Of a stretch of 64,000 nucleotides of DNA, positions 1 through 64,000 are shown piece after piece (position 1 is the stretch's first letter; every line of letters begins with the position of its first letter). The notes beneath the pieces were generated by a model. That model searched no databases and was not told where the DNA came from. It saw only the letters and a program-made list of their open reading frames with translations. Made by a program: the position numbers and the translations under genes. Origin of the DNA: Candidatus Kapaibacterium sp. (GTDB lineage: Bacteria; Bacteroidota; Ignavibacteria; Kapaibacteriales; UBA2268); the NCBI GenBank assembly GCA_963664875.1, contig OY761611.1, positions 1,248,001 to 1,312,000 of the forward strand. Direction: 5' to 3'.

Positions 1-16
1 TATTTAGTCTCAATAT

Positions 17-547
17 TTACTGTAATTCGCCGTATTTTTCCGGGAATGGCGGCAACGGAAGCGAATCCGGTACTCCCATTAACGGAAAATCTTTTCTTAA
101 TGGATGCAATGGTTCTCCGGTTTCAGGATCATTAAAATCTTCAGGCATATAAAAACGCCTCAAACCCGGATGTCCCTCAAATTTTATCCCATACATATCG
201 AATGTTTCTCTTTCGTACCAATTGGCACTTTCCCAAACGTCAGTAAGAGTGTGTACCACAGGATCCTTTTCCTGAAGTACTACTTTCAGCCTCAATCTTT
301 CAGCATGCTTAATTGAATAGAGAATATACACAACATTAAACCTATCCTTTTTCTCATACCAGTCTATCCCTGTTACGTCTAAAAGCTGTTCAAATGAAGT
401 CAGCGGATTGTCGCGCAGCTCTTTTGCTACTTCTACTAACTTTTCTTTTGGTAAAATTAGTGTTAGCTGGTCTCTATGTTCGTAAGTTTCAAGTTCAGGA
501 CATACGGACTTCGCAACTTCAATCATTGTCTCTCTTTCGATAGCCAT
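17..547 (-). CDS. nuoC: NADH-quinone oxidoreductase subunit C
   Basis: Motifs ANWYERETFDMYGIKFEGHP and HPLRKDFP of the complex I 30-kDa subunit; probable start at MAIERE (547), while the ORF track starts at 601. Confidence 0.95.
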   Translation of the reverse strand: MAIERETMIEVAKSVCPELETYEHRDQLTLILPKEKLVEVAKELRDNPLTSFEQLLDVTGIDWYEKKDRFNVVYILYSIKHAERLRLKVVLQEKDPVVHTLTDVWESANWYERETFDMYGIKFEGHPGLRRFYMPEDFNDPETGEPLHPLRKDFPLMGVPDSLPLPPFPEKYGELQ

Positions 548-598
548 TTGAAATCCCTGTTGGTAATAAAATAATACATGAGCTTGCTGAACTGACAG

Positions 599-606
599 CA
601 ATATAA
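599..606 (-). promoter_or_regulatory. Putative Bacteroidota-type -7 promoter element (TATATTTG) for nuoC
   Basis: Matches TAnnTTTG about 50 nt upstream of the probable nuoC start. Confidence 0.5.
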
Positions 607-677
607 AAAAAAAATTTATTCTAAAAAGAAGTTTTGCTATGTTTGGTAATTATTATTTGTTCAATTATCCAAGTCGC

Positions 678-2306
678 ATGATGATAAAAGTACAAAAAGC
701 CATTTTATTGTTGATTTTACTTACTATCTCTTCTTATTTTTCGTACTCAAAAGACGAAAAAGCCAAGGTTTCATTATCTACGCCACACAATACCGTAAAA
801 ACTCATTTGATTTTTTTGCAGGAAAACAACTGGTTCCCCGATTTAGCTGCAAAATCTCTCTACGGACTTAATCCTAAAAAAGAAGATTCTCAGCAGCTGG
901 CAATTAAGCTCAAAGAAATAATGGATGCAAGACAGCTTTATGTTATAATGAACAATGTCCCTGATGATGCTAACTATAAGGATTCCATTTCCGGACAATC
1001 AAAATATATTCTTTTCAAAAGTGTACCCAATATTTATGTTGAGAAAATTTCAGGTAAGTGGTTTTACTCTAAAGAAACTGTTGCTTCTATCGAAGATTTA
1101 TATGCAGAGACATTCCCATTTGCTACTCCGGATATGATAGAAAACTTACCCCCATTTTTCAGAGAAAAATTATTCAATATAGAAGTTTGGCAAATTATTG
1201 GAATTGCTCTGTTTTTCATTGTATCTGTCGTCATATTCAAGCTCTTGACTTGGATTTTCGGATTTTTACTTGCAAAAATCTTTGCAAAATTTGCCAAAGA
1301 AGAATTATTCTCGCGTTATATCAATCCGGTGGCTGAACCTATAAGCCTTGTAGCTATCATAATATTTTGGATAGTTTTTCTTCCTATGCTAATGCTTCCG
1401 ATAAAAGTCGGCTACTATATCTCGATGTTCTTCAATGCTTCATATCCGCTGATCATTACTGTTATAGCATTCAGACTCTCTGACCTTGTGGCAGATATTT
1501 TTGAGCGCTTTGCAAGTAAAACAGCTACCACAGTAGATGACAACATGGTACCTTTGGTAAGAAAGACATTGAAAATAATTGTTGGAGTGCTTGGTATTAT
1601 CTATTTCTTTGAGAACATAGGTATATCCATAACTCCTTTGCTTGCTGGTGTTTCTATAGGTGGATTAGCTTTTGCTCTTGCGGCACAGGATACAGTTAAA
1701 AATTTGTTTGGTTCTTTGACTATCTTTACCGACCAACCGTTTGAGGTAGGCGATTGGATAGTATTTTCAGGAACTGAAGGGACTGTGGAGCAGGTTGGTA
1801 TTCGCTCCACACGAGTGCGAACATTCTATAACTCTCTGATTTCCATCCCTAACGGCAAACTTGCTGACAGTTTGATCGATAACATGGGGAAACGTGAATT
1901 CAGACGATATAACACAAAACTTACAATCACCTATGATACTCCGCCGGAGCTAATTGATGTCTTTGTCGAAGGTTTGAAAACAATAGTCCTCAATCACCCA
2001 AAAACAAGAAAAGATTACTTTCAGATACATCTGAATGGCTTTGGGGCATCATCTTTGGAAATATTATTCTATATTTTCTTTGAGGTAGCAGATTGGACAG
2101 AAGAATTAGAAGCCAGACATCAAATTATTAGCGAAATATTGCGACTCGCAGCTGAACTAAATGTTAGATTTGCTTTCCCAACTGAGACTCATTTTATTGA
2201 AGAATTCCCAGGCAATGGAAGTCTTACGCCGAAATACAGCAATAATAAAAACGAGTTCGAAGCGAAGATGAGAAATTACTTCGACAGACGCAATCCTCAG
2301 AAGTAA
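678..2306 (+). CDS. Small-conductance mechanosensitive channel (MscS family) with N-terminal periplasmic extension
   Basis: GGLAFALAAQDTVKNLFGS, PFEVGDWI, GTVEQVGIRSTRVRT and FAFPT motifs; signal-like N-terminus; ORF track start 639. Confidence 0.92.
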   Translation: MMIKVQKAILLLILLTISSYFSYSKDEKAKVSLSTPHNTVKTHLIFLQENNWFPDLAAKSLYGLNPKKEDSQQLAIKLKEIMDARQLYVIMNNVPDDANYKDSISGQSKYILFKSVPNIYVEKISGKWFYSKETVASIEDLYAETFPFATPDMIENLPPFFREKLFNIEVWQIIGIALFFIVSVVIFKLLTWIFGFLLAKIFAKFAKEELFSRYINPVAEPISLVAIIIFWIVFLPMLMLPIKVGYYISMFFNASYPLIITVIAFRLSDLVADIFERFASKTATTVDDNMVPLVRKTLKIIVGVLGIIYFFENIGISITPLLAGVSIGGLAFALAAQDTVKNLFGSLTIFTDQPFEVGDWIVFSGTEGTVEQVGIRSTRVRTFYNSLISIPNGKLADSLIDNMGKREFRRYNTKLTITYDTPPELIDVFVEGLKTIVLNHPKTRKDYFQIHLNGFGASSLEILFYIFFEVADWTEELEARHQIISEILRLAAELNVRFAFPTETHFIEEFPGNGSLTPKYSNNKNEFEAKMRNYFDRRNPQK

Positions 2307-2334
2307 AAAACTAAAAAAGATAGAAATTAAACAC

Positions 2335-2376
2335 AAAACCCATTTTCACCTTCAAAAAAGAAGAAAATGGGTTTTG
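2335..2376. terminator. Bidirectional intrinsic terminator between mscS and glgP
   Basis: Inverted repeat CAAAACCCATTTTC...GAAAATGGGTTTTG between convergent genes. Confidence 0.7.
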
Positions 2377-2400
2377 CTTGATTTCTCTTGGAGAATATAT

Positions 2401-4953
2401 TTATGCCCAATGGCATAGATATAATTCTGCAGGATCTTCCATTAGGCCATGAGCAGGCAGGATTCTAATTGTATAGCCCTGCATACCGGTTTCACTGCAA
2501 ACATAGGCACCTTCGTAGAGGTGATAATTATTTTCAGAACGAACCAAACTTAAATGAGAAACTTTGGTCTCTACCAAATCCCCATGATGATTGACTCCAC
2601 CATGATAAATCTGCACAACCACATCTTTTGGCTCTAAATTACCTAAGGAAACAGTTGCTGTTACTCCGATTTCTTTCCCCACATTCGCCTGCATAGTTTG
2701 ATCTTTCATTGCAGTATCTATTACTTCCACATCTTTCCAAGAAGCCCGCACCTTTTCTTTCCATACTTTTAACTGTTTAGCATTTACAGCATCATTTTCG
2801 GTCAGCTGCTGGTAGCGGTCTAAAGCAGGAATATAAAAATGAGTAGCATAGTCTTTTACCATTCTGTGAGTAGAAAATCTACCGGCTATAGTTTTGATAG
2901 CATTTTTCATTAGTTCAGCCCATTTATCGGGTACTCTGCTGAGACTTCTGTCATAAAACAGAGGTTTTATTGTATTTTCGAGAAGATTATAAATAATATC
3001 AGATTCTATCAGAGCAGTTTCTTCGTTATTTTCTCTTTCTTCTCTGTCGCCAATAGCAAATCCGTTTTTGCTGTTATATGCCTCGTCCCACCAGCCATCA
3101 AGAATAGATAGATTGAGAGTACCATTGAGTGCAGCTTTCATTCCGCTGGTACCGCTTGCTTCCATCGGCCTGATAGGATTATTAAGCCAAACATCTGCAC
3201 CTTTGACCAAAAGACGGGCAATTACCATATCATAATCTTCTAAAAAGACAACGTGTTTTTCTAATTTATAGTCACGAATTTTCTGAATTATAGATTGGAT
3301 TACCTCTTTTCCGGCAGTATCATGAGGGTGAGCTTTACCAGCCAAGATAATCTGCACAGGTCTTTCAGGATCTTTCAAAATTGCCGAAAGACGCTTCATA
3401 TCACGGAATAGAAGTGCTGCTCTTTTGTATGTAGCAAATCTTCTCGCAAAGCCAATTGTCAGAGCATCAGGATTTAAAAATTCGTTGATTTTATTTATCT
3501 GATTAGGCAACAAAAATGCTCTTTGTTTTGTTTTGAGATACTCTCTTGTAAACAATACCAATCTGACGCGTCTTCTTTGTTTTTCTCGCCAGATTTCTTC
3601 TCCGGGAATATTATCAACCTGATCCCAAATTGCCTGATTGTCCGTATCAGAGCGCCAGCTGAAAGGTAAATATCTATCATACAACTCTTCAAATTCACGC
3701 GCTATCCATGTTAAAGTATGGATACCGTTTGTGATACCTCGAATAGGTACTTCATCTACCGGGAAGCATTTCCATATTTTGTGCCACATTTCTCTGGAAA
3801 CTCTACCGTGTAACTCACTAACACCATTGTGATATGAGGTCATTTTTAGCCCAAGAACAGTCATAGAGAAACTTTCGTTAGGATTATATCCCTGCATTTG
3901 CCCAAGACCTATAAACTCCTCCCACGTAAGTCCTATGGTTTCTGCATAATGCTTTAGGTAATTGCCCATTCTGTCAAGATGGAATGCTTCATTACCTGCA
4001 GGAACAGGTGTGTGAGTAGTAAATACAGAACTGCCTTTTGTTATTTGCTTAGCAGTTTGGAAATCGACATTATATTTCTTCATAAACATATATGTACGTT
4101 CGAGTAAAGCAAATGCGGCATGACCTTCGTTTATATGAATTACATCCGGATTGATACCTATAGCAGCAAGAGCCCTCATACCACCAACACCAAGAAGTAT
4201 TTCCTGCTGTATCCTTGTGTCTCTGGTGCCGCCATAAAGCTGGTTTGTAATTTCGCGATACTCTTCGATACCATTCAATTCAATATTAGTATCTAACATA
4301 AACAGTGTAACATTACCTGCGTCTAAGCACCATATTTGAGCAAATGCTTTGCCATAAGGCATATTAACATCAATAATGATTGGTTCGCCATTGTCATGCT
4401 TCATCAGTACAAGAGGCAAAGAGTAAAAATCATTGTAATTATACAATTCATTTTGCCATCCATTTTGAGTAAGATGTTGGCGAAAATATCCCTGCTGATA
4501 GAGCAGCCCAACACCCACAAGCGGCAAACCAAGATCTGAGGCAGATTTTAAGTGGTCACCTGCAAGTACGCCAAGACCACCTGAATAGTTAGGAAAACTC
4601 TCATTGATTCCATATTCAGGACTAAAATACGCAATCTTGCCTTTCCTGTAGTTTTCGTTTTTGTGGAACCATTTTTTACCGGAGATATAATTTTGAAACT
4701 CAACGTAAACGCTATCAAGGAATCTTACAAAATCGTCCTGTTCTGAAAGAGTTTTCAATTTTTCCTGCGATAAGCGATTGATAAGCATGACAGGGTTATG
4801 ATGAACATCTTTCCATATTTGTCTATCCATTCTTTGGAATAGCTCTCTTGCATCAGAATTCCAACACCACCAATAATTATAAGCTAACTCTCGCAGCTTA
4901 GATATTTTCTCTGGCAGTTTGGCAGTAACGACAAAACTATGTACGGGTTTCAT
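2401..4953 (-). CDS. glgP: Alpha-glucan (glycogen/starch) phosphorylase
   Basis: YSGGLGVLAGDHLKSASDL, GFARRFATYKRA and the PLP-lysine motif EASGTSGMKAALNG. Confidence 0.96.
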   Translation of the reverse strand: MKPVHSFVVTAKLPEKISKLRELAYNYWWCWNSDARELFQRMDRQIWKDVHHNPVMLINRLSQEKLKTLSEQDDFVRFLDSVYVEFQNYISGKKWFHKNENYRKGKIAYFSPEYGINESFPNYSGGLGVLAGDHLKSASDLGLPLVGVGLLYQQGYFRQHLTQNGWQNELYNYNDFYSLPLVLMKHDNGEPIIIDVNMPYGKAFAQIWCLDAGNVTLFMLDTNIELNGIEEYREITNQLYGGTRDTRIQQEILLGVGGMRALAAIGINPDVIHINEGHAAFALLERTYMFMKKYNVDFQTAKQITKGSSVFTTHTPVPAGNEAFHLDRMGNYLKHYAETIGLTWEEFIGLGQMQGYNPNESFSMTVLGLKMTSYHNGVSELHGRVSREMWHKIWKCFPVDEVPIRGITNGIHTLTWIAREFEELYDRYLPFSWRSDTDNQAIWDQVDNIPGEEIWREKQRRRVRLVLFTREYLKTKQRAFLLPNQINKINEFLNPDALTIGFARRFATYKRAALLFRDMKRLSAILKDPERPVQIILAGKAHPHDTAGKEVIQSIIQKIRDYKLEKHVVFLEDYDMVIARLLVKGADVWLNNPIRPMEASGTSGMKAALNGTLNLSILDGWWDEAYNSKNGFAIGDREERENNEETALIESDIIYNLLENTIKPLFYDRSLSRVPDKWAELMKNAIKTIAGRFSTHRMVKDYATHFYIPALDRYQQLTENDAVNAKQLKVWKEKVRASWKDVEVIDTAMKDQTMQANVGKEIGVTATVSLGNLEPKDVVVQIYHGGVNHHGDLVETKVSHLSLVRSENNYHLYEGAYVCSETGMQGYTIRILPAHGLMEDPAELYLCHWA

Positions 4954-5020
4954 CAATTTTCTCCGGAATTTATTTGAACATTTTTAGTATCTTTACTTAA
5001 AAAACTCATTAGGAAAAGCA

Positions 5021-5659
5021 ATGGTAACTAAGGTCTATAACTCCAAAACAAACAAAAATGAAGCCATATCGCAAGCAATTTTGGCTCTAAAAAGCAATGA
5101 AGCTATAGTCTTCCCCACCGAAACCGTCTATGGCATCGGAGCATGTATTTTTGACGTGGCAGCTGTAGAAAAAGTGTTTCAGATTAAAAACCGACCATTG
5201 GATAAGCCAATGGCAGCTCATGTTTCGTCATTGGAACAGGTCAAACTGTTATCGGATAATATTCCTGATTTATTTTACCTCCTTGCAGAAAGTTTTTTAC
5301 CCGGTCCATTGTCTTTAATAATTCCGAAAAATGAAAATATTTCCGATGTGGTTACTGCCGGATTTAAGACAATCGGCATCAGATTCCCATCTAACGAAGT
5401 TTGCAGAGAAATAATTGATTTGTATGGTGCACCGCTTGCAGCCACCTCTGCAAATATTTCAGGAGGAAGCTCTCCGCAGACGGCGATTGATGCTTTATCG
5501 GATTTGGACGGATTAGTCTCATGTGTCATAGATGACGGTGAAACGACATACCGCAAAGATTCCACTGTTTTGGATATTTCCGGTTCGAGTCCAAGATTAT
5601 TAAGAGAAGGCGTAATCTCCAAAATTGAACTTGAAGATTTTTTAGGGTGTAATATTTAG
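5021..5659 (+). CDS. tsaC: L-threonylcarbamoyladenylate synthase (Sua5/YrdC/TsaC)
   Basis: FPTETVYGIG, KNRP, PGPL and TSANISG motifs. Confidence 0.93.
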   Translation: MVTKVYNSKTNKNEAISQAILALKSNEAIVFPTETVYGIGACIFDVAAVEKVFQIKNRPLDKPMAAHVSSLEQVKLLSDNIPDLFYLLAESFLPGPLSLIIPKNENISDVVTAGFKTIGIRFPSNEVCREIIDLYGAPLAATSANISGGSSPQTAIDALSDLDGLVSCVIDDGETTYRKDSTVLDISGSSPRLLREGVISKIELEDFLGCNI

Positions 5660-5755
5660 GTACAAGTTGCTTAAGTGTATTATATATTTAAGTAGGATTT
5701 TTCGATTTTTTATCATATTTTAAATGACTTTTGATAATATTATGACTCCCCGGGA

Positions 5756-6022
5756 ATGAAAGAAGTAGAAATTACAGTTTTAAACAGAGCCGGTTTGCAC
5801 ACTCGACCGGCAGCGACTTTAGTTAAACTTTCTGCTAAATTCAAATGTGATTTGCAACTTATCAGAGACGGTTTTCCTATCAATGCAAAAAGTATCATCG
5901 GAGTAATGACTTTGGCTGCTGAGCAGGGGTGCAAGCTAATGCTGAGAGCTGACGGCAGCGACGAAGAAGACGCAGTTGCGGAAATATCAAAATTATTTGA
6001 GAGTGGATTTGGTGAAATTTAA
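5756..6022 (+). CDS. ptsH: Phosphocarrier protein HPr
   Basis: GLHTRPAA (His15) and NAKSIIGVMTL (Ser46) motifs; 88 aa. Confidence 0.96.
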   Translation: MKEVEITVLNRAGLHTRPAATLVKLSAKFKCDLQLIRDGFPINAKSIIGVMTLAAEQGCKLMLRADGSDEEDAVAEISKLFESGFGEI

Positions 6023-6035
6023 GTAGGTAAGCAAA

Positions 6036-7805
6036 GTGGTTGAAGATTTTAACCTAAAAGTTCCATCTGTTCAGCGTTATTCTATTAAAACTTCTGAACA
6101 GAAAATTTATAAAGGTATCCCCTCCTCATCGGGCATAATGATAGGAAGGGCTGTGGTTATTCAACCTGAAAGTATTATTATACCCGAACACACTTTGCAG
6201 GCAGAACAGATTGACGACGAAATTAAACGCTTTAACTCGGCTCTAGATGCTTATAAAAATGACTTGAACAGAGTAATTGCAAATGTAAAAAATGATGAAG
6301 CTAATCTTTCTGCGATAATCGAATCTAATGTACTGATGCTGGAAGATCCTTCTCTGACAATGCCTATAGAAAACAATATCAAGTCAGGATATACAGCTGA
6401 AAGTTCCATTGTTTCTGCTATTGATAAGCTAAAATCATTCTTCAAAACCACTAAAGATGCAATTCTGCAGGAAAGAATCTTTGAATTGGATAATATTAAA
6501 AAAGGGCTTCTTGCTACCCTCCGCAACCAATGTTTTTATTATGCAGTTGCCAAAGACGCAATAGTCATTGCTAAATCACTTACCCCCACTGACGTAATCA
6601 ATTTTAGAGATGCCGGGGTAAAGGCATTTGTTACAGAAATCGGCGGCATTGCCTCTCACTCATCTATTCTGGCTCGAAGTTTTGAACTGCCTGAAGTAAT
6701 CGGTGTTCTTAACTCGACTGACAATATTAAAGACGGAGACTATGTGATAGTAGATGGCTATACCGGTCAGGTTATAGTCAACCCAACATCAAGAATACTT
6801 GAATCATTCCAACGAAAAAAATCTGCAGAAGAGGAACATAAAAGAGAACTCGGCGAAATCATAAACTTAAATACTGAGACTTTAGACGGTAAAAGATGCC
6901 ATCTGTATGCTAATGTAGATTTGCCGGAAGAAGCTCGTGCTGCTTTCCTATGGGGAGCCGAAGGTATAGGACTTTTCCGCTCAGAGTCATTGATAGTAAG
7001 TCTTGGATATTTCCCAAGTGAGCGAGAACAGTTTGATTTCTACAAACAACTTTCGGACACTGCATACCCCAAAGAATTGACAATCAGAGCTTTCGACGTC
7101 GGATCTGACAAATGGGCTGAAGGTTTACCAACCAGAGAAGACAACCCTGCATTAGGTTTTAGGGGGATAAGATTTTTACTCACAAGAAAAGATCTTTTCA
7201 AGATTCAAATACGAGCTATCCTCAGAGCTTCCATAAACAAAAATATACGTTTTATGTTGCCGATGATTTCTTCGGTACAGGAATTGCAGACAGCACACAG
7301 CATCATAGCTGATGTAAAAAATGAACTTGACTTAGCTGATATTGCATACGATACCCAAATGCCAATAGGCATAATGATAGAAACTCCTGCGGCTGTCCTT
7401 CTTGCTGAAGATTTGGCAAAGTATGCTGACTTTTTCAGCATTGGTACTAATGATTTAACTCAATATACTGTCGCTGCTGATAGAACAAATGACCTTGTTT
7501 CCAATGTTTTTGATACTTTCAATCCGGCAGTTATCAGACTCATCAAAATGGCTATAGACGCAGCTAAAGCAAATAATATACCTATCGGAATTTGTGGTGA
7601 ATTTGCAGGACACGCTGCCTCCACAGCAATACTTATTGGTTTAGGTATAGATGAACTTTCGGTAGCCCCTCCTATTTTACTTGAAACTAAAAACAGAATT
7701 CGAAGTTTAAATTATGCTGAAGCAAACGAAATAGCAAATCAGACACTTGCTTGCTCCACCAGCTCTGAAATTAGTAATATTTTGGACAAAATAATCACAG
7801 AATAA
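6036..7805 (+). CDS. ptsI: Phosphoenolpyruvate-protein phosphotransferase (PTS enzyme I)
   Basis: GGIASHSSILAR phospho-His motif, EGIGLFRSE, NPALGFRGIR, FSIGTNDLTQY and ICGE. Confidence 0.96.
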   Translation: MVEDFNLKVPSVQRYSIKTSEQKIYKGIPSSSGIMIGRAVVIQPESIIIPEHTLQAEQIDDEIKRFNSALDAYKNDLNRVIANVKNDEANLSAIIESNVLMLEDPSLTMPIENNIKSGYTAESSIVSAIDKLKSFFKTTKDAILQERIFELDNIKKGLLATLRNQCFYYAVAKDAIVIAKSLTPTDVINFRDAGVKAFVTEIGGIASHSSILARSFELPEVIGVLNSTDNIKDGDYVIVDGYTGQVIVNPTSRILESFQRKKSAEEEHKRELGEIINLNTETLDGKRCHLYANVDLPEEARAAFLWGAEGIGLFRSESLIVSLGYFPSEREQFDFYKQLSDTAYPKELTIRAFDVGSDKWAEGLPTREDNPALGFRGIRFLLTRKDLFKIQIRAILRASINKNIRFMLPMISSVQELQTAHSIIADVKNELDLADIAYDTQMPIGIMIETPAAVLLAEDLAKYADFFSIGTNDLTQYTVAADRTNDLVSNVFDTFNPAVIRLIKMAIDAAKANNIPIGICGEFAGHAASTAILIGLGIDELSVAPPILLETKNRIRSLNYAEANEIANQTLACSTSSEISNILDKIITE

Positions 7806-7845
7806 CATTTTTACTTTCAACCTTCGACTGCACAAAAACCAAAAA

Positions 7846-7873
7846 AAAGCTGCCCGAAAAAATCCGAGCAGCC
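7846..7873. terminator. Putative terminator between ptsI and the rhodanese gene
   Basis: GCTGCCCG...CGAGCAGC imperfect stem with an adjacent A-run (U-tract on the minus strand). Confidence 0.5.
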
Positions 7874-7904
7874 TATAAAAACTTAATATCATAAAGTAAT
7901 GAGC

Positions 7905-8918
7905 TTATTCAGTTACTTTGGGATATTCATAAGATTCTTTAGATTCATCCCAAACAGTAAGTTTACCTGCAACCATTTTGTCGTAAATCATTGCATTTGC
8001 ACCATAAAGAAGTGATTTTGCATTATAACCTAATACCTGAAGGTATGCTGCTATATAAGCACTTGTTTGGCCAGTGTAGCAATAAACAACAACTTCTTTA
8101 TCTGTAGGTAATGTTTTCAAATCGTTGGAGAACATCAAGCTTTCGCCCGGTGTATATTGAATAGCACCTGCAACGTGTCCCGGATCAGTATAATGTGCCA
8201 ATGACCAATAATTTACGATATAGTATTTTGACAAATCAAGGTATAGATTAGCATTCGTAATTTTGGCAACATCGAAGCCTGCAGCTAAAGCAGCTTCTAC
8301 TCTTGCTCTAAGAATTTCAGGACCGGTTTTTTTGCCTGTATTCAAAGTAGGAAGTTTGCCTGCAGCAGCTTTTGGAGTTTCTGTGCTTGTGAAATCTTCG
8401 GCTCTTGAGTTTCCGATGTTTTTGTTCCAAACGTTAACTGCATTTTCTTTATTCCAAGAAGACATACCCCATTTCAAAGAAGAAACTTTTGTGTGTCCCA
8501 TCATTCTCAATAAGGATGCACCATAAGCAGCAGTTTGACCTGAGTAACATACAATTACGATATCAGTATATTGTGATTCGTCTAAGCCTTCAACATGTGT
8601 AAGAAGATTTGCCAACGTTACATTATGTGCACCTTCAATGTGACCGCTTTTGAAGTCAGCTTCATTTCTGATGTCAATTAAATATTGTTTGCCGGGATTT
8701 GTTGACATATCTGTATAAAGAGCTGAAGCACCTTTTACTACCGGGAACTTCAAATTGAGAGTTTCGAGATACTCTGCCAATACCTGTGACTCATTGATAG
8801 TAACAGGATTAGTAGGTGTATCTTCGTCATCATCACTACAAGCTGTGAATGACAAACCTAATGCTAATAACATTAGCATAAATAGGTAATTAGAACGTTT
8901 TAGCATTTCTTTAAACAT
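7905..8918 (-). CDS. Tandem rhodanese-domain lipoprotein (sulfurtransferase-like)
   Basis: Lipobox FTAC; two rhodanese domains (LIDIR..GHIEGA..VCYSGQTA and GHVAGA..VYCYTGQTS); GGAGG RBS. Confidence 0.88.
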   Translation of the reverse strand: MFKEMLKRSNYLFMLMLLALGLSFTACSDDDEDTPTNPVTINESQVLAEYLETLNLKFPVVKGASALYTDMSTNPGKQYLIDIRNEADFKSGHIEGAHNVTLANLLTHVEGLDESQYTDIVIVCYSGQTAAYGASLLRMMGHTKVSSLKWGMSSWNKENAVNVWNKNIGNSRAEDFTSTETPKAAAGKLPTLNTGKKTGPEILRARVEAALAAGFDVAKITNANLYLDLSKYYIVNYWSLAHYTDPGHVAGAIQYTPGESLMFSNDLKTLPTDKEVVVYCYTGQTSAYIAAYLQVLGYNAKSLLYGANAMIYDKMVAGKLTVWDESKESYEYPKVTE

Positions 8919-8960
8919 AGGACCTCCTAAAAGAAAATATATAAAAATATTTGAAAATTA

Positions 8961-10316
8961 CTATTTAACACCCCACGAAGCAGGCAATTTATCATCAACG
9001 GCAACGTGTTCGGTTGATTTCAATTCCCAATCTTCTTTCAAATCAGATTTGAACAAATACAAATCTTTGTTTCTGAGGCTGTCGCCTTCTTTTATAATAT
9101 GGCACGCATCATAACATGGTTTACCATCAGCAGGTGAACACTGTGCTGTTACTGTTCTGATATTATGAGGCGATGTATAATTATAAATTGGGAAAGCATC
9201 AAAATTAGCAAGTTTAGATTCACCATATTCTTTCCAGCTGTCAGGAGCCATAAGACTTCTTCTTACTAGAACCATTTTGCCCGGTCTGACATCTTGAATC
9301 GGATTGACACCTATTTTGTAGTCAAGATATGAAGGAACTCTTGCACCTTCACCATGAATGTGGCAGCTTCCGCAATTGTTATATGGTTGCGAGTGGCAAA
9401 CATAACAATTCAAATCATTGATATGCATCGAATGGTATTTATTTGCCTTTTCGAGACTACCATGGCAATCTGTACACTGAGGCAAATTAGGATCGTTGTA
9501 ACGGGTTTCATATTTGTTGCCGTCGCCGTGCATTTCTTGAGTGCCATGACATGCAAGACAATCAAATTTCATTTTTTCGAAGTGGATATCAACTTTTGTT
9601 CCCGGTGCCATTCCAAGATATGCGTGACCGCCTCGGCTTGAGTGACAAGCAACACAAGTATTAGTCATATCCGGTTTTCTGACGAAATTGTGTCCGTCTA
9701 TCAAACCGCCACCACCGGCAGGTGGTCTATTTATGTGACATTCGCCGCAGGTACCGTGGCATCTGGCACAGTTGAAATCATAACCGTGTTTCAGGTCATC
9801 AGGAAGCTGGTCAAACTCATGAGAGCCTGCAAGCCCGTATCTTGTTGTTACTTTTCTTTTTTGTCCCCACCCATTAACATGGATGCTGGTTAGAGCATTG
9901 TGCGATTTTGTAGGGTGGCACTCAGCACACTTATCCATAGCAACGTGTGAAGGAGCGCTAATAAAGTCACCAGAGTGAGCTTTAACCTTGTCATTTGTGC
10001 CTTCAACACCATTATGGCAATAAGTACAACCAAGTTTGTAGTGCTTAGATTGTTTGAATTTTTGATAACCCGAACCTCCAAGATAAACTCTGTCATAAGG
10101 TTCGATATGAACAACATCGCCGCTACAACCTCCTGCAACCTCTCCGGTATCAGGTGAATACACTGCTTTTAGCAATTCATAGTCTGCGTGGCAGCTTTCG
10201 CAGGTGCTGAGCACTTCAGTTTTGTCGATTGGTGTAGTATCTTCGTCATCGCTACAAGCTGAAATGACAGAAAGAGATACACTAATCAGTAATAAGAATA
10301 ATAGCCTTTTTTTCAT
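8961..10316 (-). CDS. Multiheme c-type cytochrome lipoprotein (10 CxxCH + 1 CxxxCH) with a non-heme GGCSG motif
   Basis: Lipobox ISAC; heme motifs counted manually; start MKKRL follows a GGAG RBS. Confidence 0.9.
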   Translation of the reverse strand: MKKRLLFLLLISVSLSVISACSDDEDTTPIDKTEVLSTCESCHADYELLKAVYSPDTGEVAGGCSGDVVHIEPYDRVYLGGSGYQKFKQSKHYKLGCTYCHNGVEGTNDKVKAHSGDFISAPSHVAMDKCAECHPTKSHNALTSIHVNGWGQKRKVTTRYGLAGSHEFDQLPDDLKHGYDFNCARCHGTCGECHINRPPAGGGGLIDGHNFVRKPDMTNTCVACHSSRGGHAYLGMAPGTKVDIHFEKMKFDCLACHGTQEMHGDGNKYETRYNDPNLPQCTDCHGSLEKANKYHSMHINDLNCYVCHSQPYNNCGSCHIHGEGARVPSYLDYKIGVNPIQDVRPGKMVLVRRSLMAPDSWKEYGESKLANFDAFPIYNYTSPHNIRTVTAQCSPADGKPCYDACHIIKEGDSLRNKDLYLFKSDLKEDWELKSTEHVAVDDKLPASWGVK

Positions 10317-10347
10317 GGCGTACTCCAATATATATTACCCATGTGAA

Positions 10348-12456
10348 TTATTTCGGGTTATGACAATCTGAGCAATATTGATTCAAAATATCTTTATCCA
10401 AACCGCCAGGGTGAATAAATGTGTTTGCATTTAAACTATCCGCCAAAGGTTTTCCGGCAACAAGTTTGGTAGTAATAGTATGGCATAAATTGCAATCATT
10501 GCTCAAAACCTCTCCTGCTTTATTCACGTGATTACCGTCATGGCATCTGAAACACCCTTTGCTGTATAGGTGCGATTCGTGATTAGCATAAACTTTCCAA
10601 TTTGCATTCATCTCAGGGAAATAGTTTTTGAGGTAAATTGCATTCAATTCAATTATAGCCAGATTTAATTCATCTCGCATATCTATAGGAACGTTTGGAT
10701 AATTCTCTTTATAATATTTAGTCAAAGCATTTTTGATTTCCTCAATCGAATTTTCTCTTGATTTCAAAGATTCTAATACTCTAACGCCAATTTTTTTGAT
10801 ATTCGGCAATTTTGAATTTATTTTGTCATAAGCCATATAGGCATTTATTGTCTGATATGGGTCGTTATAAACATGCGACGGCCTATTGTGGCAGTCTATA
10901 CAGTCAAATTTCTTAAATTGAGCAGTTGGTGATATTTGCTTGCCTGTCAATCTATAGACTGTTTCTTTTCCGTCAGTTTTTGATATAGCTTTTACTAAAG
11001 GAATCGCATCATCCGGGTTATCTGGTTCGATATAAAGAATATCTTTGCTTATTCCCATGTGATAGTGAATGCCGGAACTGATACCGATTTCTCTGTTACC
11101 ACCACCTACTTTCATAGTTAGTGTGATACTATAGTGAGTATTTTCTTCGTCAGAGAGGAAATAATCACGCTTGAAAGATTTTTGTTCGTAATATTTTTCT
11201 TCCCAGTGGCATTTTTTACATGCTTCGGGAGACGGTCTCAAATATGTTGTAGGAGCTCCTAATGGCTTTTCATAACTGTCAGTAATGGTCATATATACCT
11301 GTGGCAAGCCGCTAAGTCTGTTTTGATCCCAAAACGAACTTTTTTCAGTGAAGTGGCAATCCACACATGCAATCTTAGAGTGCGGAGAAGATGCGTAAGT
11401 AACACTCACGGGTTCCATAACTTCGTGGCAGGCTTCCATACAAAAGCTGTTAGATTCTGTATATTCGTAGGCTTTCCTGCTACCGTAAATAGTAGTAATA
11501 ACAATAGTAAATGACACAACAGAAATGAGAAAGAAAAATAGCTGATGTTTTGCTCTGTTAAAGTCTAACAGAGGCAATCTGCGTTCTATATTTTTTTGTT
11601 TGTTTCTGTTTTCGTTTAGCCAACCAATCAGGATTACTATCAATCCCAAGAATAGAACCGAAGGAATGATAATGTAAGTAATCAGCCTTGTATAAGGATT
11701 GTTTGTCCCTACTAAAAACTCAAAAATTAAGAGTAGAACTATAAACACTAAGCTGAGCATAGTAATAAATGCACCGGATAGGGAGATTGGATTAGTAAGT
11801 AAGCTTGGTAATTTATCTTCATGTTCTTCTTCGTGATGATCTTCGTGTACTACGTGATAACCTGTAAACATAGCTATAAAGTGTTCGGAAGGAGTATTAC
11901 CTGTCGTTGCAAGATAGATATGAACAAACATAAATATCGTTAGGAAAAATCCCATTACAGTGTGTAGCATTGCCATAGGCCATACACCACCCATTCCGAA
12001 TATCTCATCAGGAGCCAGCTCCGGAAACATTAGAAACCAACCGGAAGCAATAATTACAGGAAATCCTATAAATACTATAAAGAAATAAGCCATCTGCTGC
12101 ATAGGATTAAACTTTTCTTTTTCACTAGCATGATAAGGATGCGGTTCGCCGAGGAAAATACCAAAAGTGTAAAACCTTGCCTGCTTTATAGAGCGAGTAA
12201 TAAAATTTCTCAAAGATGGCAAATAGTGCTTTATATTGCCGGAACTTATGTTTAAGATAAAATAAAAAAGATATAGAAAAGATAAGGCTATACCAGAAGT
12301 ATTGTGAGCAATCATAGCCACTTCGAAAGAAAAAAGAAAATCTCCGCTGCCGGCATAGTGCAAACTCATACCTGAAACGATAAGCACTACAAAGATTAGT
12401 GCGTTTAGCCAATGCCAAAGTCTGAGCCAAATCGGATATAAATATAACTTTTTCAT
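10348..12456 (-). CDS. Fusion of cytochrome b (CbcB/PhsC-like) with an ImcH-like NapC/NirT heptaheme cytochrome c
   Basis: N-terminal RLWHWLNA..H..KFNPMQQ..H..VHIYL diheme b domain; His-rich linker; 3 TM helices, then FCMEACHEVM..SPHSKIACVDCH and 5 more CxxCH. Confidence 0.85.
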   Translation of the reverse strand: MKKLYLYPIWLRLWHWLNALIFVVLIVSGMSLHYAGSGDFLFSFEVAMIAHNTSGIALSFLYLFYFILNISSGNIKHYLPSLRNFITRSIKQARFYTFGIFLGEPHPYHASEKEKFNPMQQMAYFFIVFIGFPVIIASGWFLMFPELAPDEIFGMGGVWPMAMLHTVMGFFLTIFMFVHIYLATTGNTPSEHFIAMFTGYHVVHEDHHEEEHEDKLPSLLTNPISLSGAFITMLSLVFIVLLLIFEFLVGTNNPYTRLITYIIIPSVLFLGLIVILIGWLNENRNKQKNIERRLPLLDFNRAKHQLFFFLISVVSFTIVITTIYGSRKAYEYTESNSFCMEACHEVMEPVSVTYASSPHSKIACVDCHFTEKSSFWDQNRLSGLPQVYMTITDSYEKPLGAPTTYLRPSPEACKKCHWEEKYYEQKSFKRDYFLSDEENTHYSITLTMKVGGGNREIGISSGIHYHMGISKDILYIEPDNPDDAIPLVKAISKTDGKETVYRLTGKQISPTAQFKKFDCIDCHNRPSHVYNDPYQTINAYMAYDKINSKLPNIKKIGVRVLESLKSRENSIEEIKNALTKYYKENYPNVPIDMRDELNLAIIELNAIYLKNYFPEMNANWKVYANHESHLYSKGCFRCHDGNHVNKAGEVLSNDCNLCHTITTKLVAGKPLADSLNANTFIHPGGLDKDILNQYCSDCHNPK

Positions 12457-12457
12457 C

Positions 12458-13897
12458 TTATTTTCTTCCTGAACGTTTGAAATACCATCTTAAAAAGCTG
12501 TGAAGAACCAAAAATACAGCAGTAATGCTTAGAAGCATAATAAAGCCGGTATCTAAGATTGCATTCCTTGTGGTCCCTACAACATAAGCGTCGCTTAAAA
12601 TTGTACCGTTTATAAAACCAAATTTTTCTCTTGATTTTTCTTTTTCGTGTTTATATAGCTTTGTCATCAATATTGAATTTTTTGAGTGACACTCTTCGCA
12701 CTTTTGTACAGTTTTTTCAGGGGGTAAAATGTCGTGAGACATGTGCGGTTGCGAAAAAGATGAGTGACAGTCTGTGCATCTGACAGTCTCCCAGTGTATG
12801 GACATTTTAGGGAGCCATTCGTGAGCTTCCTGCACTGTACTTACATCATATTTATCCATCATTGCTTTGTCAACGTGGCAGACCACACAATACACCATCT
12901 GATTTTCGATAAATGTTGTTTTATTTATATGATTAGCAGTGAAAACAGATGCCTTGATGTCCGGAATTTTTGCTATATCATGTTCACCATGGCAAAATGT
13001 ACAAGCCGGCGAATCCGGATTGCCTTTAGCGAGTGCTTTGCCGTGTATGCTCATTTCATATTCGTGAGCAACTGAGATATGGCATTTACCACATACTTTA
13101 GATATTTTTGACTTATGAACTGTCGAATTTGGAGAAGAAGATTTTTGCAAATCATGAGTACCGTGGCAATCAATACATGTAGCTGCATTTTGATTGCCTG
13201 ACATCAACTGGCTACCATGCACACTTTTTTCGTAATTCACTAAGGATTTTGAGTGTGATGTCTGATTTTCTGACTTGATATGGCAGCTGATGCAAAGCTT
13301 TTCCTGATTGATTTTCAGCTGCAAAGCATTTTTTTCACTTGCAGGCGTAATAGCACTTCTGTGGCACGAAATACATGTCGGAGACCTATGACTGTTTTCA
13401 ACAAATTTGTGCTCACTGGTATTATGCAATTTTACCACATCTTCATGGCAAGCACCACAGTAAGCTACAGATTTGGAAGCATGCATTGGTGATTCTTCAG
13501 ATTTTGGACTAACAACCTGATGAGTCCCGTGACAAGCCTTGCAATCATTTAGCTTAGCATAATCTTTGTGATTTTTATTTTGCATAGCCGCATGAAAAAG
13601 ATGTTTTTTAGCAGCATCTGTATGGCATGATGCACAATCGATTGGCTTTATATTTTCAGCATGCGGGACATCCTCTGCATTGAAGCCTTTGTGGCAATCA
13701 ACACATTTTAACTTACTATGCGGAGAATTAGCCAAATCAGCAGCTTTCACATAAAGCGAAATCTCTTTGCCATTTTTCTCCATAGAAATGTCTTTATCCG
13801 AGTGACATTCCATACATAGTTCTTCAGCAGAAGCAGATAGTCCCAAGCCGACAACTAAAATCAGGGCTGTAAACATCAGGAGAAAATAATTTTTCAT
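12458..13897 (-). CDS. 13-heme c-type cytochrome with C-terminal membrane anchor (CbcA-like)
   Basis: Signal peptide; 13 CxxCH; C-terminal YVVGTTRN..TM helix..H..LR; stop codon 1 nt before the cytochrome b gene; ORF track start 13909. Confidence 0.88.
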   Translation of the reverse strand: MKNYFLLMFTALILVVGLGLSASAEELCMECHSDKDISMEKNGKEISLYVKAADLANSPHSKLKCVDCHKGFNAEDVPHAENIKPIDCASCHTDAAKKHLFHAAMQNKNHKDYAKLNDCKACHGTHQVVSPKSEESPMHASKSVAYCGACHEDVVKLHNTSEHKFVENSHRSPTCISCHRSAITPASEKNALQLKINQEKLCISCHIKSENQTSHSKSLVNYEKSVHGSQLMSGNQNAATCIDCHGTHDLQKSSSPNSTVHKSKISKVCGKCHISVAHEYEMSIHGKALAKGNPDSPACTFCHGEHDIAKIPDIKASVFTANHINKTTFIENQMVYCVVCHVDKAMMDKYDVSTVQEAHEWLPKMSIHWETVRCTDCHSSFSQPHMSHDILPPEKTVQKCEECHSKNSILMTKLYKHEKEKSREKFGFINGTILSDAYVVGTTRNAILDTGFIMLLSITAVFLVLHSFLRWYFKRSGRK

Positions 13898-13909
13898 GAC
13901 ATCATCCAT

Positions 13910-14364
13910 CGGATATAATTAAATATGAAGATAAGATATACAACTTGTAAAAATCCTACAATTATATCTTTGTAATTTTGATAAAATAAGCCCCCTTAAA
14001 TATATTTTTAGTTTTACCTAATAGAAATAAATTGCTACATATCAATATATTGAAATATAAGACTCTTTAAGTCCGATATAAAGGGCTTTAAAGAATTATT
14101 TTATTGGTATATAGTTGCCTCATACACTTTTAGTCTTGCCTAATAATTATCCGAAATATAACATGAGAAATTTTCAATTGCAGATAAAATTTTCTCAAAA
14201 TTTCTTATTTATATTTCGTATATTAAAATAGGATAGATTATATTGTGTTATGCTCTTACTGCTAATAGGCCATCAACGTCCTTATTATTTATAGAGCTTA
14301 ATAGAGGAATCTTTCCAAGATACAAATTGGTAATACAATTTTTATAATAACACAGGAGGTATTT
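13910..14364. promoter_or_regulatory. AT-rich divergent promoter region of the cytochrome island
   Basis: Non-coding gap between divergent operons; contains palindromes TTGTA-N7-TACAA (13945-13961) and TGAGAAA-N20-TTTCTCA (14164-14197). Confidence 0.55.
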
Positions 14365-14958
14365 ATGAAATTGAAAAAAGTGATTTTCGGATTTATCGCT
14401 GTTGCCACCATGGCAGGTGTTGTTTCTACAATATCGCTAACTTCGGTAACAAGCAAAGAAAGCCCTAAGTACATCGGTGCAGACAAATGTAAAATGTGCC
14501 ACAAAGGCGAAAAAAAAGGTGACCAGTTTAAAATATGGTCAGAAGGTGCACACGCAAAAGCTTATGCTACTTTGGCAAGTGCAGAATCTAAAGCTATCGC
14601 TGCAAAAATGGGAATAGCTGACCCTCAAAAAGCTCCTGAGTGTTTGAAATGCCACGTAACAGCCTACAATGTAGATGCTTCTCTCAAAGAAAAAACATTG
14701 AAATTAGAAGAAGGTGTTTCGTGCGAATCTTGCCACGGTCCCGGTTCTGAGTATAAAAATATGACTGTGATGAAAGACATTAGTTTAGGTAAAATCGATG
14801 GTGCTGACTTAGGCTTCAAACAGCAAACTGCAGAACTTTGCAAGCAGTGCCACAACGAAGAATCACCTACATACAAAGAATTCAAATTTGAAGAAAGAGT
14901 TAAAGAAATTGCACATCCGATGCCGGATGCTTATAAAAAGGAAAAAGGATATAAATAA
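14365..14958 (+). CDS. Tetraheme c-type cytochrome (cytochrome c554-like)
   Basis: YIGADKCKMCH..W..GAHAKAY..CLKCH..EGVSCESCHGPGS..CKQCH; N-terminal signal/anchor; AGGAGG RBS. Confidence 0.9.
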   Translation: MKLKKVIFGFIAVATMAGVVSTISLTSVTSKESPKYIGADKCKMCHKGEKKGDQFKIWSEGAHAKAYATLASAESKAIAAKMGIADPQKAPECLKCHVTAYNVDASLKEKTLKLEEGVSCESCHGPGSEYKNMTVMKDISLGKIDGADLGFKQQTAELCKQCHNEESPTYKEFKFEERVKEIAHPMPDAYKKEKGYK

Positions 14959-15016
14959 GATATTGATTGTATGAAGCAATCATACTTTTTTTCCATAACT
15001 ATTTTTGGAGGTCATA

Positions 15017-16033
15017 GTGAAAAAAACTATCCAAATGCTTTCGATGCTACTTGTGCTGGTAGTATTGGGAGGAATGTTCTCAGCTTGCGAAGGTCCGGAA
15101 GGTCCGGAAGGTCCGGCTGGGAAAACAGGACAAAATGCTCTTGCAACATGTGACAATTGTCACGACGTTAGTACTGATTTGAAAGCAAGAATGCTTCAGT
15201 ACGCAAAATCTACTCACGCGTTAGGTGGTAACTTCGAAAGAAGTACTGCTGATTGTGCTCCATGTCACACTCACGAAGGTTTCGTAAATGTATTAGCAAC
15301 CGGCGAAACTGGTGATATTAGTAATCCAACTCCTCCGGGTTGCCGTACTTGTCATAATATTCATACTACTTATACAGTAGATGATTATGCATTGACTGCT
15401 ACAGCTCCTGTAGAATTAGCGGTGGGTAGCAAAACATTCGACAAAGGTAAAAGTAATTTGTGTGCAAATTGCCACCAATCACGTCCTTTCACTTTGCCTG
15501 AATTCAATGATTCAGAATTTTCTATCACAAGTTCTAGATTTGGTCCTCACCATGGTCCTCAATCTAATTTAATTATGGCTGCCGGTTTAGTTGAAATCCC
15601 TGGCAACGCATCATATCCATCTACAAACCCACATGCGGGTACTGGTGATGGTTGCGTTGATTGCCACATGGCAAATGCTTACGGCACTCAGGCAGGTGGA
15701 CATACAATGTCTGTTGCTTATGATTACCATGGAACAATTGAACCAAATACTGCTGGCTGTATTTCTTGTCACACTGACGAAACAGAACTTATTACTAAAC
15801 TTGAAGACTACAAAACAGAAATGGATGGTTTAATGACTCAAATTTCTGAAATATTAGTAGAAAAAGGTCTTTTGACTGCTACAGGAAGTGCAGTAGCAGG
15901 CAAAACAACAGGTAAATTAGCTTCTGCTCTTCTTAACTATAGAACTATAGCAATAGAAGATAGATCTTATGGTGTTCACAATCCGAAATATGTAAGAGCT
16001 CTACTCAAAAACACATTAGAGTCTCTACAGTAA
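15017..16033 (+). CDS. Hexaheme c-type cytochrome lipoprotein with collagen-like tether
   Basis: GTG start after GGAGG; lipobox FSAC; (Gly-X-Y)5 segment GPEGPEGPAGKTGQN; 6 CxxCH; C-terminal DRSYGVHNPKY. Confidence 0.88.
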   Translation: MKKTIQMLSMLLVLVVLGGMFSACEGPEGPEGPAGKTGQNALATCDNCHDVSTDLKARMLQYAKSTHALGGNFERSTADCAPCHTHEGFVNVLATGETGDISNPTPPGCRTCHNIHTTYTVDDYALTATAPVELAVGSKTFDKGKSNLCANCHQSRPFTLPEFNDSEFSITSSRFGPHHGPQSNLIMAAGLVEIPGNASYPSTNPHAGTGDGCVDCHMANAYGTQAGGHTMSVAYDYHGTIEPNTAGCISCHTDETELITKLEDYKTEMDGLMTQISEILVEKGLLTATGSAVAGKTTGKLASALLNYRTIAIEDRSYGVHNPKYVRALLKNTLESLQ

Positions 16034-16038
16034 CATAA

Positions 16039-16112
16039 ATGGTCTGCCCTCCGCTGCTAAGCCTAAAGGAGCACTTAGGCTTAGCACCCGGGGCAGTACC
16101 ATATTTTTTTTT
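16039..16112 (+). terminator. Long intra-operon stem-loop / intrinsic terminator
   Basis: Perfect 12-bp stem TGCTAAGCCTAA/TTAGGCTTAGCA with outer CTGCCC/GGGCAG and ATGGT/ACCAT pairing, followed by a T9 run. Confidence 0.75.
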
Positions 16113-16130
16113 ATTCAGGAGCAAGCTATT

Positions 16131-17345
16131 ATGAGGAAATACTTATTACTCTTATGTTTTTTTACGGTAGCATATTTTGCTCAGGCAGATTTAACTTACA
16201 AAGCAAAAGTTACTTCCGGGCTTTTCTCAGGAGCTCAATTTTACAATAGAGAAAACCTCGAAGACAGATTGCTTAATCCTAACGAAGATGCTTACAGATG
16301 GTACAACCGTATAGCACTACAAAGCACTTATGACAGATTTTCTGTTAACTTTAATGCTATTCGTAGTGATTATCTTGACTTTGACGGAGTCAAACCTTAC
16401 TTCCCTCGAAATGAAATTAACGAAACTAAAATGTATCAGGCTTATGCTCAGTATAAGTTCGATGACGGTAATATCAAATTAGGTAGAGTAATGCCGTTTT
16501 CAAGATGGTATTTTAGCTCTGTCGATGGCGGTTCTTTTGATTATCAGGTCAATTCCAATTTTTCTGTAAGTGCTTTTGCAGGTAGTGATGTAGATTACGG
16601 TCTTTTTGTTGATGATGACAACAGAAAAGCCGTTGGCTACACAGAAATTGCCTATCGCGAGCAAAATTATGGCGGTAAAGTAAAATACTTGTACGCTAAC
16701 GAAGAATCTAAACTTGGAACTGATTTGTTTTTTAGAACAGATAAGCATCGTGTAGCTGCAAACATTGGTTATGATGCGACTAACTCTCGCCTATTTGATG
16801 CAGGTTTAGGATATTTTGCTTACTTAACACCTGAGCTTAATGTTTCTGCTAATTACTTACGTACAATTCCTATCAGCTGGAGCTATAAATTCTATTCCGA
16901 ATATATAGACAGAGTTCAGATTGGAATCAGCTATGATTTAGGTAAAAACTATACAGTATCTTTAAAACAGATGCTTGGTCTTGCTGATGGTAATTCAAAC
17001 TATTTGACTTATCTCTATCTCACTCATAAATACTTTTATGTAGGTTTAAATTATTTATCAGGCGATATGGAAGCAGAACGCTTAGCTATCACTTGTGGCG
17101 GACAGTATTCCCCTATGGATAACTTAATGCTTCAAGCCGGTATAGCTTCTGTAGATCATATGTTTGATAATTTTTACTATAAAGACGAACAAACATATTC
17201 TTCGTACTTCAAAGTAAGATACAAAGCACTGGACTATTTAAACCTTGCTGCCTACGCAAACTACTACCACCAAAATTCTATGTTTGATAACAAATGGCGT
17301 GGCGGTCTGACTGCCCAACTTATACTCGCAGGAGGTGGGAAATGA
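16131..17345 (+). CDS. Putative outer-membrane beta-barrel (porin of a porin-cytochrome conduit)
   Basis: Signal peptide (AQA); Tyr/Phe/Gly-rich alternating amphipathic strands; no heme motifs; flanked by multiheme cytochromes. Confidence 0.72.
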   Translation: MRKYLLLLCFFTVAYFAQADLTYKAKVTSGLFSGAQFYNRENLEDRLLNPNEDAYRWYNRIALQSTYDRFSVNFNAIRSDYLDFDGVKPYFPRNEINETKMYQAYAQYKFDDGNIKLGRVMPFSRWYFSSVDGGSFDYQVNSNFSVSAFAGSDVDYGLFVDDDNRKAVGYTEIAYREQNYGGKVKYLYANEESKLGTDLFFRTDKHRVAANIGYDATNSRLFDAGLGYFAYLTPELNVSANYLRTIPISWSYKFYSEYIDRVQIGISYDLGKNYTVSLKQMLGLADGNSNYLTYLYLTHKYFYVGLNYLSGDMEAERLAITCGGQYSPMDNLMLQAGIASVDHMFDNFYYKDEQTYSSYFKVRYKALDYLNLAAYANYYHQNSMFDNKWRGGLTAQLILAGGGK

Positions 17346-18241
17346 AAATTTTTCAGATAATCATTAGCTCAGTCGCTCTGCTATCTGTGGTACTTATGGG
17401 CATATATAGCTCAAACATGACTGCTGACGATACAGTAAAAAGCTGGGAGTCGGATTTGATTTTTTCTCATGCAAAACATGTGATTGAAAACGAACTCGCC
17501 TGCGAAACTTGCCATGCTGATGCTGCAAATTCGGAAACAGGTAATGACGATTTGCTTCCTAAGGAAGAAACTTGTATCACTTGCCATGAGAAAACTGAAG
17601 AATCTTGTGTGATGTGTCATACTAATCCGAAAAATCCAAAAATCATGCCTCGGATTACTGACTATTCTCAAAAGTTTAGCCATAAACAACACATAGACAA
17701 AGGTGCTGACTGTAACTCATGCCATACTGATATTGCTAAAAAAGACAAGGTTGCTAAACCTAACTTACCTGATATGCACAAATGTATGACTTGCCACGAA
17801 ACTCCGGAAGAAACTAAAGAATGTTATATCTGTCATGATCAGGATTATAATCTAATTCCAAAAGATCATACTGAAATGTGGCTCGATAATCACTCTAATT
17901 TTGTGGAAGCGGAAGGCAACAAATGCCAAACTTGCCATCAGGAACAGTATTGTATGGATTGCCATAGAGGCGAAAACCTCTTTAACAATTCTCACCCTCC
18001 TCATTTTATGGCTACTCACTCTATGAGCTATCTAATGAGAGAGTCTAACTGCCAATCATGCCACGAAGGTCTGGAATCTTGTAGAGAATGCCACATGGAA
18101 ATAAACTATGTCATTCCTCCTGATCATATGCCATCTACCTGGATCGGCGAACATATGTTCTCCGGAAAAATCAATGCTGATAAGTGCGTTGTTTGTCACA
18201 GGAAAGATGAGCCTCGTTGTATGGATTGTCATACTAAATAA
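17342..18241 (+). CDS. Dodecaheme c-type cytochrome (cytochrome c3/c7-like repeats)
   Basis: 12 CxxCH with FSH..H motifs; ATGA overlap with the porin stop; hydrophobic N-terminus; ORF track start 17294. Confidence 0.9.
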   Translation: MKIFQIIISSVALLSVVLMGIYSSNMTADDTVKSWESDLIFSHAKHVIENELACETCHADAANSETGNDDLLPKEETCITCHEKTEESCVMCHTNPKNPKIMPRITDYSQKFSHKQHIDKGADCNSCHTDIAKKDKVAKPNLPDMHKCMTCHETPEETKECYICHDQDYNLIPKDHTEMWLDNHSNFVEAEGNKCQTCHQEQYCMDCHRGENLFNNSHPPHFMATHSMSYLMRESNCQSCHEGLESCRECHMEINYVIPPDHMPSTWIGEHMFSGKINADKCVVCHRKDEPRCMDCHTK

Positions 18242-18243
18242 TA

Positions 18244-18281
18244 AAAAAATAGGCAGCTTCGATTAGTTGCCTATTTTTTTT
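18244..18281. terminator. Bidirectional intrinsic terminator closing the cytochrome operon
   Basis: AAAAAAATAGGCAGC...GTTGCCTATTTTTTT. Confidence 0.8.
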
Positions 18282-18367
18282 ACTGAAAGAGTAAGAAAAA
18301 GTTTGCAGTCAAAAAAACTGCGTACCAAGTTGCTATTATAATAAGTATGTAAAAATTATCAGATACT

Positions 18368-18769
18368 CTATCCCTTGATATGAATTAGTGCTTTTCTTAG
18401 CGTATCAGGGAGATTTACTGCCCGCCGATCAGTATTACTTAAACAGATATGATTGGTACGTGCGATTACTGCAATAGAGTCTTTGCTGTAAACCTGATAT
18501 TCAAGTTTATATTTGAAATCACTGATTTCAATGCAGAAAATGCGTATAATGATATCATCTCCTGCGTAAAGCGGGGCTTTGTAAGATGCTTCCGTATGCA
18601 AAATCGGTAAGATAACCCCTGAGCTATCCAAAATAGATGTAATAGGAAAATCAGCAGTTTCTAAAAAATACTCATAAGCCCTATGGATTATGTTAAAAAT
18701 CTTTGCATAAAACATGACACCGGCGGCATCAGTATCTTCGAAGAAAATCTTAGTTCTGTGTTCAAACAT
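18368..18769 (-). CDS. Acyl-CoA thioesterase (4HBT family; DHNA-CoA hydrolase-like)
   Basis: DTDAAGVMFYA..H.AYE hot-dog fold motif; TAATG overlap with the upstream gene. Confidence 0.8.
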   Translation of the reverse strand: MFEHRTKIFFEDTDAAGVMFYAKIFNIIHRAYEYFLETADFPITSILDSSGVILPILHTEASYKAPLYAGDDIIIRIFCIEISDFKYKLEYQVYSKDSIAVIARTNHICLSNTDRRAVNLPDTLRKALIHIKG

Positions 18770-20436
18770 TATATCACCTTTACTCCAATTAGTGTTATAT
18801 CGTCAAATTGTTGTGTTCCAATTGCAAATTGCTGGACATCCTCGACAATAATTTTGAGCATTTCTTCAACAGGGAATTTCCGAATATCCCGAACCAATTC
18901 CTGAAGCCTTTCATCTCCATATTCAAGATTAGAAGTATTGAGTGCTTCGGTAATTCCGTCTGTAAACATGCAAATCACAGAATCTTGTTCTAATTTGACT
19001 ACCGCCTGCTCATATTCGAAAGGGTCGTCCATAAAGCCCAAAATCAAACCACCTGCGGTTAGATGCTCTATATGCAAATCTGAATGTAGAATGAACGGCG
19101 GATTGTGTCCGGCGTTGATGTACTCAAAAGTTTTGTGCTCAGAATCTAATATACCCATGAAAAAGGTAACAAATTTATCTGAGGAAGTATTCAAATAAAC
19201 GATTTTGTTGAGACGTTGTACTATTTCTCTAAGAGGAAGCCCCAAAGGAGCAATAACTCTAAGTGCAGCCTGAACATTAGCCATCAGCAATGCGGCAGGC
19301 ATACCTTTTCCGGAAACGTCAGCAATGGCAACAATAGTTCGATTCTCATCCAGCTTAATAAAATCGTAATAGTCGCCACCTACATGTCTTGACGGCAAAC
19401 TTATGCCATGTATTTCAAAATATTTTACATTTGGTACATTTTTAGGTAATAAATTTTTCTGAATATCGAGAGCCAGATTAAGTTCGTTCTCTAATTTTTT
19501 CTTTTCTATTTCCTCTTTAAATAACCTCTCAGACTCTAAAGTGGAAATTGCTGTATTGCCAAGGGCTTCTATAAATTGTAGGTTTTCGTCAGTGAACTCA
19601 CTACCATTCATTTTTTTTCCAATAACAAGCAGTGCTTTGGGATTTCCCTGAATGAACATAGGAGCTATGACATTGATATTATATTTTTTGCAATATTCAG
19701 TGAAATTTTCTCCGAAATTGGAATTATTGCAGACAACCGGCTCCTTTATTCTTGTCATTCTATTCAAAAATGAAATATCTTCCAGCTCTTCAAATCTATT
19801 GATATAAGCATCTTCAATCTTATTGTTTTCGATTTGGAAAATGGCAAATCTATTTACCATTAGTTGTCCCATCAGATGAAAAGACAGCATTTTTATTATT
19901 TCTTTTTTCGACAAAAGGTTGCTAAAATCGCGGGACATTTCAAACAGCGTAGTCAAAAGCTGATTTCTTTGTTCGATTGTAATCTTCTCTTGAATAAGAG
20001 ATTGCTGATGTTCCGCATTTTGAAGTGCATTGGCAGATATAGTGCAGACAAGTCTTGCATATTTTTCTTCTTCCCCGGATAGTTCGGTACCTAAAAGTCT
20101 ATCGCCCAAGCATATAAAAGCAAAGATTTTTTCACGATATTCCACAGGAAAAACAAATCGGATATTATACTGCTCTAAAGTAGTACGAAGGGTGGAATAA
20201 TCCCCCATACATTTTTCAATGTCAAACTCTAAGTAATCTGGAGTAAATTTCCCTTTGCTCAGGTATAATTTTAGTCCTTTGTTGTTTGGCACAAGCACCC
20301 CTGCCCTCAGCACTTTGAGTTTTCCCATAAGCGAGAGCAAAGTAGAATTTAAGATAAATTCTTTGCTGTGGGTTTCGTTGAGCCTGGCACTCAGTTCGAG
20401 TAAAGATTCAAGATTTATAATTACATTATGTTGCAT
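18769..20436 (-). CDS. GAF-domain PP2C/SpoIIE phosphatase (RsbU-like)
   Basis: IQKNLLP, VGGDYYD, ADVSGKG, NAGHNPP, FTDGITEA and DDIT motifs. Confidence 0.92.
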   Translation of the reverse strand: MQHNVIINLESLLELSARLNETHSKEFILNSTLLSLMGKLKVLRAGVLVPNNKGLKLYLSKGKFTPDYLEFDIEKCMGDYSTLRTTLEQYNIRFVFPVEYREKIFAFICLGDRLLGTELSGEEEKYARLVCTISANALQNAEHQQSLIQEKITIEQRNQLLTTLFEMSRDFSNLLSKKEIIKMLSFHLMGQLMVNRFAIFQIENNKIEDAYINRFEELEDISFLNRMTRIKEPVVCNNSNFGENFTEYCKKYNINVIAPMFIQGNPKALLVIGKKMNGSEFTDENLQFIEALGNTAISTLESERLFKEEIEKKKLENELNLALDIQKNLLPKNVPNVKYFEIHGISLPSRHVGGDYYDFIKLDENRTIVAIADVSGKGMPAALLMANVQAALRVIAPLGLPLREIVQRLNKIVYLNTSSDKFVTFFMGILDSEHKTFEYINAGHNPPFILHSDLHIEHLTAGGLILGFMDDPFEYEQAVVKLEQDSVICMFTDGITEALNTSNLEYGDERLQELVRDIRKFPVEEMLKIIVEDVQQFAIGTQQFDDITLIGVKVI

Positions 20437-20450
20437 ATAGGTACGTACAT

Positions 20451-21479
20451 CTAATCATTAAGTGGGTAAATATAGTCAATATTACGGTCAAATTCTAAAA
20501 CAGTTGCTATCTTCTGTGTTTTTAAATCTAATAAATGGATGGTTCTGTTTTGCCCGTTTTCCAAAGGCAAAATCCCTTCGCCTTTATAGGTATCCCAAAG
20601 CATAGATTTATAATCCAATGCACTGATAATAGCAATGCTATTGGAAAACTTCAAATTGTAGCGAAAAATACCATCGTTAGTAGAAATGATAGCAAAAGAC
20701 AAATCCGTAATCAATAAACCGTTCGGAATTTGCTTATCGGCAGTAAGTTGATTGCGTTCGATATTTATAGTTTCTACATTTGAGAACTTTTCTCTTTCGT
20801 AAATACTTAATTTCGCAGCACCGACAGATGCTTTATCAAATTTGCCGCTACCGGCACAAGCAACAATTAAGTAATCTTTATCATCGAAATATTCAATGCA
20901 TACAGGTGCATTTTCTGTCTTTTTCTCGCCAATCTTAACATCTGTTCTTGTATCATAGATATCGATTCTGTTTGCTATAGTGTTGCAGACATACAAATTG
21001 GTACCGTAGTAGTTCATATCAAAAGCAGACTCGCTTTCTTCTATAGTTTTTACGAACTTATTATTTGCAATGTCAAATACAGCAATCTTGCCTGACAGAC
21101 CTGAAGAAATATAAGCAGAACTTGCATTAGGGAAAACAATATCCGAATGTCTGTCAAACGTGCTTTCAAGATTAGCATCTGCAACTATTTGCTTAGTTTC
21201 GTTGTTTAAGACAAGTAATCTGCCTGATTGGGTCACAACATAAGACTTATCGAAAAAAGAGCGGACACAGACGACAGAATCTCCGGAAGTAAGCATTTCT
21301 GAGTCATTGTAGTCTATCGTGAGCCAATTTTTTTTATTTGCATCGTATATTGACAAATTGCTGCTACCAGCTTCATATACTAAATAATTCCTTTCGCGTT
21401 GTGGCGCCGGAATAACATTATCATCTACAGTGCAGGAGTATATCATAAAAGCCGAAATTACAAGCAAGATATATTTCAT
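20451..21479 (-). CDS. YncE-like beta-propeller lipoprotein
   Basis: Lipobox IYSC; repeated beta-blade patterns (AYIS..KIAVFD, LYVCN..IDIYD). Confidence 0.55.
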   Translation of the reverse strand: MKYILLVISAFMIYSCTVDDNVIPAPQRERNYLVYEAGSSNLSIYDANKKNWLTIDYNDSEMLTSGDSVVCVRSFFDKSYVVTQSGRLLVLNNETKQIVADANLESTFDRHSDIVFPNASSAYISSGLSGKIAVFDIANNKFVKTIEESESAFDMNYYGTNLYVCNTIANRIDIYDTRTDVKIGEKKTENAPVCIEYFDDKDYLIVACAGSGKFDKASVGAAKLSIYEREKFSNVETINIERNQLTADKQIPNGLLITDLSFAIISTNDGIFRYNLKFSNSIAIISALDYKSMLWDTYKGEGILPLENGQNRTIHLLDLKTQKIATVLEFDRNIDYIYPLND

Positions 21480-21716
21480 ATCAAATCCAAATTTTGTGTG
21501 TCAAAAAAGTTTATACCTATATATAATAATAAAACAGGAAAAAGTTACACAATTATTTTCAAAAGATAAGAAAAAACGAAAAAAAGTTATTTGTTTGCTT
21601 TCTCGTCTTTAGTTTCAGGGCACTAAACGAACATTTTTGTGATTTGAGTGTATTGTCTTTTAGTTTAGGTGCTAATTCTGTAATTTTGTCAAATCGAAAA
21701 ACACAGCGGTATTCAA

Positions 21717-22712
21717 ATGAAAGAAAAAATAACTATACATCCTTACGAAGAGAAATACAGACAGGAATGGGAAGATTTTGTAGAGTCTTCGAATAATGGC
21801 ACAATGTTCCATCTGCAACAGTTTTTAGATTACCACACTCCGGGTAGGTTCGAGTTTTTTAATCTTATGTTCCGCAAAGGCGACAAACTAATAGCAGTTC
21901 TCCCAGGAGGATTGAAACAAGATGGTACCGTTTACTGGTCACCCGTTGGAGCGAGCTATGGTTCGATAGTAACTCAGGACATTTCATTCGAATTGTCTTT
22001 GGAAATCGTAGATGCCTTTATGGATTATTGCCGCACCAACGGAATCAAAGAAGCATATTTGATACCGCCTCCGATAGTTTATACAAAAAACTACTCCCAG
22101 CATTTAGAATATGCAATGCTCTATCGCAAATTTGATTTCGAATTACACTATATTTCGCATGCAATAGATTTGAAACATGGCGATAATTTTTTGGAACACT
22201 TTGACAAAACTGCGAGAAAGACCTGCAGGAAAATATTACGAGAAGGCAAGATTAGAATCGAAGAAAGTGAAGATTATGAAACATTTAACGATATTTTGCT
22301 TTCAAACAAGGCAAGGCATGATGTGAAACCTACACATTCTCTTGAGGATATGCTTGTCATAAAAAATACTATGCCTGACAAAGTTCGCTTGAATATTGTT
22401 TATTATGAAGACAAGCCAATAGCAGGTTCATGGCTCTTCTTAGCAAACAGCAAAGTCGTGCTATGCTTCTATAATATGCTTTATTACGAATACGAACATC
22501 TTAAACCTGTTTATCTGATTATGTATGAAACTGTTCGTTGGGCTATAGAGAATGGGTATGAATGGGTTGATATCGGGGTTTCTCAAGATACAAAAGCATT
22601 AGATCCTATGACTCCTTCGATTAACCTGATAAACTTCAAAGAGAGATTCGACGCAAGGGGTATTCTAAGAAGCACTTACCACTATGATTTTACAAAAGAA
22701 AATAATCAGTAA
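21717..22712 (+). CDS. GNAT/FemAB-like acyltransferase
   Basis: WEDFVESSNNGTMFH..FLDYH, WVDIGVS and NLINFKERF pattern; TAATTTTG element at 21681. Confidence 0.75.
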   Translation: MKEKITIHPYEEKYRQEWEDFVESSNNGTMFHLQQFLDYHTPGRFEFFNLMFRKGDKLIAVLPGGLKQDGTVYWSPVGASYGSIVTQDISFELSLEIVDAFMDYCRTNGIKEAYLIPPPIVYTKNYSQHLEYAMLYRKFDFELHYISHAIDLKHGDNFLEHFDKTARKTCRKILREGKIRIEESEDYETFNDILLSNKARHDVKPTHSLEDMLVIKNTMPDKVRLNIVYYEDKPIAGSWLFLANSKVVLCFYNMLYYEYEHLKPVYLIMYETVRWAIENGYEWVDIGVSQDTKALDPMTPSINLINFKERFDARGILRSTYHYDFTKENNQ

Positions 22713-22740
22713 AAAGCTGATATTTGCAATAATTGCAAAA

Positions 22741-22776
22741 AAGCCGGATAGATCTGAAACAATCTATCCGGCTTTG
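22741..22776. terminator. Bidirectional intrinsic terminator
   Basis: AAGCCGGATAGAT...ATCTATCCGGCTT perfect stem between convergent genes. Confidence 0.8.
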
Positions 22777-22782
22777 TTATTT

Positions 22783-23877
22783 TTACTCATATTTTACTAT
22801 TCTCAAAGAAACTGTCTTGTCTGATGAGTATTTTTCACGATTAGCAGAGCGACACTCTTTTGGATTAGAGTTGAATGCTCCTCCTCTTATTACCCTGTCA
22901 TTACCCGTTTCCGGACCAGAAGGGTTTACAAGGTCATTTTCGTCGTAAGGGGCATAGTAGTCCCAACATAATTCCCAAGCATTGCCAAGCATATCATAAA
23001 TGCCGTAATTATTGGGCTTTTTCCTTGCAAATGGTTTTGTGTACTCCCATTTATCAAGATATAAAGAGTTGGAATTGCCACAGTACCAAGCCAAGTCGTT
23101 TAAAGTTGCATCCAATTCTTCGCAAGTTTCGTTTGTAATATTTCCTGCATAAGTATCCTGATTATAGCTTTCAGCTCTGCAAGCCATCTCCCATTCTGCT
23201 TCCGTTGGCAGCCTGTAACCTTTAGCCGATTTATTCCAAACAACCTGATCCCCGGTTATTTCATAAACAGGGGTCAAATTTTCTTTTTCTGACATTTTGT
23301 TGCAAAAGCGGCATGCCTCTACAAAAGAGATATTTTCTACAGGCAAACTGTCATGCTTGAAGTTAGAATTATTATATCTCATAAAGTATCTCCAAAGTGC
23401 CTGATTTACTTCGGTGACACTAACGGAAATAGCTTTCTGCATAGCTATTTTGCGAACAGGCTGTTCGTCGGCTTCAGCATACTTTGTAGTATCCCCCATA
23501 TATAGAGTATCGAGGAAAATTGGTTTCATAGTAATAGATGTCGGCATTGATGTAAACATCTGACCATTGCTTGTGTATTCATATACTTTTACTTTAACCT
23601 CAGAAGAGACAACTCCTTCAGGCACAACGATTTTGATTATATTGTTTGACCATGACAGGTACTCTTTTACTATAATGTCTTTTATTCTAACAACATTAGT
23701 ATCCTGATAATCACCAAATCTAATGCCTTCGATGGTCATAGTGTCGCCGGGCACACCAATATTGGGATATATAGAAGAAATAATCGGCAATTCGTCCTCT
23801 CTCAGAGGATTTTCCGAATCAAAGCATGAACTTAGAGCAAAAACACAAAAAAGTGCTATACCGAGTAGTCTTATCAT
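22783..23877 (-). CDS. Lipoprotein with IPT/TIG domain and formylglycine-generating-enzyme (FGE/SUMF1)-like domain
   Basis: Lipobox LSSC; GDTMTIEG..FG..W...I...VP (IPT); YRLPTEAEWE, PNNYGIYDMLGNAWE and RVIRGG; TATCTTTG element at 23908-23915. Confidence 0.85.
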   Translation of the reverse strand: MIRLLGIALFCVFALSSCFDSENPLREDELPIISSIYPNIGVPGDTMTIEGIRFGDYQDTNVVRIKDIIVKEYLSWSNNIIKIVVPEGVVSSEVKVKVYEYTSNGQMFTSMPTSITMKPIFLDTLYMGDTTKYAEADEQPVRKIAMQKAISVSVTEVNQALWRYFMRYNNSNFKHDSLPVENISFVEACRFCNKMSEKENLTPVYEITGDQVVWNKSAKGYRLPTEAEWEMACRAESYNQDTYAGNITNETCEELDATLNDLAWYCGNSNSLYLDKWEYTKPFARKKPNNYGIYDMLGNAWELCWDYYAPYDENDLVNPSGPETGNDRVIRGGAFNSNPKECRSANREKYSSDKTVSLRIVKYE

Positions 23878-24001
23878 TTATCTTCCTTTAATCATTTCTC
23901 TAACTGACAAAGATATGCAATCCGATATAAACTTATATCAAATTTATACTTTGTTACTACAATTTTGCTAATTAGGAGTTCAAATATACTGATTTTTTTT
24001 A

Positions 24002-26704
24002 CTATGTTAAGTTCTGTTGTATATGTAGAATGCAAGCTTCGGGCATTTCGCACCAATCAGAATATGTTATGGGAATTACTTTTAGTCCTGCTCTGTTGAA
24101 CATTTTATATCTCTCGATAGGATATGCATCGGCAAAGTCGCCGGGGAAACCTATTAAGTCTATTCCGAGTGCTTTATCGCCGTTAGTTACAACTAAATCC
24201 ATCGTGTGCCCTGCTATTGGCACAGCAGAAAGCACTCTTAGATTCATGTTATTTAATCTGTCGATGATTGCAGCAGCAAAATGGTCATAATTCTCATTCG
24301 AATCGGTAAAATTATTCTTTACTCCACCCGAATAAAAATCAAAGAACTTATGCAGCAAGCTACCTGATTTGAGTGATTCTTTTCTGATAGAATGTACGAT
24401 GTATTGCTTTGATTTTGCTCTTGTTATAGCTACATTAAAGACATTAGGAATTTCCATAAATCTATATGCAGCACTATGGCTGTCAGTATCGAGAGACAAA
24501 GAAATAAACATAATATCCCGCTCTTCTCCCTGAAATGAATGAGCTGTACCTACTAAGATGTTATGTTTGTCTATAGTCTGAAGAGGAAAATGCTTCATTA
24601 TTTCAGAGGATATATAGTCAACCTGCTTTCTAAAAGGCGACAATACTCCTATGCTTGGTGTTTCCATAATATCAGATTCAACAATTTCTTTTATTTTTTT
24701 GATTATCCACTCCGTCTCCGATTTATTGTATCCTGCTTCTTCTCTTTTCCCATCTTCACAGAAATTAAAAACAACCGGATGATGTCCATAATTTATAGGC
24801 TTTTCAGTCATGATTTTCAATCTCCGGTCGTAAAACTCTTTATTACTGAAGCTGATAATTTCAGGCAATGAGCGGTAATGTTCATTCAAAAAGACAACAC
24901 TCTGCTGGCTTGCAATTTTTTCGGAAAAAAGGTCTAAAACAGAGGTGTTTCTATAGTCATATTCCATAGTTTCTGCCATATCATACTTAGCCAGAAATTC
25001 CGACTGTTTTGCTTTGGACAGAAACGATATATGCCTAAGCTGGTTAGGATCACCGGCAATCACTGCTTTTTTTGCCCTTTGCAGAGATGGAAGGCAAGAA
25101 GCAATGTCACATTGTGTTGCTTCATCAATAATAACAACATCAAATAGCTCCTTTTGGAGAGGAAGTACTTTGTGGATGTCGCTCAAATTGACCAGCCACA
25201 CAGGAAATATCTGCAATAAGACCGAAAAATCTATAGAGTTAAACAGATCTTCCTGTTTACCTCCGGTTCTGCTACTAATCGCCTGCAAAAAGGTATTCAG
25301 CACGGTTCGATGTTGTTTTAAAGATTGATTGATTCTTAAGGTATTATTTTCACTTGTATATCTGCTTATCCGGTTTATTTTTTGATTTAGTAAGGCGTCA
25401 TAGTCTTCAAAAATTTGCCACAACTGCTTTTTGCTACCAAATTTTAACAGCCACTTTTGCAGAGCAACAAAGATTGAACTCTCCTTTTTTGCATAAAGGT
25501 TACCAATTTTGATTTCTTTACGGCTTTTCTTTTTCAGCTGCTGTTCAGTTTTTTTGATGACTGAATCTATATTTAATATTTCTTTTTTTAGTGTCGCTAA
25601 AGTCTTTTTGTCGATAGATTCGTCTTTATACATACTATTTAGCAGTCTTTTCAGAAAGTCTTTTAGTTCTTTAAGATAGCTCTGTTTGCCACCTCGAACT
25701 ATACAACCTGATATATTAAGTTGTTTGTTGATTTTATCAGCGATAACATCAACAGCTTGATTCATTTTCGAAGCTATCAGAACACTTTTACCCCGGCTGA
25801 GTTGCTCCATAGCCAGCGACGCTATAGTATAAGATTTGCCAGTGCCGGGCGGCCCTATAATTAAAGTGTGAACGCTACTATTTACAGAATGCATTACTGC
25901 TTCCTGGGCTCTACTCAATATGGCGGGAACAAAACATGTATTGCTCTCAGGTGAAGTTGCTACTTTATTTTCCAGAATAAATAATTGAGTAAGAGCTTGA
26001 GAATAATCATTGATTTCTATCAATCTGTTCAGTTCTTCTACTACTCCCCTTGCTTCGTTTGGCTTGTTTGCAAGTGCGATGAAAGAACAGGGAATTAGCT
26101 CGAAATAGTCTTCCTTTTTCGCTTTTACAGATTTTATTATTTCTTTTAGTCGCTTTTCGGAAGTTAATTCAGGAAACTGTGTAAATTCTAAAGTTTTTAT
26201 GGCAGGTACTCTTTCTTCTAATAGTCTTGTGATTGTGGCTATTGAGTTGTTAGAAAGTACTGCTTCGCCTGTTAGTAAATCTTGAAAGTCTGCAATACTG
26301 TGAGTATCTTCTTCTGTAATAGTTTCTATCAACATATCATTGAAAGACAGAGTGCCCGACTGCAACTCAACAGAATAATCATCCTCGTTTTGAAGAATGT
26401 TTGCATTTTGAGTAAGCAAAGGCGAACAAAAAAAGTCAGATATCTGCTCTTGCCATTTTATACCAACTATCAAACCTGTGCAATATATGATTTCTTTCTC
26501 TTTACGATAGATATAAGCTTTTTTACTGAGATTTTCTGCATAGTCAGACTCCAGTGAGATAAACGGAAAAAAACCGTTTATAAGCTCTTCCTTTCCGCTT
26601 ACGAAACTGAGCAGTTCAATATCTTTTGCAAAAATATCTTTGATATACTTCCTGTTTTTGTCTGCAAAATAGCAATCAGCAAAGTATGATATTGTGTTTT
26701 TCAT
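24002..26704 (-). CDS. Superfamily 1 helicase (Upf1/DNA2-like) with C-terminal restriction-endonuclease-like domain
   Basis: GPPGTGKS, DEATQ, GDPNQL, EHYRS, TAHSFQGEERD and NVAITRAK motifs; C-terminal MTES_1575/Vsr-like pattern. Confidence 0.88.
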   Translation of the reverse strand: MKNTISYFADCYFADKNRKYIKDIFAKDIELLSFVSGKEELINGFFPFISLESDYAENLSKKAYIYRKEKEIIYCTGLIVGIKWQEQISDFFCSPLLTQNANILQNEDDYSVELQSGTLSFNDMLIETITEEDTHSIADFQDLLTGEAVLSNNSIATITRLLEERVPAIKTLEFTQFPELTSEKRLKEIIKSVKAKKEDYFELIPCSFIALANKPNEARGVVEELNRLIEINDYSQALTQLFILENKVATSPESNTCFVPAILSRAQEAVMHSVNSSVHTLIIGPPGTGKSYTIASLAMEQLSRGKSVLIASKMNQAVDVIADKINKQLNISGCIVRGGKQSYLKELKDFLKRLLNSMYKDESIDKKTLATLKKEILNIDSVIKKTEQQLKKKSRKEIKIGNLYAKKESSIFVALQKWLLKFGSKKQLWQIFEDYDALLNQKINRISRYTSENNTLRINQSLKQHRTVLNTFLQAISSRTGGKQEDLFNSIDFSVLLQIFPVWLVNLSDIHKVLPLQKELFDVVIIDEATQCDIASCLPSLQRAKKAVIAGDPNQLRHISFLSKAKQSEFLAKYDMAETMEYDYRNTSVLDLFSEKIASQQSVVFLNEHYRSLPEIISFSNKEFYDRRLKIMTEKPINYGHHPVVFNFCEDGKREEAGYNKSETEWIIKKIKEIVESDIMETPSIGVLSPFRKQVDYISSEIMKHFPLQTIDKHNILVGTAHSFQGEERDIMFISLSLDTDSHSAAYRFMEIPNVFNVAITRAKSKQYIVHSIRKESLKSGSLLHKFFDFYSGGVKNNFTDSNENYDHFAAAIIDRLNNMNLRVLSAVPIAGHTMDLVVTNGDKALGIDLIGFPGDFADAYPIERYKMFNRAGLKVIPITYSDWCEMPEACILHIQQNLT

Positions 26705-26896
26705 AAACCAAACTCATAGAATTGTATGCACAGTTTTTGAGAAAATACTTAGAAATGCTACAATCTGCAATTTTTTTATTTGTCCAAAGCTAATCCCAAC
26801 TGAGATTTTAGTTAGTATTGATATGAGAAGCTGATTGAAAAAATTGAGGGTGGTTGTGAGTTTAAACTTTAGAGGTCTTCCTTTTAAAACTGGAAT

Positions 26897-26941
26897 AGCT
26901 TCTGTCTTTCGGACATATATTATTCTTTGAGAGACAGAAGC
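26897..26941 (-). terminator. Putative terminator after the WG-repeat gene
   Basis: AGCTTCTGTCT...AGACAGAAGCT inverted repeat. Confidence 0.55.
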
Positions 26942-26984
26942 TAATTCGTTTAATATTTTGTATTTCCTATTGCGGAGTAGATAT

Positions 26985-28139
26985 CTATTGATTTCTATAT
27001 AAATCCTGGAGAACTGAATTGTGTTCCGATTTGTCTAAAATTGTCCAGATTCTGTTTCCTTTTGTGTCAATATAAAATAGCTCTCCATCTGCCCAAACCT
27101 TAGCTAAGCCTGAATCAAAATCTTCTACAAAATCATATTCGGGGTAGATAACTACTTTGTTGTTTCTATCTATAAAACCGTATTTACCATCTTTTTCGAA
27201 AGCTATCAGACCGTTGTAGGAATTACTTAAGTAGTAATATTGAGGTTGAATAAGCCACTTGCCATCTTTATCAAGTAAACCCCACTTTTCTCCTACCATA
27301 ACAGGAACTACTCCCTCACGCAGCAATCCGGTTTTGACATACTTTGGCTCAATAATGTAGTTCCCTTTTTTATCAATAAAACCAAAATATTTGTCTGACA
27401 TCACCTTGGCAAAGCCTTCGTTAAACGGAGTAGCAAAATCAAACTGAGGTCGAATTTCTATATCATAGTCATGATTCATATATCCCCATTTACCCTTAAT
27501 TTTAACTCCAGCTAAGCCTTCTGAAAATATATCAGCTTCTTCAAATGTTTTAGTGCTTAGCCACAAATCATTTGAAAGATAAGTATAAGGCTCATCTTTA
27601 GCATCAGCTAAAAGCACTATGGCTTTGCCCTCGTAAAAATCAGAGATATAGAAAAATCTATCATAATAGACAGTAACCCGTCCGGTATCAGTTTTCATTC
27701 TCTGCATAGCAGAAACGCGTTGACCGTATTTGTCAATTAAGCCATATTGAGAAGGTGTAGTTTGTAGTACAAATTTCGCATAAGAATTAGAAAAAGCTGA
27801 GTAACCGGGGCGGGTTACGCTCAGTACTTCTTCTCCGTACACATTGATATATTTATATTCGTTCCAGATACTGAAAAGCCCAAAAAGTCGATAAGGCTCT
27901 CTGACAAAAGCCAGACCATCAGAAAAGTAGGCAGATTTTTCAAATACTATATCGGCAAGTTCCTTTCCGTTTACATTCATTTTTGCTTTATTAAAATAGG
28001 GATAAAACTCACCTGATATTATAATAGCTCCGGTAGAATCTATATAAGAAACATAGTCTCCGTCTAAAACAGGAAATAGTTTGGCTTCGAGTCGTATAGT
28101 GGAAATTAAACAAAAAACAAAGAGAATTAAATATTTCAT
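26985..28139 (-). CDS. WG-repeat (KWG Leptospira-type) secreted protein
   Basis: Repeated FSEGLA.V....KWG(Y/F)ID..G...I.P units; signal peptide. Confidence 0.88.
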   Translation of the reverse strand: MKYLILFVFCLISTIRLEAKLFPVLDGDYVSYIDSTGAIIISGEFYPYFNKAKMNVNGKELADIVFEKSAYFSDGLAFVREPYRLFGLFSIWNEYKYINVYGEEVLSVTRPGYSAFSNSYAKFVLQTTPSQYGLIDKYGQRVSAMQRMKTDTGRVTVYYDRFFYISDFYEGKAIVLLADAKDEPYTYLSNDLWLSTKTFEEADIFSEGLAGVKIKGKWGYMNHDYDIEIRPQFDFATPFNEGFAKVMSDKYFGFIDKKGNYIIEPKYVKTGLLREGVVPVMVGEKWGLLDKDGKWLIQPQYYYLSNSYNGLIAFEKDGKYGFIDRNNKVVIYPEYDFVEDFDSGLAKVWADGELFYIDTKGNRIWTILDKSEHNSVLQDLYRNQ

Positions 28140-28178
28140 GATTTAATAAAAGTAGTGAACAAAAACAATAGTCATAAT

Positions 28179-28634
28179 TTACAAATTGAATTTCAAATCG
28201 AGAACTTTTTTTCTATGTTCAAAGATTTCTTTTACTTTGGTATCAACAATTTTTTGGGTCATTAATCTGCCAAGCAATCCCATTGGTACTGCGTAGTGTA
28301 TTATATCCTTCATTTCTGTTTTATCGCCGATTTTGCGAAAGAAATGCTGATGGTGCCAGAATTTATATGGGCCAAACCTCTGCTCATCTACAAAGTACTC
28401 CATTTCTCTTACATGTGTAATCTCAGTTACCCAATTAATTGGAATGCCGAGCAAAGGTGTAACTTTGTATTTGATTATCATTCCCTGATACATTTTAGGC
28501 GGTAAATCAGTTAATATTTTAAATCTAAGATATTCAGGGGTTATTTCTTCAAGATTTTTAGGGGATGAAAAATATTCCCATGCCTGCTCTATCGTCATAT
28601 TTAGGACTTGATTTGCTTCATATTTTTTTACCAT
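28179..28634 (-). CDS. SRPBCC family protein
   Basis: FSSPKNLEEITP, WVTEIT and FVDEQRFGPYKFWHHQHFF; GGAGG RBS before MVKKYE. Confidence 0.88.
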   Translation of the reverse strand: MVKKYEANQVLNMTIEQAWEYFSSPKNLEEITPEYLRFKILTDLPPKMYQGMIIKYKVTPLLGIPINWVTEITHVREMEYFVDEQRFGPYKFWHHQHFFRKIGDKTEMKDIIHYAVPMGLLGRLMTQKIVDTKVKEIFEHRKKVLDLKFNL

Positions 28635-28715
28635 ATCTATAGCCTCCAATTGCGTTAAGAATCATAAAGGAATAGAATGCTTACCGTTCAAATAATTGCA
28701 AATCAGAGATCGAAA

Positions 28716-29498
28716 TTATACTGTGTGCGTATATCTGTCCATAAACTCGACAACCGTCGGATCTTGTGAAGCTCTCAGAGCTTGCACATCACCATAGAAT
28801 TGCACCTTGCCGTCGTGGAGCATTGTTACTTTATGTGCGACCCTATCGACGGAAAACATATCATGAGTAATTACAATAGAAGTAACTTTGAACTTTTGTG
28901 CAAGCTCGCTTATCAGCATATCTATTTGTTCGGAAGTAACGGGATCTAAACCTGTAGTTGGTTCATCGTAAAAAATATATTCGGGATCGCCAACCAAGCC
29001 TCTTGCAACGCCTACTCTTTTCCGCATACCTCCGGATAAATCAGATGGTTTTTTATTTTTTAGTATTTCCCATTCTTTGCTGAACGCCGCTGTTTCAATT
29101 TCACTAATATCAGGCAACAAGCCAACAGCTGACAAAACTTTCTGTGCTCTTGGTTCGAGCAGTTTTAAATCTCTTTCTCCATGTTCGTATAAGCCGATAA
29201 TTACATTTTCGAACACAGTATAAGAATCAAATAGTGCTGCTCCCTGAAACACAAAACCCATTTTTTTACGCAAATCAAATAAGTTTTTTTTGGCAAGAGC
29301 ACTTACTTCAAATCCATCTACTTTTACACTGCCCTCATCCGGTTCCAAAAGCCCGACAATATGCTTAAGCAAAACGCTTTTTCCGCAGCCTGACTTGCCA
29401 ATTATACACATAGTCTGACCTTTTGGTATTTCAAAGCTTACACCATTCAATATTTTTTTTGCACCAAAAGCTTTATGCAAATTTTTAATCTCTATCAA
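28716..29498 (-). CDS. ABC transporter ATP-binding protein (MlaF/Mkl family)
   Basis: GKSGCGKS, VFQGAALFDS, LSGGMRKRVG and YDEPTTGLDP; probable TTG start (ORF track start 29534). Confidence 0.88.
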   Translation of the reverse strand: MIEIKNLHKAFGAKKILNGVSFEIPKGQTMCIIGKSGCGKSVLLKHIVGLLEPDEGSVKVDGFEVSALAKKNLFDLRKKMGFVFQGAALFDSYTVFENVIIGLYEHGERDLKLLEPRAQKVLSAVGLLPDISEIETAAFSKEWEILKNKKPSDLSGGMRKRVGVARGLVGDPEYIFYDEPTTGLDPVTSEQIDMLISELAQKFKVTSIVITHDMFSVDRVAHKVTMLHDGKVQFYGDVQALRASQDPTVVEFMDRYTHTV

Positions 29499-29548
29499 TC
29501 CACTATTCCTTTTACATATCAGAATAAAAAACAAACGATTGGTAATAT

Positions 29549-32392
29549 TTAGCTGACTTTGACTACAACCACAGTCATATCGTCGTATTGGCTGTTTGAG
29601 CCTGCAAACTTTTCAACTTCGTTAATTATGCAATCCCTAATGCCTTTAGCATCCAAATCAGATTTATCTTTTAGTATTTCAAGCAGTTTATCGCCGTCAA
29701 ATTCTTCACCGGCATAGTTTCTTGCTTCTACTACTCCATCGGTAACAAAAAGAAAAATATCACCCTGATTATAATCTATTTCAATTTGCTCGAGATTTCT
29801 ATCAAAAAGATTCTCTTTACTAATACCAAGCACTATGCCTTTAGGGACTAATTTGTCCACAGATCTGTCTGCTGCTCTAAATAAATAAAGAGGTAAATGC
29901 CCTGCCCGTGCCAGAAGTATTCTTTTCTTCGTTATGTCAAATTTTGCACCAATTACCGAAATAAAAGAATTTTTCTCCATTGATTTATAAAGCAAAGTAT
30001 TTGTCTTAATAAATAACTCTTGTGGTGAAAAATCAAATTCGCTCAGAGTTCTCAAAATACCTTGTGCTTTTGACATATACAGTGCAGCACTTGTACCTTT
30101 GCCACTTACATCACCAACCACAATTGTTAACTTATCAGGCTGACCATTAAGGAAATCGTAAAAATCACCACCAACTTCGAGTGCAGGTACCGATTTGCCA
30201 GAAATATCTAAGTTGCTGAACTCTGGAATACTTGGCGGTAAAGATGCAAGTTGGATTTTTCTTGCAAGGTCTAATTCGTGCTTCATTCTTTCTCTTTTAG
30301 CCAAATCCTCGTAAAGGAATGCGTTTTCAGCAGCGATAGAGACCTGATTGCATATTATTGTGAATAATTCCATATCGTCAGCATGGTAGGCAGTTTCAGA
30401 TTGTTTTTCGCCTGTGATGATTATTCCAATCAAATTCCCTTTATTCAAAATTGGGAATACATACTTAAACCCGCAAGACTCGAAAACATTTTTCAGTTTT
30501 TCCGGAAGATATTCTACAGGCATTGCACCAGTGTAGTTTTCAACTGATTTAATTATCTGAGCACCAACTGCTATAAAGAACTCACTCAGCTCTTTTGTTT
30601 CGACTCCGTCGTAGCTTTGGGCAGAAATTTTATTCCCGTCTTTGAAAAACATAACACCACTGCTTTTCAAACCTATAAACAAACCAAGTTTCTGCACCAC
30701 TGCTTTGGACAAATCTTTCAGAGAATGATTGTCCTGAATCAACTCAGAAAACTTTTCAGAGAGTTTGCGAAAATCGAATTTGAATCTATAATATTTAGAA
30801 TCAATAAAAAGACTAAATCGTCTGTCGAAATATCTTAAAATGAAGAAAAATATCAAAGCAATCCCGGCAAGCAGTATCTTTTGGTAAATCATATCCAAAT
30901 CCGGTGCTAAAGGATGCTTAAGCACTTCGAGCGATGAACCGTTGAAATGCAGGTTAGGTAAGATAATGTGCTGTTTGGAAGCTATCCACAAAACAGAAAG
31001 AAAAATCACTATCAGACTTAAGCGCCAAAGTCCAATAATAAAAAAGTACTGGATGTTGCGTCGAATCCGAATATTAAGTCCCAATAGCTGGTATCTGCCT
31101 ATGGTATATAGATATGCTAACGGAATAAGAATAAAAAGCAGGGGTGCGTACTCTTTTGCATATTCGAATATTTGAGTAAATATACTATTAGAAGGCAAAA
31201 ACACTCTCAGATCTGTAACAAAAAACACAGAAATCAAAAGGACTATTGCTAAACTCGAATTCAGAGCCCAGCGTATGGCTTTCCCTCGCCTAACATCTTC
31301 TTTTGAAGTTTTGTCTCTGTTGAAAATTTTCACCAAAAACACGTACAATAAAATGAGCAGTATGTATCCCATCCCAAAGTAAATATACAGCAATCCTTCC
31401 TGAAGGACATAATACCAAATAACTGATGAAACCAGCCCAAGTATCCCGATGATATACATAGTCCATACAAACCATGGCTTTGAAGTGTAGGCTTTGTTTT
31501 CATCCGGAAAATGGAAAGTACTATGCAAGAAAACAGGAATGCCAATAAAGAAACTGATGTGGTAAATTGCCATCATCAATTCGGAAAAATGGTCAAAATT
31601 CTTGGGATAGATATCTATAGCAAAAGAAATTAGAAACCCAATCAAAACAAGCCCCATACTTGTTAAACGGGCTGAGCGAAGCTCCGGTCTCTTAAAACCA
31701 ATATAAAAGCCTAAGGCAATAGTAAGCATTCCGGAAATTAGGAACAGGAACTTATTAAAAGATATGCCATAACGAGCAAGATTTACAGTTATATCAAGCT
31801 TTTCTCCATTTCTTAAAATGGTATAAGTCAAAGGGTGTTCCTTTCCTTCAATTCTGGCAATTCTATCAGCCTCGAACATATCTTTGAAAGTTTTGCCGTC
31901 AATAGCTACAATCATATCCCATCTTTTCATGCCGGCTCGGTCGGAAGCTCCATCGGGTGCGACATTACTAACCATTACAATTGATTCTTGATACTCAAAA
32001 TCGTTGAGCTCCAGATCTGAAGCTTGAACGTATAAATCTTTGATAAGCAAATTTTTGAAGTTGAACACTCTAAACTTTATAGTCTTTTCAGAGAGCGAAT
32101 TTTCGAGTCTCACAAAAAAATCTTTCTTTTCCAAAGCTATAGAATCATTGAGAGTAGCTATAAAATCGCCTCTAAAAAGCGTATCGAGTTTTTTTTCGGA
32201 AGTTTTGGAATCTATACGATAAGCAGGTATATCTTTTGCAACCATGATTCTTGGAGCTGTTTCAAAAGAGTTTTCGTCTGTTACGGAGCTAATAGTTCTG
32301 TAAAAAGAAAAACTCATAATGCCAAACAGCATTGCTGCAAGCAGACTGATAAAAATACGAAAGCCGTTATATTTGACAGTTTCTTGATTCAT
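29549..32392 (-). CDS. Membrane sensor phosphatase: PDZ + multi-TM + GAF + PP2C/SpoIIE
   Basis: PDZ motif VAPDGASDRAGMKRWDMIVAIDG; several TM helices; EVGGDFYD, GDVSGKG, TDGVVEA and DDMT. Confidence 0.88.
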   Translation of the reverse strand: MNQETVKYNGFRIFISLLAAMLFGIMSFSFYRTISSVTDENSFETAPRIMVAKDIPAYRIDSKTSEKKLDTLFRGDFIATLNDSIALEKKDFFVRLENSLSEKTIKFRVFNFKNLLIKDLYVQASDLELNDFEYQESIVMVSNVAPDGASDRAGMKRWDMIVAIDGKTFKDMFEADRIARIEGKEHPLTYTILRNGEKLDITVNLARYGISFNKFLFLISGMLTIALGFYIGFKRPELRSARLTSMGLVLIGFLISFAIDIYPKNFDHFSELMMAIYHISFFIGIPVFLHSTFHFPDENKAYTSKPWFVWTMYIIGILGLVSSVIWYYVLQEGLLYIYFGMGYILLILLYVFLVKIFNRDKTSKEDVRRGKAIRWALNSSLAIVLLISVFFVTDLRVFLPSNSIFTQIFEYAKEYAPLLFILIPLAYLYTIGRYQLLGLNIRIRRNIQYFFIIGLWRLSLIVIFLSVLWIASKQHIILPNLHFNGSSLEVLKHPLAPDLDMIYQKILLAGIALIFFFILRYFDRRFSLFIDSKYYRFKFDFRKLSEKFSELIQDNHSLKDLSKAVVQKLGLFIGLKSSGVMFFKDGNKISAQSYDGVETKELSEFFIAVGAQIIKSVENYTGAMPVEYLPEKLKNVFESCGFKYVFPILNKGNLIGIIITGEKQSETAYHADDMELFTIICNQVSIAAENAFLYEDLAKRERMKHELDLARKIQLASLPPSIPEFSNLDISGKSVPALEVGGDFYDFLNGQPDKLTIVVGDVSGKGTSAALYMSKAQGILRTLSEFDFSPQELFIKTNTLLYKSMEKNSFISVIGAKFDITKKRILLARAGHLPLYLFRAADRSVDKLVPKGIVLGISKENLFDRNLEQIEIDYNQGDIFLFVTDGVVEARNYAGEEFDGDKLLEILKDKSDLDAKGIRDCIINEVEKFAGSNSQYDDMTVVVVKVS

Positions 32393-32484
32393 GGATATAT
32401 TTTATTGTGATGTAATAAAGTAAAAACGTATTTTATAATGCAAATGTTACGAATATTTCCGAAAATAACTAATAATAATACACT

Positions 32485-33195
32485 ATGGACTTAAAAAAGC
32501 TCATTGAAGAGCTACAATCTCATGCGAACCCAAAAAATGTAGAAGGTATGGCTCGATTCGGTATTGATTCGAAAGATGCACTTGGAATTCCTTCGCAAAT
32601 TATCAAAAACATTGCTAAAGAAATAGGGACTAATCACACTTTAGCTCAGCAAGCATGGGACTGCGGTATTCACGAAGCAAAGTGGTTAGCGCCTCTTATC
32701 GCAGACAAAAAACAAATAAATGATGAACTATTGGAAAAATGGGTACATGAGCTTAACTCTTGGGATATATGCGACAATCTCATGACTAAATACGTGCGAT
32801 TTGCGCCCAATGCTCTCGAACTTATTGATAGGTGGCAGCAGTCTGACAAAGAGTTTGTGCGTAGAGCCGGTTTTGCTCTGATTGCCTTTGTGGTAGTACA
32901 CTATAAGAAAAACCCAGATGATGATTTTCTTCACTTTTTTGATTTTATTTTCGACAAAGCTCAAGATGAAAGGAATATGGTCAAAAAAGCTGTAAACTGG
33001 GCATTAAGAAGTTTAGGCAAACGATCGCTATTCCTGCGGGAAAAAGCTCTGCAATGCTCTCAAGACCTGCTAAGTCATTACAAATTCAACAGAGCTGCAC
33101 GATGGATAGCCCATGATGCAATACGCGAACTTAATGATGCAAAAATAATAGCCAGGCTCGAACAGAAAGAGAACAAAAAAGCAACATTATCATAG
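32485..33195 (+). CDS. DNA alkylation repair protein (AlkD-like HEAT-repeat glycosylase)
   Basis: GMARFGI, SWDICD, EFVRRAGF and DERNMVKKAVNWALRSLGKR. Confidence 0.88.
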   Translation: MDLKKLIEELQSHANPKNVEGMARFGIDSKDALGIPSQIIKNIAKEIGTNHTLAQQAWDCGIHEAKWLAPLIADKKQINDELLEKWVHELNSWDICDNLMTKYVRFAPNALELIDRWQQSDKEFVRRAGFALIAFVVVHYKKNPDDDFLHFFDFIFDKAQDERNMVKKAVNWALRSLGKRSLFLREKALQCSQDLLSHYKFNRAARWIAHDAIRELNDAKIIARLEQKENKKATLS

Positions 33196-33242
33196 TAAAG
33201 CCGTATATTTAAGTATATCTTACTTTATAGCAATATAAAAAA

Positions 33243-33701
33243 ATGGTAGATCGCCCCATACATAAAGCAGCAGTTATTTTGCTTACTCTAAGCTTGATGT
33301 TTTCTTCTGTTGGCATTAACTTATATACGCACGTATGCCACACCAAAGGAATCACCGAGGTATCTGTAGTGCCTTCCGGCAATTTAGAAATTTGCTCGGA
33401 ATGCTCGGCTAATGACCAAGAATGTGGAACTGATTTACGTGATTGTTGCTCATCACATGCAGAAAGCCAAACTCCATGTTGTGAACATAATTCGCTGTTT
33501 TTAAAGGCATCACATGAGTTTGTAACTTTAGAAAAAACTGTATTACAAGCTCCGATTGCCATCTTAGGTATAGTTTCACAGTCCGTTTTGCATAAATGCA
33601 TAAAGTATATTGATTTTTCTAAAACGACAACACATTACAGCGGCATTTCTCCCCCATTTCGAGATAGATTTCGTCATTTTATTTCTTCGTTGACTGAATA
33701 G
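33243..33701 (+). CDS. HYC_CC_PP-family Cys/His-rich protein
   Basis: Hydrophobic N-terminus, G.N...HVC, DCC, PCC and a terminal SPP motif; lies upstream of a heavy-metal-binding gene. Confidence 0.7.
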   Translation: MVDRPIHKAAVILLTLSLMFSSVGINLYTHVCHTKGITEVSVVPSGNLEICSECSANDQECGTDLRDCCSSHAESQTPCCEHNSLFLKASHEFVTLEKTVLQAPIAILGIVSQSVLHKCIKYIDFSKTTTHYSGISPPFRDRFRHFISSLTE

Positions 33702-33767
33702 AATATAGTTTAGCTAAAATCTAAGTATTTCAATAACTAAATTCAAATCAATTCGAAGGAATAAAAA

Positions 33768-34130
33768 ATGACTTATCTAAATAAACTCAGCGTTGCATTG
33801 GTAGCAACAATTCTAATTCTCACATCAGCATTTGAACTATACGGGAAAGATGTGAAGAAAAGCGAGATACAAACTCCAACAGTCCAATGCGGAATGTGCA
33901 AAGAAAGAATCGAAAAAAGGCTCAATAAGCTCGAGGGTGTTATATCATCTGATGTGGATTACGAAAAAAAAGTGACTACTGTCGAATACGACACCGAACT
34001 TATTAGTTTAGATGACATAAGAGAAGAAATTTCGGACATAGGCTATGATGCTGACAAAGTAAAAAAAGACGAAAGAGCCTATAAGCGTCTGCATAACTGT
34101 TGCAAATTACCTGAAGATCAGAAAAAGTAG
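33768..34130 (+). CDS. Exported heavy-metal-associated (HMA) domain protein
   Basis: Signal peptide; QCGMCKERIE motif, GV..S.VD, IGYDA and C-terminal LHNCCK. Confidence 0.88.
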   Translation: MTYLNKLSVALVATILILTSAFELYGKDVKKSEIQTPTVQCGMCKERIEKRLNKLEGVISSDVDYEKKVTTVEYDTELISLDDIREEISDIGYDADKVKKDERAYKRLHNCCKLPEDQKK

Positions 34131-34154
34131 TTTGCTTTTGAGTTTCATATATGT

Positions 34155-34192
34155 TAGAGGCTGTATCATAAAAAATACAGCCTCTTTTTTTT
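34155..34192 (+). terminator. Intrinsic terminator after the HMA gene
   Basis: AGAGGCTGTAT...ATACAGCCTCT followed by a T-run. Confidence 0.8.
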
Positions 34193-34270
34193 GCATTTAC
34201 TTTTGTGTAGTCTGAAAAGTGGTTTTAATAATTATTGACCGGATAAAAACGTAATAAACAGGTCTATATA

Positions 34271-34315
34271 CGCAAAAAGGAGTTTACTAATATTAAAGTA
34301 AACTCCTTTTTTGCG
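34271..34315 (-). terminator. Terminator directly after the tRNA pair
   Basis: CGCAAAAAGGAGTTTACT...AGTAAACTCCTTTTTTGCG inverted repeat. Confidence 0.75.
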
Positions 34316-34396
34316 GAGGATGAGGGACTCGAACCCCCATGGGCGTAAACCCGGCGGTTTTCAAGACCGCTGCAATACCAATTATGCGAATCCTCC
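34314..34396 (-). tRNA. tRNA-Ser (anticodon TGA), copy 2; CCA not encoded
   Basis: GGAGGAT acceptor stem, GCGGT-CTTGAAA-ACCGC anticodon arm, long variable arm, GGTTCGAGTCC T-loop, G discriminator. Confidence 0.95.
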
Positions 34397-34447
34397 AAAT
34401 TGGTTTTGCTTCTGTAAGCGATTCAGAATTTTAATATTTTTTTTGAG

Positions 34448-34530
34448 CGGAGGATGAGGGACTCGAACCCCCATGGGCGTAAACCCGGCGGTTTTCAAGA
34501 CCGCTGCAATACCAATTATGCGAATCCTCC
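34448..34530 (-). tRNA. tRNA-Ser (anticodon TGA), copy 1; identical to 34314-34396
   Basis: Same 83-nt sequence and cloverleaf. Confidence 0.95.
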
Positions 34531-34552
34531 GAACCGCTCAAAAGAACGAGTA

Positions 34553-34583
34553 CAAATATATAGTTTCTTTCGTTTTTTGCAAA
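34553..34583 (-). promoter_or_regulatory. Bacteroidota-type housekeeping promoter of the tRNA pair
   Basis: TTTG-N19-TATATTTG on the minus strand, matching the -33/-7 consensus. Confidence 0.75.
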
Positions 34584-34665
34584 ATTTTTTTTTTATTTTT
34601 TTCTGTTTTGATTGTCTCTTTTTATTCGATATTTTTATAACACATTTTAGTAAAAAGGGCTTGCG

Positions 34666-35448
34666 ATGAATATAAGAATCGAAAAAAAAATTGCTTTTAT
34701 ATGTGGTGCTTCCGATGGGCTTGGTTTGGCTATAGCACAACGTCTTGCTGAGATGGGTGCAAGCTGTATACTTGCTGCAAGAAGCGAAGAAAAACTTAAC
34801 AAAATCACTCAGGAACTCGAGCAGGAATTTCCTAACAATCATAGATGTATTGTTATGGATTTTCAGGATTACGGCAGTGCTAATAAAATACTTCTGCAAA
34901 ATGGCATAGAGAAAGCAGACATTATAATCAATAATGCAGGTGGCCCTCCTCCGGGTTTAGTTCAGAATGCATCAAGTGTAGATTTTCTACTGGCTTTCGA
35001 ACGGCATTTATTTTTTTCTCAAAATCTTGTCTCATATTTTATACCTTATATGAAAAGACAAAAATGGGGACGCATCATCAACGTCATCTCTGTGGGTGCT
35101 AAACAGCCAATTGCCAACCTTGGTGTTTCTAATACTTTACGTGGAGCCATGGCATCGTGGGCTAAAACACTTGCTAATGAACTGGGAGAATTTGGTATAA
35201 CTGTGAATAATTTATTGCCGGGTCATACCAAAACCAAACGATTAGAAAGTTTGATAGCAACAAACAGTAGCAAACAAGGCATTGCATACGAAGAATTAGA
35301 AAATAAAATGATTGCCGACATACCGGCAGGTAGGTTTGGGGAGCCTTGGGAGTTTGCCGCAGCAGCAGGATTTTTGTCATCGGACTTTGCATCATTTATA
35401 AACGGAGTAAATATTCCGATTGATGGAGGCTTTTTAAAATCACTGTAA
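34666..35448 (+). CDS. SDR family oxidoreductase
   Basis: GASDGLG, NNAGGPPPG, WGRIINV, SNTLR and VNNLLPG. Confidence 0.9.
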   Translation: MNIRIEKKIAFICGASDGLGLAIAQRLAEMGASCILAARSEEKLNKITQELEQEFPNNHRCIVMDFQDYGSANKILLQNGIEKADIIINNAGGPPPGLVQNASSVDFLLAFERHLFFSQNLVSYFIPYMKRQKWGRIINVISVGAKQPIANLGVSNTLRGAMASWAKTLANELGEFGITVNNLLPGHTKTKRLESLIATNSSKQGIAYEELENKMIADIPAGRFGEPWEFAAAAGFLSSDFASFINGVNIPIDGGFLKSL

Positions 35449-35647
35449 TTTTATTCAGTAGATTTTAGGTTCTTGTGTTCTATGCAAATTTGACTAAGAA
35501 ATATAAATCTTTGCAAACATTGAACTAATGGGCTTAACAGTCTTTTATGATTCTGAATAATACTCATTCTATCTACATATTTTAATTGGCAATTTTTTTC
35601 CAATTAAACCTACTTAAGGTTTTTTTTATCAAATTTTTTTTTTTTGC

Positions 35648-35678
35648 TTGCTATTTATAAGAAAGTCTTTTACATTTG
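35648..35678 (+). promoter_or_regulatory. Putative promoter of ftsQAZ
   Basis: TTG-N20-TACATTTG, matching the Bacteroidota -33/-7 pattern. Confidence 0.6.
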
Positions 35679-35826
35679 CAGTTAAGAGGAAAAAAAGCAG
35701 CATAAGGCGGGAGTAAATCTGCACGGATTGCCCCACCAAAAACAAAGAAAAAATCGTACCAAATTAGACACATGAAGGCATCTTTTTGTCTTCGGATTTT
35801 TGCAATCCTTTTTTCATTGGGGGAAA

Positions 35827-36630
35827 ATGAAAAATAGGCTACAAAATATTGCAGAGTCATACGTGCACTTTTTTCAATCTAAAGGCAGACTGAACCTATT
35901 CAGTCTTTTAGCATTGATTTTGTGCATCACATTGCTCGTTATTTATGCTCGTGAGTGGCAGGCTGACCAAGTAATCGAAAAAATCGAGTTTGTCGGCAAC
36001 GCTTCTTTGAGTACTGAATATTTATATACTGTTTTGCCGGATAGCATTATCGGCAAAAAGGTCTCCCCTGTACTACTGAACAAAGTATCATCTTCGATAG
36101 ACAAAGTATCCGCTGTCAAACAGTGCGATATTAGTATGAGTGGTTCATCTACTTTGGTAATTTATATTAGCGAAGCTCAGCCGGCGGCTGCAAGATTAAA
36201 CGCCAAAGGGAATATAGAATACATTGGCGACAATGGGAAGATACTCAAAACACCTGAATCTTTTTACACTGATGTCCCTTTGATTTCCGGTTTCAATTTT
36301 AACGCAATTAATGATACTTCAAGAAAAGCACAAGAATATTACAGAGTCAATTTGATTACTAAAGCTATTGATGTCTTAGAGAAATTAAAATCCTACAAAG
36401 ATGGATATTATTACCAAATATTAGATGAAATCAAATACAACAGCTCTGATAAATCTTACGAAATATTTTTGACTAATGACAGAATCAAAATAATAATAGA
36501 ACCGCTTTATGGAATTGATGCACAACTCGAAAAATTAGATTTCTTTTGGCTGAACCGTTTGCTAAGCAATACAGTTCAGGTAAATGAGTATATCGATTTG
36601 CGTTGGAATGACCGCATCATCTATAGTTAG
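35827..36630 (+). CDS. ftsQ: Cell division protein FtsQ/DivIB
   Basis: Single TM, POTRA-like domain, C-terminal YIDLRW; directly upstream of ftsA; ORF track start 35800. Confidence 0.85.
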   Translation: MKNRLQNIAESYVHFFQSKGRLNLFSLLALILCITLLVIYAREWQADQVIEKIEFVGNASLSTEYLYTVLPDSIIGKKVSPVLLNKVSSSIDKVSAVKQCDISMSGSSTLVIYISEAQPAAARLNAKGNIEYIGDNGKILKTPESFYTDVPLISGFNFNAINDTSRKAQEYYRVNLITKAIDVLEKLKSYKDGYYYQILDEIKYNSSDKSYEIFLTNDRIKIIIEPLYGIDAQLEKLDFFWLNRLLSNTVQVNEYIDLRWNDRIIYS

Positions 36631-36670
36631 ATAATTTGAATAAGTAAATAAAATAAACGGACTTTGTCTC

Positions 36671-38005
36671 ATGAGTGAAGAAAGAGTAGTTATAGACAAC
36701 GAAACCAACCCTAAGATTACGGTTGGTATCGACATCGGCACTACAAAAATTTGTTGTTTAATTGGCTCCCCCGCTCCTCAGGACGGCACTCTTAATATTT
36801 TGGGTGTAGGAGTAGCGGAAAGTGAAGGACTCAACAGAGGGGTAGTGGTCAACATTGACAAAACTGTAAAAGCAATCAGAAGCGTGATTGACCAGGCACA
36901 GCAACAAGCAGGTATAAAGATTACCGAAGCTGTTGTCGGCATTGCAGGCGATCATATTGAAGCTTTTCAAACAAGAGGTATAGTAGGGCTTTCTAATCAA
37001 AACCACGAAATCTCTCGTAGCGATGTAGAAAGACTTTTGGAAGACACCAAAAAAGTAAATATACCTTCGGAAAGAAAAATCATCCACGTTATCCCTCAGG
37101 ATTATATCATTGATGGTCAAGATGGCATCACTGATCCTGTTGGTATGAGTGGTGTCAGAATGGAAGCTAATGTCCATGTTGTAACCGGTCTTGTAACTGC
37201 TATTCAAAATATTTACAGATGCGTTGAGCGCTGTGGAGTCAAAGTTACGGATGTTGTCTTAGAACCAATAGCAAGTAGCACTGCTATTTTGAGTGAAGAA
37301 GAAAAAGAAGTAGGTGTCGCTCTGATTGATATCGGAGGTGGCACAACTGATGTAGCTATCTTTGAAGAAAACATCATCAGATATACTTCTGTTTTTGGCA
37401 TCGCAGGAAGACAGGTTACTGACGACGTTAGAAAAGGACTCGGTGTGATAGTAGCTCAGGCTGAACGTCTGAAAAGAGATAACGGTCACACATACCTGCC
37501 TTCTATCATGAAAGACGAAGTAATAATGATACCGGGTATTGGTGGCAGAGCTCCGATGGAAATCAACAAAAGCTATCTTTGCCAGATTATTCAGCCACGG
37601 ATGGAAGAAATATTTGAATTTGCTCTTGCTGAAATCCGCAAATCAGGATTTGAAAACAAGCTTGGTGCAGGCATTGTCCTTACTGGTGGCACTACTTTGC
37701 TAAGAGGCACAGAAGATTTGGCAAGAGAGATATTCAGAATGCCTGTAAAAATTGGAATGCCTTCGCACATGAATTTATCAGGTCTTGCTACCGAAATACA
37801 GTCGCCTGTTTACTCAACTTCTGTTGGTTTGGCTCTTTACGGTTTGCAGGATAATTATGGCAAAGGAGCAACATCCGATGTTCGTTTGAAAGATGTTCAA
37901 ACTAAAAAAGTCAGTGAAGAAGCACCTGAAGTAGAAGAAGCTATGCAAACAAAAGAAAAGCCTTCTATACTAAATAAAATTTCAAATTTCCTAAAAGAAC
38001 TATAG
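36671..38005 (+). CDS. ftsA: Cell division protein FtsA
   Basis: GIDIGTTKI, PVGMSGVRME, IDIGGGTTD and VLTGG. Confidence 0.97.
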   Translation: MSEERVVIDNETNPKITVGIDIGTTKICCLIGSPAPQDGTLNILGVGVAESEGLNRGVVVNIDKTVKAIRSVIDQAQQQAGIKITEAVVGIAGDHIEAFQTRGIVGLSNQNHEISRSDVERLLEDTKKVNIPSERKIIHVIPQDYIIDGQDGITDPVGMSGVRMEANVHVVTGLVTAIQNIYRCVERCGVKVTDVVLEPIASSTAILSEEEKEVGVALIDIGGGTTDVAIFEENIIRYTSVFGIAGRQVTDDVRKGLGVIVAQAERLKRDNGHTYLPSIMKDEVIMIPGIGGRAPMEINKSYLCQIIQPRMEEIFEFALAEIRKSGFENKLGAGIVLTGGTTLLRGTEDLAREIFRMPVKIGMPSHMNLSGLATEIQSPVYSTSVGLALYGLQDNYGKGATSDVRLKDVQTKKVSEEAPEVEEAMQTKEKPSILNKISNFLKEL

Positions 38006-38051
38006 AATATAAGAAATAAATAAGTTGTATAAAAAATTACAGGGTCCAGTG

Positions 38052-39326
38052 ATGCCAGCACAAATCATGATAGACGTACATACCCCTTCCACTGATGGTG
38101 CTCAGATTAAAGTTATCGGAGTAGGCGGCGGTGGCGGAAACGCAATTAACAATATGATTAGCAAAGGTCTTTCCGGTGTGGAATTTATTGCTGCTAATAC
38201 AGATAAACAAGCTTTAGATCACAATTTGGCACAAATCAAAATTCAGATTGGTGCTGACACTACTCGTGGTCTTGGTGCAGGTGCTAATCCTGAAATTGGT
38301 CAAAAATCTGTAGAAGAAAACGAAGACGAAATCAAAGCTGTGCTCAAAAACACAGATATGCTGTTTGTTACTGCCGGAATGGGTGGCGGTACAGGTACTG
38401 GTGGTGCTCCTACTATTGCAAAAATCGGTAGCGAAATGAATGCACTTGTAGTTGGTATTGTTACTACTCCTTTCATTTGGGAAGGCAAAAAACGCATGAA
38501 ACTGGCAGATGAAGGTATTAACTTATTGAGACAGTATGTTGACGCTTTGATAGTTATCCCTAACCAGCGTTTGTTAGAAATTATAGATAAAAACACAAGC
38601 TTCCAGGAAGCATTCCTTAAAGTTGACGAAGTGCTCTATAATGCTACAAAAGGTATATCTGATATTATTGGTTGCCACGGTACTGTTAACGTCGATTTCG
38701 CTGATGTTAAAACAGTAATGAAAGGTATGGGCGACGCTTTGATGGGAATCGGTAGAGCTACCGGACAAAACAGAGCAATCGAAGCTACTAATAATGCTCT
38801 TAATTCTCCATTACTTAATGGTATTTCCATTCATGGTGCAAAAGGTGTATTGGTTAATATCACCGGCGGTTCTAATCTTACTATGCACGAAATTGCAGAA
38901 GCTGTAAGCATAGTAGAAGAAGCTGCAGGCGAAGATGTAAATTTAATTCATGGTGTTGTTGAAAATCCGGATATGAAAGATGAGATAATGGTTACTGTTG
39001 TTGCTACAGGTTTTAATAAAGTTGAAGCCCCTGAAACTACTAATAACAATGGTACAAATCAAGCGAATAATCCTAATCAGACTCCACCGCAAAAACCGGC
39101 TTTTTTTACGCCGACAAGGCCGTCTTTCGGAATACCAAGGACTGACACAGTAGCTACTACTCAGCCTACTCTTACTCGAGTAACAGGCAGTCCGCGGGGA
39201 TATGACGAGCTTAAAAAATATGATGAACCTGCTTTCAAAAGAAAGCAAAGAGAAGTTCAATCGGATGAGCCAGCATCAACTAACTCAATGATGTCCACAA
39301 GTCCGTTTGCAAGAAAAAGATTCTAA
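38052..39326 (+). CDS. ftsZ: Cell division protein FtsZ
   Basis: GVGGGGGNA, tubulin signature GMGGGTGTGG and NVDFADV; ORF track start 38025. Confidence 0.98.
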   Translation: MPAQIMIDVHTPSTDGAQIKVIGVGGGGGNAINNMISKGLSGVEFIAANTDKQALDHNLAQIKIQIGADTTRGLGAGANPEIGQKSVEENEDEIKAVLKNTDMLFVTAGMGGGTGTGGAPTIAKIGSEMNALVVGIVTTPFIWEGKKRMKLADEGINLLRQYVDALIVIPNQRLLEIIDKNTSFQEAFLKVDEVLYNATKGISDIIGCHGTVNVDFADVKTVMKGMGDALMGIGRATGQNRAIEATNNALNSPLLNGISIHGAKGVLVNITGGSNLTMHEIAEAVSIVEEAAGEDVNLIHGVVENPDMKDEIMVTVVATGFNKVEAPETTNNNGTNQANNPNQTPPQKPAFFTPTRPSFGIPRTDTVATTQPTLTRVTGSPRGYDELKKYDEPAFKRKQREVQSDEPASTNSMMSTSPFARKRF

Positions 39327-39358
39327 TGAATGATAATTCTTTATGAATGCCTAAACTG

Positions 39359-39392
39359 AAAAGACTGCCACGAAAGTGGCGGTCTTTTTTTT
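39359..39392. terminator. Terminator after ftsZ
   Basis: AAAAGACTGCCAC-GAAA-GTGGCGGTCTTTT. Confidence 0.8.
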
Positions 39393-39462
39393 CAATTTTT
39401 TTGTAAAGAATTTTGTGCAGAGGAATTTGTTATAAATGATAATTTTGATTTTCCTGAAGGGA

Positions 39463-40443
39463 TTAGAGATCGAAAGAATAGTTATATCCAAAATTGATGT
39501 TCCAATACCCTGACACATCATAAGAATATTCTTCATTCGCAATGGGTATTGCAGGTCCTATTTCCAAAATTACTCCATAAAGCTGTAGCTGTAACATAGC
39601 TCCTGTAAAGAAATAATCTTCTGTATAATAGTATTCTATAAAGTATATATCTCCTCTTGATATATAATGGCTTCTTTCAGTCTTTTTTTCAGCTTGATAA
39701 CCTAAACATATTCCTGCGTTTATGCTGAATAAATAATTTTCAGTTGTGTAAAGATTGAATAAGATACTACCCTGTAAGCCTAGCAATTCTCCCCCAGCAC
39801 CGCCAAGTAAAGCAAACTCCAAATCTTTAGTATGCAAACCAACAGCAAGATTAAACAAACCAGGAGTGCCGATTCTAAAGCCTAAATATCCAAAATTGCC
39901 TGAATATGTGTTTCGATAATAGTCGGGTAGCTGATTTGGATTTTGATACTGCTGATTAACCTGCATATCATATAGATAATTTTCTGGATGTTCCTGTTTC
40001 CTATCATTTTTATCTAATTGGAGATTTTGATTCCCGTCAATAATTTGGATTGTCTTTTTTGTGACTGGCCAAGATACTTCATCTTCCTCAAAATAAGTCA
40101 CTTTAGCGATTTGAGATTGCTCTATCTCTAAGACAACACCATCAGAAGCAGTGATCTTATAAGTCCCGTTTGTTCTGTCAACAATACTGCCAATGATTTC
40201 ATATCCATTTGTAGTTTCAATGCTGCACAACAAAGGAAGAGTTTTCTCAATAAGAGATTTATTGATTTCCACAGTCAGCCCGGAGTCAAATTCTTTAAGC
40301 TTGATAGTAGTTTCTGTTTCCGAAAGTTTTTCTCCGAAATAAACATCGCCAGATTTCATTACATACTTTTCGTCTGCATGTACAGATAGCGCAAAGAGCA
40401 TTTGAACAGCAAAAAATAGAATCAAAGTTTTAAGCATTTTCAT
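39463..40443 (-). CDS. Hypothetical exported protein: two small N-terminal beta repeats and a probable C-terminal outer-membrane barrel
   Basis: Signal peptide (VHA); two xxxxGxxxxG..I repeats; amphipathic aromatic C-terminus. Confidence 0.5.
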   Translation of the reverse strand: MKMLKTLILFFAVQMLFALSVHADEKYVMKSGDVYFGEKLSETETTIKLKEFDSGLTVEINKSLIEKTLPLLCSIETTNGYEIIGSIVDRTNGTYKITASDGVVLEIEQSQIAKVTYFEEDEVSWPVTKKTIQIIDGNQNLQLDKNDRKQEHPENYLYDMQVNQQYQNPNQLPDYYRNTYSGNFGYLGFRIGTPGLFNLAVGLHTKDLEFALLGGAGGELLGLQGSILFNLYTTENYLFSINAGICLGYQAEKKTERSHYISRGDIYFIEYYYTEDYFFTGAMLQLQLYGVILEIGPAIPIANEEYSYDVSGYWNINFGYNYSFDL

Positions 40444-40727
40444 ATTAAATCTTACAATAAATGAATGACGTAAATGGTAGAATCATACCGCAATGTGATT
40501 TATTTTTGATATGATAATTACTAAGCATATAATATACGAAAATTCCAAAATATGTAAAAAAGTATATTTCCAACTATCTTCTTCATTTAGTTTTTTTCTC
40601 TGTAACACTCTTAAGAAATCACGCAATGTTATTTCTCGGGAAAATATTTTTCATTTCTTTTGTACCCTTTTTATATTTTAGTATCTCTTCCTTATGTAAG
40701 ACGAAAACAAAAAACGGTAACGGGATT

Positions 40728-41213
40728 TTGGAACAAGACAGAAAATTTATGGGTTTGCTCGAACCTAACCTTGAGAAACTATGGAGGTTTATACTTTCAT
40801 TTATCAGGGATAAGGACGATGCTAAAGACATCATGAGCGACACCATGCTGGCTGCATACGAAAATTTCAGCAAATTAGAATCGCACGAGGCTTTTCTTAG
40901 CTGGCTTTTTACTATAGCCCGACGCTTAGTTTACAAAGCAGGTAAGAAAAGAGCAGAAATTTTCGGTTCCTCACATTTCGAATTAGATGACTTCAAATCC
41001 GGCAATCTGTCGCCGCAGGAAGTTAGCGAAATGAATGACCTATATTCGGCATTAGATAAATTGCCGTCAGAGCAGAAAGAAGCCATTGTTCTGACCTCAA
41101 TTTACGGCTTCTCTCTTGCCGAAGCAGCCGGGATACAAGGTACAACCCCCAACACCGTGAAAGTTAGAATCTATCGTGCAAAACAAAAACTAAAAGAACT
41201 TTTAGGATCTTAG
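40728..41213 (+). CDS. ECF-family RNA polymerase sigma factor
   Basis: DAKDIMSDT, FLSWLFTIARR, ALDKLP.EQKEA and NTVKVRIYRAK; probable TTG start (ORF track start 40626). Confidence 0.92.
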   Translation: MEQDRKFMGLLEPNLEKLWRFILSFIRDKDDAKDIMSDTMLAAYENFSKLESHEAFLSWLFTIARRLVYKAGKKRAEIFGSSHFELDDFKSGNLSPQEVSEMNDLYSALDKLPSEQKEAIVLTSIYGFSLAEAAGIQGTTPNTVKVRIYRAKQKLKELLGS

Positions 41214-41214
41214 C

Positions 41215-43305
41215 ATGCAAGACTTAGAAAAATATCTCAACACAGCACGAAAAGCAGAACTTGATAATGTTCCTTTTGATAAGGAGAGCATTGACTCGAT
41301 GCTGCAAAAACACAGGGAAGCCGGCTCCCAAAACTTTTTCAAAAAGATAATATCAAAATACGGGAAGCTAAAAATGTATTCTATAATGACTTTTATAACA
41401 GCAACCATGCTGTTCCTTAGCTCTATGCTTTTAAATATTGATGGCGAAAACCCAACTGTTACAGCAAAAAATATTACTATAACTAACGGAAACGATACAA
41501 CTAACATCGAAAACTTCGCATCCACAGGCAAAAACGCAAAAGAAGTAGTGGAAGATTTGGTAAATGAAGTAGAAAAAGTTAAAACTGGTGAAGGTGGAGA
41601 TGATGGTGAATATATAGATGAAATCACTTTCAAAAATCAAGTTTTACAATCTGATACTATAATTGACAGAAGGATAGTAAGTAGGTTGTTAGATGAGTAC
41701 ATGGAGACTCATTCCTTCAAAGACACAACCATTACCTTCTATAGCACCTTAGGGATGAAAGACGAAAGTCTAATTAGATGGAAGGATTTGGAATTTGATG
41801 CTAAAACTTGGGAATTTAGTGCAAATATGAACTACTGCTTGCATATAAAATATGACAAAGATGCTCGTTCTTCTCTACGCAATACTAAAATTACCATTAC
41901 ACCTGAAGATTCAACGTTGATTAGAATCCATGGCGTACTTGAAAAAGAGCTATCTGATTTGGTAGATATACAATTCTTAAAATCACTTGGTTTTGTAGAT
42001 TTAGAAGTGTTTTATTCTTCTTTGTCTGAATATATTCAAAATATAGAATCAAAAACGAAAAATAAAAGTATACTTATGGAAGCTGTAAGTATGTTCGCTT
42101 ACTTGAATAGAAAGTTATTAAACAACCCATTTAAAGGCTATAAATTTAAAGATAGAGGTATAGTATTATCTAAAAATGACCTGCAAAATTTGGATATACA
42201 GATTTTGGAAGATCGTGTGCTTTTCCCATCTACTGAAATCTTTTGCGATGAAAAGCTTAAAACAGAATACTCAGAGATATATAGTGCACACTTTGGAGAT
42301 AGATTTACTCCTTTTGAAGATAGTAATAACAATATGGTAGTTTACAAGAATAGTGGCTATTCATGGAAATGGGTAGAAGGTACAGATACTAACTGGGAAA
42401 AAACTGTTCGTTATATCTATCATGGGTTTGAAAATGACAATGAAGATGATGAAATAAAAAAAGCAAGAATTGGAGGTTATATAGCAAAAGTATATAACAG
42501 TCCATTGGCTGAAAAAAGTATCGCAATTACTCCGGTAACTAATTCTATTGGCATCTCTGTTTCGCTACATCAAAAATATTTACATGATTCAAATCTGCAG
42601 GAACTTAAGGAATTATATAACTTAGGGACACAAAGAAGAATTACTTTTGATGCTCTGAACGATTATCTTGAAAAACCTATTTCTGAAAGAGACAGTAAAA
42701 AAGAAGAGGAATTAAAATTAGCAAGTACTACTGCTGAAATTTTAGCCGATAACGCTCTGCATACTCTACAATACTCAAAACTTATTCCTATAGAAATACC
42801 TGTGCCTTACGGGATACATACAGAGGAAGAGCTTGCAAATCGCGATTATTCAAGTATCACTTTGTGGTACTATCCGGATGCAAAATTCTTGGACGCACTA
42901 CCTGAAGACATTCGTAATCAGATTGTTCACGAGATGGATTTGATAGAATCTGTTATAGCAGGTGAATTGCCGGCAGACGAAGCCTGCAGCGCTCTTGGCG
43001 GAAAAGAATCACTACTTGGTCTTTGTAATCTGACTGAAATAGCTATTAAAGATTTTGTATCTGCTCCAAATCCAACAAGCGGCGATTGCAGAATAAGCTA
43101 TTCACTTTCAAAAGACAGATTTACAAAACTTATGCTTTTAGACAACTCAGGCAGATACGTAAGAGACATTAGTGATTGGACGAATCAGGCAGCAGGAAAC
43201 TATGATTTGAACATAAACATTAGCTCGCTTCAAAGCGGCAAATACATCATAGCGATCTTCACAAACAAAAACGAAAAAGTAAGTTTCAAGCTGATAAAGA
43301 AATAA
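41215..43305 (+). CDS. Putative anti-sigma-like membrane protein with C-terminal T9SS type A sorting domain
   Basis: About 50-aa soluble N-terminus, then one hydrophobic helix; ends APNPTSG..I.YSL....L.D.SGRYV....L.SGKY.I......KLIKK; starts 1 nt after the sigma stop. Confidence 0.65.
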   Translation: MQDLEKYLNTARKAELDNVPFDKESIDSMLQKHREAGSQNFFKKIISKYGKLKMYSIMTFITATMLFLSSMLLNIDGENPTVTAKNITITNGNDTTNIENFASTGKNAKEVVEDLVNEVEKVKTGEGGDDGEYIDEITFKNQVLQSDTIIDRRIVSRLLDEYMETHSFKDTTITFYSTLGMKDESLIRWKDLEFDAKTWEFSANMNYCLHIKYDKDARSSLRNTKITITPEDSTLIRIHGVLEKELSDLVDIQFLKSLGFVDLEVFYSSLSEYIQNIESKTKNKSILMEAVSMFAYLNRKLLNNPFKGYKFKDRGIVLSKNDLQNLDIQILEDRVLFPSTEIFCDEKLKTEYSEIYSAHFGDRFTPFEDSNNNMVVYKNSGYSWKWVEGTDTNWEKTVRYIYHGFENDNEDDEIKKARIGGYIAKVYNSPLAEKSIAITPVTNSIGISVSLHQKYLHDSNLQELKELYNLGTQRRITFDALNDYLEKPISERDSKKEEELKLASTTAEILADNALHTLQYSKLIPIEIPVPYGIHTEEELANRDYSSITLWYYPDAKFLDALPEDIRNQIVHEMDLIESVIAGELPADEACSALGGKESLLGLCNLTEIAIKDFVSAPNPTSGDCRISYSLSKDRFTKLMLLDNSGRYVRDISDWTNQAAGNYDLNINISSLQSGKYIIAIFTNKNEKVSFKLIKK

Positions 43306-43330
43306 CACAATTTCAAAGTAAATTTTCCGG

Positions 43331-43368
43331 AAATGTAGAGGCGCAAAATATTACCGCCTCTGCATTTA
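43331..43368. terminator. Putative bidirectional terminator
   Basis: AAATGTAGAGGCG...CGCCTCTGCATTT. Confidence 0.65.
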
Positions 43369-43409
43369 ATTTTTTGAGCGTAAATTGTCTTAAAAATAAG
43401 CCAATTTAT

Positions 43410-44009
43410 TTATCCTATAAATCCCTTATCATTGATTTTTTCAAGTAAATACTTTGCCTCTGCTTCATCTAAGCCTGAAGCAAATAGTATTGTTTTAAAT
43501 CCGTAATCGAATTTGAGAGAACCCGTAGTAGCCATACCCGGAAAACTGAAATTTGACAAATTTCCCAAAAACGGGAAACTTGATATAGAAGTATTTAATT
43601 GTATATTTTTGATTTCTTTAATATCGTAAGACTTATCAGGTGAAAATATTGAATATTTCTTTGCGATGCTCAGCTCTTCTCTGTTTATTTTGATAATTTC
43701 TTTACCTTTAAACATCCAAATCCAGCTTTTTAAAGCAAAAAAGCCTCCAAAAGTCCAGGCTACAAACCAGAAAGAAAGAAAAATATATTCAAAAGACAGT
43801 ACTCCAAAGCTATCTAATCCACCCACCGAAAAATGCAATACTGCACCCAAGAGCATAACTAAAACTGATAATTCTCCAAACAACCACATACATAACCAAA
43901 ATGACAGGAACAGAAAAACAAAAATATTCCTTTTGACAGGTATCTCTATTGTTAAATCTCTTAATGTTTCTTCTACTTTTGCACGACCTGCGTAAGGCGA
44001 CTCTTTCAT
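43410..44009 (-). CDS. Hypothetical membrane protein
   Basis: Two Trp/Phe-rich TM segments followed by a soluble C-terminus (FDYGFKTILFASGLDEAEA). Confidence 0.6.
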   Translation of the reverse strand: MKESPYAGRAKVEETLRDLTIEIPVKRNIFVFLFLSFWLCMWLFGELSVLVMLLGAVLHFSVGGLDSFGVLSFEYIFLSFWFVAWTFGGFFALKSWIWMFKGKEIIKINREELSIAKKYSIFSPDKSYDIKEIKNIQLNTSISSFPFLGNLSNFSFPGMATTGSLKFDYGFKTILFASGLDEAEAKYLLEKINDKGFIG

Positions 44010-44044
44010 ATCTTAGTCCTTATAATGATAATGTTAAATTCCAA

Positions 44045-47000
44045 CTACAGCTTCCCGTAGCCGTTCACACCTGCCTGAATCATCAGACCGGCTGCTCGCT
44101 CTGCCTGTAGAGTGAATGTTTCTATTCTGGCTTCGATAACCTGCGGGTAAACGTTCCCATCTGTTTCTATTGTAAGGAACGGGATATTCATATTCCCGTT
44201 AAATATTTCTGACATACGGTAGCTCGGGTTATGCGTTTGCATGATTTCTAATTTCTTAGCGACTGTCATTTCCGGTGCTGTTATAGCTTCGGAAAATCTT
44301 GTTGGCATACATCCAAAAGGTCCAATATTAATAACACCGCAGTATTTATCTAATGTTTCATGCAGTGCCACACCCAAAGTCAAGCCCGGCTCGCCTTTAT
44401 ACTCCAAAGGAAGAATGTGCTTGCTATGGTCAAGTAGAGGTGCTATCTCAGTTTTCATATACTGATAGTAACCCGATTTTTCGAGTATTTTCTTGACTTT
44501 TTTCTCAGCACCGCGCATAAAGTACTCACGTACAAATCTTTCAAATTTCTTTTTGATAGACTTGTCCGGCTCGAGCAAATTGATTTTCAGCAAATAATCT
44601 ACATAGAAAACCCACTCACTTATGTAAGCATCTTTTACTACAAAGCCCTTTTTAGCAAAGTGTTTATTGAGCCACTTATGAGAGAATCCGTCTCTTCGGA
44701 CATATATCTCCCCTACTAAAGCTACATATTTGGAGTGATGAATAGGTATTCGTGCAGCAACTTTTGCTTTAATATTTTTTGATAAAGTCTCTAATGAAGA
44801 GTAGAGAGAGCCTTTGTCTTTGACAAAGTTTGCTTTTACTTTTTCGTATTCTTCGTAAAATATCTCCAATCCTTTGTCAGGGTCAACTGCATTTGCCATA
44901 ATCGCAGAGCGAACATCATCAAGCACATCACTAACAATAATCGCCTGAATAGCAATTTTAGAGAAGTCACTACCAAAACCGGCAAAACCGTCTTCATTCA
45001 TCAGTGTTACCTGAGCAACATTTTCTAATTTTTTGCTACGAATGACATGGCGCATAAAAACAGGATACTGTCCTAAACGGCAATTCCCTGCACCCTGCAC
45101 ATTGAAGAATGCAACGTATTTCTCATCTCTGCGGTGATTTTCAAGCCAGTCAAGCATACCGCCAGCCATTAGCACTATCGGCAAACACTCTTTACCATTC
45201 GCTACAGAACGACCGTATTTCAGAACTTCCGGTGTAGCTTCCGGTAGAGCATGAGCATTATATCCTATAGCTCTGAAAGCAGCGGCTACCATCTCAGAAG
45301 CCAAATCACCCATCGATGGTATCAGAATAGCAACTTCAGGACTTTCCAATGGTATTTTTTTGCCGTCGCTCGCAATAAACCATGACTGCTTGTCATCGAG
45401 TATAACATCTGCAATTTGGAAATCATCTTTTTTATCTTCTATTTTTTGCTGCTGCATTTTGCGATAATTCGATATTACATCTAAGGCAGCATCTATTCTC
45501 GTATTTATGCCCGCATCTGCCGTGTGTCCGTCGAGTTCTAAGGTAAGTGAAGGTTTTGTACCCATCATCTCCCTAAACGTCGTTAAAAGCATTGAATCAG
45601 GGCCACAAGAGAAATTAGAAATATAAGTCGCAAATAGTTGAGGGTGTTCCTGAACTATTTTAGCTGCTTTTAAAATTTTCTTACCGCCTTCCCAATACAT
45701 ATTATCTTCAATCGGCAAATCGCGATAATCAAATAAATCAAAAGGAACTACATATACACCTTTAGAAGAAAATTTGCGAGGAATACCTTTGTTCGCAGTA
45801 TCAGTGAAAGCATTATAAGGTCTGCCAAGTATCACAATAGCAGTTCTTTCGGGGTCTTCTTCCAACATGGCTAGGAACTTACCACCAAGTTTGCGTTTTT
45901 CAGCTTGATATTCATATTGAATTTTTACTGCTTCTTCGAAAGCTTTGTCAATCCTGCTGCGGTCTGAAACACCCATTTTAAGGGCAGATTCTATAAATCT
46001 TTCCTTCTCTTTTTGCAATCCGTTAGCAAAGTTGAGATGCGGAGCTATTACCTTATCTAAATCAACTAAATCTTTGAAAGCCTGTTTAAGATAATATGTT
46101 TCTCCGGACAAAAACACACATGTACAATTAAAATCAAGCCTTTGGTATGTACCTTCTTCAACCTGCATCTCAAAAATCGACGGAATAAAATAATAATCAG
46201 GATTTAGATCAATCAACTCACGAAAATACCCCAATGATAACTGAGCAGGGAAGCAGAATGATGTAGCTTCTCTCTCCTGTCCCTCAGGATGAAGTTTCTC
46301 AGGGAGAACGACTTTAAAACCAAGCTTCGAAAAGAAATTAAAGTAAAGCGGATAAAGGCTATGAGTATGGAAACTTAAATTTATTCCTACAGTCGGAGCA
46401 TTGTCAGGTAGATTTACACTCTCGCAGAATGATTCATAAGTAAGCTCATTTCTTCTTTTAACATAGTCAAATTCTGTTATTTCTGAGCGCTCACCTGAGA
46501 GATTATAATACTTATCGCAAGCACCACCGAAAGGATATGTTTTCCCGTCAATTTCTATTCTTGCGATACTGCATTTTAAATCACATTTTTCTTTACCACC
46601 GGCACAAATAAAGTTCTCTTTATAGCTAACTTCTCGTTGAGACAGAGCCGACAGGTCAAACTCTTTCTTTGGCATAATCCCCAGTTCAATTCGCTCCGCT
46701 ATGCCCAGAGCCACACCAAAAGCCCCCATCAGTCCCGGGTCCGGTGGCACAATTATATCTGCACCTGTGAGAGCAGCCATTGCAACCGGAATCGCTTTAT
46801 TATAACATACACCGCCTTGCATAAATATCTTATTTCCGATATTTCTGTTGCCTTTTACTCTATTTACATAGTTCATGCAAATAGAATAAACCAATCCGGC
46901 AACTACGTCTTCCTTACTGATACCTTCCTGCATTGCTGTTTTAATGTCCGAACTGATAAAAGCAGCACACTGGTCGCTAAAGTTTGGAGGACGCTTAGCA

Positions 47001-48376
47001 GAAAAAGCGATGTCTTGTATCTCTTTTACATTTATCCTTAATGCCTCGTAGGCAGCTTCTTCTATAAATGAGCCTGTACCAGCAGAGCAGGCTTCATTCA
47101 TAGCATAATCAGCAGGAACCTGATTAACGATATAAGTATATTTTGCGTCCTGGCCGCCAATTTCAAAGATTGTATCTACATCTTTGTCAAAATGGACAGC
47201 AGCGTTGGCGTGAGCAATAATTTCATTTATAATACCATCAGTGCCGGCATGCAAGCCGGCAATATGTCTTCCCGAACCTGTAACACCAACTCCAATAATC
47301 TTTGCATCATTGCCAACTTCTTCTAAAATTGTTTTATAGCAGTCTCTTGCTGCACGAATAGGGTCACCGGATGTGTAAAGATATATAGAAGAGATAATTT
47401 CTAGATCTGTAGTGTCTATCAGAACAGCTTTAGTTGTAGTTGAGCCAACATCGAGCCCAAGAACATATTTTTTGGCGACATCATAAGTGCCACGCTTTGC
47501 ATCGCTGAAAGTAACTTTATCTTTGAAATTATCTAATGGCTTTAAAAAGTCGAAAGAGCTTTGAGCTTCGATAAATACTTCATCAGTTTCCTGAAGTGTA
47601 GATGTATCGTGCTCAGCAGCATAGATAGCAGCACCAAGAGCTTCTAAATATGGAGCTTCTTCAGGAATAAATAAATCAGAATATGATTTTTTTAGGTAGC
47701 TCATTACTGAAGCATTTTGGCTAATACCGCCGGCAATGAGAATAGATTCGCTATTGAGTTTCGCCATTAGTTCATCAGCTTTGTCAGCTATCATTTCACA
47801 TAGACCGGCTGCAACTTCGCCTTTAGGAATACCTTTGTTTAGGGCATGAGTGCAATCAGACTTACAAAAAACAGAACATCTGCCCGACACATGAAAAGGC
47901 TCTTTATCGCGACTAATTTGCATAGTCTCCTCGAGCGACAAATCCATTCTTTTGATTTGCTGCATAAAGAATTCGCCTGTTCCTGAGGCACATTGATTCT
48001 TAGTATGAACATTGGATATATGTCCTGTGGCATCGAGACTGTAAACCATAAAGGTTTCGCCACCGAGTGAGGCTACACCGTCGAACTTTTTATCTTTAAA
48101 ATAAAATTGTAAAGCTGATTCTGTTGCTTCCGGTTCCGAGATATTAGCAATATTCAAAATATTACGGAATTTTCTGCCTGTGGCAGCAATAGGATATTTT
48201 GATGAGTATTTCGAGTTTAATATATCTAAAAGTTTGTGTTTGGGGTCGCCATTATGAGCCATATTTTCTGCATCAATAACAGAATAACTATTATCTTCGT
48301 TTCTTTCAACTAAACAATATGATACGGATGAAGCACCGAGGCAAACACCAAAAGCTCTTGTCATAACACAAACCAT
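44045..48376 (-). CDS. Multidomain acyl-CoA dehydratase activase (two BadF/BcrAD-type ATPase domains plus dehydratase-like C-terminal domains)
   Basis: CASGTGEFF, GRCSVF, GLDVGSTTTK, EIGGQDAK, MNEACSAGTGSF, NFSCGPDS and PFGCMP. Confidence 0.9.
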   Translation of the reverse strand: MVCVMTRAFGVCLGASSVSYCLVERNEDNSYSVIDAENMAHNGDPKHKLLDILNSKYSSKYPIAATGRKFRNILNIANISEPEATESALQFYFKDKKFDGVASLGGETFMVYSLDATGHISNVHTKNQCASGTGEFFMQQIKRMDLSLEETMQISRDKEPFHVSGRCSVFCKSDCTHALNKGIPKGEVAAGLCEMIADKADELMAKLNSESILIAGGISQNASVMSYLKKSYSDLFIPEEAPYLEALGAAIYAAEHDTSTLQETDEVFIEAQSSFDFLKPLDNFKDKVTFSDAKRGTYDVAKKYVLGLDVGSTTTKAVLIDTTDLEIISSIYLYTSGDPIRAARDCYKTILEEVGNDAKIIGVGVTGSGRHIAGLHAGTDGIINEIIAHANAAVHFDKDVDTIFEIGGQDAKYTYIVNQVPADYAMNEACSAGTGSFIEEAAYEALRINVKEIQDIAFSAKRPPNFSDQCAAFISSDIKTAMQEGISKEDVVAGLVYSICMNYVNRVKGNRNIGNKIFMQGGVCYNKAIPVAMAALTGADIIVPPDPGLMGAFGVALGIAERIELGIMPKKEFDLSALSQREVSYKENFICAGGKEKCDLKCSIARIEIDGKTYPFGGACDKYYNLSGERSEITEFDYVKRRNELTYESFCESVNLPDNAPTVGINLSFHTHSLYPLYFNFFSKLGFKVVLPEKLHPEGQEREATSFCFPAQLSLGYFRELIDLNPDYYFIPSIFEMQVEEGTYQRLDFNCTCVFLSGETYYLKQAFKDLVDLDKVIAPHLNFANGLQKEKERFIESALKMGVSDRSRIDKAFEEAVKIQYEYQAEKRKLGGKFLAMLEEDPERTAIVILGRPYNAFTDTANKGIPRKFSSKGVYVVPFDLFDYRDLPIEDNMYWEGGKKILKAAKIVQEHPQLFATYISNFSCGPDSMLLTTFREMMGTKPSLTLELDGHTADAGINTRIDAALDVISNYRKMQQQKIEDKKDDFQIADVILDDKQSWFIASDGKKIPLESPEVAILIPSMGDLASEMVAAAFRAIGYNAHALPEATPEVLKYGRSVANGKECLPIVLMAGGMLDWLENHRRDEKYVAFFNVQGAGNCRLGQYPVFMRHVIRSKKLENVAQVTLMNEDGFAGFGSDFSKIAIQAIIVSDVLDDVRSAIMANAVDPDKGLEIFYEEYEKVKANFVKDKGSLYSSLETLSKNIKAKVAARIPIHHSKYVALVGEIYVRRDGFSHKWLNKHFAKKGFVVKDAYISEWVFYVDYLLKINLLEPDKSIKKKFERFVREYFMRGAEKKVKKILEKSGYYQYMKTEIAPLLDHSKHILPLEYKGEPGLTLGVALHETLDKYCGVINIGPFGCMPTRFSEAITAPEMTVAKKLEIMQTHNPSYRMSEIFNGNMNIPFLTIETDGNVYPQVIEARIETFTLQAERAAGLMIQAGVNGYGKL

Positions 48377-48392
48377 CCAAGTTTAAAACAAA

Positions 48393-49244
48393 TTACCTAA
48401 CGGCTTCCCATTCCTTAGAAACCGATTTATTGAAGAGCATCACAGTGATTGAGTTCAAAGTCCAATAGAAAATAGTTTTAAGATAGCCGTATTTTCTAAA
48501 CCTGCGTGGTGATTCATATACCTGTATGTCATGTGCAAATTTGATTTTTGCAACTTTAGCAATACGTCTGTAAAGGTCGAAGTCCTCACCTGCTACTATA
48601 TCGTTGTTATATCCGTTGACTCTGTCAAATACTTCTTTTTTGATTACCTGACACTCTCCCCTGCCCATACCCATGCCAACTTTATTCAGCAAATCAACAT
48701 AAGTATTATGCAAAGTGTAAAATACTTTATCTTTAAAAAGGATTTCGTCAGGAAAACCGGTTACACTAATCGCAAGAGCGTCGGCTTTGGCATATTTGCC
48801 CTTACCTTGTCTCCATTCTTCTATCTTAGTAAAGAACTGCTCTGCATCAACAGGAATTGAGTCTCCGTTTATAAAAACCAAAGTATCAGTAGAAGCGACC
48901 TCAGCACCTCTGTTTCTTCCTTCGGCAATTGTCTGTCTTCTATCTTCAGTGTGAACTACCACTTTATCAGCATATTTTTCAGCTAATTTGACTGTGTTGT
49001 CAGTACTTCCGCCATCACTTACAATAATCTCGAAACCGAACTTTTTCCTCAATTCATCATTATAAAACTGAAGATTTTGCTCGATAAGCTTTTCCTCGTG
49101 ATACACAGGGATAACTAAGCTCATCTTAAAAGCTGTTTTTTTTGATATTTCAGCGAATTTGCCGGGTACTGTATTTGGAACAGTTATATCTCTATATTTT
49201 CCGGTTTCAAAAGTCAATTTTGCCTCTGTTTTCTCTTCATTCAA
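48393..49244 (-). CDS. Glycosyltransferase family 2
   Basis: SLVIPVYHEE, IIVSDGGSTD, GRNRGA, GEDFDL and SPRRF. Confidence 0.9.
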   Translation of the reverse strand: MNEEKTEAKLTFETGKYRDITVPNTVPGKFAEISKKTAFKMSLVIPVYHEEKLIEQNLQFYNDELRKKFGFEIIVSDGGSTDNTVKLAEKYADKVVVHTEDRRQTIAEGRNRGAEVASTDTLVFINGDSIPVDAEQFFTKIEEWRQGKGKYAKADALAISVTGFPDEILFKDKVFYTLHNTYVDLLNKVGMGMGRGECQVIKKEVFDRVNGYNNDIVAGEDFDLYRRIAKVAKIKFAHDIQVYESPRRFRKYGYLKTIFYWTLNSITVMLFNKSVSKEWEAVR

Positions 49245-49280
49245 ACATGTAATTTACTAAAAAAAGAAATATCAATAAAG

Positions 49281-50324
49281 TTATAACTCAAAAGGATAGA
49301 ACAGGAAGTATTTTGTTCCGCTGTCTCCAAATGATATGGCAGGAGCCGGAAATTTTAAATAATTAGCACTTTGTCGTAACCAATTCCAAAATGAGCCCTT
49401 CGCATCTGGAATCAAATGTACCAGATTATAATCTAAAGCAATAATAAATCTTCTGTCTCCCCAAGCTTTGTCACTAACTTTCAATGATTTTTCAGGATCG
49501 TAAGGTTCGGTTGAACCCGGTGCATAAAGATTACGAGCCGCATAACCTATACTTAATTCTAACCATTTAGGCCAATAGGATTTCATGGCTTTAGGCAATA
49601 GATTATGCACATTTATTGATAGCCACATAGTGTGAGAGCTATAATTATCTATAAATTGATCATGAGGAACTCTATCGTTTTGACCGTGCCATTTGGGCGG
49701 CATATAGGAAAACTTAGGAGTAAAATTTTGCAGAAAAGGAGAATAGTACTGCCCTATAAAAAATGCAGCACCTGCAATATCACAATAAAAATCAGAAGGT
49801 GAAAATCCCCAATTAGCTCCGTACCCATCCAATATTTCAATGTATGTGTTATAAGCAAGCCCCATTACACCGCCCCAAATTGTGGCAGCCTCCCAGGATA
49901 GCCCTGCCTGGAGCAAGCCTTCGCTCATGAAATATCCCATATAGTAAGTCCCGAAAAAATGTCCTGCTTTATCAGCCCAAAGAGCATATTCCCCATCTTC
50001 CATAATTCTAAAACTTGTCTGTTCTGTCCATATAGTTTCCATTTGCCACTTGTGTTGCAAATAAAAAAAAGTACCATAAACAGCACCAAATCCTGCAAGG
50101 TTCCAAGGTTTTATATCAGTATAGCGTAACGGCAAATCACCAGTAACAGTATATCTGGGCATATTTGCATAGAAAAATTCTTCAGGTGTTATTTTTTTTG
50201 TAGAATCAGTAAAAGTTCCTAATTTTGGTTTGTTAATTTCAGTATCTTGAGTCCCATCAGAAGCATATATTTCTATTTGAATCAAAATTAAAATTAGAAG
50301 CAAGTATTTAAGTATTTTACGCAT
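49281..50324 (-). CDS. DUF2279/YfiM-like exported protein
   Basis: ADKAGHFFGTY, IEILDGY...WGFSPSD, DNY..HT.WLS and KFPAPA. Confidence 0.75.
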   Translation of the reverse strand: MRKILKYLLLILILIQIEIYASDGTQDTEINKPKLGTFTDSTKKITPEEFFYANMPRYTVTGDLPLRYTDIKPWNLAGFGAVYGTFFYLQHKWQMETIWTEQTSFRIMEDGEYALWADKAGHFFGTYYMGYFMSEGLLQAGLSWEAATIWGGVMGLAYNTYIEILDGYGANWGFSPSDFYCDIAGAAFFIGQYYSPFLQNFTPKFSYMPPKWHGQNDRVPHDQFIDNYSSHTMWLSINVHNLLPKAMKSYWPKWLELSIGYAARNLYAPGSTEPYDPEKSLKVSDKAWGDRRFIIALDYNLVHLIPDAKGSFWNWLRQSANYLKFPAPAISFGDSGTKYFLFYPFEL

Positions 50325-50441
50325 TTTTATACTCGTTTTTTGGTATGATATTTGTTAAGTATTTAGATAAGTTCTTATTTTACATATAGTAGTGTTGGTA
50401 CAGGAAAAAGTTCATTTACTAATTTAACAAAAATATACGTC

Positions 50442-51542
50442 ATGAAAGCACAGGGAAACATAATAAAAAAATACAGAGAGCAGAAAGGTCTCAGTATTAA
50501 AGAAGTAAGCGAGAGAACCAAAATCAGACCTTACATAATTGAAGCATTAGAAGCAGGAAATTTTGCTATTATGTCTCCTATTTATGTGAAATCATTTTTG
50601 AAAACACTTGCTCAATTTTTGGAATTTAATCTTTCTGAGATAGAGCTTACGGTGCAATCATCGAACGAGCCCCAGACACAGCCTGCTATCGTAAAAGAAC
50701 CTATCAAAGAAGCTCCGAAAGAGGTAAAGCAGCCTGAGCAAACTGCAGCTGAAGAAGTAAAAATTATCACTCCGATAGAAGCAGAAAAAGAAAAATATAA
50801 GAAGAAGAAACCTGCAAAGCCGGCAAAAACTATATCTTTTGATGACGAAAACCCGGGAACACCTAATCATCCAAAACAATCTGCTGCAACTGACTATGCA
50901 GCAATGTTTAAAAAAGCAAACAAACCACAAATAAGTACTACGCAAATAATAAATTACTCTGCTGTAGCTGCAATATTTGTAGCTTTAGTACTGATTATTT
51001 ACTTTACTTTTTTTGATGAAGGTCCTCAATCTGAAGCAACCGCAATCATTCAGGATCAAATTGCCAGCGAAATTGACACTACCATAATAGGTGGCGAAGA
51101 CAAAGGCTTACTCAATTATTTTGAAGAACCTGACAGTCTTACTCTTGAAGCTGAAGCAATAGAGGACTGTTGGATGAGAATAGAAATGGATGGTGAAAGA
51201 ATGGAAGAGCTCACTATAAAAGCCGGACAAATTAAAACATGGAAAGCTTATGAGTTTTTCTCGATTAGCCAGGGCAATGTAGGCGGTGTCGTTTTCAAAC
51301 GCAACGGCAAACTGCTCGAACCATTCGGAAGTAGAAGCAGTGTCGTGCGAAACATAAAAATCACAAAATCTGCTGTGCTAAATGCCAACAAAGAGGCACA
51401 GGATTCTATTCGCCAGAGATACAAGCTGATTCGTAAAAATTCAAATACTTCAAACGTACCTAAAATGATTCAGCCTGCTACTATCAAAACAGTTGATCCC
51501 GCACAGCTTATTGATAAAAAAAATAAAGAGGGAAATCAATAA
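50442..51542 (+). CDS. rodZ: Cytoskeleton protein RodZ-like
   Basis: N-terminal HTH (REQKGLSIKEVSERTKIR..IEALE.G, YVKSFLK), one TM helix and a C-terminal DUF4115-like domain (CWMRI..DG, GNVGGV). Confidence 0.8.
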   Translation: MKAQGNIIKKYREQKGLSIKEVSERTKIRPYIIEALEAGNFAIMSPIYVKSFLKTLAQFLEFNLSEIELTVQSSNEPQTQPAIVKEPIKEAPKEVKQPEQTAAEEVKIITPIEAEKEKYKKKKPAKPAKTISFDDENPGTPNHPKQSAATDYAAMFKKANKPQISTTQIINYSAVAAIFVALVLIIYFTFFDEGPQSEATAIIQDQIASEIDTTIIGGEDKGLLNYFEEPDSLTLEAEAIEDCWMRIEMDGERMEELTIKAGQIKTWKAYEFFSISQGNVGGVVFKRNGKLLEPFGSRSSVVRNIKITKSAVLNANKEAQDSIRQRYKLIRKNSNTSNVPKMIQPATIKTVDPAQLIDKKNKEGNQ

Positions 51543-51557
51543 AAGATTATATTTCGG

Positions 51558-52529
51558 CTATACCCCACTACTTATGATATCGTGTATTCGAATTACTCCG
51601 ACGCACTTTCCTTCGTCGGAGACAACCGGTAAAACGCTTATTTGGCTTTTTCTGTTTTCCATTAGAGAAAGAGCTTCTGCAAGATAGCTGTGTTCCTTTA
51701 CTTTCACAGGGGATTTAGTCATTATTTCTTCAATTGAGACACTGTCTAAATCTTTCACATTTTGAAATATCCTTCTAATGTCCCCATCGGTAACTAAACC
51801 AATCAAGAAATCATTTTTATCACAAACACAAACACAACCAAGGGATTTATTACTCATTTCCAAAATCAACGACCGCATATCTGCATCAGGGCTAATTTTT
51901 GGAGTTTTCTCTTTTGAGTGCATTACATCTTTAACTTGTAGTGTAATGTTTCGTCCGATTTGACCTGATGGATGTAACCTTGAAAAATCCTCCTGGGTTA
52001 CACCTCTAACCTTCATCACTGCTACTGCAAGTGCATCTCCAAGGGCTAATGCAACGGTAGTGCTTGTAGTTGGTGCCAAATTAAAAGGGCAGGCTTCTTT
52101 CTCAACTGTAGCATTGAGAGCAATGTCAGCAGCCCTTGCAAGGTAAGATTCCATATTGCCAACAATAGCAATAATTTTAGCTTTTCTCATTTTTAAATAT
52201 GGGATAAATCTGACAAGTTCTTCTGTGCCGCCTGATTTTGAAAGAAGAATAGCAACATCTCCCTCCTGGACTATGCCGATATCTCCATGCAAAGCATCTA
52301 CAGGGTGCAAAAATACAGATGAAACACCTATGGAAGAAAGAGTTGCAGAAATCTTATTGCCGATATTACCGGATTTACCTACACCTGTAACTACAATTTT
52401 ATGAGCATTTGCAACAAGACTTACAGCATTTGCAAATTGATCGTCTAAAAATGTTTTTACCTTTTCCATAGCCTGAATTTCTTCATCAAAAACTCTTTGG
52501 GCTTCCGCAAGTATTGTTGATTTATCCAT
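51558..52529 (-). CDS. kdsD: Arabinose-5-phosphate isomerase (KpsF/GutQ family)
   Basis: TGVGKSG, HGDIG, EACPFNLAPTTST, HPSG and tandem CBS domains; TATTTTTG element at 52559-52566 supports the MDKST start. Confidence 0.92.
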   Translation of the reverse strand: MDKSTILAEAQRVFDEEIQAMEKVKTFLDDQFANAVSLVANAHKIVVTGVGKSGNIGNKISATLSSIGVSSVFLHPVDALHGDIGIVQEGDVAILLSKSGGTEELVRFIPYLKMRKAKIIAIVGNMESYLARAADIALNATVEKEACPFNLAPTTSTTVALALGDALAVAVMKVRGVTQEDFSRLHPSGQIGRNITLQVKDVMHSKEKTPKISPDADMRSLILEMSNKSLGCVCVCDKNDFLIGLVTDGDIRRIFQNVKDLDSVSIEEIMTKSPVKVKEHSYLAEALSLMENRKSQISVLPVVSDEGKCVGVIRIHDIISSGV

Positions 52530-52674
52530 CGATTTTGTCTTTTTAAATTGAATAATCACAAAAATAGCAAATAAGAAATTAACTACAAGGATGAGATTTT
52601 AGTATATTGACAATCACAACAAAAAAGAGACGCTAAAAAATGCGCCTCTCTTGTAAATTAGATAGAAGACAAGA

Positions 52675-53019
52675 TCAACCGGGAGGCCAATTTAGAGGTC
52701 TTCCTCCGATTAGATGGACATGCAGATGAAATACAGTTTGACCTGCCCCTTCATTACAATTAACCACGAGACGATAACCGTCATCGGACAATCCCTCATT
52801 TTTTGCAATTTCTTTAGCTGCTAAAAATAGTTTACCGATAAGAACCGCATCTTCTTCAGTAACATCGTTGACAGTAGCTATTTGCTTTTTGGGGATAATT
52901 AAAATATGAGTCGGAGCCTGTGGACTAATATCTCTAAAAGCAAGCACTTCTTCATTTTCGAAGACTATATCAGCAGGCAAACTTTTGTCTATGATTTTCG
53001 AGAATATTGTATCTGCCAT
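52675..53019 (-). CDS. hinT: Histidine triad nucleotide-binding protein
   Basis: [34 protein letters not shown] and WPPG. Confidence 0.95.
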
Positions 53020-53044
53020 TTCAATCATCTCTCCTGACTATTTT

Positions 53045-53079
53045 AAAAAAAAGCCCCCCACTACTAAAAGCGGGGAGCT
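53045..53079 (-). terminator. Putative terminator after the large surface-protein gene
   Basis: GC stem GCCCCCC..GCGGGGAGC next to an A9 run (U-tract on the minus strand). Confidence 0.55.
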
Positions 53080-53101
53080 AATATATCAGTAATTGATATT
53101 A

Positions 53102-56100
53102 CTATCTAAGAACGTTTACTTTTGTAGAAACAACAGTTGCACCTGAAGTCATTCTCAAGATATAAGTACCTTGAGCAACAGGCATATTGTTGTTGTCATC
53201 AGCATTCCATTCAACTGAGTTCAAGCCGCGAGAAGCGCCATCAACACTGAATGTTTTAACAACGTTACCATAGATGTCAACGATATCGATATTTACATCA
53301 CCAGATTGTGGCAATACAAATTGGATAGTTGCAGAAGTTTCTACTTTGCTTGGCAAGCTTGTAATAGAAGCATCACCGAAGTCATAAGTAAGAACAACTA
53401 AGTTATCATTAGGACAGTTGTGAACGCCGTTGAAGTCAACGTTGCGTAATCTGTATTCGTAAGTAGTATTGAATACAACTTGTTCGTCAGCGTAGTTGTA
53501 CTGAGTAACAGAAGATTTGTTACCTTGACCTTCTACCCAACCGATTTGATGCCATTCGTCGCCCATTGCAGGGATTCTTCTTTCTACAAAGAAGCCACTA
53601 TTGTTTTCTTCCCATGCAGTTGACCAGTTAAGATCGATAGCACCTTTGCGAACCTGACCGTCGAAATCGCCTCTGTATTCTACAGGGATAAGATCGCAAT
53701 CTTCTTCGAAGTTACCAGGAGTTTCAGTTTTGTTACCGAAGAAAGGTCTTAGTAACGGAATCCAAGTACCACGAGTAAGAGTATGAGTATAACCATCAAC
53801 TGTAGAATTACCAAAGTGACCTGAGTGAGGATACATTGGGTTACCAAAAGTAGGCATACCTGCAAACCACTGATTAGTAGAAGCTACGTTTTCAGCTGCA
53901 AAGATGTTGTTGTTAATCAAGTTGTTGTTAGCATCGTATTTTCTCAATGATTTGTCAATCATTAAGTGAGTACCCCAACCACCAAGAGCAGCAGGCTGTT
54001 GATTGATAGTTACGAACGTAGAGCGCATACCCATTCTTTCTTTAGATGCAGCAAGTTCAAGACCTGTTTCACCCAACTGAGCGATAGCAATCCAGTAAGT
54101 ACCCGGAGGTAAAATCACAGGTTTGTCAAGTAGATAAGTACCGTATTCACCCCAGCCAGGTTGGTTAGGAGCTACCGGATTACCATTTTTGTCCAAATCA
54201 CGAATACCTCTTTGAGCAGGTAATAATGTACCGGCGATTTCGATGCTTGGTAAGTCATTGTTGTCAGTGTAAGCTAAGAATCTGATATGATCAGGAGCCA
54301 TGTTTTTTCTACCAAATGAAGCTTGATAACCTCTAAGAGTATCTTGGTTTCTAAGTACAAATTTCATCGCAATCTGACCTGAACCGTTACCGGCGTTAAC
54401 ACCTGCAGCAGCTTGATCCGGATCCCAACCTGATTGGTAAACGTTAGTACCGATACCACCAGTATTAGAAGCGTACAAGTTTAGACCTCTACCAGTAGAG
54501 TTAGTAAACTGGCTTGATTCAACGTCATTTTGAGCATTGTTTGATTCGTAAGCGAATACGTTACCAAATTTAAGATCTACATAAGTGAAAGTAGTATCGT
54601 TATTAGGTTTCAAATCGCCGTCTTCCATGATAGAGATAGCACGGATAGTGTATTGACCTTGACCTGTTTGTCTTGCATTCCAGCCTGGCATAGGTATTTC
54701 TGTAGCTACGCCAGATTCCATAGTAGCGATAGGGAATTTACGGCAGTAAACAGGAGTAACAGTAGGCCAGAAGTTTTCAGCTCTAAGATCTGTAATTCTA
54801 CCTTTGTAAATATCAACCTGAACTTCAAATGCTTTTGCAACAACAGAAGTGTTGTTAGACAATGAAACCCAAATTGGAATATTAGTAGCCTGAGAAGCAG
54901 GAGCTAATTCATAAGGCCATCTGATTTTAACAGCAGATACTTCGATATCTGTTTGTTCAGATGGGAATAGTAATGTTACGTTATCAACAAAGAAATCATC
55001 TTCGTCGTCATTGATATAAGGTAAACCTTTTTTATCATTTGTAGCTCTAACTTTGATTCTAAATCTAAAGTTTTTAGCACCTTCGTTTGGAGCATTGATA
55101 AATGTATCAGGGATAGCAACGAAGTATTTTTTGAATTCTTCGTCAAAACCTTCATCATATACTTCAGGTCTGAAACCATTAGGTTTCAAAGCACCGAAAT
55201 CAGGTTTAGAGAAAGAAGAGTCAGCATCTTGTTCCCAGAAACCAACCATATAACCACCGGCACCGTAAACAGTAAGAGCAGCCATATCAGTTACAGGAGC
55301 AACAGGCGCACCACCCCAAGCTCTGCGTGGGTGATTTCTCCATTTTTCATCAGGTATATTTGTAATAAATTTGATACCGTCAGGAGATGGTTGAGCTAAT
55401 TCAACAACGATTTCATCAGGAACAGCAGAAGCAGATCTTGTATTAGTGTACCAGCTCATCCAGTTCAAGTTTTGGAAAGCTAATGGTTCAGGACCGATAA
55501 GCTGACCATCACCAAAACCTCTCGGCCAATCTTTAGTAACAGGGTTAGCAACACGTGAAACTGACAAAGAAAGTACTGCATTGTATCTGTTTCTCATATC
55601 GATAGGGAATGATCTCAATTGGTCACCGCTCTTACCATCGCCATCAGCAGGGTGGTCAGCGCCGGAGAATTGAACTCTATTCATTTTGATACAAGGAGAT
55701 TCCAAGTTAATAGTATCACTTCTCAACCAATCAGCTTCCCATTGTGATCTAAATCTACCCAATGGTGGAAGTGGGTGGTGAGTAACTGATTCAGAAGGAA
55801 CAACTTCTGCGTCAATGTTTACCCATTTCAATACTGAAGGGATAGGACCACGGTCAGATACGTTAAATTGGTTAACGTTATCTTCAAATTGATCCAATCT
55901 GTTCATTACAAAAAGGTTGATGTTTGTTGTATCGTCAAACGGCCATTCATCGCCAAGAGTTTCACCAGTTTCAGGGTGAGAAGGATCAGCAATGATATAA
56001 GCGCGTAATCTACCAATGTTTGCAGGCTCGAATTCGTTTGGTTCAAATGGAGGGAAGAACACCTGTACGAAACCGTAAGGCGGAATACCATCATGACCTG

Positions 56101-57955
56101 AAGTTACGAAATCGATTGCTTCAGCTTCGTAGTTACCATTGTTGTTTTCTACATCTGAAAGTCTTACTTTCACATATTCCTGTCCATTACATGGAGTAGT
56201 TGTGATATCAGGAATTTCCAAACATTCTTTAGATACTGGCACGATTCTATTATAAATAGGTTGTGCTGTAATTTCGTTTACAATAACGAAACGAGTTCTA
56301 AATTCAATATCCTGAGCAACAAAGTTTACACCTGTAGGACCTTGAATTTGGTTAGAAGTATTTTGGATAAGACAAACAGGTTGAATTGCACCGATTCTTT
56401 CTTCACCAGCCAACAATTCGTAGTTTGCAGCGTTACCTGTCAAAATTCTTTCAGTAAAGTCAAGATTTGCATTTTCGTCAAGTTTTCTTGCCATGTACTG
56501 AATATCAATAACTCTAAGAGTATTTTGCCATTGTTTAAATCTTACTGCTAAGTTTGTACTTGGGAATGGAGTACCTGCAGGGTGTCCACCTAAGTGTTTA
56601 GCATAGTAGTGTGTGAATTGGATATATTCGCCACCCCAAGGATAGTAAGGATCAGTTTCTTCTACACCTGTAGGATAATTTACGTGGCGAGCAAACCCTC
56701 TAACACCTGCTAAAGTATTAAATCTGTAAACTAAAGCAGCGTCATAGCTATAGTAACCAAAAGACACAATACCGCTAAATTTCAAATAATTGAAAGTGAT
56801 AGAAGAATCCACACGATTCAAAATGACCTGAGCATTAGCAGAAATGTAATTGTTATCGCCAGGTCTTCCGTTAGTTGGAACTGTTGCCTGCTGACCCATA
56901 TCATTAACGACAGTACCTTTAAGGTTAGCATTTACATAGTAAATAACTAATTTACTGTTGTCGTTAAATCTTCTGTACCATACTTTACCCCAGTTATCCA
57001 CCATTTGAAGGTTAGGATTCCACTGAGACAAGTGCAAGTCACCCCAGAAAGGAGCAATAAGTGCAGATTTATGTTGTGTAGGAATAGCAGCTTCAATATT
57101 AGCAGGAGATGGATTTCTGATACCACCGTTGATAGTAGCTTCGCTACCACCGCAAACAGAGTATAGATAACCAAAATCATCAGCTAATGGGTCACCAGTA
57201 CCAGGACCATCCATAATACCGTCACCATCTTGATCAGCTTCAACCATGTTTCTTACACGAGAACCACCTGTAGCACCAAGGAACCAGTCCATAGACATAT
57301 TGTCATAAGCGCTTGTAGTTTGTGGCAATAATGTACGATTACCTTCCTGATCATAATAATATCTACGGTTAGTAAGTGCGATAACACCATTAGTAGATAC
57401 ATAGAATGAGTCATATCTAACACCGTTGAAATAGAACGGGAATCCCAAGCCCATTGGACCTGCAAATGCGTTATCTGTAGAGTCAGTCGCATTTACAACA
57501 CCATCTAACCAAAAGTTTTTAGTTGGTCCAGGATTAGCAGGGATAGCAGGGTTTCTAAAGAAAGCCAAACCTTTATCAGGATTTTGATCCCAATAAGTTT
57601 TTGGCAAAATTCTTGGACCAGCCATTAGTTTAGTCCAAAGGGTAGTAGATTGAGTTGTATCATAAAACTCAACAGTTGGTTTCCAATATGCAGTTCTTGC
57701 CGGATTTCCCGGGAACTCCATCGGATCGTTACTATCTACGAAGTAGTAACCTGTAGAAACAGCCGCATCCGTAACAGGATTTGCAGTTTCTTCAAAAGGC
57801 TCTGGAAAAGAAGTATTGTTGATGAACGGGTTAGGTTCAGCAAAAGTACTTTTTCTTAGGACATCGTCCTTTTTCTCCTCTTTTTTACCGTCAGCATAGC
57901 TGCCTGTAATTAAGAGACCGAAAGCCAGAGCGAGCAACAAAGTAAACCTTTTCAT
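53102..57955 (-). CDS. Large secreted protein (1617 aa) with T9SS-type/FlgD-Ig C-terminal sorting domain
   Basis: Signal peptide; nidogen-like GFPFYFNG..Y...YVSTNG..IAPFWGDL; LIPVE..F..L.W.T..E.N..GF.VER module; terminal VDIYGNVV..WNA.D..G.Y...M....KV. Confidence 0.8.
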   Translation of the reverse strand: MKRFTLLLALAFGLLITGSYADGKKEEKKDDVLRKSTFAEPNPFINNTSFPEPFEETANPVTDAAVSTGYYFVDSNDPMEFPGNPARTAYWKPTVEFYDTTQSTTLWTKLMAGPRILPKTYWDQNPDKGLAFFRNPAIPANPGPTKNFWLDGVVNATDSTDNAFAGPMGLGFPFYFNGVRYDSFYVSTNGVIALTNRRYYYDQEGNRTLLPQTTSAYDNMSMDWFLGATGGSRVRNMVEADQDGDGIMDGPGTGDPLADDFGYLYSVCGGSEATINGGIRNPSPANIEAAIPTQHKSALIAPFWGDLHLSQWNPNLQMVDNWGKVWYRRFNDNSKLVIYYVNANLKGTVVNDMGQQATVPTNGRPGDNNYISANAQVILNRVDSSITFNYLKFSGIVSFGYYSYDAALVYRFNTLAGVRGFARHVNYPTGVEETDPYYPWGGEYIQFTHYYAKHLGGHPAGTPFPSTNLAVRFKQWQNTLRVIDIQYMARKLDENANLDFTERILTGNAANYELLAGEERIGAIQPVCLIQNTSNQIQGPTGVNFVAQDIEFRTRFVIVNEITAQPIYNRIVPVSKECLEIPDITTTPCNGQEYVKVRLSDVENNNGNYEAEAIDFVTSGHDGIPPYGFVQVFFPPFEPNEFEPANIGRLRAYIIADPSHPETGETLGDEWPFDDTTNINLFVMNRLDQFEDNVNQFNVSDRGPIPSVLKWVNIDAEVVPSESVTHHPLPPLGRFRSQWEADWLRSDTINLESPCIKMNRVQFSGADHPADGDGKSGDQLRSFPIDMRNRYNAVLSLSVSRVANPVTKDWPRGFGDGQLIGPEPLAFQNLNWMSWYTNTRSASAVPDEIVVELAQPSPDGIKFITNIPDEKWRNHPRRAWGGAPVAPVTDMAALTVYGAGGYMVGFWEQDADSSFSKPDFGALKPNGFRPEVYDEGFDEEFKKYFVAIPDTFINAPNEGAKNFRFRIKVRATNDKKGLPYINDDEDDFFVDNVTLLFPSEQTDIEVSAVKIRWPYELAPASQATNIPIWVSLSNNTSVVAKAFEVQVDIYKGRITDLRAENFWPTVTPVYCRKFPIATMESGVATEIPMPGWNARQTGQGQYTIRAISIMEDGDLKPNNDTTFTYVDLKFGNVFAYESNNAQNDVESSQFTNSTGRGLNLYASNTGGIGTNVYQSGWDPDQAAAGVNAGNGSGQIAMKFVLRNQDTLRGYQASFGRKNMAPDHIRFLAYTDNNDLPSIEIAGTLLPAQRGIRDLDKNGNPVAPNQPGWGEYGTYLLDKPVILPPGTYWIAIAQLGETGLELAASKERMGMRSTFVTINQQPAALGGWGTHLMIDKSLRKYDANNNLINNNIFAAENVASTNQWFAGMPTFGNPMYPHSGHFGNSTVDGYTHTLTRGTWIPLLRPFFGNKTETPGNFEEDCDLIPVEYRGDFDGQVRKGAIDLNWSTAWEENNSGFFVERRIPAMGDEWHQIGWVEGQGNKSSVTQYNYADEQVVFNTTYEYRLRNVDFNGVHNCPNDNLVVLTYDFGDASITSLPSKVETSATIQFVLPQSGDVNIDIVDIYGNVVKTFSVDGASRGLNSVEWNADDNNNMPVAQGTYILRMTSGATVVSTKVNVLR

Positions 57956-58012
57956 TAGGCGCTCCTTGAAAATAATGAATGATAAATATTTATATCAACC
58001 TCTAACTTAATC

Positions 58013-59704
58013 TTAGCGTTTGAATCTCCAGCCTTTATCTTCGTATTCGAAGATCCAGCCTGCGATTTTTCCTTCGTCGATTGTTTTGAAGTTATCCCAG
58101 TAATCACGAGTATAAGTATATCTTGAGCCTGTTTCTGAAACAGGTACTGCATCTGCTTCGCTGATGATTCTGTCCATTCTTTCTTTCCAACCTACGAAGT
58201 TTTCTACTCTTAGATCGACCCAGCCTTCGAAGCACCATTGCTCAAGGTTTTCTTTAGTCAAATCTAATTCATCGACACCTCTGCGAACAGGGATTTTCAC
58301 TTCTGAACCACGCAAATAGTGTTTTCCGTCAGGCATTAGGATAACTAAGCCGATTGAAAGCATTTGCTGTCTCAATTTATCATCAGTTTTGATAATTTCA
58401 GTTGCTTTTGCAGAGAATTCTTCTGCAGTTACATTTGTGCAACCAGCCATAGAGCCTGCAATTTTTTTCATCAAAAATGCTTCGTATAACAATTTTGACA
58501 ATCTTGGAGGTCCAAGCAATTCGAATGCAACGCTATCTACGTTATATTCTTTTTCCATGTCTGCAATTTTATTTACAGCTACATTTTGCAACACACCGCC
58601 ACGGTAAGTTGGGCCTAAAGTAGTTGCATCTAAGCCTGCTATAACTTCGCGACCTGAGTTGCCACCTCTGATTTCATGAACTAAATATTCAGCGATTTCT
58701 TCAGGTGTAACGATTTCCATCTGACCTAAAGCAGAAATTGCCTGGAATTCGCCATGAGAGAATATACCGTTTTCGCCTGTGTCAATATACACAGATTTGA
58801 ACACATCGCCTGAATCAATTATATCAGATTTATCATCGAATACAAATTTACCTTCTGCAATTTTTGCACTTTCAGGTTTCATGTCAACTAATGGAATAGC
58901 TTGACCGCGTTTTTTGATTTCGCCATAAGCAATTTTTTTCCATGCAATAGTTGCAGCAGGTTTAATTTCTTTTACTAATGGTCCGTTTGGAGTTCTAGCC
59001 AAAAGGAAAAGAAGCAAAGTATGAGCACCGGCAACAGCTGTTTTAGACATCAATACTCTTGAAGGTCTTTCTTCGCTGTGTGTGTAAGGGATATTGAAGC
59101 CCATACCACCAGTGCCTGTAGTACCAACTTTGAAGTACATACCTGTGTTAGAATCCACAAGACCTTTATAAAGTATCTGTACGTGTCTGATTAGCTGAGG
59201 AATATAAGTACTTGCAATAACTTTTTCAATCCAAGCAGTATCTATGTTTCCGTTTTCGATGGATTTCATAGTATTTACTGCTGTGTTATAAATATCCATA
59301 TATGCAATCGCAGTGGCTGTATTGATACAGTCAATAACGATATCAGGTTTGGATTCTACAATTGTAGTATAAAGAGCTGATTCATCGCAAATTTTTTGAT
59401 CCAATTCGTCAAATACGTCACCGATATAGCCTTTTCTTCCGGTATCAGTATCCAATACGTCTCTAAAGTTCTGGTCTTTCCATTCCGTTCTTGTAAAAAC
59501 ATTACCCCATTTTGCTACAAACATTTCAGGATTGCAATTTGGGTACTCTTTTCTCAAAGTATTTACCGCATCTTCTGCTTCGTGTTTGAAGAGTGATGTT
59601 ATAATCAATTCTGCCGGCTCGAACTCCATAAGTTTACGGCAGATAGCTGATCCTACCAAGCCGAAGCCGCCTAAAATTAATACTTTTGAACCTTTGATTT
59701 GCAT
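58013..59704 (-). CDS. Uncharacterised NAD(P)-binding Rossmann-fold protein (SDR-like)
   Basis: N-terminal VLILGGFGLVG; conserved-looking KVGTTGTGGMGFNIPYTH; ORF track start 59716. Confidence 0.6.
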   Translation of the reverse strand: MQIKGSKVLILGGFGLVGSAICRKLMEFEPAELIITSLFKHEAEDAVNTLRKEYPNCNPEMFVAKWGNVFTRTEWKDQNFRDVLDTDTGRKGYIGDVFDELDQKICDESALYTTIVESKPDIVIDCINTATAIAYMDIYNTAVNTMKSIENGNIDTAWIEKVIASTYIPQLIRHVQILYKGLVDSNTGMYFKVGTTGTGGMGFNIPYTHSEERPSRVLMSKTAVAGAHTLLLFLLARTPNGPLVKEIKPAATIAWKKIAYGEIKKRGQAIPLVDMKPESAKIAEGKFVFDDKSDIIDSGDVFKSVYIDTGENGIFSHGEFQAISALGQMEIVTPEEIAEYLVHEIRGGNSGREVIAGLDATTLGPTYRGGVLQNVAVNKIADMEKEYNVDSVAFELLGPPRLSKLLYEAFLMKKIAGSMAGCTNVTAEEFSAKATEIIKTDDKLRQQMLSIGLVILMPDGKHYLRGSEVKIPVRRGVDELDLTKENLEQWCFEGWVDLRVENFVGWKERMDRIISEADAVPVSETGSRYTYTRDYWDNFKTIDEGKIAGWIFEYEDKGWRFKR

Positions 59705-60070
59705 ATTATTAACCAAATTAATTTATAAAATCCAAAATCGATGTTATCTAATTGCGTAAAATAAAAAAATCGACAAGTATTGCCAAATGCTTTTACATCT
59801 TTTTTGCAAATAATTATTAACATTTTATTTGCTAAAGAGTTTTTTGCATTATTTATACACTTTATTTCCCTATAACATCGTCCCGAATTTTTCTTTAAAA
59901 AGCTGATTTAATCAATATTTGCAGCCCATTTGCAAATATTATAGTATCCCTCTTATTATCATTGACACATAAAAATAAAAAGGTCTCAAAAAATTTTTAA
60001 ATTCTTCAAAAAAAATTTATATCAGGAAAAACTATGCCAAATACGCCTATTAGGACGCATTTGGCTTGTT

Positions 60071-61072
60071 TTATAGTGTATTGCTTAAGTCTATGATTGT
60101 TTTATCTATTTGGTATGCTATTTCTTTTAGAGATAGGACTGACACATTTATTTTTGTTTTAATCAGTGATTTTGGCATTGATGGTGCAACTGCCTGCTCA
60201 GGATCCTGTGCAAAAAGTTTAGCTCCTGCATTATACATCTGCACCGCTCCTTCTGTGCCGTCTCTTCCAAGTCCGGTTAGTATGGCTCCAACGGAGTATT
60301 TTCCAAACACATCCACCATAGATTTGAACAGAGGATCAGCTGCTGGTCGAGCAAAGTTAACTTTCTCTCCTTGATAGACTTTCAGCTCCATTTTTTTCGT
60401 TACTTCCGTATGCATATCTCCGCGGGCAACATATAATCTGCCGGGAACTATCTTCATTTTATCTTCGGATAATACAACCTCGATATCCAAATCAGAATTC
60501 AATCTATCAACGAAAGAAGCAAACATCCATTCAGGTCCATGTTGTACTATAAAAAAAGCAGCTTTGGAATACTGAGAAATGCAACCCATCAATTCTTTGA
60601 CTGCCGGAGGTCCGCCTGTACTTGAGGCTATAGCAATCCCCGGGAACGGTGGTTTTACTTTTGAGGTAATAACCGGCACTTCATTCACGATTGCAGGTGC
60701 AGGCTGATTCTTTTTCTGCAATGCTTCATCGAGCCTTTTGAAAAGTACGTCAGGTTCTATGGGTTTGGTCAGAAAGTCATCAGCTCCGGAATCAAGGGCA
60801 TAGTTTCTTGCCACATCAGAATCGAGATGCGTAATCATGAGAATGATAGGGATTTTTCTCATTTTTTCTCTGATAGCAGTTATCAGCTCAATCCCGTCCA
60901 TTACCGGCATCATCCAATCTGTCAGCAAAAAGTCGTAATCTGTGATTATCAACTTTTGTAACGCCTCTTTGCCATTACTGCAAATATCCACAGCATAATT
61001 GTTACTTTTGAGTATATGTTGCAAAAGTAAAGCATTGGATTTTTCGTCTTCAACTATCAGTATTTTTTTCAT
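60071..61072 (-). CDS. Response regulator receiver fused to a CheB-type methylesterase domain
   Basis: ILIVEDE..LTDWMMP..DFLTKP receiver; ASSTGGP, QHGP, RPAADPLF and TGLGRDG catalytic motifs. Confidence 0.88.
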   Translation of the reverse strand: MKKILIVEDEKSNALLLQHILKSNNYAVDICSNGKEALQKLIITDYDFLLTDWMMPVMDGIELITAIREKMRKIPIILMITHLDSDVARNYALDSGADDFLTKPIEPDVLFKRLDEALQKKNQPAPAIVNEVPVITSKVKPPFPGIAIASSTGGPPAVKELMGCISQYSKAAFFIVQHGPEWMFASFVDRLNSDLDIEVVLSEDKMKIVPGRLYVARGDMHTEVTKKMELKVYQGEKVNFARPAADPLFKSMVDVFGKYSVGAILTGLGRDGTEGAVQMYNAGAKLFAQDPEQAVAPSMPKSLIKTKINVSVLSLKEIAYQIDKTIIDLSNTL

Positions 61073-61133
61073 TGTACACTGTTCAATTATAAATCATTTT
61101 AAAACCCCTTTTCGCAAGTTAGGAAAAGCAGAT

Positions 61134-64000
61134 TTACCATTTGATATTTTTAAAATATTCTCTAAATCTATTAATCTCGTTTCTAAGTTTTGCTACGGTC
61201 TGCAAAGGATTGTCAAATACTTCGTTCTTACCCATTAATTCCAAATCAAGAGCAAGGCTTGCAGCTTCTTTTGCATCAAAATTGACAAGAGCTCCTTTTA
61301 ACTTATGTGCAGCATGATCCAATTTTTTGTAATTTGTAGCACTTACAGCTTCATCAATTTCCTGCATTAAAGCAGGTAACTCGTTAAAGAAACTCTCAAC
61401 CATTGTAATTATTATCTTGCTGTTCCCTTTTAACACATTAAGCAAATTTGAAAAATCTGCCGGAGGCATTTCTCTTGTGTTTTTTGATGCCTGTTTTAAT
61501 CTTATTTGATTTTCTATAGCAGCAAAAAGTAACCTGTCACTTACCGGCTTAGAAATATAGTCATCCATTCCTGCTTCGAGAAATCTTTCCCTATCACCTT
61601 TTAGAGCATGTGCAGTAAGGGCAATAATCGGGATAGCACTATTCTCGTCATCATTTCTGATTAGCTTCGTTGCTTCCATACCATCCATCTCCGGCATCTG
61701 AATATCCATTAGTATCAAATCGTAAATGCCTTTTCTAAACTCTTCTACTGCTTTGGCACCATTTTCAACAGCTTTTATGTTCCATCCATTTGATTCGCAG
61801 AGATCAGTGATTAGAATTTGATTGACCATATTATCTTCTGCAAGAAGAATGTTAAGTTTTTCCGGCATCACAAAATCATCAGTCTCAGGGACTGAAACAT
61901 CTCCGATGTATATCTTATCGTCTATCTCTTCGTAATTATCAAGTCCTAATGCTTTTTCGATGACATTTAGCAGTTGCGACTGTTTAACCGGTTTGATTAG
62001 ATAAGCATCCAGTACTTTTTTATCTTCTAAGCTCAACTCTTCAAATCCGTTTGAGGAACTTAAGAGAATAATTTTTGCGTCTGAAATTGCTTTTAATTTT
62101 TTCGCTAAAGTTACACCATCGAGGCCGGGCATCATATAATCCAAAATAAGAAGTTTAAATGGATTGCCTGCCTTGTGCTCATCGTGATAAAGATTGACAG
62201 CATGGAATGGATCAATAGACGTAAAGGTATTTAATCCATAAAAATCAAGCATATTTTCTAATATCAAAAGATTTGTACTATTGTCGTCAACAACTAAAGT
62301 TTTGAGATTTTTCAAATTTTCAGATTTTTTCTCAATGTTTTCTCTGTATCGTTTATTGTTGAGCATTTGTATTTCAAAAGGAAGACTGAAAGAGAACACA
62401 CTACCCATTCCCTCTTGACTTGACACAGTTATATATCCACCCATTTTTTCGACTAAATGTTTAGAAATAGCAAGCCCTAACCCCGTACCTCCGTATTGCC
62501 TTGTGGTAGAGGCATCTGCTTGTGCAAAGTCGTCAAATATGTGATGAAGATTTTCTTGTGCTATTCCTATTCCGGAATCTTCTATAACAAACTTTATTTG
62601 AATATGATTTTCATCTATCTGTGCTTCCCTTAAGACTTTGATTTTGACTTCACCGGAATGCGTAAATTTGATGGCATTGCTGATGATGTTTATCAACACC
62701 TGACGTAAACGAGTCGGATCTCCTATGAGATAAATAGGCAAATCAGGTTCGATGAAGCAGGTGAGTTCTATGGATTTTCTGTATGCTTTTAGTGCAAACA
62801 TATCTACGGATTTTTCGACTGTAGAAGTCAATTCAAAATCTAAGCTGTCAAGCAACAACTTACCGGATTCTATTTTGGACAAATCCAAAATATCATTTAT
62901 GATATTGAGCAGCGAATCGGCAGATGTTTTGACGAGGTTTAGATGAATTCTTTGCTCAGGAGTTAGTTCTGATTTTAAAACAAGATCTGTCATCCCAATA
63001 ATACCATTCATTGGAGTTCTTATTTCATGGCTCATATTAGCAAGGAATAAGCTTTTTGCTTTGTTGGCTGCTTCGGCTTCCTCTTTTGCCTTTTTCAGAA
63101 AGTCTTCCATATTTTTTCGTTCAATCTCGGCAGCAGCTCTGGTTGCAAATATTTCAAGAATAAAATCATTCCGTTTTTTTGGTTCCGGTTTTTCCTCATC
63201 CATTGCAAGAACAAAACCTTTTAGCTTAGTTCCGTTTTCATAAATCGGAATACCAAGGATATATTTGACATAAGAGTTACCTTTAGCCCGAGGTATAGCC
63301 ATAAAAGGACTATCCTGCTGATGGTAAAAAACTGAAGGAGCAAATTTTTCTTTGATATCTATTTCTATCTCAAAGCTTTCGTAAAACTGCCTGTCACCCC
63401 AATAAGCTAACACATGACCTGCATTCATATTATCGCTTACAAGGTAGATGCAGGTGTCGCTGACATCAAACACTTCCGCAAGGTAATACACAAAAGATGA
63501 AAAGAAATTGACACCGGTATTACGGGCAGTACCTTCAACTATAGTCTGCAGAGCTTGTTCTGCTCTTTTTCTTTCCGTAATATCTTCAATGATACCATCT
63601 ATATAGTCTAACTCACCGGATTCATTTTTAATTGGGCTACCTGTATCTCTGATAATAATTTTCTGATTTTTGTTATTAATAAGCTCATACTCTGTTACAA
63701 CTATTTCGTTGCTCCTTTTGAGTTCTTCAATATGCAAATCACGTATATGCGGATTGACGTATAAATCCTGAACATTAAGCTCTCCGAAATCAAAGTCAGG
63801 CTCTAAGCCCAATATATTTAATAATGCAGGATTAGCATAAAAGAGTTTCCCTTCGGGATTAGTTCGGTAAATACCCACAGGCAACTGTTTAGTCAAAGTT
63901 CTTATTCTCTCTTCTGAATCTTTGATTTTTTGCTCTGCTTCTATTCTCTCAGAAATATCTCTTATTATAGCATAGACATTACGCCTGTTTTCTATATATA
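61134..64000 (-). CDS. Hybrid sensor histidine kinase (PAS/PAC-GAF-HisKA-HATPase-REC-REC-Hpt), 5' end beyond the window
   Basis: [32 protein letters not shown], two receivers and the Hpt motif AHKLKG; the frame stays open from 63896 to the window edge (…[12 protein letters not shown]…). Confidence 0.93.

Follow-up and report, generated by a model that had tools for sequence, protein, structure and literature searches.

A multiheme cytochrome with a conserved cysteine or predicted selenocysteine and its tandem-rhodanese partner: probably a widespread enzyme for respiring sulfur compounds

In the Sud/PsrABC system of Wolinella succinogenes, a periplasmic rhodanese-type carrier, the single-domain protein Sud, passes sulfur from polysulfide on to a terminal reductase that is fed by quinol and is a molybdopterin enzyme, not a cytochrome. 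The octaheme tetrathionate reductase (OTR) is a catalytic multiheme enzyme that acts on S-S compounds, and Mowat et al. in 2004 reportedly addressed the role of its non-heme cysteine near the active-site heme; to our knowledge OTR does not pair with a rhodanese. According to an excerpt of a 2026 review, Sec-containing members of the OTR family are listed in GenBank annotation (PMC13188914). In Geobacter sulfurreducens, MccSep (ExtKL, GSU2937-2936), which is encoded near the rhodanese lipoprotein ExtH, was demonstrated in August 2026 to reduce polysulfide by means of its Sec and to be required when the organism respires sulfur; it had no thiosulfate or tetrathionate activity and was less efficient on selenite (PMC13510729). 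Finally, the ten-heme protein DealDRAFT_1917 of Dethiobacter alkaliphilus, which has no predicted signal peptide and adjoins a rhodanese (DealDRAFT_1918) and a regulator, is presented in the accessible part of its source as the only SirA-like cytochrome whose level rose reliably when cells grew on thiosulfate; the same part treats it as an octaheme-type SirA/OTR relative, notes that it was once misnamed thiosulfate sulfurtransferase and does not mention selenocysteine (PMC10376724).

Here we describe two adjacent genes, encoding an 11-heme cytochrome and a tandem rhodanese, from a window of 64,000 nucleotides, the whole stretch of Candidatus Kapaibacterium sp. DNA that was analysed (Table 1). 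Together they probably form an enzyme, so far undescribed but widespread, with which sulfur compounds are respired: in the literature searched we found no published description of this cytochrome-rhodanese family, and the word 'cytochrome' is absent from the deep-Sep and BSepDB papers. The family falls into a Cys branch of more than 1100 homologs or protein clusters, found in Ignavibacteria, Kapaibacteria and Bacteroidales, and a branch of 974 protein clusters with an in-frame TGA, found in Anaerolineae and others, and 496 relatives occur among the pattern matches in species genomes.

Table 1. Features of the cytochrome-rhodanese operon, in window coordinates
Feature	Position	Strand	Basis or remark
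Terminator-like hairpin, 12 pairs then a T run, 31 bases past the rhodanese stop	7847..7874	-	marks operon end
Tandem-rhodanese lipoprotein, 337 aa, lipobox Cys27 (FTAC)	7905..8918	-	Pfam Rhodanese, alignment
Rhodanese catalytic-loop Cys280 in CYTGQT	8079-8081	-	codon
Rhodanese catalytic-loop Cys124 in CYSGQT	8547-8549	-	codon
11-heme lipoprotein cytochrome, 451 aa, predicted catalytic subunit	8961..10316	-	ORF, motif counts, homologs
Back-to-back heme motifs CARCH-GT-CGECH, residues 183-194 of the cytochrome	9735..9770	-	motif count and alignment
TGT codon for Cys64, within the glycine-rich GGCSG loop; TGA site in distant homologs	10125..10127	-	codon, alignment
Membrane protein, 702 aa, N-terminal PhsC/HydC-type cytochrome b fused to an NrfH/NapC-like multiheme domain	10348..12456	-	
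13-heme cytochrome, 483 aa, signal peptide, C-terminal hydrophobic anchor; first operon gene	12458..13909	-	

The cytochrome gene starts with the ATG at 10316, where the homologs also begin (MKK), a TTG at 10328 being a possible alternative. Its product carries ten CxxCH motifs (residues 39, 97, 130, 183, 190, 221, 253, 281, 304 and 315), one CxxxCH motif (residue 401) and, read from the ORF translation, a signal peptide with the lipobox ISAC (Cys21), which confirms the 11-heme lipoprotein of the preliminary description. Pfam multiheme models match it only weakly. In an alignment of 68 sequences Cys21 is nearly invariant, and the closely spaced CxxCH-GT-CxxCH pair, likewise singled out beforehand, is present with C183, C186, H187, C190, G191, C193 and H194 invariant. 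Eight non-motif histidines are invariant across the family and one more is nearly so, a count that depends on an uncertain alignment and that, set against 11 hemes, hints that some heme is without a conserved His ligand. No lysine is invariant; K110 is found in 25 of the 26 Cys-type sequences of the alignment and in 34 of its 42 TGA-type sequences.

Across the cytochrome family, the sole invariant cysteine outside the hemes and the lipobox is Cys64, which follows the first and precedes the second heme motif of the 451-residue protein, and because it is the only one of its kind the observation goes beyond chance. It is retained in all 23 aligned relatives at 52-82% identity. The preliminary description had pointed to this residue as a non-heme cysteine and made its proposal depend on its conservation; both points stand, with the correction that the window protein has a second non-heme cysteine, Cys393, common to just four of the 23. 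As no second non-heme cysteine is conserved, a structural disulfide, which had been named among the observations that would count against that proposal, was rejected as the cause of the conservation of Cys64. In the AF2 model of the cytochrome, which is heme-free, the loop of residues 58-69 that carries Cys64 has a pLDDT below 50. Elsewhere among the relatives the residue is replaced, by Tyr in P0123 and by Trp in P0141, P0155, P0164 and P0169, and the Trp forms may represent TGA translated as tryptophan.

In a branch of the family that is 35-40% identical, all 77 metagenome loci that could be assessed have an in-frame TGA precisely where the codon for Cys64 would lie (80 loci in total, three of them without upstream DNA). 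Read-through yields 59 complete genes in which signal peptide, lipobox and first heme motif are restored, each with a single in-frame TGA; one (L084) ends early, after 249 residues. A hairpin of eight pairs with a GUU loop begins 9 bases past the TGA, a position that we take to fit the bacterial SECIS spacing rule. It is 91% paired in the TGA forms, with compensatory changes in four of the eight pairs, its covariation score was reached by none of 500 shuffles, and slid controls were 38-49% paired; in 79 loci of the Cys type these columns reach 46% pairing, that is, the hairpin is absent there. Judged by these features the hairpin is SECIS-like, and a TGA at the Cys64 site combined with a compensated hairpin that the Cys forms lack makes the TGA genes predicted selenoproteins, in line with the earlier forecast that homologs might carry selenocysteine at this position. 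They appear to be routinely truncated by gene callers: the best 120 database matches to the TGA-branch profile are all ORFs that start just past the TGA and are without a signal peptide. Two other explanations of the TGA were rejected. Fifteen of the 59 read-through genes terminate in TGA, so that TGA serves as a stop codon in those organisms and a recoded genetic code does not apply; a true stop between two genes was discarded since the downstream part has no export signal and both frame and hairpin are conserved. A search of the window's own complete genome gave no match to SelA, consistent with its Cys form. Furthermore, in a sample of the phylum of a locus labelled Chloroflexota, 12 of 301 genomes matched, all without in-frame stops, and these matches evidently belong to the Cys branch.

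Among 80 genome loci of the Cys type, the rhodanese gene comes directly after the cytochrome gene in 77, and in the remaining three the contig stops at that point. Next to TGA-type cytochromes the rhodanese gene is found in 58 metagenome loci and missing in one, giving 58 of the 59 fully testable, with 21 loci untestable. The pairing is near-obligate, whereas rare co-occurrence would have counted against the original proposal. Two stretches of the partner match the Pfam family Rhodanese (PF00581; E 4e-27, above cut-off), and none of the 75 aligned sequences (the window protein and those of 74 loci) lacks Cys27, Cys124 or Cys280. The presence of a catalytic-loop cysteine in both domains, as originally noted, is thus borne out, but it is not unique among tandem rhodaneses: the best PDB match, 6mxv, also has a cysteine in each domain. 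A complex prediction for the two proteins returned no answer, with a score of 0.00, which weighs neither for nor against binding.

The conserved Cys64, its predicted Sec counterpart and the rhodanese partner bear directly on whether the cytochrome is an enzyme at all. Were it a plain electron-transfer protein for extracellular or metal reduction, Cys64 would tune the potential, either by ligating a heme or through a structural role, with the rhodanese as an accessory. Such a role would suit the many other multiheme genes of the window, the weak Pfam matches of relatives to MtrC/MtrF-type domains, and an acidic stretch that follows the lipobox cysteine in both cytochrome and rhodanese and that resembles the surface-export signal of Bacteroidota lipoproteins. 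A predicted Sec and a SECIS-like hairpin maintained throughout a branch are, however, costly, and Sec is familiar as a residue of redox catalysis; metal reduction would leave the near-obligate rhodanese without a function, and no outer-membrane barrel gene was found to travel with the pair in the loci. We regard this alternative as extremely improbable, and consider it quite probable that the pair carries out redox chemistry of some kind on sulfur or selenium compounds by means of a catalytic Cys or Sec.

Among described enzymes, MccSep is the best functional analogue of the cytochrome as judged by the features they have in common: both are multiheme c-type cytochromes with Sec (predicted in the present family) on a mobile, Gly-containing loop, both occur in Sec and Cys forms, gene callers split both genes at the TGA, and a rhodanese lipoprotein is encoded nearby. 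The architectures nevertheless differ. MccSep combines five CxxCH hemes with an Ig-like C-terminal domain that carries the Sec or Cys (PMC13510729), as against 11 hemes here; its Sec sits in a DGUP loop close to the C-terminus, and the Cys or predicted Sec of the present family is found close to the N-terminus, in the motif GxG-U/C-GG; and its reported range is Desulfobacterota and Nitrospirota. MccSep also has a second strictly conserved cysteine, C239, that ligates the active-site heme 2, and the cytochrome family conserves none. As MccSep needs two chalcogens, the heme-ligating Cys and the Sec, and only one is conserved here, the chemistry cannot be the same. The ExtKL model NF040886 returned no row at E <=0.01 for the window protein or for five read-through TGA forms. 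The preliminary description had seen in the locus a module analogous to ExtH and ExtKL with a different cytochrome, and this analogy has gained strength now that MccSep is a polysulfide reductase.

The same analogy raises the idea that the pair reduces selenite or tellurite, either to detoxify or to respire them; the rhodanese would then bind selenium and the Cys or Sec would attack the oxyanion. According to an excerpt of its source, the Geobacter ext cluster (ExtH, ExtKL) was first tied to selenite and tellurite reduction (PMC5877670), and MccSep does reduce selenite, albeit as its poorer substrate (PMC13510729). Against this, the family occurs in some 500 species genomes and has about 1000 clusters per branch, more than one would expect a rare trace substrate to sustain, and neither an ExtI-type porin nor an NCBIfam selenite/tellurite operon model above cut-off was found, which leaves this function very improbable.

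The only significant solved relative of the cytochrome is OTR from Shewanella oneidensis (1sp3), and the kinship is distant. A profile search of the PDB retrieved it at E 3.3e-8 and 36 bits, and VIA-align matched the AF2 model to it with Z 7.5 and an rmsd of 4.5 over 251 aligned residues, the next match reaching Z 3.1; a single-sequence search of the PDB gave nothing below E 0.06, Foldseek against the PDB gave nothing at E <=0.001, and the OTR family model TIGR04315 returned no row at E <=0.01 for the window protein or five read-through TGA forms. In the profile alignment OTR, like the cytochrome, has a non-heme cysteine between its first two heme motifs. It has eight hemes rather than 11, though; no equivalent of its Lys ligand was identified in the cytochrome; and the Cys64 loop and heme 1 form an N-terminal extension outside the OTR-aligned part, which covers model residues 89-451.

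This kinship brings thiosulfate or tetrathionate reduction into consideration. Active-site cysteines of thiosulfate-converting heme enzymes form thiosulfonate or persulfide adducts; such an adduct would here form on Cys64, with the rhodanese as a thiosulfate sulfurtransferase, either splitting the substrate or delivering its sulfur. Besides OTR itself, the resemblance of the operon's membrane subunit to the thiosulfate reductase cytochrome b PhsC points in this direction (171 bits, below the cut-off of 204). So does DealDRAFT_1917, which from its described features looks like a TGA-truncated member of the present family and which, in the accessible part of its source, is up on thiosulfate (PMC10376724); the odd name once given to it also recurs here, since JGI labels many family members thiosulfate/3-mercaptopyruvate sulfurtransferase. 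The OTR kinship and the Dethiobacter proteomics thus point to thiosulfate or tetrathionate as much as to polysulfide. On the other side stand the unmatched OTR family model, the position of the Cys64 loop outside the OTR-aligned part and the inactivity of the nearest functional analogue, MccSep, on both compounds (PMC13510729). We judge thiosulfate or tetrathionate a somewhat unlikely substrate and tentatively favour sulfane sulfur or polysulfide.

The genes upstream in the operon may supply the electrons. The 702-residue fusion protein contains six CxxCH motifs, one CxxxCH motif and six hydrophobic stretches, matches Pfam Ni_hydr_CYTB (E 3.3e-23) and Cytochrom_NNT as well as the NCBIfam models for the thiosulfate reductase cytochrome b subunit and NrfH, and is the probable menaquinol dehydrogenase of the operon; the 13-heme cytochrome, the stop of whose gene overlaps the start of the next, is a probable electron wire. 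Quinol-dehydrogenase-like neighbours accompany the pair in the closest relatives only, which means that the module as conserved does not include its electron donor. A promoter scan was uninformative, with 30 sites against 25.5 expected. The window is also rich in other multiheme genes, with a possible porin-cytochrome set at 14365-18241.

These neighbours also inform the direction of the reaction. An oxidising enzyme would oxidise sulfide, polysulfide or thiosulfate in the manner of TsdA or SoxAX, and its hemes would carry the electrons to another acceptor or to the quinone pool. Sulfur oxidation pathways, too, make use of rhodaneses, and modules of multiheme and quinol proteins are reversible in principle; moreover, the catalytic-Cys heme enzymes TsdA and SoxAX work oxidatively, and reversibly, according to the MccSep authors (PMC13510729). 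We nonetheless find oxidation quite improbable: the neighbours are of the NrfH/PhsC type, known quinol oxidisers for reductases, the Crp/Fnr-type regulators that adjoin the pair in 29 of 80 loci suit anaerobic respiration, and the loci around the pair showed neither Sox nor Dsr genes.

We propose, with a probability of about 0.45, that the cytochrome is the catalytic subunit of a periplasmic or cell-envelope terminal reductase that cleaves S-S bonds, with sulfane sulfur as the most likely substrate and the rhodanese as carrier. The mechanism that we infer covers the function of Cys64 in catalysis, the way in which sulfur is relayed, the choice of substrate, the assignment of the reaction as a reduction and the route of the electrons. 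It would begin with oxidation of menaquinol by the cytochrome b/NrfH fusion protein, from which electrons would pass to the 13-heme protein and on to the 11-heme chain. Sulfane sulfur, from polysulfide or elemental sulfur, would be held by the tandem rhodanese as a persulfide on Cys124, Cys280 or both, and be transferred to Cys64; alternatively, Cys64 could attack the substrate directly. On its flexible Gly-rich loop, Cys64, or Sec in relatives, would serve as the catalytic nucleophile, and the resulting persulfide or polysulfide adduct would be reduced by the hemes to sulfide. In a bolder version, which we hold to be unlikely, the single Sec or Cys on its swinging Gly loop would be a distal heme ligand or sit directly over a c-type heme, defining a new class of respiratory sulfur reductase with a multi-site rhodanese as dedicated carrier. 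If true, its TGA forms would contain a natural His/Sec-ligated heme, and it would account for the ability to respire sulfur, polysulfide or thiosulfate among those Ignavibacteria, Bacteroidales, Anaerolineae and Dethiobacter-like organisms in which molybdopterin sulfur reductases are missing.

A role of multiheme enzymes with catalytic Sec in elemental-sulfur respiration was shown only in August 2026, in Geobacter, and the cytochrome family described here is unrelated to ExtKL by family model and has over twice its hemes. If the pair is a reductase of sulfur compounds, it would correct the recurrent misannotation of the cytochrome as thiosulfate/3-mercaptopyruvate sulfurtransferase, add a selenoprotein family that annotation now cuts in two, offer a natural pair of Sec and Cys enzymes for asking why selenium is used, and provide a testable gene marker for sulfur cycling in abundant lineages of sediments, aquifers and digesters.

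The flagged cytochrome and tandem rhodanese belong to a tight minus-strand operon of four genes, with a strong terminator-like hairpin after the rhodanese gene. The cytochrome comprises 451 residues from an ATG at 10316, a start common to its homologs, and features a signal peptide, a lipobox cysteine (Cys21), and ten CxxCH motifs plus one CxxxCH, including a back-to-back pair at residues 183–194; this confirms the preliminary description of an 11-heme lipoprotein with a CxxCH-GT-CxxCH pair and a TGT-encoded cysteine, Cys64, in a GGCSG context. Conservation of Cys64 had been anticipated and indeed holds, as it is invariant among 23 aligned homologs and the sole such cysteine besides those of the heme motifs and lipobox. 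It is, however, joined by a second non-heme cysteine, Cys393, which lies eight residues ahead of the CxxxCH motif, occurs only in the window protein and the three relatives closest to it (4 of 23), and might serve as a resolving cysteine in that clade. The rhodanese, likewise a lipoprotein, has two Pfam rhodanese stretches with a loop cysteine in each (Cys124 and Cys280), both of which are kept, together with the lipobox cysteine, in 75 of 75 sequences. The cysteines noted in both loops are therefore present, but such an arrangement is not unique among tandem rhodaneses, since the solved tandem rhodanese 6mxv carries loop cysteines in both domains too. In both lipoproteins, and in many homologs of each, a strongly acidic stretch directly follows the lipobox cysteine; because it resembles the surface-export signal of Bacteroidota lipoproteins, cell-surface exposure of both proteins is possible.

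Features of the operon and its surroundings in the window
Feature	Position	Strand	Remark
HPr-like and PTS enzyme I genes	5756-7805	+	convergent to operon; ordinary-looking
Terminator-like hairpin	7874-7847		
Flagged rhodanese	7905-8918	-	operon member
Acidic stretch, rhodanese	8817-8840		CSDDDEDT
Flagged cytochrome	8961-10316	-	operon member
Cys393	9138-9140		
Cys64 codon	10127-10125		TGT
Acidic stretch, cytochrome	10236-10256		CSDDEDT
Cytochrome b fused to NrfH/NapC-like multiheme domain	10348-12456	-	operon member
13-heme cytochrome	12458-13909	-	operon member; C-terminal anchor
c554-like tetraheme protein, 6-heme lipoprotein, 404-aa protein, 12-heme cytochrome	14365-18241	+	divergent cluster

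Homologs of the cytochrome form more than 1100 clusters, the best 120 of which are all at least 52% identical and bear NCBI names that include Ignavibacteria, Kapaibacteria, Melioribacteraceae and Bacteroidales. Screening a single genome for each species gave 496 relatives (511 pattern matches). Of the 80 best loci, 77 have a rhodanese homolog as the next gene downstream, in the same orientation, and in the remaining three (L018, L029 and L073) the contig stops less than 360 bases from the cytochrome gene. Cytochrome and rhodanese are a conserved module. The upstream context is variable across these loci: cytochrome b/NrfH and 13-heme genes of the window's type recur only in the four closest, and other neighbours include Crp/Fnr-type regulators (29), MarR (18), sigma-54 activators (12) and further cytochromes. 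The complete divergent cluster, which could be a porin-cytochrome conduit, was found again only in loci L001–L004; its 6-heme lipoprotein contains a GPEGPEGPAG stretch, and its 404-aa protein is aromatic-rich, with a signal peptide and without a Pfam match.

A search of cluster representatives yielded 457 relatives at E up to 0.001, and 17 of the 150 listed start at most four residues ahead of a conserved E-P/A-W motif, just past the Cys64 position and without any signal peptide. TGA-branch DNA was retrieved from metagenomes (553 relatives, 599 pattern matches, best 80 kept), a sample selected by likeness to the truncated query that shows the existence of a large TGA branch rather than its share of the family. 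In 77 of the 80 loci the frame is open upstream via a single TGA aligned exactly with Cys64, in the context G-U-GG (75), S-U-GG (one) or G-U-VG (one); the other three lack upstream DNA. Read-through gives 59 complete genes with signal peptide, lipobox, first heme motif and 10–13 CxxCH motifs (one, L084, ends early), 15 of which terminate in TGA, so that TGA works as a stop in those organisms. Nine bases 3' of the in-frame TGA starts an 8-pair hairpin with a GUU loop, which shows 91% standard pairing over 68 distinct sequences and compensatory changes at four of its eight pairs, one pair being GC in 40, CG in 18 and UG in 7. Its covariation score was reached by none of 500 shuffles; slid controls pair at 38–49%, the same columns in 79 Cys-type loci at 46%, and the main compensatory pair corresponds to a linked protein swap (VAPLEPW/VPPLEAW). 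The Cys64 position is thus a predicted selenocysteine in the sister branch, and the earlier suggestion of homologs with an aligned TGA and a SECIS-like hairpin is borne out. With a TGA-branch profile, 974 clusters scored at E 1e-30 or better, and every one of the 120 listed begins directly past the TGA site; the few NCBI names among them are Anaerolineae. In 58 of the 80 TGA-type loci the cytochrome gene has a rhodanese gene, often encoding three to five domains, as its same-strand neighbour (50 downstream, 8 upstream); 21 are short contigs not fully assessable for adjacency, and L109 alone has no rhodanese gene with both flanks present. The expected co-occurrence with rhodaneses is accordingly seen in both branches.

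The complete genome to which the window belongs gave no SelA match, in keeping with the Cys form of its cytochrome. In a quick, unrooted tree, the window's group of 24 Cys forms is a single clade (support 100), and another Cys form, the database protein P0140, falls inside a TGA clade (support 98), so at least two Cys/TGA switches are needed. At the Cys64 site some relatives carry Tyr or Trp instead, Trp being present in database proteins P0141, P0155, P0164 and P0169; P0164 and P0275 are fused calls spanning the rhodanese-cytochrome intergenic stretch. The Trp forms and fused calls may be products of gene prediction that translated TGA as Trp. Two histidines track the Cys or Sec form of the protein: His70 is found in 22 and His231 in 24 of 26 Cys forms, and both are replaced in 42 of 42 TGA forms (alignment A4); we speculate that they might help activate the thiol.

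Pfam and NCBIfam searches with the cytochrome returned generic multiheme matches alone, below or near cut-offs, and matched neither the tetrathionate reductase model nor that of ExtKL, from which the protein had been proposed to differ. An AF2 model (68-sequence alignment, mean pLDDT 83.4, below 50 for residues 58–69) gave no significant Foldseek match. Exhaustive structural comparison placed octaheme tetrathionate reductase (OTR, 1sp3) first, with Z 7.5 over 251 aligned residues (model residues 89–451) and the next entry at Z 3.1, and 1sp3 is likewise the top sequence-profile match (E 3.3e-8). The family is therefore remotely related to this catalytic octaheme enzyme and enlarged by comparison, with heme 1 and the Cys/Sec loop in an N-terminal extension. 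In function, its nearest analogue is MccSep (ExtKL) of Geobacter, a pentaheme selenoprotein with a His/Cys-ligated heme and Sec on a mobile loop, which was shown in 2026 to reduce polysulfide and to be essential for sulfur respiration (PMC13510729); the present family differs in heme number, Sec position and the presence of only one conserved chalcogen residue. Among the prokaryotic selenoprotein families tabulated in a 2026 review (PMC13188914), three bear motifs for heme binding. One is ExtKL, another a CXXCH-containing protein of the GSU2204 family, for which the table also gives the name MtrB/PioB-type outer-membrane beta-barrel protein, and the third an octaheme cytochrome annotated in GenBank as a member of the tetrathionate reductase family. 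Many family cytochromes bear the JGI name 'thiosulfate/3-mercaptopyruvate sulfurtransferase', probably a propagated annotation error; identical misnaming is reported for Dethiobacter DealDRAFT_1917 (PMC10376724).

A predicted selenocysteine with a kept insertion element, interchangeable with an invariant cysteine, marks Cys64 (Sec in TGA forms) as the putative catalytic redox nucleophile, and the loop that carries it, rich in glycine and left undefined by the AF2 model, hints at a mobile arm. Sulfane-sulfur handling is suggested by the rhodanese, a near-obligate partner with two active loops, and electron supply from menaquinol by the window's neighbour genes. Thiosulfate or tetrathionate, which we place second as substrates, would agree with the kinship to tetrathionate reductase, with the PhsC-like cytochrome b in the operon (171 bits, below the cut-off of 204), and with a Dethiobacter alkaliphilus 10-heme protein without signal peptide that adjoins a rhodanese gene, is described as raised in thiosulfate-grown cells (PMC10376724) and looks like a truncated TGA form. 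Given the predicted Cys/Sec exchange, the putatively mobile loop, the rhodanese and the neighbour genes, we favour a terminal reductase that would use menaquinol-derived electrons to cleave S-S compounds, polysulfide or sulfane sulfur foremost.

Follow-up and report, generated by a model that had tools for sequence, protein, structure and literature searches.

Does one locus in the little-studied Kapabacteria hold all the parts of an electron path between the inner membrane and the cell surface? The question is raised by positions 7905–18241 of the window (the whole 64,000-nucleotide stretch of Candidatus Kapaibacterium sp. DNA that we analysed), which a prior sequence-only reading had described as a self-contained island of about 53 hemes made up of two divergent four-gene operons. 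All eight open reading frames lie where that reading had placed them, in divergent arms, and encode six multiheme cytochromes, a tandem-rhodanese lipoprotein and a predicted β-barrel of 404 residues.

The heme count was borne out: the block holds 51 CXXCH and 2 CX3CH motifs, 53 in all. CXXCH motifs number 13 in the 483-residue protein, 4 in the 197-residue protein, 6 in the 342-residue protein and 12 in a 315-residue frame; the 702-residue protein carries 6 CXXCH and 1 CX3CH, and the 455-residue protein 10 CXXCH and 1 CX3CH. The CX3CH motif of the 702-residue protein recurs in 9 of 9 full-length orthologues, and that of the 455-residue protein in 16 of 16 homologues. Across the whole genome, 15 frames have at least three CXXCH motifs, 114 motifs altogether, and the block contributes six of these frames and 51 of these motifs. 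The sequences themselves show the lipoboxes, the signal peptides and, in the 483-residue protein, the C-terminal membrane helix. Cytochrome c maturation, whose absence would have counted against the earlier reading, is represented in the genome by CcmF and a second PF01578 protein. Computed gene content, domain families and heme motifs support the claim that one locus holds all the parts. The block probably, though by no means certainly, encodes a respiratory conduit that carries electrons from quinol to the surface and ends in a sulfur- or selenium-handling unit, an apparently complete heme-protein wire within one movable set of eight genes.

A terminator-like hairpin on the minus strand just downstream of the rhodanese gene (7847–7874; a 12-bp stem followed by a T-run) probably marks the end of the leftward transcription unit, and the AT-rich, 455-bp divergent intergenic region (13910–14364) presumably controls both arms. 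The block itself contains no regulator gene, and a promoter scan was uninformative (38 sites, with 37.7 expected). The divergent arrangement of eight genes stands, but the right arm is broken between its second and third genes (hexaheme and barrel) by a long hairpin followed by nine U (16039–16113, plus strand; −38.3 kcal/mol, z −4.09, with none of 200 shuffled sequences as stable). In all six other loci folded, a hairpin occupies the equivalent position; most of these stems run into a T-rich stretch, and the hairpin sequences of the two distant genera are unrelated. The element is probably an attenuator, a partial terminator or an mRNA-stabilising element. Three short metatranscriptome contigs, 95–99% alike, match the hexaheme, dodecaheme and neighbouring thioesterase genes, a weak hint of expression because DNA can occur in RNA libraries.

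Modular composition and relocation of the block

The cluster is conserved as a unit, as had been expected: all eight genes are syntenic in each of four congeneric genomes. In all four the block is flanked by orthologues of genes located in G000 at about 259.7 kb and 129.9 kb, whereas the window has it elsewhere on the chromosome, between ptsI and the thioesterase gene. The different flanking genes show that the block was relocated as one unit.

The description as a self-contained island holds within the genus, where the genes form one block, but not beyond it: the block is a composite of three modules found apart in other or related genera, plus a shuttle. The first module, at the inner membrane, comprises the 13-heme cytochrome and a cytochrome b::NapC-like heptaheme fusion; the second is a porin-cytochrome trio of hexaheme lipoprotein, barrel and dodecaheme; the third comprises the 11-heme lipoprotein and the tandem rhodanese. 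The trio occurs by itself in two further loci (L014 and L022), and G014 has, on a short contig (L021), a fragment of a lipoprotein-cytochrome gene at the contig end, followed by the barrel and dodecaheme genes. In each of the 9 loci examined beyond the genus, the 13-heme gene adjoins the gene of the 702-residue homologue, and this inner-membrane pair is accompanied in other genera either by a 19-heme::cytochrome b protein or by a Rieske protein with a monoheme cytochrome. Of 41 genomes, the same 10 were found to have the 11-heme and the rhodanese gene, side by side every time. In G011 and G021 this pair stands alone with a MarR gene, and the barrel was found in neither genome; the pair can therefore work without the conduit and may face the periplasm.

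Because the inner-membrane pair has such different partners elsewhere, its co-location with the other genes could be opportunistic. It is conceivable, if distinctly unlikely, that the three modules share no path and are merely clustered in this genus, as a periplasmic pair for sulfur/selenium handling or detoxification (thiosulfate, polysulfide, selenite, cyanide), a general quinol:cytochrome c oxidoreductase and a separate small conduit. Such clustering would fit the occurrence of every module by itself in other genera, the separate MarR regulator of the 11-heme/rhodanese pair and the hairpin that divides the right arm. It fits less well with the finding, computed like the modular conservation itself, that precisely these eight genes, with no extras, are together in all four congeners and moved jointly. 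Within the genus, moreover, the 11-heme/rhodanese pair has lost its MarR gene and continues directly into the inner-membrane pair as a single run of genes, and G014, of another genus, has both a left arm with rhodanese (L061) and the trio (L021).

The inner-membrane pair and the periplasmic tetraheme

In the quinol-to-surface conduit that we favour, the 702-residue fusion (10348–12456, minus strand) and the anchored 13-heme cytochrome of 483 residues (12458–13909, minus strand) would form a bc-type complex exchanging electrons with the quinone pool. The fusion begins with a four-helix, PhsC-like diheme cytochrome b, followed by three more membrane helices, a NapC/NirT/NrfH-like module and a c7/c3-like end. 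Residues 7–199 are assigned to cytochrome b561 by Pfam (PF01292, 82.8 bits), and the match to NF011582 (PhsC) reaches 171 bits (E = 2.7e-50), below the equivalog cut-off of 204. Residues 305–396 pass PF03264 marginally (24.3 bits, cut-off 24.1); further matches are to TIGR03153 (E = 9e-11, under the family cut-off) and to the NrfH chain 2j7a_C (E = 2e-5). A membrane helix that leads into the heme-binding N-terminal region typical of the family places the protein, marginally, within the NapC/NirT/NrfH type. All 10 sequences compared share the b-domain histidines 15, 51, 165 and 179, and the heme motifs are kept in 9 of 9. We predict that the fusion acts as a quinol dehydrogenase or as a quinone reductase. 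The copy of its gene in one congener (G004) is interrupted by stop codons, through either pseudogenisation or faulty assembly. The 13-heme partner has a signal peptide; a histidine in the membrane helix at its C-terminus is invariant in 11 of 11 sequences.

The inner-membrane protein resembles neither CbcL nor ImcH. Membership in CbcL/MtrH/MtoC was rejected: the b domain (residues 7–199) is N-terminal and is followed by three helices and then by seven c hemes, the reverse of CbcL as described, in which N-terminal hemes precede a C-terminal six-helix HydC/FdnI-like b domain (PMC6295460). A CbcL-ordered protein, the 19-heme::b protein, adjoins the orthologous pair in other genera. An N-terminal b domain followed by a NapC/NirT-like module resembles instead the arrangement of CbcB plus CbcA. 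Geobacter CbcBA is described as a four-helix diheme b, usually annotated 'thiosulfate reductase-like', with a heptaheme c partner whose C-terminal helix serves as anchor and supplies a histidine, and CbcB-CbcA fusions are mentioned for Chloroflexi (bioRxiv 10.1101/2021.04.15.440034). Compared in architectural features alone, the pair in the block likewise combines a PhsC-like four-helix diheme b domain, joined to seven c hemes on a single chain, with a multiheme c partner whose C-terminal helix contains an invariant histidine; unlike CbcBA, its heptaheme part begins with a NapC/NirT/NrfH-like module, and the anchored partner has 13 hemes rather than 7.

Electrons would then be ferried over the periplasm by the 197-residue c554-type tetraheme (14365–14958, plus strand; PF13435, 71.7 bits), a candidate periplasmic shuttle with a signal peptide and no lipobox that was found in the four congeners only. 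Identity with ExtS of the selenite/tellurite Ext operon was rejected (NF040971, 18.2 bits against a cut-off of 100).

The barrel and its flanking cytochromes

The 404-residue protein (16131–17345, plus strand) has a signal peptide ending in AQA. Its AlphaFold2 model is all-β, with 22 strands (mean pLDDT 73.9, pTM 0.64), and its structural matches are to outer-membrane barrels only, so that the computed prediction agrees with the earlier proposal of a β-barrel. The best matches are 22-strand barrels of TonB-dependent transporters, in plug-less alignments (Z 15–17.3 over 330–343 residues, rmsd about 4.2). The FimD pore gave a Z of 17.7, and MtrB (6r2q_B) a Z of 13.7 over 306 residues, which is at the level of a generic barrel. 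Pfam holds a model for MtrB/PioB; membership in that family was rejected, as the barrel and five relatives had no Pfam match with E < 0.01 even when scanned to E = 10. NCBIfam likewise gave no match for the barrel. An exhaustive profile search of 1.84 billion representative proteins returned 19 relatives, and none was present in 400 other genomes sampled from the phylum. With only 19 relatives found, any kinship to OmbB, ExtB, ExtE or ExtI lies beyond the reach of HMMER. Judged by these searches, the barrel is outside described families and previously unrecognised, the Geobacter porins having been compared by description only. Feature-based look-alikes are unnamed clusters from Zixibacteria and Calditrichota, as leads only.

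Hexaheme and dodecaheme genes flank the barrel gene at every locus recovered (the four congeners, L014, L022 and, with its lipoprotein-gene fragment, L021). The start of the dodecaheme is most likely at 17342 (17342–18241, plus strand; 299 residues), giving an ATGA overlap with the barrel stop; it is preferred over the 315-residue frame because distant orthologues align only from residue 13–20. The protein has an N-terminal signal/anchor helix and no lipobox, and its 12 motifs are invariant in 7 sequences. Its sequence matches in the PDB are 8k9e_A (E = 8.7e-12), 6f0k_A and 6btm_A, and its N-terminal half resembles ActA, the pentaheme subunit of alternative complex III. The dodecaheme is a candidate for a wire inserted in the barrel, where it would touch the hexaheme lipoprotein outside, as in Mtr, Pcc and Ext conduits; these contacts, and surface exposure, we infer. 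Complex prediction for barrel and dodecaheme gave a score of 0.58 (runs of 0.57, 0.60 and 0.58) against 0.00 for the best of three controls, with at least 72% of contacts shared among runs and a partner pLDDT of at least 70. Of 157 solved complexes 116 attained that mark, as did 2 of 215 mismatched pairs; just 18 of those complexes, and both passing mismatches, did so at 0.60 or lower. Support for the complex is weak. A similar complex, MtrAB, has already been solved, so the pass may reflect likeness only.

With the complex prediction weak and OprD/Occ and other substrate channels matching the fold at similar scores, one might take the barrel for a plain diffusion porin, or for a channel that admits a substrate such as polysulfide or selenite (the role proposed for ExtI), rather than for a cytochrome sheath, the substrate entering while electrons stay inside the outer membrane; Geobacter ExtI, which is porin-like, is needed for selenite and tellurite reduction (PMC6148476). 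We consider this highly improbable: the ATGA overlap couples the barrel gene translationally to the dodecaheme gene, and the barrel is found only beside dodecaheme and lipoprotein cytochrome genes. The lumen of the plug-less 22-strand barrel also matches in size that of TonB-dependent transporters, which holds a plug of roughly 150 residues.

The 342-residue hexaheme (15005–16033, plus strand) has the lipobox FSAC. The C-terminal half matches PF02335 above the cut-off (32.2 bits), a partial match to profile positions 237–370, and the six heme motifs are invariant in 10 sequences. The top Foldseek match of its AlphaFold2 model, which is of middling confidence (pLDDT 65.8), is OcwA (6i5b_A; E = 1.7e-3, TMq 0.51, 21% identity across 296 columns), and NrfA-type nitrite reductases come next; the CXXCK motif is absent from the hexaheme. 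OcwA, the outer cell-wall cytochrome of Thermincola potens (6I5B), is a surface terminal reductase with nine hemes. The protein in the block differs in having six hemes and a lipid anchor, its lipid cysteine being followed by a Gly-Pro-rich (GXY-like) spacer. Within a conduit, the hexaheme may additionally serve mineral or humic acceptors.

The rhodanese pair, direction of flow and known conduits

The 337-residue double-rhodanese lipoprotein (7905–8918, minus strand; PF00581, 95.1 bits in two stretches) has a catalytic-loop cysteine in both domains (CYSGQT and CYTGQT); Cys124 of the first domain is present in 8 of 8 orthologues and the cysteine of the second in 7 of 8. Its fold and active-site cysteine loops mark it as a catalytically competent rhodanese by prediction. 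The neighbouring 455-residue 11-heme lipoprotein (8961–10328, minus strand; 451 residues from M5, start 10316, in the database gene call) has one invariant cysteine outside the heme motifs and 10 invariant non-motif histidines for 11 hemes. At least 955 homologues at 52–61% identity occur in Kapaibacteria, Ignavibacteria and Bacteroidales, many of them labelled 'thiosulfate/3-mercaptopyruvate sulfurtransferase' by JGI; no name for this cytochrome was found in the literature searched. The lipid cysteine is followed by SDDDED in the rhodanese and SDDEDT in the 11-heme protein, that is, C-SDD(D)ED in both lipoproteins compared with the surface-export consensus SDDDD of B. fragilis (PMC5080379), a signal that may or may not work in Kapabacteria. 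The two proteins would form a dedicated redox pair at the terminus, in which the rhodanese cysteines hold a sulfane sulfur (or selenium) species that the 11-heme cytochrome reduces or oxidises.

The substrate and the outward direction of flow we also infer. Two heme-copper oxidases of the COX1 family are encoded in the genome, so inward flow is equally feasible. The same hardware in reverse would take up electrons from extracellular Fe(II), sulfide minerals or rhodanese-held reduced sulfur and deliver them to these oxidases and, by reverse flow through the 702-residue protein, to the quinone pool. Consistent with uptake, no dissimilatory sulfite reductase domain was found in the genome, CbcL/MtoC- and CymA-type proteins are described in iron reducers and oxidisers alike with no distinguishing sequence feature (PMC6295460), and one relative that has both trio and left arm derives from the record ChocPot_Mid, Chocolate Pots being an iron-rich hot spring (PMC6137239). 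Nevertheless, uptake seems rather unlikely: 'mto-like' uptake systems are described as lacking an extracellular cytochrome (PMC6137239), whereas the block has two cytochrome lipoproteins, one with the export-signal-like motif, and the hexaheme model is closest to a terminal reductase, OcwA. Sequence itself decides neither direction.

The literature searched held no description of the eight-gene locus, under this or another function; Geobacter-like pcc porins have already been reported in Ignavibacteria (PMC7399161, PMC6137239). The quinol-to-surface conduit that we favour has the Pcc/Ext-type architecture, with the barrel gene directly beside multiheme cytochrome genes and a dodecaheme and a lipoprotein hexaheme whose localisation, periplasmic for the former, is predicted from sequence. 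OmaB-OmbB-OmcB, ExtABCD and ExtEFG of Geobacter sulfurreducens, as summarised in PMC6148476, follow the same trio plan of periplasmic dodecaheme (ExtA, ExtG), integral outer-membrane protein of about 18–21 predicted strands and small lipoprotein cytochromes of 5–12 hemes (ExtC and ExtF are pentahemes). Unlike in these conduits, a quinol-side module and a rhodanese pair share the block with the trio, and the barrel has no sequence relative detectable by profile search outside a tiny lineage-restricted family. Shewanella MtrCAB (6R2Q) shares the general plan, a cytochrome through a barrel and a lipoprotein cytochrome outside, but MtrB is larger (target length 649) than the 22-strand barrel predicted here, and the outside cytochrome in the block is a small OcwA/NrfA-like hexaheme rather than an MtrC-type decaheme. 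Like Geobacter ExtHIJKL, with its rhodanese-family lipoprotein ExtH, porin-like ExtI and pentaheme ExtK, the block encodes a rhodanese lipoprotein together with an outer-membrane barrel and multiheme cytochromes; the rhodanese partner of ExtI differs between species (PMC6148476). Unlike ExtH, the rhodanese of the block is a tandem protein with two active-site cysteines and is always paired with its own 11-heme lipoprotein, a pairing seen also where there is no barrel.

Layout, heme content and relocation of the block

The block (window 7905-18241) consists of eight ORFs in two divergent arms that flank an AT-rich 455-bp spacer. The leftward arm encodes a 483-aa protein with 13 CXXCH motifs, a 702-aa cytochrome b::heptaheme fusion (6 CXXCH and 1 CX3CH), a 455-aa 11-heme lipoprotein (10 CXXCH and 1 CX3CH), and a 337-aa tandem-rhodanese lipoprotein. 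The rightward arm encodes a 197-aa tetraheme cytochrome (4 CXXCH), a 342-aa hexaheme lipoprotein (6 CXXCH), a 404-aa barrel, and a dodecaheme cytochrome (315-aa frame, 12 CXXCH) that probably starts at 17342 in an ATGA overlap with the barrel stop. The motif count, 51 canonical CXXCH plus 2 CX3CH, bears out the 53 hemes of the sequence-only reading. The CX3CH motif is kept in 9/9 full-length orthologues of the 702-aa protein and in 16/16 aligned homologues of the 455-aa protein. All 12 dodecaheme motifs are invariant (7 sequences), as are all 6 hexaheme motifs (10 sequences). In the 13-heme protein, 12 motifs are kept in 11/11 sequences and the first motif in 10/11, the single miss being an ORF call that is short at the N-terminus.

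The genome is a single 3.83-Mb contig of 36% G+C in which 15 frames carry at least three CXXCH motifs, six of them within the block. The genome does encode cytochrome c maturation, as the earlier proposal needed: a 790-aa CcmF (PF16327 and PF01578) and a second PF01578 protein are present. No NIR_SIR domain was found in the genome, and a link to dissimilatory sulfite reduction was rejected.

The view that the block is conserved as a unit held up in the genus. All eight genes are syntenic in 4/4 congeners (60-84% protein identity), where the block is flanked by orthologues of genes that lie at ~259.7 kb and ~129.9 kb in the genome under study. Here the block occupies 1.256-1.266 Mb, with ptsI on one side and a thioesterase gene on the other. 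The different flanks indicate that exactly these eight genes moved together. No terminal direct or inverted repeats were found around the block; the repeats detected correspond to heme-motif codons and a shared lipobox region. The DNA encoding the lipobox and the acidic, export-signal-like residues is 81% identical over 31 nt between the rhodanese (window 8815-8845) and 11-heme (10231-10261) genes. In one congener (G004; loci L012, L020 and L034), the 702-aa orthologue is broken into 283-aa and 287-aa frames, with internal stops (1 TGA, 1 TAG and 4 TAA) in the region matching residues 230-421; the stops point either to a pseudogene or to an error in long-read assembly.

Two neighboring genes lie outside the conserved unit. 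A 555-aa protein whose C-terminal domain is a SpoIIE/PP2C-type phosphatase (window 18769-20436, minus strand) adjoins the block in this genome and in none of the 4 congeners. Two genes downstream of the block, a 342-aa lipoprotein (20451-21479, minus strand) gave weak matches, all far below cut-offs, to a 7-bladed beta-propeller (YncE) and to hydrazine synthase beta.

A hairpin followed by a U-run (window 16039-16113; -38.3 kcal/mol, z -4.09) separates the hexaheme and barrel genes, and a hairpin occupies the same intergenic site in all 6 other loci folded (L011, L012, L013, L016, L014 and L022). Its position is conserved, and its sequences are unrelated in two distant genera. Transcription of the right arm may thus be split 2 + 2 or attenuated, which suggests regulated stoichiometry or separate transcripts inside the 'operon'. 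Just after the rhodanese gene lies a terminator-like hairpin. A sigma-70 promoter scan was uninformative (38 sites vs 37.7 expected). Two sequencing runs contain the entire stretch and may be where it came from. A wastewater-metagenome run covers 29/30 bins at 90-99% identity, and one metatranscriptome run yielded three short contigs that fall on the hexaheme and dodecaheme genes and on the neighboring thioesterase gene, a weak hint of transcription.

The inner-membrane pair and the porin-cytochrome trio

Residues 7-199 of the 702-aa protein match PF01292, and the protein matches the NCBIfam PhsC model (E 2.7e-50) at 171 bits, under the 204-bit cut-off. This domain is followed by three hydrophobic helices, a NapC/NirT/NrfH-like stretch (PF03264, 24.3 bits vs a 24.1-bit cut-off; NrfH chain 2j7a_C, E 2e-5) and a c3/c7-like C-terminal end. 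His15, 51, 165 and 179 are invariant in 10/10 sequences. We reject the idea that the PhsC-like b domain serves a Phs/Psr molybdoenzyme encoded nearby, because the genome has a single, weak molybdopterin-family frame. Orthology with CbcL is likewise rejected, the domain order being different from that described in passages of PMC6295460. The family is large: of 8000 candidates scored, 944 were hits. Records of Kapaibacteria, Ignavibacteria, Chlorobiota and Bacteroidota include full-length fusions; some ~500-aa forms without the b domain come from Ignavibacteriaceae, and one related genome (G021) encodes the b domain and the c part in two genes. Elsewhere in the genome under study (C1:6311-8525, outside the window), a 530-aa frame with 8 CXXCH motifs is directly followed by a stand-alone cytochrome b with 34% identity to the 702-aa b domain, a second module of like logic.

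The 13-heme partner starts with a signal peptide, and its C-terminal helix contains a histidine that is invariant in 11/11 sequences; Joshi et al. describe such a histidine for CbcA and for hydrogenase small subunits (bioRxiv 10.1101/2021.04.15.440034). The 13-heme gene adjoins the 702-aa homologue in 9/9 loci fetched from other genera. At some of these loci the pair is accompanied by a 19-heme protein whose b561 domain is C-terminal (the CbcL order). At others its partners are a hexaheme-like lipoprotein, an unknown protein of 393-412 aa, a Rieske protein and a monoheme cytochrome. At loci L053-L057 (related genomes G022, G015, G011 and G016), the pair lies within a conserved six-gene cluster with the hexaheme-like lipoprotein, a TAT-signal Rieske protein, a monoheme cytochrome c and the family-less 393-412-aa protein, which carries one CXXCH. 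This looks like a different respiratory cluster, likewise undescribed. A 393-aa protein encoded after the hexaheme-like lipoprotein in other genera, considered as a second barrel, has no match in Pfam or NCBIfam and is unrelated to the 404-aa protein (hhalign probability 0.2).

The 404-aa protein has no match in Pfam or NCBIfam, and at E up to 10 only chance-level Hen1_N and YadA_anchor rows appear. Its earlier assignment as a beta-barrel is supported by an AlphaFold2 model computed from a six-sequence alignment, which is predicted to be all-beta with 22 strands (pLDDT 73.9, pTM 0.64). Foldseek and VIA-align matched the model exclusively to outer-membrane barrels: the FimD pore (Z 17.7), 22-strand TonB-dependent transporter barrels (Z 15-17.3; 330-343 residues aligned at ~4.2 Å), OprD/Occ channels (Z ~16-17) and MtrB (6r2q_B, Z 13.7). 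The family is small. A word-indexed search of 5.8 billion sequences returned 6 proteins including the query, and 19 emerged at E up to 0.001 when 1.84 billion representatives were searched exhaustively with a profile. Among 40 related genomes, the barrel was found in all 4 of the genus and in 2 other genera of the family, along with one 20-bit chance-level match; it was not found in any of 400 further genomes drawn from across the phylum. The relatives come from records titled Candidatus Kapaibacterium sp., Chlorobiota bacterium and Bacteroidetes/Chlorobi group bacterium ChocPot_Mid. Look-alikes in the ESM Atlas (score 0.98) belong to unnamed Zixibacteria/Calditrichota clusters, one auto-named 'Porin family protein', and serve as leads only.

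The trio of lipoprotein cytochrome, barrel and dodecaheme stands alone in G012 (locus L014) and at locus L022; in G014 (L021, a short contig), the lipoprotein cytochrome gene is cut off by the end of the contig, and the barrel and dodecaheme genes follow the remaining fragment. Complex prediction for barrel and dodecaheme gave a score of 0.58 (best control 0.00), with at least 72% contact agreement between runs and partner pLDDT of at least 70. This weakly supports a predicted complex: 116/157 solved complexes and 2/215 mismatched pairs reach that mark, and those reaching it at 0.60 or under comprise only 18/157 solved complexes but both passing mismatches. Since a like complex, MtrAB, is already solved, the pass may reflect mere likeness. 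A sequence comparison matched the N-terminal half of the dodecaheme to ActA of alternative complex III (8k9e_A, E 8.7e-12). In the hexaheme lipoprotein the lipid Cys is followed by a conserved Gly-Pro-rich spacer, and the model of this protein (pLDDT 65.8) is nearest to OcwA (E 1.7e-3, TMq 0.51), with NrfA enzymes next. The c554-type tetraheme was found within the genus only.

The 11-heme cytochrome and its rhodanese partner

The 11-heme and rhodanese genes occur in the same 10/41 genomes and are adjacent in 10/10. A stand-alone unit of MarR, cytochrome and rhodanese genes is present in G011 and G021, where the ~19 kb fetched contain neither the barrel nor the inner-membrane pair. In G014, the 13-heme, 702-aa, MarR, 11-heme and rhodanese genes share one short contig, and the trio is on another. 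The 11-heme family comprises at least 955 homologues, which are 52-61% identical across classes and are named 'hypothetical' or, at JGI, 'thiosulfate/3-mercaptopyruvate sulfurtransferase'. Identity above 50% across classes is unusually strong conservation for a multiheme cytochrome, and one with generic names only. The pair may be a common uncharacterized sulfur-redox enzyme of Bacteroidota-group bacteria (wastewater, sediments, hot springs). The family has one invariant non-motif Cys, in a GGC(G/S)G loop, and 10 invariant non-motif His for 11 hemes. This pattern may point to an unusual ligand on one of the hemes or to a cysteine in the active site. The first-domain Cys of the rhodanese is kept in 8/8 orthologues and the second in 7/8, the exception being a copy that has no cytochrome partner. 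After the lipid Cys, the rhodanese reads C-SDDDED and the 11-heme lipoprotein C-SDDEDT; the surface-export consensus of B. fragilis lipoproteins, as given in an excerpt of PMC5080379, is SDDDD after the +1 Cys.

A more specific proposal, which we consider rather unlikely, is that the two proteins form a new surface-exposed, Mo-independent sulfur/selenium oxidoreductase, widespread in Bacteroidota, Ignavibacteria and Kapabacteria and wired here to the quinone pool. The rhodanese would bind sulfane sulfur as a cysteine persulfide, with insoluble S0, polysulfide or thiosulfate as the source, and the cytochrome would reduce or oxidize that persulfide at an unusually ligated heme, for which the invariant extra Cys is a candidate ligand. 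In this genus, the wiring to the quinone pool would run via a barrel family found nowhere else. The pair may be a common uncharacterized sulfur-redox enzyme of Bacteroidota-group bacteria (wastewater, sediments, hot springs).

A candidate quinol-to-surface conduit and known systems

Extracellular electron transfer is known chiefly from Geobacter and Shewanella, and elsewhere it is predicted by homology to a few porins. The simplest reading of the block is a quinol-to-surface conduit that combines three pre-existing modules with a shuttle and has the cytochrome-rhodanese pair as its sulfur/selenium-handling terminus. Because that pair is independent in other genera, there is room for an arrangement that is partly periplasmic and in which the modules are merely clustered. 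In the conduit reading, electrons could flow in either direction, since two COX1-family oxidases are encoded in the genome. A complete route from quinol to the surface, contained in 10.3 kb and moving as one block, would be compact enough to express in another host or to delete. The fusion of cytochrome b with a NapC-like part and the 13-heme protein that accompanies it make up an inner-membrane module found family-wide, which could mark such respiration. The functional-looking trio is built on a barrel that would escape MtrB-, OmbB- or Ext-based HMM screens, so that such surveys would undercount.

The block's barrel matched no MtrB-type model, and its tetraheme scored far below the ExtS cut-off in NCBIfam. 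Pcc-like clusters have already been reported from Ignavibacteria (in sections of PMC7399161 and PMC6137239), and our search of that literature returned no report combining rhodanese, multiheme cytochrome and outer membrane. No Pcc-like cluster or extracellular electron transfer locus was found in the Kapabacteria literature searched; passages on Kapabacteria in PMC7509429 mention sulfate reduction and oxidases and no porin-cytochrome cluster. By architecture, judged against the descriptions in PMC6148476 and bioRxiv 10.1101/2021.04.15.440034, the block is a conduit of the Pcc/Ext type; its rhodanese is ExtH-like and its quinol module CbcBA-like.

Follow-up and report, generated by a model that had tools for sequence, protein, structure and literature searches.

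A diheme cytochrome b of the CbcB type is joined in frame to a complete ImcH module in a single protein encoded within the 64,000-nucleotide stretch of Candidatus Kapaibacterium sp. DNA analyzed here (the window). CbcB-type cytochrome b, ImcH, and the neighboring CbcA are known parts in a new joined arrangement; Geobacter keeps CbcB and ImcH separate. Judged from the sequence, the fusion probably handles quinone on both membrane faces, with the b arm on the cytoplasmic side and the ImcH arm on the periplasmic side. The features of the locus are collected in Table 1.

Table 1. Features of the cytochrome b::ImcH locus in window coordinates
Feature	Position	Strand	Properties
Cytochrome b::ImcH fusion	10348..12456	-	702 aa, 7 membrane helices; N-terminus inside, heme domain outside; positive-inside pattern
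FdnI-fold diheme cytochrome b, CbcB/PhsC type	11857..12456	-	aa 1-200; H15, H51, H165, H179; N117, Q120
Cytoplasmic linker, variable in length and make-up	11809..11856	-	aa 201-216; pLDDT <50 at 207-213
Complete ImcH module	10348..11808	-	aa 217-702; 3 helices, CX3CH + 6 CXXCH; E334, H344, R380, Q386, Y395
13-heme periplasmic cytochrome c, enlarged CbcA	12458..13909	-	Signal peptide; C-terminal membrane helix with conserved His; 13 CXXCH, 2 hydrophobic stretches
11-heme lipoprotein-like cytochrome, operon gene 3	8961..10328	-	10 CXXCH + 1 CX3CH; candidate partner
Double rhodanese lipoprotein-like protein, last gene of operon	7905..8918	-	Pfam Rhodanese, 2 stretches, 95 bits
Terminator-like hairpin closing the four-gene run	7847..7874	-	12 pairs, T run; consensus scan only
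Divergent cluster, candidate porin-cytochrome conduit	14365..18241	+	4-heme cytochrome, 6-heme lipoprotein-like cytochrome, 404-aa porin-like protein, 12-heme cytochrome

Results

The Fused Frame Is Intact and Conserved

The 702-residue frame is uninterrupted, and both of its modules are complete, with a consistent 7-helix topology in sequence and model. Residues 7-199 match Pfam Ni_hydr_CYTB at 82.8 bits (cut-off 30.1), and residues 305-396 match Pfam Cytochrom_NNT (PF03264) at 24.3 bits (cut-off 24.1). An AlphaFold model of the fusion contains 4 + 3 long membrane helices, those of the ImcH arm covering residues 223-249, 254-286, and 302-333; its pTM was 0.49, and the mutual packing of the two halves is not fixed by it. 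The frame holds six CXXCH motifs and one CX3CH motif, the latter at residue 339. Together with the conservation described below, these matches bear out the original prediction of an in-frame fusion between a cytochrome b and an ImcH-like NapC/NirT protein, including a four-helix diheme cytochrome b at residues ∼1-200 (Pfam match, four model helices, and four histidines) and three membrane helices with seven heme motifs in the C-terminal half. The linker described there as His/Glu-rich is present in the frame, but its His-richness is not conserved: across 56 fused sequences, the linker is 17-62 residues long and contains 0-5 His. A metal-binding role for it was dropped on this account.

The prospect that a lost stop codon produced the fusion as an assembly artifact can be considered negligible. 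Assembled contigs from two of four runs span the junction without indels, and what leaves the artifact any room is that these are contigs instead of raw reads and that the other two runs gave almost no useful cover. Conservation refutes it: 55 other full-length fused proteins were found among 89 matches, the homologues being named Kapabacteria or Ignavibacteria, and the fusion is full-length in 42 of the 130 genomes of the source family, in 17 of 55 genera (45 open full-length matches). A lost stop codon is thus very unlikely. The ImcH halves of the fusions, moreover, form one clade (SH-aLRT 99). Neither stop nor frameshift interrupts the junction, the C-terminal half is ImcH-like, and the fusion is common, but inside one family, where its sequences indicate a single origin.

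Some observations could be taken to mean that one arm is degenerating or serves merely as a scaffold, which would leave the fusion without redox meaning. In many genomes of the family, cbcA13-cbcB is present but imcH is absent; a broken copy in genome G253 has one in-frame stop at codon 185, and in G478 the matches lie in pieces; and the ImcH branch of the source genus is the longest in the tree (0.94-0.98). By contrast, pN/pS was 0.07-0.46 in 21 of 21 region-by-pair comparisons, indicating purifying selection on both halves, and each heme motif, Q386, and six additional histidines are preserved in 55-56 of 56 sequences. Loss of redox function in an arm is accordingly judged very improbable.

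No fused copy was present among 80 loci listed in one context survey, from which near genomes were possibly left out. Of 21 proteins chosen, mostly by length, among the 150 best representatives, only P0145 and the fragment P0103 carry a b domain. Apparent CbcL::ImcH fusions, from open frames of 1221 and 1220 residues, were dropped on finding a stop before imcH in loci L053 and L201. Targeted literature searches found neither the present fusion nor the acidobacterial one (below) described, although an ImcH alignment (Fig. S2) or PMC6295460 Table S3 could list a fused homologue.

The ImcH Half Retains the Heme-1 Site

ImcH has been described as having three helices, a CX3CH motif next to the membrane, and six CX2CH motifs (PMC6295460). 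The fusion shows the same features, with the three helices preceding the heme domain and the 6 + 1 motif set present in 56 of 56 full-length fusions. Homology to NapC/NrfH extends over the first hemes (NrfH 2j7a_C, E 1e-6), and the ESM atlas returned stand-alone NapC-type clusters only, with scores <0.9. The His/Gln site of heme 1 is kept, including equivalents of E127, K173, and Y188 in the published ImcH numbering (10.1101/2023.05.03.539133), and follows the NapC/NrfH-like spacing of Geobacter sulfurreducens ImcH (GSU3259): E(-10), H, K(+36), Q(+42), Y(+51). The comparison with GSU3259 is indirect, being made through published features and a Desulfobacterota homologue of the published spacing to which the ImcH half is 34% identical over 489 columns. 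Unlike GSU3259, which is a stand-alone monocistronic gene of ∼500 residues, the module here stands behind a cytochrome b, and the conserved Lys is Arg in the source genus. Position 380 is Lys in 52 of 56 sequences, and Q386 is invariant (56 of 56). R380 and the long ImcH branch of the source genus count against the two-exit function favored in the Discussion. ImcH itself is an electroneutral menaquinol oxidase acting on the periplasmic side (10.1101/2023.05.03.539133).

The Cytochrome b Half Is of the CbcB/PhsC Type

Histidines H15, H51, H165, and H179 of the b domain align with H18, H57, H155, and H169 of FdnI, and N117 and Q120 align with N110 and Q113. Structural alignment with 1kqf_C by VIA gave Z 15.5 and an rmsd of 2.7 over 182 aligned residues, the heme domain being barely tested by this method. 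With Foldseek, no match of the fusion model reached E 0.001; FdnI was the top match at 3.4e-3, and HyaC was also among the top fold matches. The N117/Q120/H179 patch, conserved in 55, 56, and 56 of 56 fused b domains, respectively, maps to the cytoplasmic side. In FdnI, H169, N110, and Q113 are residues of a cytoplasmic-side quinone site, and the same role is carried over to the b arm; that this placement is borrowed from FdnI, with a literature search yielding no paper on it, is one of the points against a two-exit function for the fusion.

The best NCBIfam match of the b domain was PhsC (171 bits versus 51 for the hydrogenase type). Fold and four histidines are common to PhsC of thiosulfate reductase, FdnI of formate dehydrogenase-N, and HyaC of hydrogenase-1, but the partner here is a multiheme cytochrome instead of a molybdenum or nickel enzyme. 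Membership in PhsABC thiosulfate reductase was rejected, the domain scoring 171 of the 204 bits of the PRK15006 cut-off and the sole PF00384 locus of the genome lying ∼680 kb away; so was membership among NiFe-hydrogenase cytochromes b, given 50.6 of the 121.5 bits of TIGR02125 and no PF00374 match in the genome. Over its length, the b domain is 34-37% identical to cytochromes b of 7-heme/b/12-heme clusters, the parts list of CbcA-CbcB-CbcC (PMC13591261). As in CbcBA of G. sulfurreducens (GSU0593-0594), a four-helix PhsC-like b, annotated there as thiosulfate-reductase-like, follows a multiheme cytochrome whose C-terminal helix has a conserved His and a Y-x-x-G-[ST]-T-R motif. In contrast to that system, CbcA has 13 hemes instead of 7, CbcB is fused to ImcH instead of separate, and 11-heme and rhodanese genes lie downstream in place of the 12-heme cbcC.

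CbcL (GSU0274) and CbcA::CbcB-type fusions likewise combine a cytochrome b and a multiheme c domain in one chain. Their N-terminal c domain is the b hemes' own wire, and they have one quinone site, whereas the part fused here brings three helices of its own and constitutes a further enzyme with a quinol site. Membership in CbcL was rejected because a six-helix b follows an N-terminal multiheme domain there, the opposite of the order seen here, and the C-terminal half here is NapC-type.

A quick tree of 114 b domains required nine label changes, several from truncated fused proteins counted as unfused. In a tree rebuilt with 55 rows (P0057, P0058, P0061, L148, and L089 excluded, the remainder thinned), the b domain was not grouped with Desulfobacterota CbcB-type proteins, the deep branches being weak and long; the lack of such a grouping may, too, speak against two Geobacter-like exits.

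An Enlarged CbcA Precedes the Fusion

The upstream gene, predicted to be CbcA-like, proved to encode an enlarged CbcA with 13 CXXCH motifs. In a profile comparison, the protein resembles CbcA-type proteins of 7 hemes in three parts, namely the N-terminal hemes, a WLP motif, and the C-terminal helix; the enlargement is an internal stretch of ∼200 residues. The gene ends 1 base before the fusion start codon, and in each of the 20 fused loci retrieved it immediately precedes the fusion; the His of its C-terminal helix is kept in 34 of 34 homologues.

The 11-heme gene was seen beside the fusion only in the source genus. Identification of its product as MccSep found no support: the published description has 5 hemes, and no PDB match was obtained. 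The rhodanese gene and the divergent cluster also occur in loci L111, L112, and L148, and sulfur genes accompany the fusion only in the source genus, namely in L148 and in 2 of the 20 loci retrieved with a fusion. An ESM atlas neighbor of the 404-residue porin-like protein, named "Porin family protein," scored 0.98 and serves as a lead only. The terminator scan found 7 hairpins versus 4.5 expected in shuffles; the promoter scan was at chance level (30 versus 24.7).

A Second Fusion Occurs in Hydrogenase Operons

A hydrogenase cytochrome b::ImcH fusion, first found here, is represented by 99 full-length proteins of Acidobacteriota, inside [NiFe]-hydrogenase operons. Its b domain scores 143 bits against TIGR02125 (cut-off 121.5), and among 80 loci, drawn from metagenome contigs, a hydrogenase small subunit was found in 64, a large subunit in 63, and a protease in 62; a class sample of 301 genomes yielded no copy of the fusion. 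The b-then-ImcH order, the four b-heme histidines, and the six CXXCH plus one CX3CH motifs (99 of 99) are shared with the fusion of the source family. By contrast, the b domains are only 24-27% identical, 99 of 99 acidobacterial proteins have Glu where the source family has the heme-1 Gln, and the operon setting differs. A common origin of the two fusions was rejected (AU p 0.002), and on these sequences the acidobacterial protein has a separate origin. That two b::ImcH fusions are independent suggests that the pairing is useful.

Discussion

The function we favor, with about even confidence, is that both arms oxidize menaquinol, providing a high-potential exit and a low-potential exit assisted by the proton motive force. 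In this view, the fusion and the 13-heme CbcA would make up a single complex of the inner membrane that has a quinone site on each face. Menaquinol would be oxidized by the ImcH arm at the periplasmic face, with protons and electrons released outside, serving higher-potential acceptors at full yield; at the cytoplasmic face it would be oxidized by the b arm, with electrons passing through two b hemes to CbcA, a route that would spend proton motive force and lower the acceptor potential within reach. By the b-arm route, the acceptor potential would be lowered by ∼150-180 mV, to about -0.23 to -0.26 V. This estimate is in keeping with CbcBA, which works between -0.21 and -0.28 V and gives the lowest yield (10.1101/2021.04.15.440034). 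Geobacter's two exits would then come from one operon in a 1:1 ratio. Because CbcBA lowers yield, Geobacter induces cbcBA only on need, and the removal of this on-demand control by the fusion weighs against two exits. We infer that the two arms are coupled; their c-heme chains would need insulation or gating, or else the complex would leak protons. In the source genus, the probable recipients of the two exits would, on a tentative view, be the 11-heme/rhodanese pair and the divergent porin-cytochrome cluster. The source genome encodes complex I, has five FeFe-hydrogenase matches and two heme-copper oxidases, and gave no match to NiFe hydrogenase (PF00374); internal reductant is thus plentiful, and no low-potential donor on the periplasmic side stands out.

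A serial redox loop within one complex is the main alternative, possible but doubtful. Electrons from a donor outside the cytoplasm, periplasmic or extracellular and with a potential below about -0.23 V, would pass through CbcA and the b hemes to menaquinone, reduced at the cytoplasmic face with proton uptake and re-oxidized by ImcH at the periplasmic face; for every 2 electrons, ∼2 protons would be translocated, without any redox step in the cytoplasm. FdnI and HyaC are quinone reductases, which counts for such a loop. It is the natural reading for the independent hydrogenase-type fusion, whose b arm must reduce quinone, so that b::ImcH fusions can be serial; this, too, argues against two exits. 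In 40 of 80 loci with an unfused imcH, a gene for a cytochrome b is present no more than 3.5 kb away. A one-heme porin-like gene and a Rieske gene, which could bring electrons in, precede cbcA13-cbcB in 9 of 20 loci with the fusion and 7 of 13 without it; their presence in the fused loci also counts against two exits. Against this, the source genome has no NiFe hydrogenase match, a single distant PF00384 locus, and no hit to the profiles for one-heme porin or monoheme proteins, which leaves no obvious strong periplasmic donor, and the b domain resembles PhsC and CbcB, CbcBA being an electron exit in Geobacter. More broadly, and tentatively, b::ImcH fusions may be self-contained quinone-loop enzymes that evolved at least twice, pump protons between outside partners, and are reversible with potential; the outside donor would be H2 in Acidobacteriota and a cell-surface or sulfur donor, via CbcA, in the source family.

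Identical anatomy would serve the reverse flow, in which a periplasmic donor of intermediate potential would supply ImcH with electrons for reducing menaquinone; re-oxidation at the cytoplasmic face by the b arm would then use proton motive force to drive electrons onto low-potential periplasmic acceptors, e.g. polysulfide. The operon does end with 11-heme lipoprotein-like and rhodanese genes, and the title of a paper on PhsABC states that its thiosulfate reduction is driven by proton motive force. Nevertheless, ImcH has been implicated so far only in quinol oxidation (PMC6295460), sulfur genes adjoin the fusion only in the source genus, and the 11-heme protein is unlike the 5-heme MccSep; we consider this direction improbable.

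Of the mechanisms originally proposed, potential-dependent exits and a Q-loop remain viable. The third, true bifurcation at one quinol site as in the bc1 Q cycle, in which ImcH heme 1 and the b hemes would each receive one electron, is highly unlikely, although both acceptor chains lie in one polypeptide and relatives' clusters include the Rieske gene noted above. Little speaks for it, since a search of the genome gave no PF00033 bc1-type cytochrome b and the source operon lacks a Rieske gene, and membership in bc1-type bifurcating complexes was rejected for the same reason. Furthermore, the N117/Q120/H179 patch is on the cytoplasmic side and ImcH heme 1 on the periplasmic side, and each half also exists alone with its site intact.

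The first ImcH paper asked with which partners ImcH interacts. Outside Geobacter, ImcH seems often to work near a b-type quinone enzyme, judging from the two fusions and from the 40 of 80 unfused loci in which a b-type gene is found close to imcH. As a one-operon object, the fusion offers a direct test of the switching between ImcH and bc-type quinol oxidases in Geobacter and of the accompanying yield differences: a single construct could be used in imcH and cbcBA mutants, with each site separately removable. The hydrogenase version predicts a compact respiration from H2 to outside acceptors in Acidobacteriota, and the fusion described here marks members of a largely uncultured family as candidates for extracellular respiration.

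Conservation of the Fused Gene

A homologue search with the cytochrome b::ImcH fusion returned 89 matches among 8000 scored candidates. Full-length fusions numbered 56 including that of the window, all with six CXXCH motifs and one CX3CH motif, and the others are 39–87% identical to the window's protein. Their source names are Kapabacteria and Ignavibacteria, with a few labeled Chloroherpetonaceae or Bacteroidota. Within the window's family (130 genomes), 45 open full-length matches were found in 42 genomes, spanning 17 of 55 genera, and nine further genomes have partial matches across the fusion junction. Three genomes (G401, G402, and G447) each carry two full-length copies. Broken copies occur in genomes G253, interrupted by a single in-frame stop, and G478, split into pieces that lie in different frames; either may reflect mutation or assembly error. 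Among the matches listed for 378 genomes of other families in the class, none crossed both halves, and 166 further weaker matches all scored <347 bits versus at least 578 for full-length ones. Likewise, no match across both halves was found in 301 genomes from the phylum of a Desulfobaccales MAG.

Junction coverage was checked with contigs of 4 of 21 sequencing runs. Two abutting contigs from X6 cover the junction with zero differences and one from X7 with zero indels, whereas coverage in X1 and X3 was almost nil. Across 7 pairs, pN/pS was 0.07–0.46 in both halves; synonymous sites were nearly saturated. Given the 56 full-length proteins, the open copies in 42 family genomes, and the contigs that cross the junction without an indel, the in-frame fusion of the original prediction is real.

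Assignment of the Two Halves

Residues 7–199 match Ni_hydr_CYTB and residues 305–396 Cytochrom_NNT (Pfam); the best NCBIfam match is PRK15006, thiosulfate reductase cytochrome b (171 bits versus a cut-off of 204), and an NrfH match (NCBIfam) spans residues 311–418. The AlphaFold model (mean pLDDT 74.7, pTM 0.49) shows two groups of long helices, seven in total, and models the linker with low confidence. A hydropathy scan detected six of the seven in the window's protein and seven in most homologues. Lys/Arg counts alternate from loop to loop in the 56 sequences, as predicted if the N-terminus and linker are inside and the heme domain is outside.

ImcH is characterized, in the accessible parts of PMC6295460 and PMC4251993, by three helices, a membrane-adjacent CX3CH motif, and six CX2CH motifs; the available text of 10.1101/2023.05.03.539133 gives E127, H137, K173, Q179, and Y188 for heme 1, six bis-His hemes, and periplasmic proton release. 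The heme-1 spacing was present in the 22 Desulfobacterota-sample proteins that a pattern search picked out of 30 loci, with K + Q, E/D, and the aromatic residue each in 22/22. Equivalent residues in the fusion are E334, H344, R380, Q386, and Y395; across the 56 fusions the Gln is invariant, Lys occurs in 52, and six further His are kept in 55–56. The C-half is 34% identical (489 columns, E 6e-111) to one Desulfobacterota-sample homologue with this spacing. The heme motifs, heme-1 residues, and this identity agree with the proposed ImcH homology, and the C-half is assigned as ImcH by comparison with homologues that have the published spacing, not with a named Geobacter sequence.

In the b domain, H15/H51/H165/H179 align to FdnI H18/H57/H155/H169, and N117/Q120 to N110/Q113; the fold match to FdnI has Z 15.5 and rmsd 2.7 over 182 residues. 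The FdnI counterparts presumably form the cytoplasmic-side quinone site; a literature search found no paper on these site residues. The b domain is 34–37% identical to four cytochromes b encoded between 7-heme and 12-heme genes, an arrangement that matches CbcA-CbcB-CbcC as described in the accessible part of PMC13591261. However, the genome's own PhsC-like b paralogue, encoded behind an 8-heme PF11783 cytochrome, is just as distant (34%), which speaks against simply naming the domain CbcB. Deep branches of the b-domain tree are weak and long, and the N-half is classed, by type and not orthology, as a CbcB/PhsC-type cytochrome b. The paralogue gene is followed by a pair of sulfur-transport genes, one of which encodes a rhodanese domain. 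Whereas CbcB is described in the available text of 10.1101/2021.04.15.440034 as having three His plus one from CbcA, the present alignment gives four both in the fusions and in the cytochromes b of the 7-heme/12-heme clusters. The CbcA-like identity proposed for the upstream gene stands: the 13-heme protein is CbcA with ~200 extra internal residues, and the CbcA helix His is invariant (34/34, and 4/4 in the 7-heme/12-heme cluster group).

Genomic Context and Origin

Features of the window and of related loci
Feature	Location	Strand	Remark
11-heme lipoprotein-like cytochrome and double rhodanese genes	7905-10328	-	3' of fusion, at operon end
Cytochrome b::ImcH ORF	10348-12456	-	Open over 702 aa
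13-heme gene (cbcA13)	12458-13909	-	Stop 1 base before fusion start codon
4-heme, 6-heme, porin-like, and 12-heme genes	14365-18241	+	Divergent; kept in three genomes of genus
Lipoprotein cytochrome, 400-aa protein, Tat-type Rieske, monoheme	L114:3430-6656		Upstream of cbcA13; also in 15 other loci
Broken fusion copy, G253	L130:8725-10893
Unfused imcH, 13-heme cbcA, cbcB, 19-heme CbcL-like gene, G211	L131:4891-11491		Adjacent; same family
Broken fusion copy, G478	L148:8169-10274
PhsC-like b paralogue, G000	L184:4324-8293
Tat Fe-S protein, NrfD-type membrane protein, 13-heme class III cytochrome, G000	L185:9611-12996		Another quinone-linked complex
8-heme cytochrome with C-terminal type IX secretion sorting domain, G000	L186:6825-8207		Possibly secreted
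886-aa protein with hydrophobic-looking N-terminus and 8 CXXCH, G000	L189:6417-10147		Behind 356-aa protein without Pfam match at 1e-6
Hydrogenase small, large, b::ImcH, protease	L210:4945-10876		Acidobacteriota; hydrogenase operon

Of 46 full-span loci (the 45 open copies plus that of G253), 20 were fetched, picked for genus spread; the 13-heme gene lies directly upstream of the fusion in all 20. Lipoprotein cytochrome, one-heme porin-like, and Tat-type Rieske genes accompany nine, a monoheme gene being listed in eight of these; seven have an 18–19-heme or truncated CbcL-like gene. The 400-residue cluster protein has a single N-terminal CXXCH and no Pfam match. In the window's genome, no match to the one-heme porin-like or monoheme profile and only a weak and distant Rieske match were found; it has instead the divergent four-gene cluster with its porin-like protein, a candidate porin-cytochrome conduit. 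A terminator-like hairpin follows the rhodanese gene, and the 11-heme/double rhodanese pair was seen, among fetched loci, only in the window's genus.

In the ImcH tree, the fused halves fall into a single clade with support 99, made up of 39 fused rows and the broken copy of G253; a tree of 54 rows confirmed it. Its sister in the 54-row tree is G211 (support 91), the gene arrangement of which is possibly the pre-fusion state; given that G211 is placed elsewhere nearby in the 67-row tree, the sister of the fused clade is unsure. A single origin of the fused b domains was not rejected (AU p 0.46). Of 80 unfused imcH loci (from named genomes, ranked by likeness to the query, kin not being independent), 40 have a same-strand cytochrome b gene no more than 3.5 kb away (39 CbcL-type, one CbcB-type), or 35 of 75 without seed loci, covering 8 named phyla. 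Single-record ImcH chimeras comprise Macro domain::ImcH (P0181), ImcH-like::PF11783 cytochrome (P0205), and proteins with long C-terminal multiheme extensions (P0109, P0110, and P0128).

A Second Fusion with Hydrogenase Cytochrome b

A profile search of 1.84 billion representatives placed one divergent both-halves protein, P0145, among the best 150; its b domain scored above the cut-off for NiFe-hydrogenase cytochrome b. Searching with the first 400 residues of P0145 returned 114 matches, 99 of at least 740 residues; all 99 have the 6 + 1 motifs and the four His of the b hemes. Named carriers are Bryobacteraceae, Ca. Acidiferrum, and Terriglobales. Beside the fusion gene in 80 metagenome loci (L202-L281) were genes for the hydrogenase small subunit (64), large subunit (63), and protease (62). 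The b ORF was complete in 71 loci, and in 66 of these it is fused. This type was not found in a separate class sample of 301 genomes. The Acidobacteriota fusions (P0145 and P0245-P0357) have Glu in place of the heme-1 Gln, and their b domain is only 24–27% identical to that of the window. With 67 rows and a quick tree that used no mixture model, uniting the two fused groups was rejected (AU p 0.002). The hydrogenase-type fusion is independent of, and convergent with, the CbcB::ImcH fusion.

Proposed Mechanism

It is likely that one chain holds two quinone sites on opposite faces, and the remaining mechanism depends on which way the b arm runs. If menaquinone is at about -75 mV and the proton motive force at 150–180 mV, quinol at a cytoplasmic-side b-arm site could reduce acceptors down to ~-0.25 V. 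This estimate is close to the low yield and the range of -0.21 to -0.28 V given for CbcBA in the accessible text of 10.1101/2021.04.15.440034. A reversed b arm would require a donor below ~-0.25 V.

The genome encodes complex I, two heme-copper oxidases, alternative-complex-III-like and NrfHA-like proteins, and one PF00384 locus, with a weak futalosine-pathway match and five FeFe-hydrogenase matches; no NiFe hydrogenase match and no bc1 cytochrome b were found in it. Because this inventory suits a need for electron exit over a strong outside donor, use of the two arms as parallel exits is favored, with about an even chance of being correct. A serial loop, in which the b and ImcH arms would act one after the other, is less likely; its odds are raised by the fusion to hydrogenase cytochrome b and by the clusters with porin-like and Rieske genes. 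Under either model, the CbcA and ImcH heme chains would have to stay apart or be gated. Parallel exit and loop do not rule each other out, because the same machinery may run in either direction.

In a literature search outside most subscription journals, no cytochrome b::ImcH fusion was described, including in the available portions of PMC11492766, PMC9386147, PMC5317093, and PMC13510729. The accessible text of the CbcBA preprint (10.1101/2021.04.15.440034) mentions only cbcB-cbcA fusions, and according to that of PMC6295460 none of the 71 ImcH homologues has more than three helices. The component parts are already known and, in the literature covered, the architecture is not; the fusion permits a direct genetic test.
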